From Pocillopora damicornis (lineage: Eukaryota): a DNA stretch of 64,000 nt. Under the pieces are notes generated by a model. It was not told the DNA's origin and searched no databases. It worked only from the letters and a program-made list of their open reading frames with translations. The DNA lies in NCBI RefSeq assembly GCF_003704095.1, contig NW_020845063.1, positions 1 to 64,000 on the forward strand. The letters run 5' to 3'. Positions 1-64,000 of the stretch are shown piece after piece (the stretch's first letter is position 1; every line of letters starts with the position of its first letter). Made by a program: the position numbers and the translations under genes.

Positions 1-979
1 GAGCCATTATCGAGATTCCTAAGCAGCTGTTTTATGATAACGAGCTGAATGAATGCGCTGGAGATTTCAGGTAAAAAAAAATCATTCGCAATTTTTTTTT
101 TCAAAAAGACCAGATATTAAAAAGTCATAGCAAATGAGAAAACAGCTACACTTTTAAGACACTAGCTACATCAAAATGTATTGTAGGAAACACCTCATTA
201 GCAAGCTGCCCGTAACACAGGCGGTGATACCTATTGGAGAGTTGTCTTGAGGCCCAAAAGCATGCTAATCTACGCATGACTCGCGCTTTATTTGACNNNN
301 NNNNNNNNNNNNNNNNNNNNNNNNNNNNNNNNNNNNNNNNNNNNNNNNNNNNNNNNNNNNNNNNNNNNNNNNNNNNNNNNNNNNNNNNNNNNNNNNNNNN
401 NNNNNNNNNNNNNNNNNNNNNNNNNNNNNNNNNNNNNNNNNNNNNNNNNNNNNNNNNNNNNNNNNNNNNNNNNNNNNNNNNNNNNNNNNNNNNNNNNNNN
501 NNNNNNNNNNNNNNNNNNNNNNNNNNNNNNNNNNNNNNNNNNNNNNNNNNNNNNNNNNNNNNNNNNNNNNNNNNNNNNNNNNNNNNNNNNNNNNNNNNNN
601 NNNNNNNNNNNNNNNNNNNNNNNNNNNNNNNNNNNNNNNNNNNNNNNNNNNNNNNNNNNNNNNNNNNNNNNNNNNNNNNNNNNNNNNNNNNNNNNNNNNN
701 NNNNNNNNNNNNNNNNNNNNNNNNNNNNNNNNNNNNNTCATTAACTGTTTATCTTTCAGTCGTTATCGCTAATTGGAATTCTCTTTTCATGCCAAGGTGC
801 AAAAGATCCAGAAAATGATTGAAAAAAAACGCTTTGGTGACGAAATCAAAGTTGGCAGCGTGGAAGAGTTTCAGGGGCAAGAAAGAAGAGTAATCATCTT
901 GTCAACAGTCAGGAGCACCAAGAAAGAATATCTGGAGATGGACAAGGACTTCCGCCTCGGATTCCTCAACAATCCCAAG
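1..979 (+). CDS. MOV10: MOV10-like helicase 3' exons of a second copy on the plus strand (1-70 and 797-979)
   Basis: [22 protein letters not shown]|GT. The 183-nt exon VQKIQ...GFLNNPK differs at 2 of 61 aa from the minus-strand exon 1920-2102. Confidence 0.85.
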
Positions 980-1403
980 GTATGGTCTCCAGTTAACTTT
1001 TGCGTTTGACTAAACCCGTCATAAGCAGAGGCAGGTTTTTCTGTGTGTTTATTTTTTATTGTAATTCCTACCATTGTTATTTTTTTATTATTATTATCGG
1101 TTACTTCAAGGAATAAAGATTCAATTGTGGTTGGGGGAAAGTTGGTAAATTGAAAATAGTAGAAATAATGACTGGCTACATTTTTAAAAAGGTTCAAAAC
1201 GCCTTCGAAGGGTAAGAAATGGCTGGTTTAATCACATTTACGTTTATCATACCTCTACTTCAGCCATTGAATCTCAAGGTTTGTAATTTTGGTATTTTCC
1301 CTANNNNNNNNNNNNNNNNNNNNNNNNNNNNNNNNNNNNNNNNNNNNNNNNNNNNNNNNNNNNNNNNNNNNNNNNNNNNNNNNNNNNNNNNNNNNNNNNN
1401 NNN

Positions 1404-3797
1404 TGAGAATCAAGAGAGCCTGGGCACGAGTTATGGCCACGTTGAATCTCTGGGGGATAAGAGTAAGAATGTTACTCGATAAAAGTGCGTTAGATAATCT
1501 AAAGGGATGTGCGATACCGGAGTCTACCTGTATATCCATGTACTTCTTTTCCATCCATACCCGATCTCCTTTGGGCATGACATAAATGTTTTGCCCTCAG
1601 TTAGGGAAAATACCAAAATTATAAAACCTTGGGATTCATGGCTAAAGGAGAAGTATGATAAACGTAAATGTGATTAAACCGGCCATTTCTTACCCTTCAA
1701 AGGAGTTTTGAACCTTTTTAAACATTTAGCTAGTCATAATTTCTACCATTTTCAATTTACTAACTTTCCCCCAACCACAACTGAATCTTTATTCATTAAT
1801 GTACCAATAATGTTAACAAAAATAATAATGGTCGGAATTGCAATAAAAAAAAAGCACCAACAAACCTGCCCCTGCATATGGCGGTTTAGTCAAACACAAA
1901 GATTAACTGGAGACCATACCTTGGGATTGTTGAGGAATCCGAGGCGGAAGTCCTTGTCCATCTCCAGATATTCTTTCTTGGTGCTCCTAACTGTTGACAA
2001 GATGATTACTCTTCTTTCTTGCCCCTGGAACTCTTCCACGCTGCCAACTTTGATTTCGCCACCAAAGCGTCTTTTTTCAATCATTTTCTGGATCTTTTGC
2101 ACCTTGCCATGAAAAGAGAATTCCAATTAGCAATAACGACTGAAAGATAAACAGTTAATGATGAGATCTGCTGGGATGTTGGACGCCCAGGGTGGGGAAC
2201 TGTCAATTTAAGAGATGAGCTCGGATCACTAAAATGTTGAGCGTGATGTGATGCATGCCAAGTTCTTTACCTTATAGTTGGAGGAATGAGCCCGGGCCAC
2301 GAGGCCTGGTGACAACAACTGGATAATTGGTAACGCAAACGAGTAGACAATTCTTTTGGGGAAATAATGAATTGGAATGCCGTTTGAAAAGATTTTATCA
2401 TGTAAAAAAAATATCACAGATTGTACGTATCGAATCGTCTAACGCCAGGAACAATGGAAGATAAGTTCCACACTTGTACTTACTTGTCTTTTGTAAGGAG
2501 ATATCACCCCAATCATCTCAGGTTTTAAGTGCTTTAGTCCTCTGCTCCTCACATTATCGTCTAACAGTTTCCTCAGGTATCGCTCAATAGTTTCCACCTC
2601 AGCCACATTAAAGAAGGAAGGGCTGCTACCTTCTCTCTCGTCCTTACCAAACACCGGATGGAAAATGATCGGGAAGTTCTTATTCGGAAGCTCTTCCCAG
2701 CCTATCATCACATTTCTTGGACAAAACAGGTGAATATTAGCAGTGCAATGTTTTACATTCCGGTTCGGTTGACGTAGGAAAGTAGNNNNNNNNNNNNNNN
2801 NNNNNNNNNNNNNNNNNNNNNNNNNNNNNNNNNNNNNNNNNNNNNNNNNNNNNNNNNNNNNNNNNNNNNNNNNNNNNNNNNNNNNNNNNNNNNNNNNNNN
2901 NNNNNNNNNNNNNNNNNNNNNNNNNNNNNNNNNNNNNNNNNNNNNNNNNNNNNNNNNNNNNNNNNNNNNNNNNNNNNNNNNNNNNNNNNNNNNNNNNNNN
3001 NNNNNNNNNNNNNNNNNNNNNNNNNNNNNNNNNNNNNNNNNNNNNNNNNNNNNNNNNNNNNNNNNNNNNNNNNNNNNNNNNNNNNNNNNNNNNNNNNNNN
3101 NNNNNNNNNNNNNNNNNNNNNNNNNNNNNNNNNNNNNNNNNNNNNNNNNNNNNNNNNNNNNNNNNNNNNNNNNNNNNNNNNNNNNNNNNNTCGTAGGCAG
3201 GACATGACGTCATTAGCCGTTCCAAAAGAGAAGTTTCTGTGAATGTGAGACAAAGGCGACTCATTTAAAAGGAAGTTTTCCCTCCTTTTAGGCGGGTAAG
3301 TAGCAAAACTCTTTGATTATCNNNNNNNNNNNNNNNNNNNNNNNNNNNNNNNNNNNNNNNNNNNNNNNNNNNNNNNNNNNNNNNNNNNNNNNNNNNNNNN
3401 NNNNNNNNNNNNNNNNNNNNNNNNNNNNNNNNNNNNNNNNNNNNNNNNNNNNNNNNNNNNNNNNNNNNNNNNNNNNNNNNNNNNNNNNNNNNNNNNNNNN
3501 NNNNNNNNNNNNNNNNNNNNNNNNNNNNNNNNNNNNNNNNNNNNNNNNNNNNNNNNNNNNNNNNNNNNNNNNNNNNNNNNNNNNNNNNNNNNNNNNNNNN
3601 NNNNNNNNNNNNNNNNNNNNNNNNNNNNNNNNNNNNNNNNNNNNNNNNNNNNNNNNNNNNNNNNNNNNNNNTTGGGGATCTGAGGATCGGGCCTAACTGC
3701 TTAGGGTCTCCCGCAAGCACCAGCTGACCGCCACTGGGATTATTGGGGTCCAGGAGGTCCGCCACAGGGATGATACACTCAGGTTCTGTTGCATGAC
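1404..3797 (-). CDS. MOV10: MOV10-like helicase 3' exons, minus strand, gap-interrupted: 3672-3797, 3191-3236, 2484-2715, 1920-2102, 1404-1449
   Basis: SF1 helicase motifs: GHATEPE...[34 protein letters not shown]...[45 protein letters not shown]. Canonical splice sites where not cut by gaps. Confidence 0.88.
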
Positions 3798-3899
3798 CNN
3801 NNNNNNNNNNNNNNNNNNNNNNNNNNNNNNNNNNNNNNNNNNNNNNNNNNNNNNNNNNNNNNNNNNNNNNNNNNNNNNNNNNNNNNNNNNNNNNNNNNA

Positions 3900-3919
3900 T
3901 TCTCGGAAATCTGACGTCA
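3900..3919 (+). promoter_or_regulatory. GAS (TTCTCGGAA) + CRE (TGACGTCA) composite of MOV10 copy B
   Basis: Exact reverse complement of 13476-13495, 110 nt upstream of the donor at 4029. Confidence 0.6.
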
Positions 3920-5224
3920 TGGTCCTGTGATACTGAGAAATCGAACAAATCAGCAGGAAAACTGTATAAACTTGTATTTGCTTCTCGTAATATTCAAAGG
4001 AAGAAACCGAAGGCATTTATTGCTCAAAGGTGAGTTCTAAAAGCAAGGAATTTAGTAATTTTGCAATTATGTTTCTTAATTTGTTTGAATAATAAGTGCG
4101 ATCCCGGCCTGTGTTGCTGGCTTGATGCTCAATAAGAATTTCAAATTTTCAACTAGTACTTATTTCAGTCTGTAACGTGTAATAATAATAAAGTTTTTTG
4201 TGGGCTCACGTAGAACCTTCGGTCGTGAGAAATCCTACTCTAAATTTTCAGCTCCATAGGTGCATTGGCCGATCGATTGTTCGATGAACATATTTTGCTC
4301 GTTACTTAGAAATTACATCATCGGTGTAGTTTTCCGAGAATTCTTTCTCGGAGAGATACAAGCTAATGCAATGTTTCACCTAGTTACTGAAATTTGTGAG
4401 CGGTACATAGATTTGACTCGGGGTGCAGTAAGCTTATAGTGAAATCCTAAGGAGTTTCAGGGTTTGCTAATGCTATCGATGTCAAAGTATAGAAATTGAA
4501 AGTGCTACAGCTCAGATGCGAAGGTTCTTCACTTCCGTTTAACTGGGTCGTAGATAATATTTTTCCAACACAGGAGAATGTAGTCGACTATCTTATATTG
4601 TGTCCACTAAAGATTGCAGGCCTCAAGAGGTTCTGAAATTTCTCACGGTATTTAATAAACCATACACACACTGGTTATGCAAAGCCGCATAATTATTCTT
4701 GGTGAGCAGTTTGATTTAGGTTTGTTGATCGCTGCTTTCATTTTGGGATCCAAATAACAACATCCAGAATTACAAACATTCTGCGTTCAACAATTGGTGC
4801 TTCTTCAGATGGCAGTTTCTAATATTGTCTTGAAAGCACGGTGAGAAACGAAAATAAGATGAATATTAAGGATTTTGAGAACCCTCATTTCTAGCCTGAT
4901 TTCGCTGAGGTATCGATCCATTTTGGCCAACGAATTAGAGGAAAACAACGGACCATTTGGGGGTTAATAGCGGATCGTAATACTGAATTTGCTTCTCTCT
5001 TCTTTTTCTGTAATTCCTTTTGCAAATCACGAACCATGCATGCCTATGCGGAGTCGTGGTTATTTTCATTTAGCCTTCTTAGTTTCCTTGCACCTTGTTG
5101 CGCAGATCATGTTTCTCTCTTCACTTTAATTTGGATAAAGACCATTAAATATAAGTGTAAATCGCAACTGTAAAGCTTTTTCATTTCAAAAGATTTGATC
5201 ATTTCTATTGTAGACCTGTCCAAT

Positions 5225-5433
5225 ATGTTTAGCCGCCCAAGGTCGAGCAGATCTGTAGAGCAGGAGAAAACTGTTGCCCAAGCGTTTGTGAAGTTTTTGG
5301 AGGACAACGGTCGTAAGGAAGACATGCCTGTGCTTCAACTGAAGAACATTTACCAAGGAGAATTCCGCCGTCTAAATCCCTCCGTGGACTGGGGTATTTC
5401 ATTCTCCAGAGTTTTAAACGCTCTCACGTATCA
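5225..5433 (+). CDS. MOV10: MOV10-like copy B, first coding exon (truncated by gap); preceded by a putative non-coding exon ending at 4029
   Basis: MFSRPRSSRSVEQEK... is about two-thirds identical to the copy A N-terminus. 3899-5220 is an inverted homolog of ~11990-13495, including the AG|GTGAGT donor. Confidence 0.82.
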
Positions 5434-5727
5434 NNNNNNNNNNNNNNNNNNNNNNNNNNNNNNNNNNNNNNNNNNNNNNNNNNNNNNNNNNNNNNNNNNN
5501 NNNNNNNNNNNNNNNNNNNNNNNNNNNNNNNNNGGCGTGGTATCTTTGGAACAAAACTCTCCTAACCACTAAGAGGTGACGTCCTATAAACAGCCATTTT
5601 CTTATGACGGCCGTCATGAAGTAACAATTCTCATGGTTCTTTTTCTAGGCCGGTAAAAGCAACTTATGCAAGACTCTGAGAACAATGATACCTTCTTACA
5701 ATGTATTTTGACTAATGCGCTACGTAC

Positions 5728-6563
5728 TCGTTCATGTCAAAGCCAAGTTTCACATCCAGCATTTGGACTTTGTGCACAATTCCTTCGTATCTCTGCTTTA
5801 ATACACCTGGCTCGTAAGCATAGATCTTGTCACCGCGTAATACAGACGGGCGATTTTCTGCAAGACCAGGTACCTACAATTCACACACGGGAACAACAAA
5901 TAAATGTAAAAATAAAAGAAAAAATTAACCACGAAACTGAAATCCTTTTAGTCAGTAAAATTCTTCCTATGCGTTCCTTTTTTTTTCCTTTTTCTCGAGA
6001 GGAAAACCAAAAACTCAGTGGTCCAATAAAAAAAATAATAGAAAATTCATCATGGTACTATAGAAGGACAAGAGCTAAATTCCCCGAATCCTAGAAGAAA
6101 ATTGAACACCAGACCCCAAGGGTTTTCGAAAGCAAGCAGTGTGGCCGAAAGAAAAATAATCTTTCAGGAATAAATAAAAAATAAATGAGGAAAAATTGCT
6201 TTTCTCGGCATCGGTGTTATTTATGGAAAAAAAGAGGCTTTAATATAACGTGTGTTCTTGACTGGCTCAAGAAAATCTACCAACCTCTAAGATCAGAAAG
6301 CGTCTGTCTCCTCTTTCCTGTTGAAAAACAACTCCTTTCATATCATAGTTTCTGATATCCTTCTGCATTTGTAGCTCTTCCACGTGAAGAAGTAGAGAGA
6401 GCTTCTCTTTGTAGTTGTCAAAGCTCAAATTCTTTTTCAGTCGCTCACTGAAAACAGGACAAGCAGGTGAGCTGCAAATTATACACCTCCTTTAAAAACA
6501 CAAAGTGTCCTTACCGAAGTCCTTCCCGGATTTGATTGCTTTTAATGACCTGGGCTTTTACAG
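5728..6563 (-). CDS. MOV10: Duplicate MOV10-like middle exons (6515-6563 partial, 6285-6447, 5728-5873)
   Basis: The contig 5534-6563 is a same-orientation diverged copy of ~8040-9165. Exon sizes are identical (163 and 146 nt) and frames are intact (VPGLAENRPSVLRGD). Confidence 0.85.
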
Positions 6564-6663
6564 NNNNNNNNNNNNNNNNNNNNNNNNNNNNNNNNNNNNN
6601 NNNNNNNNNNNNNNNNNNNNNNNNNNNNNNNNNNNNNNNNNNNNNNNNNNNNNNNNNNNNNNN

Positions 6664-9600
6664 CCAGAATGTAGCTTGAGCCAATCAAAGCGTGCACCTG
6701 TAAGTAACGAAGAGAAGACAGACAGCGAATTACTGGTTGTATTTTTCAGTCCGTTAATGAAAATGCCAGAATGCTATAAAAATAAATAACCTAGACAACT
6801 TTCAATTCGTCGGGACAACCCAGTAGACCCTTAAAAGAACGATTCAGCGTTGAAAACCAACCAGGCGAATTAGCGTTTACCTACGAGTACATAGCCAGTC
6901 AGGATTCACGCTCCTGTGAGATCTACTTGCAAAATTCGCAAGCGTTTTTGCTGAAAATTTCCGGTGACACTTTATATTGGTTACAGGCGGCAAAGCGCAA
7001 CTCGTACGCTAGGAATCGACTTAATATTTCAATTCAGAGCTAGAGCCATTTTTATCAAATAGGTGAGAAATGGGAAAGCTCCTTAAGAAATCCTCTTCAC
7101 CTGTTTAATCGCCTCGACCAAAGTAACCGTCTTTCCAGTCCCGGGGGGTCCAAACACGAGGTATGGAGCAGGGCGTGAAGATCCTGACACAATCTTTTGG
7201 ACCGCTTGCTCCTGTTCACTGTTCAGGTTGCGGTCGTAAAAGAAACTGAAAACAAGAAATTACTGTATTTTGTGTAGGAGCCTTTCAAAAGTGCTCTTTA
7301 AGTCGGAAAATCTACTTTGCATGTGGTTTTACTAAAAAAGAATAACACCAATGAGGTAAATGTCAACGATCAAGCTTTATATATGTAGTTATGTGGACAA
7401 TAAGAAGCTTTGCATCTCTACGCCGACAATTGGTAAGATCGCACAGGAAGAAAAAGATGCTCTCTCGGGATATTCATTATTTAGAGAGCTAAATTACTTT
7501 AAGATCTGGCAAGTCCTAGCCTCAAAACTCTAATGGTAGTATCGTGCCCAGTCGGTTTCTAGAACTGGAATGAGTCTGAAGCGCTGTCGAATCCCTCTAA
7601 TTTCTTCCAGACTTTGATTTTCTGCAGTTTCTATATTTGCAGTTCACTTATGGCGATCAGTCTATATCACTAATTATCCACAGGCCAAAATATTATGACT
7701 CGTACATTATTTGTTTTAACACTTATACATCGTCGCAGTGATTCCCATTTTGTAATCGCACCTCTTTAGTGTGGAGCATGGCAATACCGTGAATTATCAC
7801 TAAAGGATTATGTCCTTATAATTTATAACCTACCGGACCTCCTTGTTAATTTCTCCCCTTTGATCGAGACAGTCATCTGATGGAAAGAGAACGTGTCGCA
7901 TGTCTTGCCTGTTCACAGACGCAATCTGCTCGCACGCGCGATGTTCCATCTGTACTGGAAGTCGATGAAAAGTGAACTGGATGTCGAACTTCTTACCCTT
8001 AACATAAGGCATACTGAGGAGGAAATATGAGATACGAGATCACAAGACACTCCTAACCCCTTGGAGGTGACTTCCTATAAAGAGCCATTTTCTTATGACG
8101 GGTTCTGCTTTCAACTCTTCTCCAATGTTTTCGTAAAAAACCTTGCTACTTCCTCAGTCGTCAGTCTCTTCCCAATAAGTCGTTGTAGTTTACCGAGTCT
8201 AATCGTACTATATAGAATAAACCGGCTATCGTGAAGTAGCAATTCACATGGTTCGCTTTCTAGGCCGGTAAAAGGAACTCATGCAAGACTCTGAGAACAA
8301 TGATACCTTCTTATGATATACTTTGACTAATGCACTACGTACTCGTTCATGTTAAAGCCAAGTTTCACATCCAGCATTTGGACTTTGTGCACGATTCCTT
8401 CGTATCGTCGCTGTAATACACCTGGCTCGTAGGCATAGATCTTGTCACTGCGTAACACGGACGGGCGATTTTCTGCAAGACCGGGTACCTAGAATTCACA
8501 CACAATAACAACAAATAAATGTACAATAAAATCAAAAATTAACCACGAAACTGAAATTTTTTAGTCAATAAACTCTTCCTATGTGTTCCATGCATGTTTC
8601 TTTTTCTCGAGAGGAAAATGTAAACTCAGTAGTCTAACAGAAAAATTATAAAAAATTAATCATCGTATTATAGAAGGACGAGTGCTAAACTCCCCCAGTC
8701 CTCGAAGAAAATTGAACCCCAGACCCCAGAGGTTTTCGAAAGCAAGCAGTGTGGCCGAAAGAAAATAATCTTTCAGGTATAAATGGAAAATAAACGAGGA
8801 AAAATTGCTCCTCTCAGCATCGGTGTTATTTCGGCAAACAAAAAAGGCTTTTAATGTAGCATGTGTTATTAAGAATATACACCCACCTCTAAGATCAGAA
8901 AGCGTCTGTCTCCTCTTTCCTGTTGAAATTCAACTCCTTTCATATCATAGTTTCTAATATCCTTCTGCATTTGTAGTTCTTCCACGTGAAGAAGCAGAGA
9001 GAACTTCTCTTTGTAATTGTCAAAGCTCAACTTCTTTTTCAGTCGCTCACTGAAAACAAGACAAGCAGGTGAGCTGCAGATTATACACCTCCTTTTAAAG
9101 CACAAAGTTTCCTTACCAAAGTCCTTCTCGGATTTGATTGCTTTTAATGACCTGGGCTTTTACAGTTAAAGGGATGTCGTAAAAGTCCAGCTTCTCCATA
9201 ATTAAGCCATTCCTCTGTAGACTAGGAAGATCAAAATAAAAAATTTAAGTGATTGCAATATCAGTTATGCAATATTTGAATTCCATAACTGAGCACATGA
9301 GTTATCACCTCTGAGTTACTTCGTTTTCTGCCTGAAAGTCAGTAAATAAAAAATAATCATGTACGAATCCATATCTTGGTTTATGAGTACGTGTTACTTA
9401 CGTTTATCGATTTGAGGAAAGTCTCAGAAAAGTTTTGGACGTATTTTCACCAAAAAAAAAAAATAATAATAAAAATAATAAGCACTCCATTAACAAGAGT
9501 CACTCTTGTTAATACAAGACTTCCTCGGAGGAAATTTTGAATGCAAAGAAACACACATTTTGGAGCATAATTAGTTGCATAACCAGTCGCCGAAACTCTT

Positions 9601-11978
9601 TTGTTTGGAGATGCATTTAACAAGCGTCTCTAGAAACTGAAACTGTACACTGAAGGTGCATGTCCTTCGTCTTAGTATTCAGCCTTGTAGGTTGGTTGGC
9701 TTATGGCAAGTGGTACCGATGCCTCAAAAGAATTTTTTTTCAAACTCATACTAGCTTTTTCAATGAATTAAAGTATTTCAGTGACACTTCTTCAGGTATT
9801 CCGTGGACCAACGCAGACGGATGATGAAAAAGAACAATCACAAAAACCGATAATTGAAAAGTCAGCAACACAGAAAATGCCATACTGTACCGTGGAAGGG
9901 GTATCCCTCCAAATGTTTTAACATCCCTGGGAATTTCTGTTGCCCGTTGGGGAGGTTTATACTCTGAGGTCTGCTTCAAGTCATCGTACAAGTCACTCAC
10001 GATGCGCACAGAAAAAAACCTAAGGATGTGAAACTCCACCCCGTCTTCGGTCTGAAATGTAAGCACACCGGGAACATACGAATAACCAAACTCCCGGCGA
10101 CGTTTGCAGCCAATCCTGAACCTCCTCTGACAACCTGTCAAATAAAAATCCATTTCCTCACGTCACTGTAGAAATATGCATAACATTACGAAGCAATTTA
10201 AACTCAGTAGTAAAGCAGTTTTCACGAGATGATGGACTGCCCTCGTTCAACTGAGTCCAAAGCAGTTGACTATATGCGCAATCTAAACACAATACATGTA
10301 ATATTTTTTGCTCGCGCCGAATGATCAGTTAGACCTACAAGAAAAAAAGAAACTAGAAGCGCTTTACGTGAAACCTTGTTATTAAGTTCACACTCTTAAA
10401 AACCTCGAGTCACACTGAAATAGAACAGTTAGTCTGTAGGTATCGAGATCGGTGTCTTTGATGTGCATTTTGGCAGCGATTTCAGGACAGTCCTAAACCA
10501 TCAGAGACAAATGTTTTTCATAGCAAATCATCTCAACCATTTTATGAGTGCCCTGTCAGACAGGATTTATTGGGAAAATATGTATATTAATCAAGAGGAA
10601 AATTCCCTCTTCTACTGCAAATATATCTCCTTTCTCCATCATAAGTCTATTTCTCTAATATCAATGTCACAATTAAAAGAAAATTGGAAGAAACTTAACA
10701 ATGGAAATTTCGTAAGTGTTCTGGTGAGCCGGTCAAAAAATTACCTGGGTGGAGCTGACCCACATAAGACCCAATACTGGATATTTCCGAGTAATCAAAA
10801 AAGTTCACACTCCACAGTAGGGTTATATCCTCAAGGGTGATGGTCTCCTCACTGAGGTTCTCGATGATTAACACAATTTGTCCGTATTTTCCACTCTCCA
10901 CTTTTAATTCAATCACACCATGTTCATCTCCAGCGGGATCTGAAGTAACTCTTATCCCATTTTTGTCAAAGACAAGCTCTGGCCTGGATGAACAAAAACA
11001 GAAAAAAATGACTTGTTACCGAGGAATTTTCTCAAAGTTTTTTCAGGTCCGCTGTGTCCCTTACTTGACAAACATCGCCCCTTACTATGACAACCATACA
11101 AGAAACATATCTTCAATTTTGATCCTCAGATTTCAATGATGTTTGTCACATGGAAATACTTAACTAACGAGAGAGAAGGGGGTCAGTCATGACGGGAGAG
11201 CAGTAGGGGGGAAACTTACTTCCCGTACTAAGAACAGTTGTGGAAGAAACAATTTAAAATCATGTCTGAACACGTGCAAATTGTCCCTAATTTACATGTG
11301 AGCATTCTAGAAACTAAAACGAAACTTCAATATTATCAAGAAAGCAACCATTATTTAATCATGCAGCTTAATGGAAATAATGAAATAAATTAAACCATTA
11401 TTTCTGTAATCTTGTAAGTATTGTAACTAGTTTTTCCTGACTCTCTTTAGGAACGAAATAGATATTAGCAAAAAGCAGAACAATAGAATATCTTTGAGTT
11501 ACCTTGCAAAGGAAAACACTTACTTTTTCAGTGATTTTCGAATCGTTATGAGGATGTACTGTTGGCGATGTTTCACCCCTTCGATGTGTTTGCTGTAAGC
11601 TCTATCATTTCCAAGATCTCTTTTACATATATTACAATAGAAAGGGCTCAAGCTCGAGGGCGAGCGGTAACAAAGATCATCATCAGGATCATCAGTGAGG
11701 AGTTGAAGAGCTGCGGCTTCTCCACCACCAAAGATAACACGATCTTGAAGTTGCTGACAAGCATTTATATGGTACGTGAGTGTGTTCAAAATTTTGGAGA
11801 ATGACATACCCAGCGTGCTGTACAGACGGCGAAATTCTTCTTGGTATATCTGCCTCAATTCGTCTACAAACATGTCTTCCTTACGATTGTTGTCCTCCAG
11901 AAACTTAACAAACGTTTGGGCAATAATTTTCTCCTGCTCAAGACTTCTGCTCGACCTAGGGTGGCGACTACGATACAT
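6664..11978 (-). CDS. MOV10: MOV10-like SF1 RNA helicase, copy A, 5' half. Coding exons: 11524-11978, 10745-10983, 9891-10134, 9117-9221, 8887-9049, 8343-8488, 7834-8013, 7101-7245, 6664-6697 (runs into gap)
   Basis: GT-AG exons splice in frame. MOV10 hallmark motifs: LLLHVEELQM..DIRNYDM, VPGLAENRPSVLRSD, QFTFHRLP, and Walker A PYLVFGPPGTGKTVTLVEAIKQ. The first exon also encodes a matrin/U1-like zinc finger (CNIC...HIEGVKH). Confidence 0.9.
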
Positions 11979-13475
11979 AGTGGAATATGTCTGTAATGGG
12001 AATGATCAAACCGTTTTTTAAACAAAAAAGATTCACAGTTGCGATTCCCACATGAATTTGATGCAAATTAAAGTGAAACAAGAAACATGATATGCACTTC
12101 ACACAAGGCGAAAGACCGAGTGAAAATAGTCACGTCTCCGCGAAGGCAAAGTTAATGATTTACAAAAGAAACTACTCTATTATTATTATTCTATTACTAT
12201 TACTCTATTACTATTCAGTAGCATGAGCTGCTTTTAACTCCAAAATGTTCAGTCGTTGCCCTTCAATATGTTCGCCAAAACTGACTAATTATTCAGGGAA
12301 ATCAGGCCGGAAATACGACGATTGATGCAATACCAAAGATAATTTTGTTGACCCGTACGACTAAAATGAAGCTAACAGGAAGTTATGTTCGATGCTTTAA
12401 ACCGAGAGTCGTGTAAGGTTTGCAGGATGGTGACATCGTACACACCTACTGTATGAGTAATCCTCAATGTTCGGTTTACTTTCGTTTCTTACGTATACCG
12501 AGCTCTCAAGCCAAGTCAGAAGGCACCTTAAGAAGCACTAATTATTGAAATCAGACAGTTGTAATTTGGTAGACTGACTAAAAAAAGTCTACTGTAACTC
12601 CTGACCATTAAAATTCGTCTTTTGAAGACAAAAATGAAAGCAGTGCTCGGTGAACTTCAATCAAACTGCTCGCTAAGAATAATTATGAGGCTTTACCCCA
12701 CCGGCCGGCTGAAACTTTTGTTATAAACTATGATCACGTTACAAGAAATTTTAAATCTTTCTCGACCTGCGATCATCAGTGGATGCAGTATTAGATAGTC
12801 GACGAAACTCTCGAGCATTACGGAAATATTCTGCGACAACGGCAACCGGATGTGAGGAACGTTTGCACCTGGGGTGCGAAATGTCATACGGAAACACTTT
12901 CAATTTTTTATTCTCCTTACATCGGTGGCACTAACGAAGTTCGAAAAATCTCCAATGATTTCATCGTTACTTTACTGCACTTGAAGTCAAATCTGTGTAC
13001 TGCGCACGAATCGTAAGTATTGAATGAACAATTGCGTTAGCTAATTCTCTCCAAGACAGAATTCTCAGAAAACTACACCGATGATGTCATTTCTTAGAAA
13101 CGAGCATAGTATATTCATCGCACAATCGATCGGCCAATTTAGAGTAGGATTTCTCACGACCGAGGGTTTTACAAAGGCCCATAAAAAAATTGTATGGTAT
13201 TAAACGTCACAGACTAAAATAAGAACGAGTTGAAAATTACGAAGCCAGAATCTCAGATAACCCAGCCAGGGAAAGCAAAAGAGAGATCGTCCTCATAATT
13301 CAGAAAAAAAATTGAGAAACACACCAGTATGATTACGAAAATCCTCGACTTTAGAACTCACCTTCAAGCTTTATATGCCTTCGATCTCTTCCACTGAATA
13401 TTACGAGAACTAAGCACAATTTTATACAGCCGGTTTTTCTGTTGATTTGGTCGATTTCTCAGTATTGCTGGGCTA

Positions 13476-13495
13476 TGACGTCAGATTTCCGAGAA
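13476..13495 (-). promoter_or_regulatory. CRE (TGACGTCA) + GAS/STAT site (TTCCGAGAA) upstream of the putative non-coding first exon of MOV10 copy A (donor at 13362)
   Basis: Exact motif matches with a 3-bp spacer, conserved in copy B (3900-3919). Confidence 0.6.
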
Positions 13496-14213
13496 AACAG
13501 CCCCGATTTTATTATTTTAGATGTCCCGGATATGCACTTGTACATATATTCGTGAATTGTCATTCATAGTGGTTTCAAACATTAAAATTCAATGATATGG
13601 AACACAATTTTGCATAAGATTATTGGGAATCAAGTACTTTAAAATTCAAAACAAAATAAATACTGTTTATCCCTGAAACGAAGCTGATATATCTGCCATT
13701 TAACTCGAGGGTAATGCTTCTCAAAGTGAATTCAGATAGTGTGAGCTAACAATTAAAAAAAGAGGTAAAAGGGACTAAATTTCATCAGACCTCTTCGAAG
13801 CTGTTGTTTGAGATGTCACTCACTTCTCCTTTGAAAGGAAGCGTTTAAGCGTTGCGTGACATCCGAAGAGCGGAAGCGGAAATAGACTTTTGTTTTGCTA
13901 TATAAATGTTGGCAACTTACGTTCACCTAGACCTACTTTCCTCCAGTGCGATGTTAAGATTCACACTCAAGCCCTACTTTTTGCTTGGAGGTAATATGAA
14001 AATGCAAAGGGACAAACGTCTAGCGTTAAAATGAAGAGAGTTTAAGTAAAACCAGGTGAATATAAAATTTTCAAATATGGGTTTTTACGGGCGAGTAGGG
14101 ATTGGAAAAAACCTGGGTGGACAGAAACCTAGAGCCCAGTCCTTTAATGAAAGCGCTGTTATTTTCACTTTCCTCCGTACTTCGTTTTCATCGTTTATTT
14201 ACATTTGCTTACA

Positions 14214-14684
14214 ATGGATACTTTGCATCTGCTGCACATTTTGAGTAAAAGAGTTCACGATATTGGGCATGGAGTTATGCTTTGCAAACAAGATGACATC
14301 GAGTCCAGGACTCTGGTCTGCTTCTTGGACAGGAGAGGCATTTTTCATCATGGCTTTGGCTACAAGAACAGTGGAACCATTCGAGTGGTCTGTTGGGAGG
14401 AAGAAATGAAAAAGCTCCGCTCCGTTGCCGAGGGATCATTTTTTATTGCTTTCACGGGGATAAGAACATGGAAGCAGTTTGACGCTGAGAATTTTCAAAG
14501 CGGGGACTTCCTCTTCAAAGATTGGTTTGACGACGAGAAAAAGCGAGCTGTGGAGGAAGAGTTGCAATGGGTCATCAAGAAAGAGGAAATGATCTGTGAT
14601 GCCGTGGATCGCTTAGCTCGGCTTAACGGCGAGGAAATGGAAAAGGCCTTGGAAGCTATCAAGGAAATCCGACCGAACTCATGA
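14214..14684 (+). CDS. Intronless 156-aa protein; possible OB-fold plus C-terminal helical tail
   Basis: Clean ORF that is more GC-rich than its flanks. SGTIRVVCWEEE....VAEGSFFIAFTG resembles RPA/SSB-type OB strands. TATATAAA at 13899 upstream. Confidence 0.6.
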   Translation: MDTLHLLHILSKRVHDIGHGVMLCKQDDIESRTLVCFLDRRGIFHHGFGYKNSGTIRVVCWEEEMKKLRSVAEGSFFIAFTGIRTWKQFDAENFQSGDFLFKDWFDDEKKRAVEEELQWVIKKEEMICDAVDRLARLNGEEMEKALEAIKEIRPNS

Positions 14685-15923
14685 ACAAAACGGCTAAAGA
14701 TTATAGCAATGGATGCTGTCGATATACACAAGAGTAAGCCGAGCGTAGAATTTATAAAACCCATAATTTAAATTCATATGTTATGTCTTATAAATTGAAG
14801 TTAGAGAATTTCAACAATACATAGTTGAAGAAAATTCCTTAGAATTTGTTGTCTACACGAACAGCTTGTAAATCATGTTGGCAAAGTGATTTGAAGCAGT
14901 TTTCAGTTCTTCACTCAAATAGTTGGGATGCAAATTGTTTTCAGTTGACTGCTTCTGTCAGACCTGTAATTTTTGAGATATTTTTAGACACTTAAAGTTC
15001 TTAGAGGCTCGCCTGGCCTGAAAACTGAGCCTATTCGGCAAAACTTGACATTAAATAAATATGAGAGATGAGTTAAAGAAATGTTTCGCTGTTTTTTTTT
15101 TTTGAAAATGAATTATATTGAAGCTGTCCACAGTTCAATAAAATACCTTTCATCGGCTTTAAACAAGTCAAGCAGCTACAGGGATGATGACCTTAAATTT
15201 GAAGGGTTTCCTTGCTCAGTTGCTGCTAAGATGACGAGAGTTTGAGCAATCTTAAAACCCAAATTCGTCCTTAAAAGGCGCCTGGCAGGCTAGCTGCGAA
15301 GCTATCTGGGATTTCGTTCGATTTTTTTTGTTGTCAAACTATTGGATATGTCGGTAACTCGAGGAGTAAATAGGGAGTCAATTACTTCCAAAACAATACT
15401 TTATTTCTAAGTAAAAACGTTGACATAATTTGGTACGTTTAACGGTAGTCAGGGTAGAGTTGACTGGTCAGGAAAGCTAGCATAAAGCAAAGATTCGAAC
15501 AGGTGAAAACGGTGTTACCGTTTACGTTGGGATTTCTCTGACCGTGCCCTATCTACTGCTCTGCTTTTGATTTTACACTTTGATACTGAAGATAGTTGAT
15601 GAGAAGTTTCTATCGATCAGTCAGCTCAAAATAATTGGAATGCCAAACCCAAAAGGCCTAAAAAAAAAAATTTACCTAAGAAATCTGCCGGATTTCTGAC
15701 CAATCTCTTCTACGGTAGCTCATAACTACTGTATTTCAGCCTTGTAGTCACAGAATCTTAGCCAAAGCCTCACTGGAGCTCGAATGAAAAATTGCTAACG
15801 TCCCATTTACTGTTTGGTTATTTTTAATTCAGAAAGTTACTTACATTTATTTAAGTCATATTTGGGGTTCTTGCAATTGCTTGACGCCTTGATCGCGTTG
15901 GGCTCATCGTTCGTGAGAGAATT

Positions 15924-16085
15924 GATCGTCCTGAGAAGGACCACTGTGGGTAGTGGTAACCGACGTTTCGCAACCTAAGCGGAAGTCATTCTCAGAAGAC
16001 TCTTGCTGGACTTCCGCTAAGGTTATCGAAATATAAGTCTCTGCAACCGACGACTTCTCAGGACTACTCTGACCAGGACGATCGG
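15924..16085. repeat. Degenerate palindromic (fold-back) interspersed repeat
   Basis: Arms GATCGTCCTG/CAGGACGATC, GTCCTGAGAAG/CTTCTCAGGAC and CCTAAGCGGAAGTC/GACTTCCGCTAAGG. Confidence 0.7.
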
Positions 16086-16799
16086 ACTACACGATCAAAT
16101 TTTACTCCTACGTTCTAATTGTTCACTGGAGTACTGAACAAGCTAGATTAAAACTAAAACAGCTTACAAAACTCCTATTCAGTTGAATAATCGACCCAAA
16201 TCTGTAGATTTTAGGAAGAGAAATTTAACTTTTTTTTTCGGAGACTGAGGACTGTGGCTTTTTTAGGTAAATACTAAAAGAAACCATTTTTTTTCTGCTG
16301 TGATGTTCTCTAGGCATTATAAAAAAATAAACATTATATTAGCAGCTTGATTTGACGATTCATTGATCAAAATGTACAAAAATTAATATTTGAGTTTTCA
16401 GCGAGAAAGCAAACTCCCTCCTTAACTGCGATTCAAGTTTAGATATGATGGAAGTAAAAACGTTTTTCACAAGAAAGATATATATTTATAGAGATATAAA
16501 AACAGGGGGAAATGGGACCACTCAAAACATTCGTTAAACACAACAAGCAAACGAGTCCAGTGGACAGACGGTCAAATGAGGCCCTTTCAAACCTGTTTAA
16601 ACCACGGACTGTGTTTCCTTAACTCCGTAAAAAATTCAATTTTGTCTACGACCTATTTCGAGCTGTTACATTGTCAAATTAATTATGTCACTCAGTAATA
16701 AAAAATGTGTCAATCAGTGGATTAAAATTTAGTTGAATCGAATGTTTTGGAGTTCTCTTCATTAGGTCAGTCAAAAAAGTGGACATAAATTGTTATCTC

Positions 16800-19700
16800 C
16801 TACGGACCCATTCTCTGCCCAAAGTTTCCTACACCAAACGTCTCATACCACATAGGTGGCCGTGTAAATCTCAAAGTTCTTAGATAATTAAAGGCTTCAG
16901 TCGGGTGTCCGGATGCCAGCTTGAGAACAAGTTTAAGTGACTCTTCTGAATGTTGCAGGATAGCATTTTCCATTCTTTTCGAAAGAAAACCCGATACGCT
17001 TGGCACTGTAGACGTTTTGTGGGCAGCCTGAATCCAATAGTTCAAATTGCGCACCTGGAAACTAAGCTGCACATACTTGATTGCAATTGCTTGCCAGTCA
17101 CAATTTAAGGAAGTATCGTAATCAGCTAATGCAAAATTCATCTTTGATAAAAATCGTGGCAGTTTACCATTTAAAGGCATGTGAGATCTCACTTCATCCG
17201 ACTTTTCTAGGACTAAATCGAGGTTCCGTTTGTAATTGCGATAGAATTTGTGAAGTAGAGTTTCGAGATCCTGTTTACCACGAAACTGGTAACACATATC
17301 AATGGTTTCTTCCTTTGGTTTGTAATCTTTTGGAGCTTTTGTACAACGCATTTCTGCATGAGGTCTCGAGGCAACAAACAAAAGGTTCTTCAGTCGCTCG
17401 ATTTCATCGTCGAGGAAAGTAACAAGAGAATTTCGAGTATCTAGAAAGTTAAGTTTTAGGGCCTGTTGGCGGTCAAGGAAAATCACCACAATTGTAAAAT
17501 GGGGTAAACCTCTTTTTATGTCAGCTGGACAATCTGCTATGAATGAAGAACATTTGTCCACCTTCTTCTGGTAATCGACGCGAATTCTATCTACTTCGTC
17601 AGATGTTTTGAAAAGGTTGACGTTTGCAGCCTTATATTTTCGGCATTCATCGCGCCCACAGCCCTCCTGAAGAGTTAGTATCTCATCTTCCGTAAGCTCT
17701 AGAAACAACCTGCTAGGATTCATTCCAAAGAACATATTGTAGATGAGGAAGTACTCTGCTTCTAGCGAGGGATATCGAAGAGTACCACCGTAGTTCTTTA
17801 TTACGTCGACAACTTTGCACCATGGACTGTGCCACTCACACGAGTCGCCGCCAATGAATAATGCTAAGTACATTGGAGTAATTCCATCTTTATTGGGGCA
17901 GTCCACATCAACACCAATAATTTCACTGCTAGAGAGCAAATGTGCAATAAATTGCCACATCCCTCGGGTAGCTGCAACGTGGTAAAGGGTCAGATCAGAA
18001 CGCTTTTCACTACAGCCAATATCCAAGGTCCCATCTTTAAGGAAATGATTTAAAATAGCTGAAGCCGAAAGTGAGGCGAATTCAACCTCCAAAGCTGTGA
18101 GTGCACTGGGTACTTCGAGGTTTAGAAAAGGCCTGTATTTCACAGCATATAATACTGAAAGCCATAAAGGGGAGGACCCGTCATGAGTTTCTATACTTAG
18201 GTTAGCACCTAAAGAAAGAAATTTTTCAATTGCCACCAGGTTTGCACCCTGAGCCGCTCTATGTAGAGCGTTATAGCCCTCTGCATCAAAACATTCATCT
18301 AAAACGTTACTGCCGTCAAAATAAGACAGAATGGCCAAAGTCAATGGTCCATCGCCGGTCTTGATTGTTTTCAGGTTTCCCTCGTCGATGTGCTCGTCGT
18401 ATTTATCCAGAAAGTAGTCGAAAAACGCATTTTCTGTTTGCAAATATTTTTGCCAGTTATCACTTCCCTTTAAATATTCGTAAAGGTAATGAAGGTAATG
18501 CAGTTTGTGATATGACGCTAAGTGAAAGACTGAATCCTCGAAGGGATCTCCACACGTGATGTCCACTTTCACGTTATGTTTTACAAGAACTTTTGACATA
18601 TGACGGCCACCGATGCGCAAATAAGCAAGCAGAGGAGTTAGCCCCGAGGCACCTCGACAGTTAACGTCCACACCTGCTTGTAATAAGGTGTTGGCGGCAT
18701 AAACGAAATGGAGTCTAACATAATCAAGCAGATGTGAGCAGTTGAACTTTGTAAATGTTGTTGTATACGCTCGCGATATGACCCTCGTAAAAGACGTTGC
18801 AACCAAGGCTTGTTCATATGGCTTATTTAACGCAACGACACGGTCCTTCAGCCTCTCAGAGACTGCAATATCGTAAGAAATAATGAAAGGTGTCAAGGAT
18901 AACACAAGAGAACTTTCGCTGAAACGACTGCTTCCTGTTAGGTTGTTGAAAGTACTGGTTTTCTCTTCTAATATATGGAAGAACGTTCGATTTCTATGGT
19001 CTCGCATAGCTAGAGTATTAGCTTTTCCTCTCTTGGAATCCAGCTTAACAAGCTTGATCAAGGTATTTAACCAAGGATATTGAATATCCAATTCGCTCAT
19101 GATCGTCTGAAAAGCTCCAGAATGTTTCTCTATCCAACCCTTAGGATTGGTGACATATAAGTCTGCAAAATACTCAGAACCCACGTGTGTTATGTCTTTT
19201 ACCACATAGTGTAAAGCCGTCATTCCCTCGCCATCAGTAGCTTGGTGATCGCATCTCAGGTCAAACAGAGGCCCAAAAACGTCCTTTGAAAAACATGACG
19301 CGGCACTATGTAGGGGTGTTGATCCATTTAGGCTTCGTGCATCGATATCTGCTCCACTGCTGACCAGAAGTGTTACAAGGGATGGCATATTGTGGCAGGA
19401 GGCGATGTGGAGTGGCGTGGAGCCATTACAATCAAACGTGTCAGGATCTACTTCGTACTTGATAAGCAACTCGGCAATACTATGATAGCCATGCTTAGCA
19501 GCGATATGCATAGCAGTAAATCCACACGGACAACGAGTTGGAAACATCGTACCTTCTGTAAAGGAGCCAGTACTCGATGATAACATTCTATCATTACAAT
19601 GAACATTGGCATCAACTCCAGACTTCAACAGTGTTTCTAAGATGTTATAATTATTTGCGTACACAGCCTCGTGTAAGGGGAGTCTTGTCGCAGAATTTGG

Positions 19701-22700
19701 ACAATTAATAGTATTTTGGTCTTGGCTCAACAAAGTTTTAATCACGTCCACATGTCCTCGAGCAACTGCCGCATGAAGGGCTGTTTCACGCAGGTGAAGA
19801 TGATGGTTATCATACAAACGTAATTTTTTAGACTCCAATTCGCTCCCATCTTCATCAGGAAAAGCAGAAAACGGGATGTTCTGGACACAGTCATCTGCAA
19901 CTCCTTCTCCCAGTAGGTATTGTACGACCTCATTATGACCCCCAGCTGCTGCGTGATGTAATGATATGTCATCCAGTTCTCCCCCAGCGCTCTGAAGTAT
20001 CTGGACAATGTCAAGATGACCGTTAGCCGCCGCCAATTGCAGAGCAGTATTGTTAGCTCCAGTTGTGCTGAAAATATTCACTTTGTGCTGAATAAGAAAG
20101 GCTACAACATCGTTGTTACCTTTTTGAGCGGCTGTATGCAATAATGAATATCCGCATAGCTTTCTTCTACACTCTTTAATGGGATTTTTGGAGTGTGAGA
20201 CACTTTCAAAATCCAAGTATGCTGCTCTACGGTTGAGGTTAGCTCCTCTACCAAACAGAATCTTCAAGTTTTTCAAGTAGCCAGAAGTTGCCGCTATAAA
20301 CGCTGGTGTACGTTGGTTGTAGTCTACATTGTCAACATCGCTGAAGTGGCCCACGAGAAGTTTAGTTACATCTGCATTAAACCAGCTGGAACTGTGGTGA
20401 AGTGCTGTCATTTGAGTCAAAGGGTCGCTTGAATTAATATGACTTGATGGCAGGGACAGAAATTGCTCCACCAAAGGATCATCCAGACCCCCTTCAACAA
20501 TATGACTCGCCAGGTAAAAGGCACTATCCGGCTTGAGGGGGAAATTGCTTTCTTCAGCCTTTTTCAGATAGTACTTTGCAAGACGGTTATGACCATTTTG
20601 CTTCTTGATATAATAGAATTTCCCTTTGTTTTTATCACTCGTGAGCCACTCAGACAAAGATGCATGATGAATCCGAATGAGATCCTCTCCTGATCCATGC
20701 CACAAGAACAAAGATACAAGGTCAAGTTTTGGCATGAGGTCGTACTCAAGGTCAAGAGCTGGGTGTCCAAGCTTGAGTGCTAAGTGCATTTCATGGATAG
20801 TAAGGGGGGTGTATGCTGCAACAAGCACTTCAAAAATTGCTCGCAAGGGTTGAAAAGATTCGGATGTGGCATACTTTCTCTCGAAGTATAGCTGATATGT
20901 GGTGTCAAGAGTTTGAGGAAACGTATCCAAACTGACACTTTGGGTTGTTTCCATCCACAAGTCCAACAAAACTTTAACAAACTGAAAGTTTCCCTGACCT
21001 TTCTGGGTCAAAATTGAAACAATTTTCTGAGCTGGCGCCTCGTTATTTGTGATTGCAAGGTTCGTTTTAATTTTATGCACGAGGGAATCTTTCCAAGAAA
21101 ACACCTTGAAGGATAAATATGTATCAATGTCATCTAGGTTTTTTGTGTCGTCCGACCGTAACTCTACTATTTTCAGCCCTTTGAAACTTGCAGTGATGGT
21201 GCTTACATTCCTTGAGCTCAAAATCAGCTTCAGCCACTTTGGAAGGCGTCGAATTTTGGATTTAAGAATGTTTAGAATCTCTGCCTTGTCGTTCGCACAT
21301 TCATCTAAGGCGTCAACGACAATATACCAAGGCTTCTCAGGTTCTAGTCCAAGGTTTTTCAAGGGGGTAAGTATTCCTTGTTCGAAACACCATTCTGAGT
21401 CTTGAGGACAATCCTTGTGTAATACTCTTCGAACAAACGGATCAGTCTCAAGGATTTTGCCGTACTTCTCCAGTTTTGAAGCGATCATGTTGGCAAGATT
21501 TCGAACGAACTTGGCTCCAGTCTGCGTTCCTTTGTCGACGTGCATGCAAAAATGATACCCAAGGATTCTGCTGTGAATAACTGGACTTGATGTTCTGGAA
21601 CAAAGCAAATAACTAAGGAAAGCAGACTTACCAGAGCCTGGATTTCCAGTTATTAAAACACCACGCTTTTGAGTGTGCTCTAAAACAGTTTCCATTTCCT
21701 GGTACAGCCATTGCCGGCCGATGAATTCTGCTTTCGATGAATTGATGAAATCACTGAAGTCGAAATTCTTCAACTCCCAATGATCATTATAATCTTGGAG
21801 CGTACATCCTGCAGGAACAAGAATCACACATTTTTGCCAATTTGAATACGGTATGTGTATAAAAATTGGCATTTTTGATCACCACTTCAGGTTCGGAGCT
21901 GGTAAGTCATAAAATTCCCAGCTGTGGATCATGATAATGTAACTGTCAAGCAGCCTCACGTGTCTCCTTTTATATATCATTTACTCAATGATCCTGATCC
22001 CGAGGCAGCGTTCGGTACGGCTCTAAATATTTTTTTTAACCTGAAGAATGGTTTTGAAAAATATATCGGAAAAACATAGCTCCGAGCGTTGATATAACAT
22101 GAGGTTCACCCTCATGTCTGCTGCGGCCTACAGACCTCCTTCATGCCAAATTGATTTTTTATTTTGCTATTTAAAGTTTTATTTACTCACCATCTCCGTC
22201 GTAAGAATCCTCTAAAACGATACAGAGGTTACATAGGAGCATAAACATGAACCACGATATGAGGTGGATTTTTCTCACGGGCTTGATATTTCTTATCAGG
22301 TTTCCTACAAGGATTCCTAACAGGTTTCCAAATGTTTGACTTTCTTTAGGCAATCTTGTCCAATTTAAATCATCAAGTTGGTTTTTAAGAATCTCATGTT
22401 GTTCTTGGAGCTGGTTTTGCTGCTCTTTGTTCCTGGCGGACTCCTCCATCAATGTTGTCAAATTGTTATTAATGCTAGAAATCTCTTTTGCCAAAATTTC
22501 TTTTAGGTCGGCCAACACTTGTGCCTCCATACTCTGCAGGTCTGAAACATGCCTAAGGTTGTTTACTTCTCTCAGGGCTTGCTGAGCGTCTGGATCGTGA
22601 ACTATGCTAGGATCCTGAAGCAGATTTTCAATCGTATCAAAGGCGTCTCTCTTATCGGCATCACTTAACTCTAGCTGTGGCACATGCACCCACTTGTCAT

Positions 22701-23187
22701 TTCGAGTGTCACGGACGGCTTTGATCAAGGGCAGTGAAACAGTGAAGTGGCTGCACCAGGACATCAGATTTAGAAAACCAGCGATGTCCATGTCATCTGC
22801 GCTCTTGATATCTGCATGGCCTCCCTGATCAGGGAGGAAGAGCTTGGCTATTTCCCAAGGACCCAGGATTGGATCCATCCACTTACTGCCATCACTTTGT
22901 TTCCAATTTGGCCTGTTTTTGTCATGATGTGCCTGAAGGATATGAGCCCACTGACAGGTCCTCATGTCGTGGTATTCATTTGGTTTTCTTCTCGGGATAT
23001 GGACACATGTGCAGGGTCCAGCAACTCTTGCAGACACATTTCTATAAAATGACTCCATCTCACGGGTAACGAAAGGGCGAAGACCGTGACGCAGCTCCGT
23101 TGTTAACGCATGACCGAGAGCAAGCCAGTTTCTGTACTCCGGCTTTGTTAGTTGTCCGATCGTCCCAGGAGCACTTGGGGAGGGCAT
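16800..23187 (-). CDS. ~2001-aa HEPN-like/coiled-coil/TM - NACHT(STAND) NTPase - ankyrin repeat protein; coding exons 22191-23187 and 16800-21808
   Basis: Donor G|GTGAGT at 22191 and acceptor CAG|GA at 21808 join in frame (6006 nt). FIGRQWL, Walker A GNPGSGKS, YHFC, Walker B IVVDALDE. Many ankyrin repeats (TALHxAA, TPLHxA). The N-terminus EYRNWLALGHAL...GLRPFV...WEIAKLFL...RNDKWVH resembles CXorf38/DUF4559-type HEPN domains. Confidence 0.85.
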
Positions 23188-23519
23188 TACTTCAATGAAA
23201 GAAGAGAAATAATTGATACGAAGCGAATTAGAAAACTGTGGTGTCTTGTCGTCTTGATTCAATACAAACAAATGCTTGCGAATGGACGATAATTGATTTG
23301 CATATTAAGTAATGTTTGTTATTCAATACGCCGGACTACATGGGAGTAGCAGATAAAAGGTTCATCCTTTATTTTATGTTATCGTTACAGTTTTATCTTC
23401 GACCTCTGAACAAAGTAATCAGTGTTAATCCAATGCGGTTAAGAAAGTTGTGGCTGGAGCAATTAAAGTTAGAAGCTCTATGAAGGAAATTATTTTGCAT
23501 CATCTTCTGTTTTGAATTC

Positions 23520-23530
23520 GGGGAATCCCC
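23520..23530. promoter_or_regulatory. NF-kappaB site GGGGAATCCCC in the putative first intron of the STAND gene
   Basis: The reverse complement GGGGATTCCCC is the classical MHC class I kappaB sequence. Confidence 0.5.
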
Positions 23531-24476
23531 GCACTTAACCTACCACTGAGTTGCCAATTGTGTGACGATGATACAAAGCTGTCTTTGTTGAGTTTAAAAC
23601 TTGAAGATAATTTTAGATGACAAAATACACGCAATGAGCTTTAGCTAATTGTTTCTACGAAAATTTTTAATGCCTTTATTAAAAACCATCAAAACCTCGA
23701 GGACTGCAGCAAAGACAAAACAAAACATTATTGAGACGTCGTAATTGCGAATCGTAAGGTCGGTTACTCTGGGGCTCTCCAGAAGTTTCCATCAGCCTAC
23801 TACGGTACAACTTAAAAGCATGGTGGTCGGCGAATTCAAAGCTTTTACTGATATCAACTTGTTCTTAACCTTAACAAAAACTAAAGTGGCGGCTAAGCTC
23901 TGAATTATTTGAAAAGGTTTGGCCTTGGACATAAATAGTTTTTGTCTGAGCGTAGCCAATTGTTTTTTCAACTTCTGGTTTCGATTTTGCTTCAAATGTG
24001 TCCTTGGCAGTGCTTCCTTCAAACATCTAGCAATAGGTAAAAAGTAATGGAAAAAAAGACGTAACAACGGGTAGAGGTACGCTACAAAGCGACGGTTAGC
24101 TGGTTCATGCATCAAGTTCGATAATCAAGTAAGTTTTCACGGCTAACTCGTAAATATTACCGGCTGAGAAAAATTGACAATGTCGGCATCAACAGTCGCT
24201 CGGTCGATTTCACCGCAGAATGTGAAGTCACTAAAAAGTTAAAATCATTGTTTGTCCTAACAACCGTGTTCATGGTTATTAATCTGTCTTCCTTTTTTAA
24301 CGCAACCTGATAGAATGTTCATCTAGGAATTTGTTTGTACATCAGGTTCCAAATGAACGAACAGTTAATTAGTTTGATGTTTACGCATTGAAGTAGACAA
24401 AATTCCGTATCCAGTCAGTCGTTCCTTTATTCATACGATGAAATAAAATGATTTCTAAGTTCCAATTTGATGTTAG

Positions 24477-24586
24477 ATACAGTGAGCGTTGAGATCGCTG
24501 AATTACAGCTCTTAGTAACTATTCCAAGTATATACAGTGAGCGTTGAGATCACTAAAGAACAGCTCTAATTAACTATTCTAAGCAT
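24477..24586. repeat. Two diverged tandem copies of a 55-bp unit
   Basis: ATACAGTGAGCGTTGAGATC...ACAGCTCT...TAACTATTC repeated at 24477 and 24532. Confidence 0.85.
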
Positions 24587-24789
24587 AATATTCAACGTTA
24601 AGTATGTTTTGAGATATTCGAGCTGATTTACCGCAAAAGGCGCCAAAGGAAAAGCCTTAACTTGACTCAGTTCCTCTTTAAGTGTTCCATAATGACGCTA
24701 TATTACATCTTCGGATCAAACTCACCTTAAATGTCGATTTAAGAACGTAGTTAGTTAGTAGAGTAACTTTCTTGGTATCATTCATATAA

Positions 24790-24809
24790 TTACGTCACCT
24801 TTCTGGGAA
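24790..24809 (-). promoter_or_regulatory. CRE-like (TTACGTCA) + GAS (TTCTGGGAA) composite upstream of a putative non-coding first exon (donor AG|GTGAGT at 24726) of the STAND gene
   Basis: Same order, 3-bp spacing and orientation relative to the gene as in the MOV10 promoters. Confidence 0.55.
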
Positions 24810-26262
24810 ACCACAGGATTTTTCTTTGTTTTTTTTTTTCGGATACGTTCCCATAGTTCACTGCGGGCTTCATTAAAATTCAATTAGGAGAGGTAGACTG
24901 AGTGCGAGGAACATCAAATGACTTCCAACTTTTAAACCTCTCGTGACAGAATCTGTTTGCTGCATTTATTTACAGATGATTCGAATCTTCGATGAAAATC
25001 GGAAAGTGTTAACGTGCCAGTAGAATTGAAGGGAGTTGAGGAGAAAAAACCAGAAACAAGAGAAGCACTTTTTCTCTGTGTTTATTCGGTGAATATTTCT
25101 GTAAAATTGTTGTGCAATACGAGAAGAAGAGAGTACGAATTGCAAATCATGCTGACGAATTCCTCAATGATTTACTGTTATCATTTTAAATATGGATGCA
25201 AATATGTCTCAGTTCATTGCTCCTGGCTAAGATCGTGTTTGAAATAGCGTTGAAACGATAAAGTTATTTTAGTGTGTACTAAGTTTATCACTGAATTGTT
25301 CTCAACGGCTAACTTCCAATACTTTTCGTGATTTATGTGGTAAAGCAAATCATTTCTTCTATCCACGAAATAACTGTAGATAAAAGAAGAGCCAGAAAAG
25401 ATCATCAATTCTTGGAATTGCGCCTGGCCTGAAAACTAAATGTGGTCATTCAAGCTTTCGATTAGATTGGTATGTGCAAGTTAAACCAGTGTTTCTCTGC
25501 TTTGAAAATTCTATTAAAGCTGTCCTTTTTGCACCTAAAGGGAATTTAACCTTTGATTTATTCAAGCCAGATTTCTCTTCTTCTACTACGGGAATGAGAG
25601 TCCGAAATATCTTTTAGCATCTCATTTTCTTTACATTAGAAATCAGAAAACAGACAATTTGAAAATAAATTTGTATCAAGGGAAACAAAGTCCTTTCACC
25701 AACTTGTTTTGCAGTGATCTGATATTGATCTCCAATCCGGTCGAGTTCTTCATGGGGCGCGGGGAAAACTATATGGCTTGTCAGAGCTAATCACAAAGCA
25801 CTTATTTATGTGTGCCCATATTAAGGACTTAACCTAAAAGACATAAATATTATAGGGGAAATTTTATAATGCTCAAGTCAATAATTTAAAATGAGCATTA
25901 TTAACAGCGCTAACTGAAGTGCGTCAAGGTGAACCAGGGTTTTCAAGAAAGCGTTCCTTTAAAAAGGAGTCGGTGATTCAGAATAATTTAAAATTCATTG
26001 ATCCTCTACCAAAGAGGCTGATTCCCAATCAGGTTTCAGCCGGGCGAATACGAGGAAACAAAAATAACAATCACTTGTCCTTTGTTAAAGTAGGCAGGTG
26101 TACTATGGTAATAGCAACTTAATGATTATCATTTGAACGAACGAAACGGCTCGTGAAAACCACAAGCACTTAGTATACATTGAATTTCCGCATTTAACGC
26201 CAGTTGTCGCTTGTCGCTAAACAGAAAGGTCCCCAATCTTTTCTTCTGCTACTTTGGTAAAG

Positions 26263-27228
26263 ATGACCGCCAGCCTTAATCAAGGCAATGAAGACTTCAA
26301 ATCTCATGTCTTCATTATCAACGGAGGCGTACTGCTCTTTTTCGCGTTGTTGATATCGATCTCCAATGGCATCCTCCTGTTCATGATCTATAAAGATCCG
26401 CTAAAGAAATTTCGCAACGCCACCGCAGTTCTTGTGGTCTCTCTGAGCATAGCAGACTTTCTAACGGGATGTGTAACCGCCGTAGACGTTGGAATAGCAC
26501 ATATTCTGGAAGGAATGGCAATGCAAGATGTCATGCTTCAGGCCAAGATCGTTTCGCAGATAACCGTGCGCGCGAGTGTTTGTATCATGATCATTTTTGC
26601 GGTTGAACGGTTCATAGCTGTTGCCTTCCCGTACGTTTATCGTAGCTCCGTGACCATCCCAAAAACCATCCTCTGTTGTGTGCTGTGTTGGTTGTTAGCC
26701 ATTGTTACAAGCTGTCTGGAGCTGGTAGTGGAGCGAGATTTGTACGATGTTGTGTTTCTTTACCTCATTTTTGTCCTACCACTTGTCACGATTATTTTCA
26801 CATACTCGGCAGCTTATTATATGGTGCTACATCGACATGGAAGACTCTACCAAAAAGAGAAAATATCCAGGCGATCGGCTGAGATGCAGAAACAACTGAT
26901 GACGACTGCCTGTCTGATAATTCTTGTCTTCTTCGTTTCTCTCGTTCCGTTTTGGGTATTCACCACCATCCGGCGTTACTGCAAAGAGTGTATTCATCAA
27001 AAATGGTGCATCGCAGGTTATCGATTGTCCATCCCGATTCTGTACAGTAACTCTGCCCTAAACCCGTTGTTGTACGCTTGGAGAATGCAGCCATACCGTC
27101 AAAGCTTTCAAGCCTTGTTCTCCAGAAAACAAAATCGTGTGGGAGGAACAAGTCATAACGAATTCCCTCCAAACAAAGGCAATGAAACTATACTGGTCAA
27201 TGAATTTTGCGAAGAGACTAAAGTATAA
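26263..27228 (+). CDS. Intronless class A (rhodopsin-like) GPCR, 321 aa
   Basis: Seven hydrophobic segments; SN in TM1, LSIADFL, AVERFIAV (DRY-like), NSALNPLLY (NPxxY). Confidence 0.93.
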   Translation: MTASLNQGNEDFKSHVFIINGGVLLFFALLISISNGILLFMIYKDPLKKFRNATAVLVVSLSIADFLTGCVTAVDVGIAHILEGMAMQDVMLQAKIVSQITVRASVCIMIIFAVERFIAVAFPYVYRSSVTIPKTILCCVLCWLLAIVTSCLELVVERDLYDVVFLYLIFVLPLVTIIFTYSAAYYMVLHRHGRLYQKEKISRRSAEMQKQLMTTACLIILVFFVSLVPFWVFTTIRRYCKECIHQKWCIAGYRLSIPILYSNSALNPLLYAWRMQPYRQSFQALFSRKQNRVGGTSHNEFPPNKGNETILVNEFCEETKV

Positions 27229-29215
27229 ATAAAACTTTACAGAGGAAATTTTCCAGTTTCAGTTTAAAACTTTCAAAAATTATGCAAACAGCTGTATGAG
27301 CATATGTAAACAGCTTCTTTATTTTAAAACCATTTTTTAAGCGCAAGTGGGCGCATATTTTTTAACCAGACAATTATTGCCACGCATTTAACAAGGAAGA
27401 TAATGTGTAAATAGTATGCGGAAGAGATAACCGAGAGAACAAGTCACTGAGGAATACATTGACTTCACGCCTCAAATTAAAGCCCTATTGAATTAAGAAA
27501 ATTTGCAGAAATGAGTTAGAAAAGAAATTTTTGTAAGCGATAATGTCTTAATGAAGAAGATTAAGTTCTTTCCTGTTTTTTTCAAATGTAAAACAGGGCC
27601 TGGATCGTTCTGAATGTAAAATAAAATTTGGCAGCTGTGTAGTTTCCAAACCAGTTAAAATGCTCAGACCTCGCTGTTCCTCTTTACCCAAAGATTTGTG
27701 AGAATAATTCTGGACATCAAAACTTCTTCCGTGGGACTACAGTGACTCTGGTTTTTTGTTCAACAAATTTAAATTTAGAACATGATAACTGAATGATCTT
27801 AAATGCATATTCATATAACGAAAACAAATCAGACAAGCTGGCGCACTCGATAAAAACGCAAACGCTATATATTGACTCGGTAGATAATATCTTCTTCCAA
27901 TTAAAAAAAAATGATATGATTATGGGCCGTAGGTTTGAAAGCAAGACGAATTTCTGAGCCCATTGTACGAATTCGTCTCTAGGAATTGGTTTATAATTTA
28001 TCAATTGGTTAAAAAAAAATAGTTATTCAGTTCAAATGTTAACATGAAACGTTCATTGATTGGTGAGAAAAACCCCGGCTACTTAGCTGGCCATTCGGAT
28101 AATTGGAAAGATGAACGGGAAAATGCTGTTTGTTTGTTCGTGTCTTGGCGTCAATGTTGGACATATACATCTTCTCGTGTAGGTTTTTATCATTCAATTT
28201 AGTTATTTGCATTTCTTGTGACAAATATCCTTCCATCGTCTGATATAAAGAAATTTTAAAAACTGAAATATTATCGCTTTATGCAAAAAACGTAATGGTC
28301 GACGACACGCCACTAAACAAAGCCATTAGTTACCGTATTTTAGGTGTCAGATACCAAAGAAAACCACCGCCAACGTAAATTCTTTGCGGGTGAGGTGGTC
28401 ATGACGCCAATTTTTGCAAAGAAAAACAAATACCGATCTTCAATGGACTCATTTTCATCTTAGTCGACTTCACTATCAGTAAACAGTCTCGTTTGTGTTT
28501 AATTCTTGAAACTTCTTTGATAACATGGAAATTTTTAGACAGTAAGGCACTTACGGTAGAACATGTAACTAATTATCTAGCATTTTCTACCTTGCTCCAC
28601 TAACGTTGGTGGTAGTCTAGTTCAATTTTTGATTTTGAGGATTTATAAATTATTATTATTATTAAAAGCGGTCCTTTTCCTAAGCACGAGTCTTTTTGTC
28701 TGAAATAATTTTACGAGTGCTGTCTTTGTTGGTTGTGAGAGACATTTTTGCCCAGTTTAGTTCATATTGTTTGATAACAACAATTTTGAGAATTTTGTGC
28801 AGATTTTTAGGGATGGGTGTGGTATTCATGCGTTTGTTTTCTTTTGAATAGATCTTCGGGGGACATTAATTGATATTTTTGGTCAGGTTTTGAGCATAAA
28901 CTCACTGTATGTTAAGTCTGCTTGGTTACATTTCCTGTTACTCGTGCCATGTAGCATATTGCAACTGTATAAAGCTCCTAATTTTTATTGCTGGCAAAAT
29001 GCCAACCGGCTTGTAAAGCAACGCGGGGTACATGTAGCATGATGACTTGTTGCGGAGTGTTCTTGCTTGTAATGTCCAAAGTTGCTCAATTGCGAGTCTG
29101 ATAGCAACAATAAATCAGTACCAGACCCCTTTCAGATCTCTCGCGTTGCTTAAGGCCTCGTACCTTCCGACGGGCGGAAAAGCGTTCTACCCGAAATGTT
29201 TTCGTTTATTTTGCA

Positions 29216-29257
29216 TGACAAGTTCGTGACAAGTTCGTGACAAGTTCGTGACAAGTT
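29216..29257. repeat. 11-bp tandem repeat (TGACAAGTTCG) x ~3.8
   Basis: Directly visible. Confidence 0.9.
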
Positions 29258-30178
29258 AATATGGCAATTACCTTATGCAAATTAATTTACATCGTGTTGA
29301 CACGACTCAGGACGTTTTCGAATTTTGGTAGCGAGAGAGAAAGTTTTTGTTGTTAAAACCTAATTTATGAAGACCCATGTGTTGAAGTGAGTTATTTGGT
29401 GTCACAGAAACATTTTCCACAGTTCGTGCCGAAGCGTAGGATGAAGGGCTGCTCGTAGGCTGCTCAGGGTTAGCAGGTAATCGTCACTATTTGAGAATGC
29501 ATTCACCGATTGGCAATAGTGTCAAGGGTATTGAATAAATTATAAATTTGATTGAAAGAAAAAGCTGTTAGTTCCACTGAGTTATTTTGTTGTATGTCTT
29601 ATGTTCTCATAATCTTCATACAATCTCGGCAGTGATCTAAATAGGTATACCATTCAATCGACTTTGTCAAACAAACATTTTGATTTTAAAGCGTAAAAAA
29701 CATACTTTTTAATCACTTCTTTAGCTTCCAGCATCATTATTCCGGGAATAATTTCAGAGCCTGTAGGGATTTTTTTTTGTATATTGCCAACATAAAATGC
29801 ATGATTCACAGTTAAAAGGACTACAAAAAAAGTTTGAAAATTTGCGAAACCGTTACATTCTAAAGTCTACAGTCGAGCGAGAGACAGTTCTTCAGAAATC
29901 CCTTTATTACATCGATGACTGATAAGTGCATGCCTTTGGAAAAGAGTAAGTCATAATACAAATTGAGAAATGTGCAGTACATACATTTGAGTAACATTGT
30001 ACTTTGTCGCAGAAGAATGGATCACCTTTGCCTTCTTATTCTTTTGTTGGAATCAGGTACATCCGTGAATAAGCTGTTACATTTTAATCCACAGTGAGAG
30101 TTAGTTTCTGAACTTTAAACACGATTTCCTCCAAAATCGTTACACCTTTCCCAGTTGCCGTACTCGCTACTAAGATGG

Positions 30179-31039
30179 TCATTTTTCTGTAAAACCCGAT
30201 TCATTTTTTTCTTCATCATCCTCTCTAATGGAAGTGGGAAACCTCAAATATCGACACCTCTTCATCTCCTCCACCTGTCTGGTAAAGTTTTGGTTTTCGA
30301 ATGTCCCGCTACAGTTCCCCCCGATAAATTTCTTGTCCTTAGCCCACAGGTTTAAGCTCAAGTCAGGGCAGCTTCCTCTCCGCATCAACACCCTTCGATT
30401 TGAGACAGCTACTTCCACAGCCGAAGAAAACAAATTCGTGACTTGTAAACTCCCCCTTCGCGCTGATCTCGTCATTGGTGGATATGCAATAATGGATGCG
30501 GAATAACCGTTCGATAGCTTGGTCGTTAAATCTTGTATATCCAGCCTTGCTTGCGCTTGTTTCGAGTACTTGAGCTTGTTTTTTGGCGTCTTTATCGATG
30601 TGACATCCTCTAACTCTATCTTCCCTGTTCCTGCATCTTTCTGGATTGTTATACTGGGCAATTTTAGAAGAGGAGACGTCGATAATGGAGATTTGTTTTC
30701 GCCCTTTAATCCAGATCTTAGCCCCTTAGCGTACTGATCCAAGGCGGAATCGGAAAGAGAACTCCGTTGCAAGATTTTTTCGGCGACGCTTCTCATTTCA
30801 TCTTCGCTCTTTGGGTCAACCGTTGAGGGGAGAGAGCGTCTTCGGGATTCTCGTCTCCTTTGAGATTCGAGGAGAACTGATTGCTGCACCGACAATTCCC
30901 GAAGTTTCTTTTCGTATTCCTTTTTAAACCTATCCACGGAAGAACTAAGCTTCTTAGATTCTTGACAGTTTCTCATCCCTTTGAATTTTAAAGTTTGTGA
31001 AATTTCCGATCTACCTGCCATGTGTTTTCTCGCGTGCAT
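30179..31039 (-). CDS. Intronless 286-aa uncharacterized protein: N-terminal coiled coil, several RRxS sites, C-terminal CRYLR motif
   Basis: Long ORF with protein-like composition. Motifs RRRSL, RRGSL, RRGSC. Confidence 0.7.
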   Translation of the reverse strand: MHARKHMAGRSEISQTLKFKGMRNCQESKKLSSSVDRFKKEYEKKLRELSVQQSVLLESQRRRESRRRSLPSTVDPKSEDEMRSVAEKILQRSSLSDSALDQYAKGLRSGLKGENKSPLSTSPLLKLPSITIQKDAGTGKIELEDVTSIKTPKNKLKYSKQAQARLDIQDLTTKLSNGYSASIIAYPPMTRSARRGSLQVTNLFSSAVEVAVSNRRVLMRRGSCPDLSLNLWAKDKKFIGGNCSGTFENQNFTRQVEEMKRCRYLRFPTSIREDDEEKNESGFTEK

Positions 31040-33157
31040 TTTGTTCTCAATTCCTTTTTTGCCTCATAGGACTGTGACAATGAACTCTAGATTTCAGGGT
31101 CTCCTTGTCATAAAATTGAACTTAATTTTATTCATGCACTTGCGGTTTAATTTACGATTGCTCAAACGTCCCTCTGTGTAAATAGCTTGTTGTATCTTGT
31201 GCAACAAAAGATTATATTTGTTGACTTTTCGTGTATCTTTTAGAATTTTGCAATCATCCTTTTACCGAATGACCTCTTTTCGTAATTTGATTCGCCTACC
31301 GGTGAAAATACGAACTTGGCCTGAATCGACCCCTGCTAAGGTTTTCGCGGCGGCATGAAGTCATCAGGAGTTTATAATTAATTTTCATAAGAGGGAACTT
31401 ATAGCCATTGCTGGTCAGCTCTCAACATTACACTGGGTTTGCTGTCCGTTTCCTTGGCAAATATTGAAGTAATCTCTCGAACCATTTCAATCAAACTCCT
31501 TCGTATAATTGTGCAATTTGATGCTGTGTTAAAGACAAAAACGTGGTATAAACTCTACTGATTTCAATATTTGACCCGAAAGATAGGATTAAGTTTTTTA
31601 ACATCTTATTGCAGTTTACATTCGTCTCGAGCTGCAACTCAACTTAACTTTAATGAGTTTTGATTAATAGCAGAATGAGTAAAGTAAACTTTTCGGAAAC
31701 GAATTAAATTTTTAAACAATTAAGTGCTTCGTATCTTCGCAAAAATGTGATCGGCGCTTCTTTGTTAATTTATCGTCAATGAATGAAGCCAAAAATTACA
31801 TATTGCGGTTCTTTTAAGTGAATATTAGCGAATGAGGGAAGTAATGATACTTATTATCTGGTGCCAAAGTTCCTAAAATAGCTGTAGGGATTAACAAACT
31901 GTTTATTTACCACTCCTTGTTGAGTAAACTCACGACACTTATGAACGAAGTGTCGGTAAGATTGTTTGAAGTAGATTTTATTGGTTGTCAATTGGATGAG
32001 CTATCATTCGAATTTATTGTGAAGCCATCCATAGTCACGTATATCACTGGTAATAAAACTAAAGACCCCAAAAAACTCAAATTTATCATAAATTCGGTTG
32101 CTAATAAATTGCGTTAACAACGAAGAAAATTTTCAAGAGTCCTTTGCGACTGAGTGCCATCAAATCAAAACCAAAATAATCTTAACCGTCAATTACTCAG
32201 CATGCTAAGCATGCATCACTACTCAAACTTCCAAACTTTTTTTTTTTGCAGTTTGTAACTGGCTTGAAAAGATCTTTCGGTTGGGCAATCGTAACAATGT
32301 TCAATTCTTAGAGATGTATGAGAATCTCTATTTCGCTAATCGCGCTCCTGATATAACGGTCTTTAAAAAAACTATAGTACTGAATATTCTGCCTTACCAG
32401 TTTAACACGGCGCTTTCGACAATTTCTGTACCTAAATCTTAGGGTTAATCCTCTTGGTTTTTTAATCAGTCACAGCACAGCACGCGTTGTATTCCAGTAA
32501 TTGATTAGATTAAGTTTCAATAGCTTGAGTAAAAACACCGATAGATGTTTTGTTACTGATCACGAAATTGCGCCTGATGTTGTGTTTAATTAAATTTGCA
32601 GAGAAACAGTGCATTTGGTGATAGGGTTTCTCTTTTGTGTGTAAGCTTCGTTGTACAGTCCGCGAGATCAACAATGTTTTTTGGAACACCAGCGTGAAAT
32701 GTCATTGCCAATTAACCATTTTAAACTTATCCGCCCAGGTGAGGATTAATTATTAGTTATGTAAATTAGAGCACGTACTTGCGATATGTCGCTCAAAATA
32801 AATTTGAAATGAACAGCTGGGAAAAATTTCAGTCAGGTATATTTATAGAATGCTTGAAATACTTTGACGAACATGACGAAGTTTGCAACTGAATGAAATG
32901 TTACTATAGTGCCTCATGCCTCATGTAGACCTCTAGTTTTCGCCTTTGTATGAATGAAGAAAGTCTCTCTTATGCTAGTCTTTCCCTGGGAAGTTGAATA
33001 AAGCCGTAATGGACTATAGCTCTTTCGCTATAAATATCTACAAATGTTTTTTTTGCTTTTCAATTTATCATCGCGTCTTATATCGTGACTGACAGCGAAT
33101 CTCTCCAGAAGGACTGGACCGAGACACGTCATTTTGTAACTCGTCATCCGTGATTTA

Positions 33158-33167
33158 TGCGCATGCG
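33158..33167 (+). promoter_or_regulatory. NRF1-type motif TGCGCATGCG just upstream of the TMEM115 ATG
   Basis: Consensus match in a housekeeping promoter position. Confidence 0.45.
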
Positions 33168-33189
33168 TGGGAAGAACATCTAAACAAAT

Positions 33190-36100
33190 ATGGCTGCTTT
33201 TGATCTCGATCGTGTGAAGGTAACAGGATGACGATAATTTTCATGAATTTCCAACAATTCACCTTCATTTGTACTCACCCTGAATGTCCGATTTTAGGCA
33301 CAAATAAACAAGGCGTTGGGGGATGCCTCTGTGGTAGTAAAGTTTTCCTGTGCGACTGTTTGTCTGCTGTATTGCTTGAGTTTTTTACCTAATGTTTATT
33401 CTGTGCTTGCTGTTACCCCTGGATTGTAAGTTGCTATGTTTTAAAATTTAATGTATGTTTTTGTGTATAGTTCGAATCTTTTGGATGGATTTCTTAAATG
33501 GAATTTTTGATTAATTTTATTTCTATTTTCTCCTAATTTCGATTCTAAGCAATTTAAGTAAATAGTGCTTATCTTGCACTTTTAGAGTTAAAATGATAGC
33601 CACAGACAAATTGAAACTTAAATTGCATCTTGGGCCTTTTTAAAAAATTGTACTTAATACTTATCCTACACTTTTCATGCATGCCCTGGGTAGAGCTGGT
33701 TTTAATTTAAGATTCAAGCTAAAAATATGTCATTACACTTGACATTAATTACTGTTAATATTTTCTAATATCAAAAGAAAGTGGTGTTAGTAATATCATC
33801 TCGATTTTTCACGATTTTTACTAAAATATAATTTATATTTATGTTGTTACATAGTCATCTGATTCTCAAACCAGAAACTTGTCTGTGGGGTTAAGCCACT
33901 GTGATTGTCACAAAAAATGTGTTTATTGTTTCTATAACAAGGTCATAACTGTTTTAACTGTTGCCAGGAAATGTTTTAATTTTATTTGTATTTTTATGAC
34001 ATGATATATCTTTGCAGCATTATTCCACCACATTTCAGAATATGGACCTTAATAACTGGAGGATTTATAGAATATAGAATATGGAATGTGAGTGTATACC
34101 AAATGTTCTGATTATTTCAAGCAAAAATATACTGATGTATGTAGTTTGAATCAATTTTGTATGGATATGACTTGAATTGCCCTTTCTCTACAACATTATT
34201 TATGGCAAATGCTTCAGTAGGATTCAGACCTCATGTACTAGGTGACCGTTTTATTTAGTGCTCAGAAAATATGTCAAAGGATTCCTTACTGTAGGTGTAC
34301 TAAAAACTAAAAATGATCAATCAGAGATACATTTGCTGTCTTTTAGATGTTTATAGACATTGCAGTTCTTGTGTTGTGTGGCCAGCTGCTAGAACCTCTT
34401 TGGGGAGCACTTGAATTCTTGGTAAGTGTGGCATTCTTTATAATTTTCTATACAAATATTGATAATAGAAGTCATGTCACTGCTGCATGTGTTGGAAACA
34501 AGAGTCTTAATTTCTAGTGTTGGACTAAAAGTTTGATTTCTTTCTCTCCCTTTTTGTAGAAATTTTTTTTGATCTTGGATATAGGAACATCACTTATTAC
34601 ATCAGCTGTTTGTGTGATAGCATATGTTGCAACATTTGACACACATATGTGGTAAGTCATGTATATCACTGGCACCTATTGAGTTCCTTTGTGTAAGACA
34701 GAAAAACAGGGTAAAACCTCAGACCTAATTGTGTGTAAATTGCTTTTCTTACATTTACCTCCTTAACTTTCATGCTTGTCTTTTGTTGCATTTTCTTAAC
34801 AACAAGAAGTTGGTTTTAAGTCCTGCCTTCCTGGGTTGTTCTCCTTTAAGTTCTCATTTGCTTCTCTTATCATGGGATTTTAAGAGGGGTAACTTTCAAC
34901 CACCAATGTATCTTTTTTCAATGTTATGAAACACAAGAGCTTAGTGTTTCAAGCACAGGACTCTCAATCAAGTACTAAAGGTGCCAGGTCTAGTTGAGAA
35001 ATCTTTTTTTGTCTTAAAGTAGAACTGCATTATTTTTTACAATAGTACTCTTTGCTCAAAAGTATAAATGGTCATCAGTGAACTGTCAGGGTAGAATTTA
35101 TTTGATAAAAATAATACTCAGGCTTACTAATTTTCCATCTTGTGGGGGGTGGGGGGGGGGATTGCATTACTTCAAGTTGCTCTTTGCTACAGGAACCAAG
35201 ATGTGCTTTGGCCCCATAGGACTGTAAGAGTTATCTGGTGCCAGGAAATTATGGCAAAGATCAGGTGGTTTTTATTGTGAGAGTGGGAGTCAGAGACTGT
35301 CAATTTTAAGTTTAACATCTTTATTTCACTCCAAGGTTTTTACAGTTCAGTGGCATGACTGGTATTTTATCTGGGATGGTGGTTGCATTCAAACAGATCA
35401 AACCTGAACAGGAGTTAGGCTTGTCCTCAATTGGCCTTCGTGTTAAGGTAAGTTTTTAAGGGCACATTTACACAGGTTGGGAGAAAAGTTTCAAGTGGGT
35501 TTCAGAGTTCACCCTGTTTATAACACTTTATTTTTTTTATGTATTTTGATGGATAATGACATTTTATTCAAATGTCAATGAAATTGTTGTTACATGTGGT
35601 GCAGCACCCTTTTTGAAAATTTTTGTAACATTTGTTGGTAGTGGCATAGCTAAATACAGTTTGCATACATATTGGTGTTTAACTAAACCATTTCTTTTGA
35701 CAATTTATTGAGAATTGGTCTTATTAAATACAACACAGCAGAAGGGAAAAGAAGAGGTTATTTTGCAAAGTTACCTTAACCCTTTAACTCCAATGAGTGA
35801 CCAACACAGAATTACTCCTCACATTATCAATACGATATCAACCAGATAAGCAATGAGAATTAAGACAAATATCAATTTGGGGATAATTACTTGATCCAAT
35901 ACTTAATTCTCAGAACTAGCATTATAAGAATTGTGTGGTTGATAGTAAGGAGAATGAAACATTTGATCTGGGAGTTAAAGGGTCAAATAGTGTGTTACAA
36001 GTGATTTATCAATCTTTTTTCAGCATGTGCCATCTTTAGTTGTCATTGTATACAGTTTCCTGTGCATACTTGGCTTTCTTCCTGTCATTCTTTTGATCAT

Positions 36101-37774
36101 GGTTCTATCTGGAACAATAATTGGCTGGGTTTATTTGAGATTTTATCAGCCCCGTGGCAAAGGTGTTAAAGGAGACCTGAGTGAAAGTTTCTCCTTTGCA
36201 AGCTTTTTCCCAGAGGCTGCACAGTAAGTGAGCTGTTATAAGTATTTATATTTAATTAATCTGACTTTTAACTCACAGAAGTGACCAGTGTTAACTTCAC
36301 TCTACAATATTTGCAGATGATCCAGCTAAGATGTGATGAAAATTACATATACACATGAGGATTCTAAGGATTCTAGAGGTTCAGGGGTTATGGCCAGCTT
36401 ATTATGAGTTCCCTGTTGCTTAGTGATGGATCATCCAACCATCATCTCATTTTCTTGTCCTACACTAGCAACAAGTGTATTTTAATGTGAACCTCAGAAA
36501 ACCTTGAACACTTGAACTATTTCTGGAATAGTGATGTGACCTCAAAAAAAAACAACAACAACAATAGGCCACAGGAAAACTTAACTAAAAGCAGTAACTT
36601 TTTAACTGGCTTTTTGGTTTGATCTCATGTCCAGATTGTGATTGGCCCGATCATGATAAACATTGTAGACACATTCCTGTTTTCTGGTTTTCTGGTTCAA
36701 TAGCAGGTATTTTCTCTAAAGGTGTTAGGAAATAAATTTGAGTAATAGTTATGCTTTTTATTCTTAACACAGGCCACCAGTGAGGACAATATCAACAATT
36801 GTATTTAACACACTGATTGGTCTGAAAGTGTGCCACAAACCTATCAGAACATACGATGTGGGGGCACCATCAGCCATAACAATCAGTTTACCAGGAATGG
36901 ATCCAGCAGATGCTGAAAGGAGAAGGTAGAGTGTTTTTCTTTGACAGAAGATAGTGCTGGTTGAGACTTAGTGGTCAGTACATGAATCGTGTTGAGGACA
37001 AGGTACTTGTAGAGTGAGGTTGATTAAAATTGGGAAGAAAACAGGAAACATTTTGATAACTGGTGAAGTAATTATCTGAAAACTTATTCAATTCTTAAAC
37101 TTTTAACTATATTAGAAGTAAGAGTAAATTCAAATTCAGACAGAGCTTTCCTATGTGCTGTAGGTATACTCTTTATCCACCAGCTGATAGGTATTGAGTA
37201 GATGAAACTGACTTTTTACTGATATAACTTTAAGTATCACTTGGGAGACTGGATTTTTGCAATGAAATGCTTGAAGAGTCTCTTTGAAATATTTGGTAGA
37301 GGCAGGAGCCAAGGGCTTCATGTAAAGGACCTTGTGATGGAAATATCAAGCTTGCTCTACAACTGTAGACACGATACCATATTGGTTCTGTATTTTCCAG
37401 CAGATTTCTTTTAGCCCTCTTAAAAATTACCCCATTTCAATCTCTAACTTTCAGAACATTCATCTGCAAAATCTTGTATGAAGTTGTTGCGAACACTTTT
37501 TTAATCGAAACAAAGAAACTGACAGATGTCAAAGACTGTACTTCAAATGCTTCCTCGTTTTCCTTTTTTTTTTAGACAAAAGGCGCTGAAAGCTTTAAAT
37601 GAGAGGCTTCAAAAATTGGAGCAGACCTCTAGTTGGCCTTCGCTTGATGGACCAGAAGGAAAAGACAGTCCACAAAGTCCAGGTGCTGTGGAAGAGGTAC
37701 CTGAAATAGTGGTTGATCAGGGCACATCAAAAAGGACTGAAGGAGTGCCAAACAGTTCAAGTGTCCCAACGTAA
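33190..37774 (+). CDS. TMEM115: Transmembrane protein 115. Exons: 33190-33219, 33298-33425, 34018-34087, 34347-34421, 34560-34651, 35336-35447, 36024-36223, 36773-36925, 37576-37774
   Basis: Spliced peptides ASVVVK...LAVTPG, IWTL, LLEPLWGALE, WVYLRFYQ...GDLSESFSFASFFPE, YDVGAPSAITISLPGMDPADAERRRQKALKALNERL match the TMEM115 family. Confidence 0.93.
35776..35986. mobile_element. ~210-bp MITE-like element (TTAA-CCCTTTAACTCC...GGAGTTAAAGGG), family 1
   Basis: Short TIRs with TTAA-like flanks. Internal sequence shared with 39666-39873 and 63459-63660. Confidence 0.75.
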
Positions 37775-38333
37775 CAGATAGAATTTGCGCTGGGTAGAGT
37801 TGTTCAAAGCATAACTGGGTTTAATTCAGGTATAATTGTCCCGGTAACATATGCAATAAACCCTGGAATAGTGCTAGACAGCTTTTGATCAACCTGGCTC
37901 AGCTTTTGTCGTCGATTCAACGTAATATATAAATAATTCTAAATACTCTCTGAAATTGGTATCAAGAGCAACTGATATACTCCGCTCTGGGTTAGGGTAA
38001 AGTCAGTAGTTAGATAAAATATGCAGACACTGCAGTGAGGATAAGCATTTAGGTCGGTTCTCTCAAAGAGAGACCCTAAGTTTAGAGTCATTCTGCATAG
38101 CTATGAATCTTGCTGCGCAGCTGGATGTACACATTTTAGAAGAGTTAGAAATTATATTGCCGACTGAATGTTCATTTTGTCGGCGAAGTAATCTATTTTA
38201 CGAACCGGATGCAAAGAAAATGACCTGTGGCGAGCTATCGGTTTTTGATAAAGCGTTATATGTATAATTTTGTCTCGTTTACAGTGTTATTGAATTAATG
38301 ATCGTTTCATTAAAGCTATGGTGTGGTGGTGGA

Positions 38334-38598
38334 CCGCTTTTTAATTGAGTGTCGCTTGAACGAAACCGAAGAAATTACAGCAGCTAGTCAGAATCAAGGA
38401 AAATAGTACGAGGAGTCATTGAGACCTCAGGGTAAAAAGAGGCCAACTGCCGGAAGTGCGGGAACACGCAAACGACCAAGGTTTAGTTTTGTGTGTGATT
38501 GGTTGAGAGGGTAGTACGAGTTTTCTCGACCAATCACAAAGCGAAGTCAAGGAAGAGCATTGCCCGGATGACTTTCGACAGTCAATTGAAAATTGCCT
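38334..38598. mobile_element. MITE-like repeat family 2
   Basis: Imperfect TIR (TTTAATTGAGTGTCG / CGACAGTCAATTGAAA). Diverged second copy at 40661-40945. Confidence 0.65.
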
Positions 38599-39103
38599 CA
38601 CTCTAATTTTTGTTCGCTTATTTATATATTTATGTTTTATGCACGAATTATGGAATAATGGGAATCTTTCGACGATAAAGAACGTGGCGAAAAAAAAAAA
38701 GATGAACGGAAGTATAAATGTAAACGAATCACAGCATAGTGCTTCCCTTTCACGAGTCATTGATACTCTGCCGACCTTTTCCTTGGAAGTGTTTTGTAGT
38801 TTCAACAATTTTAGAGGAGGTGCGCTTTCTGAAAAGCGGTGCTCGTATTTTCACGAATTCTTACAACCAAGTCCAGTTTGTTGGGACATGCGGATGTGAA
38901 AATGCGAAAAAAACGCTTTTGATGTATCTATAAACATGTTTTAATCATAGTTATAAAGAGAGTGAACAAGATTTAGTTCAGTAAAAGGAAATGTTACAAA
39001 TAAAGAATGAAATTTATGTGAATTTATCAGAATAGGTATCTTCTAAATAAGTTACGTTGTGAAATGCTCAAATCGTAAAGGTTCACTGAGCCAGTTTTCA
39101 ATT

Positions 39104-39293
39104 AATAATTGGTTCATACGTCAGCGTGCGTTCATCGAGATGTGAAGCACGCGGGAAGTTTGAAGAGCACGAAAGAAGCTAGAGTTGCCCTCGGCTACGC
39201 CTCAAGCAACTCTTACGCATCTTTCGTGCTCTTCAAACTTCCCGCGTGCTTCATATCTCGATGAACGCACAGCTGACGTATGAACCAATTGTT
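39104..39293. mobile_element. Near-perfect ~190-bp palindromic (fold-back) element
   Basis: ~85-bp arms: AATTGGTTCATACGTCAGC...GAAGCACGCGGGAAGTTTGAAGAGCACGAAAGA and its reverse complement. Confidence 0.85.
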
Positions 39294-39665
39294 TTATAAC
39301 ATTTTCAACCCGATGGTTTAAATGTTGTAAAGGGGTCAATATTCCCTCTGCTACGCTTCTGCGCGTTGATAATTTTGTTTCAGGAAAACATTTCTTCCTC
39401 ATCAGCTGGCTCACAACTTTCCATGTGTAGCTTAAATTCCCGCCGAAGTCTTAACCAGTTTTTAATAGTAAAATCCTAGAGTAAAAAATGGCGGAGAAAA
39501 TTTTTTTTCTCGAGGGATTTGTTTGCGGACGTCATGAGCGTGCACAATAGGAACATGAAGCACGCTCACGCAATTGAATTTTATTGAACAAATTTACGTG
39601 CTATGTTATAATGTCAGATAATGTAGTAGCTAGGAGAAATATATCGTGAATCTAGCCAATAGTTG

Positions 39666-39873
39666 TTAACCCTTTGCTTCCTTAAGTGACCAAGACAATA
39701 TCTCCCCACAAATCAGTACAATATCAAGCAGGAAAGTTACGAGAATAAATAGAAATGTGAATTAACAGATTATTAGTTGATCCAATAACAAGTTCTCCAA
39801 ACTAACATTATAAGAATTGTCTGGTTGACAGTAAGGAGAATTACCAATGAAATATTGTGATGGAAAGGGTTTA
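39666..39873. mobile_element. MITE-like family 1 copy
   Basis: TTAACCCTTT...AAAGGGT; internal TTGATCCAATA...AACTAACATTATAAGAATTGT...AGTAAGGAGAAT. Confidence 0.75.
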
Positions 39874-40660
39874 GTGACAGTTTAAAGCGATGGACCATGA
39901 AAATGAAACGCTAAGCCGCTAGAGGAATGGGAAAGAATATCATTGCTTCTCATCTGCGTGCCTTGATTATCTTCATTGGGCGCTCGAAATCCGCCAGCTA
40001 CGCAGATGATCCTAGATGAGGAAATCTTCACCAATATGATTAGATCCATTGTTATTGCGAAATGCGGAACGAACGAGCAAAAGTAAGCACATGGCAAAGG
40101 AGGAGTCGCGTGCCAGAGGATGCACTCCTCGTCTCACTCATGAGAAGCCTTACTTGCTTTCCTCGACTCAATTGAAGTGCAAAAAAGAAAATCATTTTAA
40201 GGCCTGGTTTATGAAGCAAGAAAAAAAGGGGGAGCGGCAGTGATAACAGGTTACAAATTATTCTTTATAGGAAAAAAAGTGTTAAACCGATTACGTTATG
40301 AGGTGGTACACTGAGATCTAGACATCATGGGTGTCATTGTATTTTAATTGGAGAAAATAACTGGACTAAACTTATTTGAAGGCTTTTGGGACTTTGCCCA
40401 TTAATGCTTGCTTTCTCTGGTGGTTTATCGCTGAATTTCCCTGGCACAATCAAGCAGAAAAAAGGCCTGAGTAGGAGTCACATTTAAACTAATTTAAGTG
40501 TAGTCAACAAAGTCAAATCGGTTCACGCTCTGGTCGGATTACTAAAAGGTTTACCTGAAGCGGTTTCCTAATTTAATAGCTCTGAGGTTCACTGAGTCTA
40601 AGAGTCGTTGGTCGAAATTAATTTGAGTGAACGAATAAGTGGGAAATAAGCTTCATTAAC

Positions 40661-40945
40661 GCGCTTTTCGATTGAGCGTTGTAAAAACAACACCAAAGTT
40701 AACCAAAGTAGATGTATTTACAACGGCCAATAAGGAGAGAGGAAAATAACCTGAGGAGCCAGGGAGAACTTAAACTAATAAGGACGGGAAGACACGGGCG
40801 ACCAAGTTTAGTTTGGTGTTAGACTTACATCGGATTGGCTAGAGGGTGGCGCGAGTTTTCTGGCCTCTGAGCAAAGTAAAGTAAAACCAATGCAATCGAT
40901 CGACAATGCAGTCCAGATTACTTGCGACACTCGTTTGAAAACTGT
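40661..40945. mobile_element. MITE-like family 2 copy, followed by a 13-bp tandem repeat (TGTTGTTCCATTA, 40943-40978)
   Basis: Similarity to 38334-38598 (CGACCAAG..TTAGTTT, GATTGG..AGAGGGT..CGAGTTTTCT). Confidence 0.65.
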
Positions 40946-41104
40946 TGTTCCATTATGTTGTTCCATTATGTTGTTCCAACAACTGGCTGGACTTAAAATC
41001 GTATAACATCTTTAATCGATCTCATAAAAAGGAATTACATGATAAGTAAGAAATCTTATTACGAAAGTTTTATAAAAATTGCATGGAAGAGGACCAAAAT
41101 GAAA

Positions 41105-41300
41105 TCATCATCATCATTAGGTCGAGCTTGCTCGGTATTCCATGACACGCTCCCTCCACCTTTCTCTGTCGTCCATTGCAATTGGTAGTTCTTCAATTCT
41201 GCATCCTGTGTCATCTATCAATTGGTCAATGTAGGTCTTTTTTGGGCGTCCTCTGGGCTGATGTCCATGTGTTGACTTCCAGAGTAATACATTCCCTACT
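41105..41300 (-). mobile_element. 5'-truncated non-LTR retrotransposon (RTE-like) 3' end
   Basis: The minus strand reads VLLWKSTHGHQPRGRPKKTYIDQLIDDTG...AMDDRERWRERV...stop, immediately followed by a (TGA)n tail, as is typical of RTE-clade ORF ends. Confidence 0.8.
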
Positions 41301-43446
41301 TAGAGTATAATTGGCGTTATCCAGCCAAATTGTTTTCCAGTCAAACGATAACATGCGGGTCAGGAAACAGTTTTTTTAGGCGAAGAAAACGTGCTCTTAA
41401 ACCGAACACGCGGCCAAAACTCTTTGACTTATGAATCAAAGGTTAATTTTCTGGTTACGCCTTGACCTTTTAATCAGAAATCAATTACTAATCAATTGTA
41501 AATCAACGTGTTAACTTAACCAGGAACGACTATTATCATTTAGTCAACGATGCATTATCTTTATTGGTTTTTTTTTTTAAACGAAATGACATTTGAATGA
41601 CAAAGATAATTGGAAAGAGGGTTAGGGTTTGGTTAGGGTGGCAGTATTCATCAGCTAGACCCTCTGTTGTTAGACTGCCTACAATAGAACATTGTTTATA
41701 GTTAGTTTTACCTGCAAAAGATAATCTGAAATGCTGCAACCTTTGATCACAGTACACGTTAAAGAGTAATCCTTACTCAAAGCACAATACACCGGCGCTC
41801 AGTTGCTACACTACAGGAGGTTCTCAATAAAAACTCAAGCGGTGACAATGAGGTGTATTATGATAAAAGATGTGAATGCAGACAAGAATTTATTGTTTAT
41901 TTTCAGTTAAACTACATCTTTGCAAATTAAACTCTCTTTTAACAAATATCTCCTTATGATTACTTTCTTTCAAATATAAAGATTATGAAAAATAACTGGT
42001 CACTTGAAGGAAATGGTACGTAATCTAAGTGAAACAATTTGTGTGGCTCTTTAAAGAATATAGGATTTTTATGAATTATGATCTTGGATAAGCGGAAAAG
42101 AGTTAATTGGCTATCACCACTAACTATTCGTTTAAACGGTTGAAAAGATTAACATGTCAAAGCGATAAGCAATCAAGGCCTTAAGCATACCTGGAAAAGG
42201 AAAAAGTGTTGAACAAGAACAAAAGTAACTACACATTTGCGGTAAACAAGGAGAAATGAGTCTTTAAATTAGATTTAAGGGGTTGTACCATCATGATGTT
42301 CTTTTTCAATATTCCATTGTAGGGTTCACACTATAGCAGATTTATATGTACTTGAAAACAATAAATGTTGCTCACACAGTATTCAGTCTGTAAACTTTTC
42401 CCAGGTGTCTGTCTCTATGGGAGAGGTGGGGTATCTGAGAGGCTTCAGAGTATTCTTATCACCGGGAACAGGTGATGGACGTACTCTGGAACAAGCTTGG
42501 GACCGTAGACCTAGGTCTACTCCTTCGAAAGATAATGCCTAATTATATACAAAAGAAAGTTCAGACTACTACAAAGAATTCTCTTTACTGAATAAAAAAA
42601 TTTGGATTACTCAGTTTTTCTGATTTAGTGGACATTTTGTATGATCGCCGATTATTGAAAGACTGAACGCTGTTTATAATCGGCGCATGTAGTGGCTCTT
42701 TCAAATTAAAAAAAAAAACTGAGATTACCATTTTCTTGCACGTTTAGGTAATGTACCTTTCAACATACTACCTGTCTGATCTTTTCAGAGTTATTTTTTC
42801 AATTCACTAAGTTTTTCAGGCACAATGTAAATCTTTTACCAATGTTTCTGATGGGCCTGAATCAGTTCTTTGTCGAACCTCGGTTAAAAGAAGGAAAATA
42901 CGATATCATTTAAGGGTTTAATCCCTTTGAAAATAATGTTCAGTAAACACTCCGAAACAACTTATCCCGATTTTATCCTCTACCTTGGAAATAGAGACCT
43001 CACGTACTGTTACCATCAATTCATGCTGAGACTTGTTAAATTATTCTCATTATGAAATGATTTTACTATGATAGTTCCGAAAAAATAAAAGACCTGCTTT
43101 ACAGGTTTATGAAAAACCAAGCTTGTATAAAACATTGTGTCTTATTTTTTTCTTGACAAAAACGTTCATTTGAATTCTTGTGCGACGGCAGCTCTTCGAA
43201 CGGAAACTAGAGGTAAATGTCACCTCAGCTTTGAACAGTTTATTTGCAGTGGCATCGTGGGATTCAAGAGTGTAATGAAACATTTCATTTAACGCAGATG
43301 AGCCAAGAAATGAATCGATAATTATCATGTTCATTTAAATGCTTGGGAAATAAAGTAAAAAATAAACAACTCTAATTACAGCGGGTACCTACTTGTCAGC
43401 CTAATGAACAAGTCTTACCTTGAGATGCCCTTACCATGTGTAACAC

Positions 43447-43624
43447 GAGGGTCTCAATGGTGTTAAGCCATAAAACGGTCAAAAAAGCTAGCCGTTAGGC
43501 GAAAAAACTTAACAAATTTTTACCTGGTAGTCGTAAAAAAGCCAAACCTCAGAAAATTTATTACTTAATCACAGTGGAAAGAAATGAACTGTTAGCCGTA
43601 AAAGCTGTCACTCCATTGAAAACT
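43447..43624. mobile_element. Degenerate MITE-like element
   Basis: Imperfect TIR GGTCTCAATGG / CCATTGAAAAC; internal TAGCCGT repeats. Confidence 0.45.
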
Positions 43625-46600
43625 TTTAACGCGTGTAGTGACCCTTGTACTCCGTGATTGCCCAAACTGTCGTGTTTATGAGATGAAAAGCACTGTTCTC
43701 TTCTGCATTGTTCGTTGAAAGCTTAATCTATGCAGCGCAACCGCCACAAGAAAGATAAATCTTCGACTTCCTGGTAAATTATTTATCCTGTGAAGATCTG
43801 GTACTGTCGGTTCGCACATACTTAACTGGCTAAAACTTAATGACAGTGACCAGTCTCAGTAGATGAGAGATACTTTAAGGTTTCTGGTAATACTTGATTG
43901 AGAGGAAGGTCGTTATTAGGTAGCCGCAAACAACCAGAAGGAGTTTATTTGCCATCATTATCACCCTCTTCTTGAAAGTCGTTTTATTTTAACTGAAGCG
44001 CTTGTCATTTTACAAAAAGTACTAATCAGACGTAAAATGAAGTAACTTTAACATAAATAATCCGGAGAACTATGTATAGGTGTGGAAAGTGTATGAACAT
44101 TACGATCTTTGGTTAAAAATCATGCTTGAAAATTGCATCGGAACTTATAACAACTGAGTTACGCCCAGTCTCTCAAAAGGCACTCCTTGGTGCTGGGAAA
44201 GCGTTTGCTTAATAAACCACGTAGATCTACTAATTATTGATATTTTTGCTTTATAAGTCACAGTAAAGAAAAAATACATAGTAAGAAAAAGCTTCCTGCT
44301 TCAAGCAACATACTTCACGAAATCCACTCAGTCATTCATTTTCGTTTTTGGAACTTGGACTAGAAATTAGTCTCTCATAACAGAGCTACCTTTTTTTTCA
44401 TGATATCCAGAGTACTCGATTGACTTGTTGTATATTTTGCATTGGATTTATATAATTGATAACAAAAAACTGTTTTGGGATCATATGTGCGGTCGCAGTT
44501 TACAGAAGACGCAGAACAAAAGGACTTGATAAATGTCTGCCCACTTCAGTGATCGCGGACATTTAAAGAATTCGAGCATCAGCCAGTTCATGACTGAGAA
44601 ACAAAGAGGTTACTCAGAAAGTGATCGCTTAATAGTTTTCACCAGGAGAGTGTTCACTCGAGTACATAAGGCGGACTCCATTTGACTCTGAAATTATCAT
44701 TTCCCTTATCTTTAAGTGAAACTACTTGCCTTATAGGTGAATTTTTGGTGAGGAAAGCGGTTTCAAAGACATCATTCAATGACTATCTCTTCAAACAAAC
44801 AAAACAAATTCTCTTTTTCATGATGGCCATTAGCTTATTGCTGGAGCCTGAAAGTTATTGTTTGCATTTAAATTCGTGTGGACAAAAAGATCAATTAGAG
44901 CCATTTTTGTGTCGAATATCTATCCCAAGTCTTTTAAAATGAATACTCGATTTTTAATGCCTTTTATTGATACTTGGAACAAATAAGATTGATATCCATT
45001 GTTAAAATACGGTGTCTACCTGTTACTCTCTACAAAAGAATTGTACAGAGACACACCCCCCTTAGTTTCCATTGACTCTTAACTGGTGAATAGTCTCCAG
45101 AACAAATACTGTCATGATAAATTTTCATTTTTAGAGAAATACCGTTAATAACTGTGTAATTTAGTAAAATTATTTGCAGAAAAAATTCTAACTTCTCAAT
45201 AATCGAGAAACTCTTTCTCCTCAATCGTACTATCAGAAATTCAATGGGCCAATTACTTCTCATGTTACAATTCCTTGCACAAACGTAGAGAATAGGCTTT
45301 TAGATAAATCAAGTATCGTGAAAAAAAAACCAAATATTTTCACAAACGCATTTTCAATTTTTTTTTTTGCATCAGAAAAAATTATGTGGTGTATTAAGTA
45401 TTGACTTGGTCGAAGGAGAGAGAAACTGGGATTTTCCATATTTAGAACGATAAGAGAAACAGTGTAGACAGTTAAAACCTGTGTAAATTTCCAAATTGTG
45501 GAAACCAACCGCCCAGAAGGCACAATTTTCCTGAAAGATTTTAAATTTTGTGTCGCGAGGATACGAGATTGAAGTTTTTCACACGCGTCATGCGTGCTAC
45601 ATGCTACTTAAAACATTTCGCGCGGGTAAAAGGAACCTTCTTGAATTTCATGTTTGAATTTCATTTTTATTTCCTTTGGCAGCAGGAAAGTTTCCATCAG
45701 ACGATGGAAAACTGTCAACTGCCTGAATCTTTTCCTGAATTCCCATTTTACGTGTGATTGTGGGTTTCAAAACTACAATTCACCAAATATAAGTTAAACA
45801 AACGCTTTCGTTGATGTTTCACCTGCTCAAATATTACGCCTGTCTTGTTTGTCATTTGAGTTTTTTCAAGGAGCTGTGAACAGCTGCCTGGAACCAACTG
45901 CATTTCATTAATTTAACCACAATTGGATGTAAAATACAGTTAATGCTACCGAGAAGTCAAGGTAGTTTTCAAAGGAAGTTTACAAGCTTGAGAGTTATAT
46001 TATCTTACTGTGTAAATTCATGAACTTTTCAGCTGTGGATTCACTTAACCAAAACTTTAAAAACAAAAATAGCAATAAAACAACAACAAAAAAACAAGAA
46101 AACAGGGTGAGGGTTGAACTCTCCTATTCAAAGGTTTTCTTCTTTTCAATGAGTTACCTCTCTTTCTACGGCCCAATTGTGCACAAACTAAACATACTGA
46201 TTACGTGCGAAAATAAACCTGTCTGATTTGATGTTTTCTGTTTATTTTTGAGCGATGGTCAATCCGTCACTTCCTTTAAAAAAGAGAAGAATGAATTTCA
46301 TTTTTATTTCGCAAGAATATCTTTTCCTATTGTGAGTTGTTTCGTGCTTGAAGAAAAAGCACGTTGCTTGGTTTCAATTAGATCTCCGATTTTCTTTTTT
46401 ACGTTGATGCTCTGAAACTCCAAGCCACAATGATACTCGTTTTTTTTTTTTTTGGTGTTAGTGAATGGATCAGAAATATTAGTTCAATGAACTTTATGCG
46501 GAAAGGAAGCAATAGGAGCTTAGGTAACAAATGGCTCCAATTGTTATTGAGTAATGCAGCTTTGATTGACCTAAAACGCGGGCGAGCAGTCGAAATAAAT

Positions 46601-47174
46601 GGTGCTAAATATAGCACTTAGAAAAAGTAGTGATTTCCATGGTATGTGAAATTTTCAATTCTGTAAAAAAAAAAAAAAAGAAACTGGAAGCTGTTATAAA
46701 CATTTTTTGCAGATGATAAGTGAATTTATATCTCAAAGAGAGGATAAATTTCACTATAGTCAAGAATTTATTGCGTAACTTTAAAGGTTCTTCAAGTAAT
46801 GGTCTATTACCATTGATGTCTAAAAAGCAATTAACGTTTTACATTTTAATCAGTAAAAGTCTTTATGACGTCGGTGTATTTCTCTTTTGCGAAGCAACAA
46901 AAGGTACAGCAATTAAGACTGATATAGGAGTGCGCCCCAGTAGCGTTCATTTGTTCTGAACAGCTCGTACTCAGATGCACATCACAGCGGTGCTGAAAAC
47001 CACGGGAGAGGCCAGCCAGGTATTGCACGATAAGCTTGCACTCAAAATCCGATTTCGTTTAACTTTCCAATTGGAGTACTTACGTAGAGATATGCCTCAC
47101 CATTCCATTGTGAAATAACTGTGTTATTTACATCTGGACTTTTGCAGGTTTTATACTCATTAAAAGAGATTGAG

Positions 47175-49629
47175 ATGCCTCGAGCTTTTCTTGTGAGGAG
47201 TAATCAGATCAAAGAGGAGACTGGCGTTGCAGCGGAAAACAGCCGCAGTAAGTTTTTTTTATTGAATGTATAGTTGTGAATTGAATGGAGAAGTGGTCTA
47301 GGATTTTTTGGTCTCTTAATGCGATTGCTTTTGTACCCATCCCATATGGCTGTCTCTAATTAACTGGAAATTTTGCATGGTATGATATTACATTCTTTTT
47401 ACTATTTTATTTCAGTTTAACTGAATAATTGTATGTTCTGGACAACGTTTGCGCAACAGCGGGTAAATTTTAAGACAGGCTCGAAATAGCTGGAACCGCT
47501 TTAAAAACCCAAATGGTGTCAAGAAACATATACATAGCTTTTAGTCTTTTTATACACTGATTTGGACGTAAAGTCAAATATGATTGATAAAATTTAGCCG
47601 GTTTTTTTGTGCCGATGTACCGCCTAAAAACTTAGTATTTGCTAATTTTCAAACAAAAACGAAATTCATCAAAAATTCGATAGAATTTCATCCGAGTTAT
47701 TTTATTTTCTCTATGCTTGTTATCGATACTGCTTCCTTTTAAAATCTAAACTAATTGAGCACGTCTCCTTTTTTCGACCTCGTAACGAACAATCTGATTT
47801 TGCAATCTCTTGAATTAAGTACTTATTACACTAATTACTTAACCAATGTGGGGTTTTATTTTAATTCCGCTGCGTTCTGATCTGCCGCAACTAATTAATG
47901 CAGAGAAGGGGCTAAAAATTCCACGCTTCTTTCATTTTAAGTGTTATTGCGAAATTCCTTAAACGTGTAAAGCTTTTTTGCTACCACAATGTTGTAATAA
48001 TATTCTCCTACGAAATGTTTTTTTTTTCCCATTTCCTCTCATTTTTCCAACCCCTCATCATTTCTATTTGTATCAGCAGACAATTCGAACCCTGATGAAT
48101 CAATGGCGGCAAAGAAAATGCAACCGGTTATTCACAGATCAGCATTTTCTATTGTTCAGCGAGGCTCTATGTACCATCGTGAACCAGCCGCGTCAAGTTA
48201 CTTCTACCCGTCATTACATCTACCATATCACAGCCATATGACAGAGTTCCAAAGTCTACCAGGGAGGTCAATCAATTCACTTGCCTTGCCGCAGCCAAAA
48301 GCACCACGCTTTGCTTGTCACCACCCCCGTGCGTCCGTCATTTGTCACACTGTTGACCCTGTTTTCAAACCGATGTTCCCTAGAAGAGATGCCATTCAAC
48401 CATCCTTGTTTGACCACAGTACCATTTTCCTCCGTGAAAAGTTTGAACGTGAGAGAGCTTCAATAGTGAAACAAGAAAACAACGAGACACTTCAACAATG
48501 GTTCCAAGATACGCCAAACGCAAATGAGGATAGCCAATCGGCGGCTGCCTTCAACCAGGCCCTGCTTTTTTCATACGGTAAAGAGTCGGAGACTGAGCTC
48601 AACATCTCGGCCATGTACTGGAATACCAGGCCTCCACTGTGCGACTCATTTACAGAAAGTATGGCGAAGGAGCCAAGAGATGTCCAAAAGAGTGAAGAGA
48701 GAGTTCAAGATACAGGAAATTGGTCTTTTCCCCGTAATGTTACGGAGGCGGAGGATTCAAACGAGATTCCGCTTGAAGGAGAGCGGACTAATGGACTGGA
48801 TGCCAAAAAAGTTAACACTTGTGATGAAAGAGCTGTGGATTCAACAGACATCGCTAATTCCCCCGATACTGCAGCTGTTAGCGAACAGCAACGCATGATG
48901 GCGTATGAAAACAGCCATGCTAAAAAGCCCAGGTCCAAGCATAGATGTGATGAGTGTGGCAGAACATTCACTCGCTCCAGTACTCTCGTAACGCACAAAC
49001 GAATTCACACTGGAGACAAGCCTTACGTCTGCAAACAGTGCGACCGCGCCTTTAGACAGCTTGGTAACCTGACTCGTCACCAGCTTACTCACACAACGTC
49101 TAAGCCATACATCTGTCAACAGTGCAACAAAGCATTCAACCGCGCTTCTAACCTTCACACCCACATGCGCACACATTCCGACTACAAGCCATTTAGCTGC
49201 GAATTTTGCGGCAAGCGGTTCCACCAGAAAGTCGACATGAAGATCCACCGCTACACGCACACGGGAGAAAAGCCCCACAAGTGCCAGAAATGTGGGCGAG
49301 GATTCAAGCAGCTGACCCATTTAACCTACCACATGAGAACACATTCTGACGTGCGCATGTACAAGTGTGAGTTTTGTGGCAAGGGCTTTAATCAGAAGGG
49401 AAACCTGAAGGCGCACGTGTACCGTCACACGGGAGAGAGACCATTCACGTGTGATATCTGCGGCAAGGGTTTTACACTGGCTTCAACTTTGAACACACAC
49501 AAGAGAACACATGCGCCACACAAGCCATTTCAGTGTCAGTACTGTGAGAAGGCTTTTTATCAGAAGAATGCCCTTAAATCTCATTACATCGCCTCTCATC
49601 CTTTCACAGGAGGCGTATCTCTGTTGTGA
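47175..49629 (+). CDS. SNAG-domain, 8x C2H2 zinc-finger transcriptional repressor (Gfi/Senseless-like); exons 47175-47247 and 48080-49629 (~540 aa)
   Basis: Exon 1 encodes MPRAFLVR (SNAG) and joins the long ORF in frame. Finger 4 CGKRFHQKVDMKIH...HTGEKPHKC closely resembles GFI1. Confidence 0.85.
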
Positions 49630-50289
49630 GGATGTAGTACAAATTAAAAAGAGACTCAAACGGCGCGTAGAATCCTCCAAAAAGAAGTAGTACACAATAT
49701 TTCCTAATTTGGGCTGATTTGTATTGTTGGTCAGAATAACTATGGCAAAACTATAAAATATTTTAACCAGCAAACATTTTGACAAAATATTTAGATAGCT
49801 TAAGATAAGATTGCAGATAGCTTAATTTTTCGGATAGCTGAGTTTTGAAGCTAGTTATAAAAATAAAATATTCGTTGATGCTTTTTTTTTCTTAAAAAAT
49901 CTGTAATTAAGAATGATCTGTAATTAAGAATTTTGGTTGGTTCTTTCCCTTAAGGTGGAAGTTTACAACTAACTGAATTGCTATATATATGTGTTAGAGT
50001 GATTTGGAGATTGTGATGGTGATAAATAGATAAAAATGTTACAAATAAAGTTTTAATCTTTACTGACTTCCACAACCTTTTCGTCTGAGTGCTGCACGAG
50101 AGAGTGTGGGGTTTGTTAACCTCGCCTAAATTTGTTTTTCTTTTAAAGCACTCTCCTTCACATACAAACGAAGAGGATAATAATTGTTTTGAACAACCAC
50201 GCATATACTTATTATAATTTTCCTGGCTTTCAATAGATTACCGTAATAATGTACGCCAGGCTTACCCTGGCGTTACCACCCCTTATTCA

Positions 50290-50505
50290 TTAACCCTTTA
50301 CTCTCTAACCTGATCAGTATGCATGTTCTTCATACTACTCCCTAGACATTTCCTAAGGTTCTAACACGGAGAATTTGTTTAAAAATCAAGAGACTCTTAA
50401 GTTGGTGGTCATCTCCTTTATTTTCATGACCTTAATGTTTGATTCAGGGCTGATGTTGTAAGGATAAATTAGATTTTAGTCACTCTTAGGGGTTAAAGGG
50501 GTTAA
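50290..50505. mobile_element. TTAA-flanked MITE-like element with termini related to family 1
   Basis: TTAACCCTTTA...TTAAAGGGGTTAA. Confidence 0.7.
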
Positions 50506-53500
50506 CCAGGGAGGGGTATTTTACAGCCGGGTATTGAACATCATAGCAAATAATGGGGATTTCATGATTGGCGCGCACAACCCAGTACCAGTATAAAGAG
50601 TAATATGGTCAGTTTCCTCTAAGGAAGAAAAATTTCGTAGCTGTACGCATATTACAAACACCCCTTGATTTCGAAAGGGAACCCTGCATATCAGCAAGTA
50701 GTTGCATAATCACAAACCATTCTAAGCTGCAATGGACTTTTCGCCTAAGAAAAATCAAGGATTTATTACTGACAAATCCTAATGAAACATCTTCACCATC
50801 ATGCTAACCTTTCTTCATGAAAATTAAGAATCAATAATATTAGTTTGAACTTTTTATGTTGTCTTATGGCATCAGTGTTCGATAAGAAACGATTGTGGGT
50901 TAGCATTTAATGTTTATCCATATAACTTACGTTTACTTTATCGCAAAGAAAACTTTTGTGGTCATTTCTGCTCTTGCTACATACACAGTCGTGAAGCCGG
51001 ATAAACTAAGTTTTAATTCCCTTATTTAGGTATTCTTACACCTCTACTCCAAGTCGAACTCGTATTCCAATTTTAAAATTCTACTCCAACTCCAAATTGA
51101 TCTAATTTATATCTCAAGTCAGAGTTATAAAAAAAATCAAGTACGAGATAATGACTTCAAGATGTACGTGAAGGATGTACAGAGGCTTGCCAAAAATGAA
51201 ACACTGGTTTCCTTTTACTCTGAGTATTCGACGAGTTACTCACCTTTTACCTCTACTAAAATTCGGTATTTTAAGTTTGTGTTTACACTTTGCACGACAT
51301 AATAATTACTTGAACCACTTACATATGTAACGGCTCCCAGATTTAAAATTCTGATTATTATATACCTTTTGTCCTTTAATGTTTTGTAAGTGAAAACAAA
51401 GGCAGCAACGAAATTAAGAAGAGACGTTAATGCTTCTATACACAGATACAGAAATGGCAAAATAACCTCAAAATTAGAAAAGCATACCATTTTTTCTTGT
51501 ACAGTACAGTTTGAGCAATGTTTTGTTTTACCTATACTTTAAGTCTTAGAAAAGTATCTAAATATTGTTTGATCATCGGAAATAATCTTGTATTTTATTT
51601 TCTAAAAGGGGCGGGCGAAAGTTCTCAGTTTTGGCGATACTGAATGTAAAAGATCCCCTTAAAAATAGTTTTTTCCCTTCTGTGTTTATTTGGACTATCT
51701 TCATTTTTATGATTTCCCATTCATGGTATTTATATACTTGATCTTGAGAGAGCTATTTCTTGAAAAGTCTTGCGTAACCAAGCAGTATTTTGGTGATTTT
51801 GGGAGTGGTCATGAGAAAGGGAAATGGATAATTTGCTTGTTTCGGGAGTGAATTTGAATGCCGAGAAACTAGTACGTTTGAGTCAGCTTAATCAATCAAT
51901 CTTTTCAAGGCTATATTTAATATCAAACTTCCTGGTTCTATTTTCTTTATACATTGAGGATCATTTGTTATTCATTCAATCTGCAATAGAAGATTGGACT
52001 GAGTTGCATCGGAATAGATATTGAAGAAATTTGATTAGTTTGTAACCTAACTAAAAAATACAATGAAAGAACTGCACTTTGACCTAAGACCATATTAGAA
52101 AACTTTATCATGAACAGTTCCTAATCCTTAATGCTCTAAACCCGGAATAGAATATGGAAAATATCTTCAGGGGTTTTTTCCTCGAATGGTGATACTTTTT
52201 CTGATAGAAGGAAGCTTTTGTTTCACGACCTTGGTCCACGCTGCATGACATTGGCAGTTTGCATTTTCAGGAACGTATATCTGATAACTTGATGTTAGTT
52301 ACGCTTTTTCAGCGATCTCGCCTTTTCTTTTGGTCGGGTCTGAGTCACACACGTTGTTAACACCTAATGGATTTTCAACCGGAACAGTCAAATAAAACTG
52401 CGGAAAAAATGTTTTTTTTTAATTAAAATTTCTTCTCCCAACCTTACTTTTAGATTAGAGGCAATTGGATTTATGTTTGTTTTTGTTTCCTTTCAAAGGC
52501 TGCAGAGATTATTCTTGGGATATTTCACACTCCTTGCGACAACCTCAAACGGCGTGACTGTTTTCCAGATGTTCATATGCAATTGCAAAATTTCCTGTAA
52601 ATTTTGTAAATATAGGACAGACATATCAAAAATGTGTATTGTAAAATGATTCCCTTGCAGTTTAAAACAAAATTATTTAGCACGTGCAGGTATGACTCTC
52701 TATAAGGCTTACAAACTGTTCTTCTACTGCGAAACAGCAATTATCTGGGAAATCCCTAAATATGGATTGTGGGTGTTGTTGATTGTGTGTTGCAATTTAA
52801 AGCTTATCACTCCCAAAGGTTGAATAAAACTTCTTCCTTATATCATTTTCATAAAATACTGCCCACGCATTTGTTTGAATAAAAGATAATTTCCCCATTA
52901 TTTCAACGTTTGTCGCTAATAATTTCCAATAAACTGTGGCTAAGAAGGGTAATCACGTGTGGCTTTATTTTAGATCAGAGTGGCTCTAAATATATCTGGC
53001 GTTAAATGAACTTAATCAATTCAAGTTTGAAAGATAAACAGACAACTTTGTTTACTAACTTTGTAGCGAAGAATCGTTCTGCGGCTGTTCTATTCACTTT
53101 CGATGTATCTGTGAAGAAATGTATCTCATTTAGATAAGCTTGATAACTATTAAAGCTATGTGAGCCCCAAGCGTTTTTAAATTTTGAGAAAAATTTTCCC
53201 AACTTTCTCAGCGCCAAACGATTTGAAGCAAAAGACTTATCAGTTTACTTAGTGCAAATCCCATTCATTTTTTTTTTGAATTGTAAATAAAATTGTTTCC
53301 TTACACAAATCTTCCCATTGCGCAATGGCATTATCTGCTAATATACTACAGATATGATCGTATAACGGAGCTTGAACGACCTGTTATTACAAATGTAACA
53401 TTTTACAATCCTTTCTGTTAGTTTTCATAAGATTCGAAATGAAGAAGTGCAGCTCTAGCTTTGGAGTTTTATGATTAGAACTTGTTATGTAACTTTCTTC

Positions 53501-53708
53501 ACTCCATTAAAAAAAAGGAAGTCTTCACGAAGCTTTTCGTTTATCCTGTTTTGACATAGTCATTTTTCAATTTTTTTGCCGTGGGCGTAGTATGTACGTG
53601 TTTTACAAACCTAATTAAGTTATTCTTAACAAATTCTATAAAAGACGATCAGAATTGAAGTGGAACCCAGAAGAAAACTGGTTAATTCAACGCTGGTTGG
53701 TGAAGAAA

Positions 53709-54722
53709 ATGCTTTGCTCCAGAATTCTTTTCGTGTTTATTCTTAGTGATTTCATCTCTTGCCGAGGTTTCGAAAATGATTATCAAGGTAAGTAAGTACA
53801 GAGAACGTTTCGATTTAAGTTACTGCCTTAGACAATGCTTCCAGTAAACAGAGAATCGATTTCAGCTCTAAAAAAGTATTTCCCCTCTAATTTCCAAAAA
53901 TTCAATTTTGTTACAGATGCCGTTAACTTAAATGAAGTGGAGATTAAGAAGGCTACCTTTGAACAAGAAAACGCAGATGAATTTGACAAATACAAGAGGA
54001 AGAGTATCGTGGGCTCAGATGATAGAATGCGCGTAAAACCTGAATCAACGCAACGCCTGCCATTTGGAGCTATGGTGAAAGTCAAGATCAGTCCCAGCGC
54101 AGGGTCATGCTCCGGAGTCCTGGTTGGGCCCCGGCACGTTTTATCTGCCGCACACTGTTTTCACAACGGAAATGAGTTACTGGCACCGAGGCGATCGTTA
54201 AACGTTGGTGTGCTTCAGAGTAACCAACGTTTTACTTGGTATCGTGTCAGACAAGTTTCTCTCCCGCGTGCATGGTACGGCACAACCCCTATGAATCCTG
54301 AAATCGATTATGCAATTTTAACCCTCAAGAGACCCCATGGGAGACCGTATCTCCGCATCAAAGCTTTCTCCATGAAGAATCTCCAGCAATTCAGCGCCAT
54401 GCACTTCGCCTGCTTTCCGAACGACAAACGAGAAAATTCAATGTGGTATTCGTCGTGCCCTGTCGGTTGGCAGCCGAACAGTACCACCTACCGAACAGTC
54501 ATCATGAACACCTGCGACGCTGCTGGAGGTTGCTCGGGAGCCGGCGTTTATGTGTTAAACAATAGGAACCAAAATCGATATGTCATCGGGGTGTTGTCGG
54601 GAACAGTCAATAGCAAGGCGAAAAATGTCATGACACGCTTGACCTCGAAAAAGGTGAAGGAAATTTGTCGCTGGATTGGAAGGTTGGCAAAATCAGGATG
54701 CCGCACCAGTGGTATTCAATAA
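53709..54722 (+). CDS. Secreted S1 serine protease, PRSS23-like; exons 53709-53787 (signal peptide) and 53917-54722
   Basis: Signal peptide MLCSRILFVFIL.., basic propeptide site KRK/SIVGSDDR, catalytic LSAAHC, IDYAIL, CDAAGGCSGAGVY. TATAAAAG at ~53637. Confidence 0.88.
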
Positions 54723-55354
54723 AACTGAACGCTTACGTATCGATTCTATGATTACACAAGTTTAATTAAAATTAAAATGATAATTTCAGCAATCCTTTAG
54801 TGACATAAAAGTGCAGAATTTAAAGTTAATTAAGATATCGTTTAATGAATGTCAAATTTCGTTGAGGTCACAAATAAATGATAAAATATCAGAGAAGATT
54901 GTTCCTTCCTTTGCTTGTTGTAAATTGAATTCATAAGTTTATGATTACCAAAAACATCAACATAGCGAATTAAATAGCTGCAGGCTATCACGAATGTCTA
55001 AATAAAATTGCAAACAAAGTTGTCACGTTAAATATAGGTGGACAAAGGTGTCCATTTTAATTCTTTCAAACTATCGTGGAGTAACTAACTGCTCCTCGTT
55101 AATCTTATTACACTCGGCAAGTTTTTTCGCTGCTAGTCCATGGTCTCAGAATGAGAAAACAAGATCGAAGTTGAAAGTCGATTACTACTAACACTTTCGA
55201 AAACGAGGCGCTAGCTCTCTTATCGTATCGAGCTCTCACGCGCCCTAAGCACGCGCCGCGCGCGAAATAGGAGTGTGCACCGCCCATTTGGCCAGGTTGC
55301 TGAGGGAAGTCGCCATCTTTTTGTGGATAAAAAGTGATCGAAGCAGAAGGAAAC

Positions 55355-58300
55355 ATGTCTTTGAAGGCTGTGGTTGGACAGCGTGAGTTGAATATTTTAC
55401 CTCATTATTTTAATTCCTTAAGCCATTCATGAAATCTGTTTTTTGTTTTACTTCATGAAGGTCTAATGCAAGATGTGATTCGCGAAGTCAAAACGGCCAA
55501 CGAATGGAAGGTAAGTACACAGTAAACTATGATTCACTTGTCAGAGTGATGTAAACATTAACTTGATGGCTGACTGAAGCACCATTAAACACAGGAAATA
55601 TACTTAATTTGAATTTTTCAAAATAATAGGTTCTTGTGGTGGATCGTCTGAGTTCCAGGATAATTTCATCATGCTGCAAAATGCACGACATCGTCGAGGA
55701 AGGCATAACAAGTAAGTTTTTCTTTTTAAATTTGTTTACCTTCAACACTGGAAGTTTGAGCTTTAGAGATATGGTTATTGTAAGACTATCATTGTGATAA
55801 CTTCTCATCGTTATCAGATAGAAATCCATGGAACTATGAAATAAATTACCCAACGGTGAAACTGCAATGTCATCTACAGAAATGTTGCAGCAATATTGCA
55901 CGTAAATATTTTACTGTTCGATCAAAATCGATCCTTTACTAGCACTGCTGTATTTAGAATATGATGTCCATTGACGTGATATCGTTTGTATACTTGATAC
56001 CTTCTTATCATCTTGAAATAGATGTATGAATAAAAAACTGGCTAGAGGTAATTTATTTCATTTTTTCTCTTTAGTTTTTTTGTAATCAGCAAATTGAAAG
56101 TTCTGTAGAGGGAAACGGATAATGCCTAGTTGCAAGATTTGTGCATGTACTCATTGTCAGACTGGTGAAGGACAGTAGAATTTAGGTTAATTGAATTAGT
56201 TTTGCTTTATATACTGAGTTGATAAGTGAGTTGGCTGTGGTGAAGACATTTGAAAGCTGACATTTCAAGTGTTAGCCCTTATTATTGTGATGTATTTATG
56301 TTTATCACACCTGCCCAGAATGATATTCATATTTACTGCATGATGAATTTCTTTTAGTTGTTGAAGATATTTCCAAAGTCCGCCAACCACTACCAACCTT
56401 TGAGGCTATATACATTTTGACACCTGAGGAAACGGTGGGTTATTTAAGTTTCTAAAGAAACTATGGTGCTGCGTCAATGGGAAAGCATAACAAGATAACT
56501 TTGGTATTATCAACTGAGTTGATAATGTAAATTGGCTGTCGTAAAGAATTTCAAAGCTGATATTTCAAGCATTAGCCCTTTCTCAGGGCCAAAACACTTG
56601 CTTTGACAAGGGACTAGTGCTTGATATGTCAGCTTTGAAACTCTTTGCGGTTGCCAATTGACATTAAGAACTCAGTTGATAATACCAAAATTATCTAGGT
56701 GGGTTGTATAACTACCTTTACCTCATTTTTAATTTGCCTTAGATGTAGATGAAAAATCACACAAATATTAATATACCAATGTAGAAGATAATACAGCCAC
56801 AGCAGTTTCCCAGTTTTTGAGTGATATAGAATACCAACAACAGATTTAAATGTGTCAATCAATTCTACAATCAGAATTCTTCTTTAAGGTTTAAGCAAAT
56901 GTTTTAGAAAGCCTGGGACATTTCAACTGTCAATAGTTCTCAGTCAAGGGTGTAATTTGTGAAAACAACATATGAATGAAGTGTCTATGAACCTGGCTAC
57001 ATGCTATTTTGTATTTTCCCTCTTCTGTCAAACTTATTGACAGCCCAGCTATTGATAGTTTACAAGTGGGATTTGGTAATTATTACCAAGGTGTCCAAGG
57101 TGGTGAGGTTTGCTCTCTCCTACCTAAGAAAAGAAGCAAAAAGGGAACCTATTAAACCCTCCACCTTGAACAGTAGTTTTGGTATGACAAGGCCTTACCT
57201 GCATAATGGAGCTGATATGATGACTTTGGATTGACAACTTATTATGCATTTTACGACTACACTATGTGTGATTGGTTAATTTGTGTAAGTGATCTTGGTT
57301 ACAGGTATGAAGTAGTACTGTTTCAGTGTTCTTTTTAATTGAGTAACTGACTTCAATATATTTGGTTTCAAATTCTTACAGTCAGTTAAAGCTTTGGTTG
57401 AAGACTTCACAGAAGGAAATCACAGATATAAGGGTGCTCATGTATTCTTTACAGAAGGTACAGTTTACCATGGTGCATAGAAGTATATATCAGCACAAAG
57501 TAAATATTTTGGGATAATTAAGAATTCTACAAGTATTAATTTTTGCAGATGTTTTGGAGTGTTCCAAATAGTCTTGAGTTCAAACCTTCTTGGGCAACCC
57601 ACTTCTCATAAGAAAACACCAAAATTTTCTGCAAAATTTTCTTATTCTGGGGATTAGACTAAAAGTAAGGGACTTCAAATTGTGTGGCCCACTTCATTAT
57701 TTTTAGGGGAGCCTTTTTCAAGAAACGGGGTCCAACTAGGCTATTTGGCACCAAATCCAAAAAAACTGAGTGCTTTTTGAGACTTAACATGGGTCAAACT
57801 TGCTGGACCCTCAGCTGCCATCTTGAAACATTCCTGGAAACAGAAAAAGCCAGGGTTTGAATTAGTGCAGAATCCCAGATGTTTTACCAGTGATGTGAGA
57901 ATGAAGAAGAGAAAGGCAATTTAGACAGTAAGAGGCTATAATAGTTTAAAGTAAGTTTATAGAGCAGCCATCAAATCAGTGTTGTTGTAATAATAATTTA
58001 TTTCCAAAAAATAGTATTTATCCTGGGGTCTATTTTAAATTTTTATTTTGTACCCCATTTGATGTACTTACATAGATTTTATGTGGCATTTTTTTCCAAT
58101 TTGTGGAAATCCTGCAAAGCTGCTCTAGAATAAACCCATTTGCAGATAGATTAACACTAATTTGAAATGTTTTTGAGTTCTGAAAGTTTCTACTTTTTTG
58201 TATCGTATCATTATGTAACATAAAAAATTTGCGATACCTTTCTTTCCACACCAGTTTGTCCAGACTCCTTAATCAGTGAAATTGCAAAGATTTCCAAATG

Positions 58301-61300
58301 TAAGTACTTGTTTGGTATTTCTTTAGTGTACAATGCTAATGAACTGGAAACAAGGTTACTGATATGTAGTGGAAATATGTACACTATGTACATTAAGGTG
58401 AAAGAAAAAAACATGCACTGGACCTGTTACAATTTGAATTGTCTTTGCAGTTAACAGTCTTTACAGTTATAGCTGTCACTCTCTGGTGTACAAGCTAAGG
58501 CTAATCTGTTTATAAGGTATTCGTACTGTCATAAGCTTTTGAGGATCAATCCTGTGTGGGTTAATGTTTTTATTGGTTCCCGTCCTTACTCAAAGATTTT
58601 CTCCAGGTTATCTAGTTTTCCTCCCTCCACAAAAATCATCCTTTCAAGTTCTAAATTTGACCCAGAAAACCTCCTTTCGTTATGCTAGTGTGTCTGCAGG
58701 TGTCTGTAGCATAGATAATCATCTTCAATCATTTTGTGTTTTATCTTAGATGTGAAGACCCTGAAAGAAATTAACATTGCATTTCTGCCATATGAGTCTC
58801 AGGTAAACTGCTGCAGTTAATAAATTATTGCATGTACTTGGTAACTGTTAAAAGAAGAGTGAATTTTCACAAATTTTTAGTTGTAAATTCAATAACTTTA
58901 CCCATAGTCAGCAAATGTATGGAGGTATTAGCCAGACTATCACAGAATAAATTTATTTCTACTAATAATGTTAAATGAATGATCCAACTTCACCGTTTGA
59001 ACAATCACTTGTTTTACAGGTTTACTCTTTGGACACTCCAAAAGCATTTCACAGTTTTTATGGGCCTGAACCATCAGACCAGTCCCAGCGATTTCAATAT
59101 TCTGAGGTACCTAACTGTTTAAATTTGGACTATTAATGATCATAATCATGATATTGCAAAAAAAGGGAACTACATGTTTGAAATGGGTGCAAAGTTTTGT
59201 TTGGCAACAGTACCTCCAGATTTATTACATTCCTTTCACATGCCACATATTCCAAAAGTGGAATCAAAGTTATGTGAGGCTGTGTATAGGGTTTTTATCT
59301 GTATCAAGTTCAGAAACATCCTGATGTATATTTCTCTGCCTGGCTTCCCCTTAAATTCTGTATAATCCATTAACATTGGAAAAAATAAGGTTTTACTTGG
59401 AACAGTTAAGGTTTTACTTGGAACAGTTACAAAGGGCTGAAAATAGCAGAGGAATAAAGGGCAAAAAGCTGTTTAAAGTTGGAGAGGCTACAGTACAAAA
59501 TTTGAAGGCCTTCCATGATTTTTCTTTTTGAAATCATTTTTGGTTTCTTACATGTAGGTATGAATGTTGTTGGAAAAACTGATTATTGATAATTAATTCA
59601 AAACTGTAGTTAATCAGCTCATTCAAGGATATTGCTATTAGCTTATCACTATTTTTTACTGGTGAGGAAAGAGGAAAAAAGAGCAATGCCTTTTATCACA
59701 CCAGGACATTGGTCAAAATTTTTGAAAAATAAATAGAACAGAATCTACAAATAGTGACATCTCAGTACTATTTGAGGACCATCTGTTGTAAAATGTTTGA
59801 AGGTAATAAAAGATTATTGTAGGATAGTTAAGGGCGTTTTATCTTAATTTTATGCTGCGCCCATTTTAGTTAAAGGTGCAGTTTAATATGCTATTCATTT
59901 AATACTAAGCTCTCTAGTAGATGATAAGTGAAGCCTTTTCCACCCTTTAATTAACTATGCCCAGATGTAAAATTTAAATTTAAATATAATATTTGGCATT
60001 TTCTTTTGCTGTTGTGTTGTTTACTTCAGAGTGATTCCGGAAGCATTCAGCTTCAAACATTTTCAACTGCTAGTGCACTGGAATCACATTTTGAGGTACA
60101 AGGTTGTTTGGTTGAACTGTTTCTAACCCTTTAACAATTTAACCTTTCGATCATCTAAATTATGTATTCAGAACTTGAAGCTATTGAGTTGACTTTTCTT
60201 CACTATCAACAATGTTGAATTCTTTTTCAAATTCTAATTATTTTACCTGCCATCAAAAGGGTTAAAGACAGACAGTGAACATTTTATCAATACCTTGGTT
60301 GCAATTATTAGTATGTTATGGTGCTCAGATAATGAGTGTATAAAACAAAATGAAAGAAAAATCACCCAAGTTTTTTTTGGTCTAATTTTTTTTGCTTAGA
60401 AAATAGCTGAACAGATTGCAACTCTGTGTGCTACGTTGGGTGAATATCCATCTGTAAGATACAGAAAGTAAGTAAAATAACTTGATAGACATGCACAACC
60501 AAACCATTATGAAACATTTTTTCCAAGACTTTTTCACTTGGCATGATATCCAATGATCTCTTCTTCCACAGATTTATTTTCATCCCTATATTTATGAAAA
60601 TGCAGTTTGACAAAGTTACATGTAGTCCTTAAAACTTAGTAGGCTCTGGTCAGCCTTCAATCGCACAAGTGCTGGTTCTGGGAACTTTACAACTGTGTTT
60701 CCTCTCAATTGTTGAGTTCCCAGGCAACCACATGAAATTTATTTTTCAGCAGTCCTCAGCAGTTTTGTAATGGTTGTTTTGGCATTCATAGCTTTCTCTC
60801 TTTACTACCTTTCTAATGGTCCAATAAGTTTTAATATGTTCCTGGAAAGGGAGCTCATGACTGGGTTGTGTTGATTTTCCAGCTTAGGGTGTGGTCTTCT
60901 CTCTACACTAAAAGGCTTTTCGGATTACCTAGGCACCCATCTTCCTTGTAACTGAGGCAGCTATGTAACACATTGTTTTTGAACAGGGATGGTCTTCATC
61001 TTGCTGAGTTGGCAAACACTGTGCAGACCAAACTACATGCCTACAAGGCAGATGATCCAGCTGGTATGGGAGAGGTATGTGAAATTCTTTTGGAGGAAAA
61101 ATTTTAGCTGCCAGTAAAAAAGTGGTCATGGACTTGTCATGCACTACTAGACAATCTACCATACAATGTTTTCTCCAATTATTATCTTATGGCATAGCAT
61201 ATTACTTGGCTACAGAAAACAAGTCACCAACATGGAGACTTTTGCTTCAGATTTAGCCACATTTTTTTTTACTCACCATATAGCAAGTGCTTGCCTCCTC

Positions 61301-63922
61301 AATTTCTCAAGGGAAAATTATATACTATGACTCTTCTGTTAAGTAGCATTTAAAGCTGGATAGGTCATTACATGGCAAATTAATTGGAATTTCCTTCCAT
61401 ATTTCTTGCTCTCATGCAGTTTATTTTGCGTATTGCAGGGTCCACATAAGCATCGATCACAACTGATATTGCTAGACAGGTACTTCTTTAGTATACCTTC
61501 AGTTATCACTTTTTATCCATTTCTACATGCTGTTGTCCTGCAGGAAAGTTAGATAATATTTCTTTCAGCTGAGCTTGTTGGCCATTTTGGCATGTCTTAC
61601 AGGTTATGTCATATAACTTACCACTATTTTCTATATTGTGCAATTCAATAGATCTTAAAGGGTATTTAGAAAATTTGTAGGAAATTTTTATCTTGATGCT
61701 GGATCATCATGTCATACTTTTCTTTTTTTCCAGAGGATTTGACCCAGTCTCACCTCTCCTGCATGAACTCACATTTCAGGTTTGTAATACCTGTTACTCA
61801 AAAGTACAAAGTGTATTCTTGAGGACTCTTGTAAACAATTGCATGGACTCTGCTCCAAAAAAAAAATCTGAGAACTGTATAGACCTGAGGTCATATTGAA
61901 TAATTTATATTTAAGCAATGCTAGCGTGGATGGTGTCTCAAAAGGCAACCCATTCTCTTTTGTCTCCCTGCTATTTTTGTATTTTTTCAAGCTCAGTTTC
62001 CACAGTACCATTTGAGAGAGTTTTGCATAGTCACAATGTCAAATATTTTTTCTAAATCTTCAGGCAATGACTTATGATCTTCTTCCAATTGTCAATGATG
62101 TTTACAAGTGAGTTTTTCTAACTTCATTTCGTGGAGTTAAAGAATGTGACTATGATAAGCACTTGTTGTCATGGTCACTGTAGTTAAATTACCAATATCA
62201 GTTACTTAGATATTTTACTAGTGAGCAATGTACAAATTTGCTTTATAATAGTGAAGGGAAGCTGTACCTTTGCTAGTTCCATGTTTGGTATTACACTACA
62301 CGTTGCTTGTTATTACTATTGATGTACTATTTGTTTACTGGTAATCTTGTTGTGGTAGATATATTTCATCATCTGGTAATGAAGAAAAGGAAACTGTGCT
62401 TGATGGTGAGTTCATTATCATGTTTGTGGCATTGATGTGTTTTGACTGAGTGTAGCCACAAGGAGAGCAGTCATATTCGACCTCTCACTGTAACGGTGCT
62501 TCATTCAGCGATTCATGAAATCAGGATACACATCCGTAAACGGTAACAAGACAATAAAAGCATACAAGGATTACCACAATCGCCATTAATAGTTATGGAA
62601 GGCATCATCTGTCTCCTTCTGTGCCTCTGATGGAAAGCCAACCATTCTCGACAGACATGCACCGCAATTGTATGAATTGTCGGGGAACCTTGATGAAAAC
62701 TTTCAAAATCTTCAAAAATACATTGATATGTTTATTTGATACCCAGGGAGAGTCTTGCTATTGTAAATTCAACAAATTACTCAAAAATTAACAGAAAGTC
62801 ACGGTTCTGGTGAAGTTAAACTACTAAACAAAAACTGTTCGTCTTTTAAGTCATACTTTCTCTATTTGCAGAAAATGATGAAATGTGGGCAAGGCATCGT
62901 CATGAACACATTGCTGATGTCTTGAGGTACAGTTGTGCATTTTACAGTAGTTGCTTTGAACTTTATGGCTTCTTTTTTAAAACAATTCTGTCTAATGTTA
63001 ACGTTATAGCTCCGTTTTGGATAATCTTTGTACAAAATGGCGGCCTTCGTGTCAATCTATCTATCTGATTTTTGGTGCCTTTTTTAACGGTGCGAATGCG
63101 TGATAAAAGACATTTTTGAAATCTACCGGTACGATCTTCTATTTGGACAGTGGATGTACTTTCTCTAGTGCCTTTTTTCTCTTTAACTGATAATTATTGG
63201 AGGGCCTCGAACCATGATACAATTTGATATTGAGATTACTGGAACCATTTCGTCATTTGCTGAAAGCCATTATTACTTTTCATAGGAAGGTCAATTCACA
63301 AATTAAAGATTTTGCAGCAGACAAGAAAATTTCCACTTCTAACAAGGTACCATGTGAGATTTTGTTTGATATGGATTGTCCTTCTTGAAACAAAGAAAAA
63401 TTTAGGCCTCTCACCGTATTGCAGTCATCTTGAAAACCTGGCCTCATTTTGATTCTCCTAACCCCGTGAGTGACCAAGACAGAATTTCTCCTTACAAAAG
63501 CAATACAATATCGAGCAGACAAGTGATGAGAATAAAGAAAAATATCAACCAGGGGTTTATAAGTTGATCCAATACCAAATTCTCCGAACTAACATCGTGA
63601 GTATTGTGCGGCAGACAGTAAGGAGAATTACTAGTGAGATCTTTGGAGTGAAAGGTTATAAAGTAGACTATGACGAGGTTTTTTTAACACTATTTTATAT
63701 ATCATATCTTAACGCCTTTATGCTTTGTACTCTATTTAATGTGAAGGTCATTAGTTTAGTAGAACTGCATAAATTGACACATAATTAGAGAGTACTACAT
63801 TTGAAAGGTTTCCAAATCATAGTCCATATCAGGGAAACCTTTTCTTTGTTTTTCAGACAACAATGAAAGATCTCCAAGTGATCTTAAAGAAAATGCCACA
63901 GTATCAAAAAGAAGTTAGCAAG
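55355..63922 (+). CDS. STXBP1: Syntaxin-binding protein 1 / Munc18 (Sec1 family), 5' part in ~16 short exons, continues beyond window
   Basis: Spliced peptides: [107 protein letters not shown]. Confidence 0.95.
56493..56696. mobile_element. Palindromic MITE-like element in STXBP1 intron (partial related copy ~56211-56281)
   Basis: AGATAACTTTGGTATTATCAACTGAGTT ... AACTCAGTTGATAATACCAAAATTATCT. Confidence 0.8.
59386..59427. repeat. Exact 21-bp tandem duplication (TAAGGTTTTACTTGGAACAGT)
   Basis: Directly visible. Confidence 0.85.
63459..63660. mobile_element. MITE-like family 1 copy in STXBP1 intron
   Basis: Shares internal sequence with 35776-35986 and 39666-39873. Confidence 0.75.
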
Positions 63923-64000
63923 GTGTGTGTATTGAATAGTTTAAGAAAAGGGTTTTTTTCTCCCACATGTTTGTCTGCATTAAAACACTATGAACTTAGT

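Follow-up and report, generated by a model that had tools for sequence, protein, structure and literature searches.

An expressed stony coral gene predicted to join a CXorf38-type HEPN domain to a TANC/NPHP3-type STAND NTPase and ankyrin repeats

The window analysed here is a 64,000-nucleotide stretch of the Pocillopora damicornis genome (assembly GCF_003704095.1, contig NW_020845063.1, positions 1 to 64,000), and all coordinates are positions within it. On its minus strand lies an expressed three-exon gene of this pocilloporid stony coral, whose product is 2001 aa long. The gene is built as follows:

24726..24811, minus strand: 5'UTR exon (exon 0), with its 5' end at least at 24811
23544..23600, minus strand: alternative 57-nt 5' mini-exon
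22191..23189, minus strand: exon 1, encoding aa 1-332 and the first base of Gly333
21809..22190, minus strand: intron of 382 nt, GT..AG, phase 1
16800..21808, minus strand: coding part of exon 2, encoding aa 333-2001 and ending in the stop codon (16800-16802)

The initial annotation had proposed that two open reading frames, of 362 aa (22183-23271, minus strand) and 1690 aa (16800-21872, minus strand), are joined in frame into one protein of about 2001 aa. Both frames are present, and splice sites, RNA contigs and protein models from four coral genera all agree with their union. The donor (G followed by gtgagt, 22191/22190) and the acceptor (ending in cag, 21809/21808) keep the frame, g and ga together encoding Gly, so that 332+1+1668 residues make up the 2001-aa product between the start codon at 23187-23185 and the stop. 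Our RNA evidence consisted of assembled contigs, which carry neither expression level nor strand. In runs X9 and X10 (contigs of 7.0-7.1 kb) and X1 (a short contig), which represent three studies, the assembled RNA skips the segment 21808-22189/22190, whose ends read CT..AC on the plus strand and hence GT..AG on the gene strand. The proposed 22191/21808 junction is thus bridged exactly by spliced contigs from three studies. Moreover, the junction, ...DDSxxxD-G-C(T/S)xQ..., falls at the identical residue in the full-length NCBI models from Oculina, Desmophyllum, Acropora and Montipora.

Exon 0 was recognized from loose RNA contig ends at 23197 that match window positions 24734-24763; its donor (...TTTAAG followed by gtgagt, 24726/24725) joins exon 1 at 23189, and it contains a 20-codon upstream open reading frame starting at 24785. 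When the spliced 5' end was read by hand, an in-frame TAA was found two codons 5' of the ATG. The mini-exon comes from a single low-depth contig of one run (X10), with a joint from 23189 to 23544 (CT..AC). At the other end, the lengths of the RNA contigs imply a 3'UTR of about 1 kb past the stop, with the transcript ending near 15808.

Searches, folds and alignments were run separately on the exon 1 and exon 2 pieces of the protein. Together they yield the following order of parts:

22543..23187, minus strand: predicted CXorf38/DUF4559-type HEPN domain, aa 1-215 (Pfam PF15112, HEPN_Swt1, AF2, hhalign)
22924..23013, minus strand: Cys/His-rich insert (C59, C61, C78, H88), a putative Zn ribbon within the HEPN domain (alignment of 74 relatives)
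22684..22704, minus strand: R162-N-D-K-W-V-H168, the Rx5H HEPN motif (conservation over 74 sequences)
22339..22542, minus strand: coiled-coil-like helical linker, aa 216-283, differing in length among orthologs
22213..22338, minus strand: a pair of short helices, both hydrophobic, at about aa 284-300 and 307-325, with a basic loop (KPVRK) between them and an acidic stretch after
21156..21713, minus strand: predicted STAND P-loop NTPase of the TANC/NPHP3/ANKRD50 type (Pfam PF24883, NPHP3_N)
21624-21647, minus strand: Walker A, GNPGSGKS, intact
21297-21320, minus strand: Walker B, VVDALDEC, intact
20493..21137, minus strand: TANC1-like AAA lid and winged-helix domains (PF25521, PF25520)
19158..20432, minus strand: ankyrin block 1 (Pfam Ank families; 56-67% identity to orthologs)
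18732..19157, minus strand: insert of 142 aa that is poorly conserved and matches neither ankyrin nor any other Pfam family
17778..18731, minus strand: ankyrin block 2, residues 1026-1343 of the exon 2 part, partly non-canonical (Pfam and per-domain identities)
16803..17777, minus strand: C-terminal family-specific domain, a predicted bundle of long helices (AF2 pLDDT 81.4)

The N-terminal part had been assigned, from recognition, to a CXorf38/DUF4559/DZIP3-like HEPN group. Its CXorf38/DUF4559 half holds: PF15112 matches aa 13-274 with 104.7 bits against a cut-off of 27 (E 8.8e-30) and also matches all 48 aligned relatives. HEPN_Swt1 reaches 27.5 bits, exactly its cut-off, in the window protein and matches 29 of the 48 relatives. 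The DZIP3-type assignment was ruled out because PF18738 fails to match the window protein. Profile comparison with a DZIP3-type HEPN domain of the same genome (hhalign, E 2.6e-5, probability 75%) aligned RNxxxxH and a conserved Asp in register. The AF2 model of the domain is all-alpha (pLDDT 93.8), with the Cys/His insert forming a non-helical stretch at aa 55-78. Foldseek against the PDB returned no match for this model. VIA placed a Swt1 HEPN, an archaeal HEPN and Csm6 within the top 50 of 48,161 chains (4pqz_A, Swt1 HEPN, Z 5.5 over 119 aligned residues; 2hsb_A, Z 5.1; 4rgp_B, Csm6, Z 5.1), and these values of 5.1-5.5 lie inside helical-bundle noise, as generic bundles reach Z 7.5.

The RNDKWVH motif, at aa 162-168, is where the initial annotation saw it but does not end the N-terminal 210 residues or so, as had been thought; the domain ends near aa 212 and the motif is internal. 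Its arginine and histidine, whose conservation in homologs had been singled out for scrutiny, proved to be 92-99% conserved. In 74 relatives drawn from 389 clusters, conservation was 0.92 for R162, 0.96 for N163 and 0.99 for H168, with D134 falling within 0.92-0.99 and the insert residues C59, C61, C78 and H88 at 0.88-0.96. The Rx5H motif is nearly invariant in alignment A1, and none of the genome's five TANC-type paralogs has lost R162, N163, H168 or D134. The motif is gone from some relatives, such as Oculina P0167, which carries K..D where others have R..H. Exon 1 is predicted from these alignments to encode a CXorf38/DUF4559-type HEPN head with an intact R-N-x4-H/Asp centre. In 38 long relatives the same HEPN type stands ahead of NACHT, NB-ARC, NPHP3_N or nSTAND3 NTPases, or of dsRBDs, and its partner modules include the conflict-system domains GT4-conflict and TRADD-N as well as Bcl-2.

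Downstream of the head, the linker is 41-63% identical to that of coral orthologs. Pfam gave weak coiled-coil-type matches only, and when the sequences of the PDB were searched with profile A1, this region drew nothing beyond coiled-coil noise; what had been called a coiled coil is here described as a coiled-coil-like linker. The hydrophobic segment that follows had been taken for a membrane anchor. It is real, with a Kyte-Doolittle mean of 2.44 over the 17 residues of aa 309-325, and the helix pair occurs in every TANC-type paralog and coral ortholog examined and in the Nematostella protein; it is missing from HEPN-NACHT-TPR paralogs. The two helices are short, and their insertion into a membrane is only marginally predicted: on an approximate scale without position terms, a 19-mer of the window protein comes to an apparent free energy of -0.7 kcal/mol and the orthologs mostly to +1 to +5. 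The KPVRK loop between the helices also poorly fits the positive-inside rule if the two form a hairpin whose ends are both cytosolic.

The Walker motifs of the NTPase, which had been described as intact and of NACHT type, are indeed intact, but by Pfam threshold the domain is predicted to be a TANC/NPHP3/ANKRD50-type STAND NTPase and not a NACHT. NPHP3_N (PF24883) matches with 68.8 bits against a cut-off of 24.8; NACHT reaches 24.7 bits, under its cut-off of 26.7. The winged helix (HTH_TANC1, PF25521) scores 53.7 bits against 27 and the lid (PF25520) 22.2 bits, under its cut-off of 29.1. NCBI names for the relatives are 'TANC2-like' or 'ANKRD50'. The long ankyrin arrays that had been noted are borne out by matches to Pfam Ank families, and the window protein contains no LRR, its repeats being ankyrin by Pfam. 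The protein can therefore be called NLR-like in the broad STAND sense only; a canonical NLR it is not, with NACHT under cut-off and LRRs lacking. No kinase family was found by Pfam in either exon.

The C-terminal bundle gave little to go by. Foldseek against the PDB found no match for the model, and ESM Atlas showed low recognition of the C-terminal 325 aa, with weak, generic helical and dynein-N-like matches. VIA listed a chemoreceptor four-helix-bundle sensor, HR1/HR2 mimics, talin rod and soluble alpha-pore-forming toxins, the best at Z 12. We assigned no fold family to the bundle because this value is within the tool's range for unrelated helical bundles.

The gene is a member of a hexacorallian orthogroup that is old and evolves slowly. 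In the tree, the window gene and its Stylophora counterpart lie within a clade of robust and complex corals, and the in-genome paralogs, about five in number and 36-41% identical, form a separate deep clade. The nearest named protein is from Stylophora pistillata (88%), identity between coral clades is 63-79%, and Nematostella XP_032218245.2 has the identical architecture; the locus of the Nematostella ortholog is LOC116601501. Duplications specific to a lineage occurred in Acropora and Desmophyllum. The same genome holds 9 CXorf38-type matches against at least 90 DZIP3-type HEPN matches. For an arms-race immune receptor, conservation this high and a copy number this low would be atypical, and a rapidly expanding receptor of that kind was rejected for the window gene because of the tree and the identities. 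The part most conserved with Nematostella is ankyrin block 2 (48% identity), unusually high conservation that points to a conserved ligand or partner rather than a fast-evolving pathogen epitope.

The design itself has been described before. In 2013, Anantharaman et al. (PMC3710099) reported, from computation, fusions of CXorf38-HEPN with NACHT and ankyrin from cnidarians and cephalochordates; they class the CXorf38 family as active, with a Zn ribbon inserted in the HEPN domain, note bacterial HEPN-STAND proteins, and already propose the analogy with RNase L. The window gene is a well-conserved further example, sharing with the class as presented there the PF15112 HEPN, the Cys-rich insert, the R-N-x-H centre and the position N-terminal of STAND and ankyrin. 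Where those passages call the NTPase NACHT, that of the window protein is TANC/NPHP3-type by current Pfam, and the passages on the class in PMC3710099 mention neither the hydrophobic pair nor the C-terminal bundle nor coral-wide conservation of the orthogroup. In anthozoans, HEPN-NLRs of the DZIP3/hRUL138 type have undergone great expansion (Emery et al. 2021, PMC8260672; Noel et al. 2023, PMC10236652). The window protein resembles these in its N-terminal HEPN head, STAND NTPase, C-terminal repeats, and RNxxxxH with the upstream Asp in register, but its HEPN is of another family and its gene is slowly evolving and low-copy. A literature search on the HEPN-STAND-ankyrin design yielded computational statements only, with no enzymatic, binding or localisation report for any member.

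The order of domains (HEPN with its Cys/His insert, linker, hydrophobic pair, NTPase, lid and winged helix, two ankyrin blocks, C-terminal bundle) is best explained, in our view, by a 2001-aa STAND-type switch, a reading to which we give an even chance. The ankyrin or C-terminal region would bind a ligand or partner, and binding would permit nucleotide-dependent oligomerisation of the NTPase; the oligomer would in turn unite N-terminal HEPN domains into composite dimeric active sites that may cut RNA. As a hairpin, the hydrophobic pair would probably hold the protein on a membrane, at its cytosolic face. RNase L, Ire1 and the bacterial STAND-nuclease (Avs-like) systems follow the same logic. 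A ligand-gated RNase activity of the window protein is plausible, and it may serve in antiviral defence or cell death.

RNase L combines an ankyrin sensor, a pseudokinase and a KEN/HEPN RNase; both it and Ire1 are activated by dimerisation or oligomerisation, and Ire1 is anchored in a membrane. Their likeness to the window protein is by analogy only and lies in the coupling of an ankyrin (or other) sensor to an RNase of the HEPN superfamily. The window protein, in contrast, has neither kinase nor pseudokinase, its HEPN is N-terminal and of another family, and its assembly would be driven by the STAND module. With bacterial Avs-type STAND-nuclease proteins it shares the plan of a nuclease effector (predicted here) at the N terminus, a repeat sensor at the C terminus and a STAND NTPase between them, with activation by oligomerisation (likewise predicted here), yet the gene is eukaryotic with introns and the sensor is ankyrin, not TPR-like; we claim a likeness of design and no sequence relation. 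Taken further, the protein might be a membrane-tethered ligand-gated RNase, the cnidarian counterpart of RNase L/Ire1 built on a STAND NTPase, with the conserved hairpin on the cytosolic face of an organelle and a conserved small molecule or host protein at ankyrin block 2 as trigger; intron-retaining transcripts might add a 334-aa tail-anchored HEPN-only form. This extended version we consider speculative and unlikely.

Among the non-canonical NLR-like proteins of corals, molluscs and lancelets, STAND receptors with a HEPN head are some of the commonest. Because it is expressed, single-copy-like and conserved to the tractable model Nematostella, and has an intact catalytic-type centre and a conserved, putative hydrophobic tether that predicts localisation, the window gene is a good candidate for a first biochemical test. 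If the protein cuts RNA upon activation, early-branching animals would be seen to use the effector logic known from RNase L, Ire1 and bacterial Avs, with a bearing on antiviral and stress or bleaching responses of corals.

Vertebrate ANKRD50 and TANC relatives are trafficking or scaffold proteins, and the window protein might likewise be a housekeeping factor of the TANC/ANKRD50 kind, its HEPN domain binding or processing a specific cellular RNA or merely dimerising and its ankyrins holding conserved cellular partners at a membrane, with no part in immunity or cell death. The NTPase, lid and winged helix of vertebrate TANC1/2, ANKRD50 and NPHP3 match the same Pfam models and are likewise followed by repeats (ankyrin), and the names given to relatives, the strong purifying selection (as seen between coral clades and, for ankyrin block 2, with Nematostella), the small stable copy number and the largely orthologous relationships all suit such a role. 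Those vertebrate proteins, however, lack an N-terminal HEPN domain and a hydrophobic pair to our knowledge. The HEPN head, moreover, swaps among NACHT, NB-ARC and nSTAND3 and joins GT4-conflict, TRADD-N and Bcl-2, company typical of immunity and cell death; its catalytic-type residues are nearly invariant, and Acropora and Desmophyllum have duplicated the gene. On balance we regard a scaffold or trafficking role as somewhat unlikely.

The HEPN domain might also be a pseudo-nuclease, serving only for dimerisation or as an adaptor, as proposed for the yeast Swt1 HEPN, with the signal passing through other partners or the C-terminal bundle. Its closest Pfam HEPN model is indeed Swt1-like, a group that PMC3710099 lists as partly inactive, the motif is lost in relatives such as Oculina P0167, and the four-helix-type C-terminal bundle weakly and non-specifically resembles sensor bundles and soluble alpha-pore-forming toxins. 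The near-invariance of R162, N163, H168 and D134 in the 74 relatives and their integrity in the five paralogs, together with the scoring of the CXorf38 family as active in the same source, make this quite improbable. Were the domain inactive after all, HEPN heads of animal STAND proteins could be non-catalytic modules.

A true single-pass transmembrane receptor, which would put effector and NTPase on opposite sides of the membrane (HEPN cytosolic and NTPase-ankyrin luminal or extracellular, or the reverse), draws on the strong hydrophobic core and on its basic N-terminal and acidic C-terminal flanks, which by the positive-inside rule favour N-in, C-out, but is very improbable given a segment of only 15-17 apolar residues that is marginal in most orthologs, a second conserved hydrophobic helix directly upstream, the lack of a signal peptide, and an arrangement for which we know of no precedent, the P-loop STAND NTPase and the ankyrin repeats facing away from the cytosol.

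One paralog, C4335, is a candidate for a tail-anchored protein that stands alone; the same junction motif, ...S-F-E-Y-G, closes its exon, and a contig end lies 4.8 kb away.

The initial annotation had joined two minus-strand open reading frames, 22183-23271 (362 aa) and 16800-21872 (1690 aa), into one protein by an in-frame splice. Read on the minus strand, the donor ...GGAGATG/gtgagt lies at 22191/22190 and the acceptor ...cctgcag/GA at 21809/21808. They delimit a phase 1 intron of 382 nt whose split codon (g+ga) encodes Gly, and translation, which starts at ATG 23187 and stops at 16800-16802, yields 332+1+1668 = 2001 aa. Of the 21 runs listed, 14 are recorded as RNA; roughly half of the sequence words in window 20500-24500 occur in them, as would be expected of runs containing exons only. 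We checked the junction in contigs from four RNA runs, each from a different study. In three runs (X1, X9 and X10) a contig skips 21808-22189/22190, and the ends of the skipped segment read CT..AC on the plus strand, that is, GT..AG on the gene strand. The bridging contigs of X9 and X10 measure 7.0-7.1 kb, with more than 1 kb on each side of the junction, and extend about 4.7 kb below 20500; their lengths thus place the 3' end of the transcript at an estimated position near 15808. Full-length NCBI models from Oculina, Desmophyllum, Acropora and Montipora (1950-2002 aa) align across the exon junction without a gap, reading ...DDSxxxD-G-C(T/S)xQ... versus ...EDSYDGD-G-CTLQ... in the window. Splice sites, RNA contigs and coral models thus bear out the predicted junction, and the gene is real and expressed. 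The intron region 21780-22219 is also covered by RNA contigs of lower depth, which unspliced RNA (pre-mRNA) or DNA carry-over may explain; a genuine read-through transcript would stop at 22183-22185 (...DGDGE) and encode a 334-aa protein of HEPN domain, coiled coil and hydrophobic tail.

Loose ends of RNA contigs at 23197 matched window 24734-24763. An upstream exon ends there with ...TTTAAG/gtgagt at 24726, and its acceptor, ...ttgaag/TA-ATG, lies at 23190/23189; the apparent break at 23197 is an 8-nt aligner slide from this true acceptor, made possible by the likeness of exon end and intron end. The spliced 5' end carries an in-frame TAA two codons upstream of ATG 23187, which is therefore the start codon, in agreement with the start of the NCBI orthologs. 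One low-depth X10 contig includes a 57-nt mini-exon (23600-23544). Read by hand, the 5'UTR exon also contains a 20-codon upstream ORF (ATG 24785), spliced on the minus strand from window 24785-24726 to 23189-23187. Its TAA stop and the main ATG share bases (TAATG), an arrangement able to couple termination to re-initiation. At 22333/22334, just before the first hydrophobic helix, three of the four RNA runs bear an in-frame insertion of 12 nt (4 aa), being otherwise about 98% identical to the window. A 338-aa variant of the exon 1 ORF is likewise common in public data (proteins P0271 and P0407); the window therefore carries the shorter allele or lineage.

In all searches, folds and alignments, exon 1 (window:22192-23187:-) was treated apart from exon 2 (window:16803-21806:-). 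The N-terminal assignment to the CXorf38 group, previously made by recognition, was upheld by Pfam, where aa 13-274 matched DUF4559/PF15112 at 104.7 bits (E 8.8e-30). HEPN_Swt1 fell slightly below its cut-off with the whole of exon 1 and exactly on it (27.5 bits) with aa 1-215 alone. HMMER, run over all 1.84 billion representatives, returned 389 clusters at E<=1e-3. Across 74 relatives spanning the whole domain, the RNDKWVH (Rx5H) motif is conserved at R162 (0.92), N163 (0.96) and H168 (0.99), as are D134 (0.95) and C59, C61, C78 and H88 (0.88-0.96). These residues agree with the definition of the CXorf38 group by Anantharaman et al. 2013 (PMC3710099) as an active HEPN with an inserted Zn ribbon. 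The centre is probably equivalent to that predicted for human CXorf38, R162..H167 plus D134, in a 2026 preprint. Profile-profile comparison with eleven aligned DZIP3-type HEPN domains of the same genome (hhalign E 2.6e-5, probability 75%, 83 columns) set D-M-D-I...RNDKWVH against F-D-I-T...RNTVYGH with both the Asp and the motif in register.

The AlphaFold 2 model of the domain is of high confidence (pLDDT 93.8) and all-alpha, with a non-helical stretch at the Cys/His insert (aa 55-78). Foldseek found no PDB match to it. In VIA, an exhaustive structure search, the top 50 of 48,161 chains included three HEPN proteins: AF_0298 and Csm6, each at Z 5.1, and the C-terminal domain of yeast Swt1, at Z 5.5 with 119 aligned. 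Generic helical bundles outscored them, reaching Z 7.5. The sequence tests argue for HEPN membership, and the predicted fold is consistent with it. Judged by its sequence, the head of the protein is a CXorf38-type HEPN domain whose catalytic-type centre is both intact and strongly conserved.

Exon 2 encodes an intact STAND NTPase followed by ankyrin repeats. Both Walker motifs, A (GNPGSGKS) and B (VVDALDEC), are intact as first described, but the NACHT type does not hold by Pfam's threshold: NACHT scored 24.7 bits, under its cut-off of 26.7, versus 68.8 bits for NPHP3_N. The TANC1 winged helix matched at 53.7 bits and the TANC1 lid below threshold, which we refer to as a TANC-type (TANC/NPHP3/ANKRD50) NTPase. 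Strong matches to ankyrin families confirmed the long arrays; an insert of 142 aa, itself poorly conserved, splits them into two blocks. No Pfam family matched the C-terminal 325 aa. From 30 aligned relatives, AlphaFold 2 predicts that this region folds into long helices packed as a bundle (pLDDT 81.4), for which Foldseek, VIA and the ESM Atlas offered no assignable relative; the best VIA score was Z 12, a value that, by the tool's own guidance, unrelated helical bundles also reach.

Between head and NTPase, a coiled-coil-like helix whose length differs among orthologs (aa 216-283) leads into two apolar stretches (aa 284-325) with a basic loop, KPVRK, between them and acidic residues after. 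For the second stretch, LISWFMFMLLCNLCIVL, the Kyte-Doolittle scale averages 2.44 across 17 aa. Its hydrophobic character stands; as the membrane anchor proposed earlier, it is predicted only marginally. On approximate Hessa-scale values without position terms, the summed apparent free energy is -0.7 kcal/mol for a 19-mer in the window, but most ortholog values fall between +1 and +5. The two-helix pattern, with the basic loop and an acidic ...S-x-x-D-G exon end, recurs in all coral orthologs, in Nematostella and in the genome's four other TANC-type paralogs, whose NTPases are only 36-41% identical; it is absent from the HEPN-NACHT-TPR paralogs. Such wide recurrence marks an old, selected feature. 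The pair is possibly a cytosol-facing hairpin tether, the sole topology keeping both flanking domains cytosolic, although the basic loop fits a hairpin poorly.

Among named proteins, one from Stylophora pistillata comes closest (88%); an ENA cluster with 572 members reaches 99% identity. In a tree built from the NTPase region by maximum likelihood, the window gene and Stylophora group with support 100/100, nested in a 100/100 clade that contains the robust corals Oculina and Desmophyllum and the complex corals Acropora and Montipora; paralogs from the same genome form a separate deep clade. Identity to coral orthologs is 64-74% in the HEPN domain, 65-79% in the NTPase and 63-77% in ankyrin block 2, but merely 20-40% in the hydrophobic linker. 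The architecture is shared by Nematostella vectensis XP_032218245.2 (1951 aa), where ankyrin block 2 is the region of highest identity (48%). By these comparisons, conservation is deep across Hexacorallia.

The genome holds nine matches to the CXorf38-type domain versus at least 90 to the DZIP3-type (PF18738; for example C3384:16488-16892, C4004:462368-462781, C2883:80949-81350 and C55:306628-307029). Several of the latter share a long open frame with a STAND NTPase distantly matching that of the window. Three other TANC-type genes have the window gene's layout of a HEPN exon and an NTPase-ankyrin exon. The same layout is implied by the junction motif of a HEPN exon on contig C4335, where the NTPase exon was not found; for a fifth TANC-type NTPase-ankyrin exon, on C3883, no HEPN head was found. 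Two further genes are single-ORF HEPN-NACHT-like-DUF7779-TPR genes. Paralogs form close pairs at G000:C824:68259-84000 and G000:C3883:836857-849010. The C824 pair is divergent, each member comprising both exons; the C3883 pair consists of two NTPase-ankyrin exons on opposite strands, with no HEPN ORF of at least 120 aa upstream of the minus-strand copy.

Among 38 long relatives, the CXorf38-type HEPN precedes NTPases (NACHT 17, NB-ARC 7, NPHP3_N 5, nSTAND3 3) or is combined with dsRBDs (9). One relative, P0125 (Montipora foliosa XP_068688784.1, 1065 aa), joins a GT4-conflict glycosyltransferase and a TRADD-like N domain to a CXorf38-HEPN, hydrophobic segment and NPHP3_N NTPase, and so has the window protein's chassis plus extra N-terminal conflict-system modules. 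In the 472-aa ENA protein P0164, a CXorf38-type HEPN with intact RNHWAH is fused with a domain of the Bcl-2 family (E 2.4e-24) and the protein ends in a hydrophobic tail, a direct link of this HEPN type to apoptosis machinery.

We give about an even chance to a mechanism in which a ligand or partner would bind the protein, NTP-dependent oligomerisation would follow, the HEPN domains would then dimerise, and the dimer would cut RNA, possibly at a membrane. The main rival, a non-immune TANC/ANKRD50-like scaffold whose HEPN has a specific RNA-binding or RNA-processing role, is favoured by the gene's slow evolution and low copy number; we regard it as possible but distinctly less probable. A pseudo-nuclease adaptor is unlikely, and a true single-pass receptor very improbable.

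The locus of this candidate RNase belongs to a class already described: the CXorf38 HEPN, NACHT and ankyrin combination in cnidarians, with an RNase L-like hypothesis, appears in the 2013 account (PMC3710099), and cnidarian, coral, mollusc and amphioxus surveys have counted HEPN-headed NLRs since then. In the portions of the literature accessible to our search, no enzymatic test of these proteins was found, nor any mention of the TANC-type NTPase, the hydrophobic pair, the unassigned C-terminal bundle or the unusually strong conservation. Surveys based on NACHT may miss such TANC-type genes.

Other open reading frames in the window
26254-27228, plus strand: single-exon ORF of a rhodopsin-family GPCR (Pfam 7tm_1, E 2.3e-24)
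48103-49629, plus strand: C2H2 zinc-finger protein ORF, 508 aa
53835-54722, plus strand: trypsin-like serine protease ORF, 295 aa (Pfam Trypsin, E 1e-9)

The GPCR ORF is on the opposite strand from the HEPN-headed gene, 1.4 kb upstream of its 5' exon. The zinc-finger and protease ORFs have no apparent link to the gene. The G+C content of positions 1-4000 is 25-28%, markedly low versus 34-44% in the remaining window.
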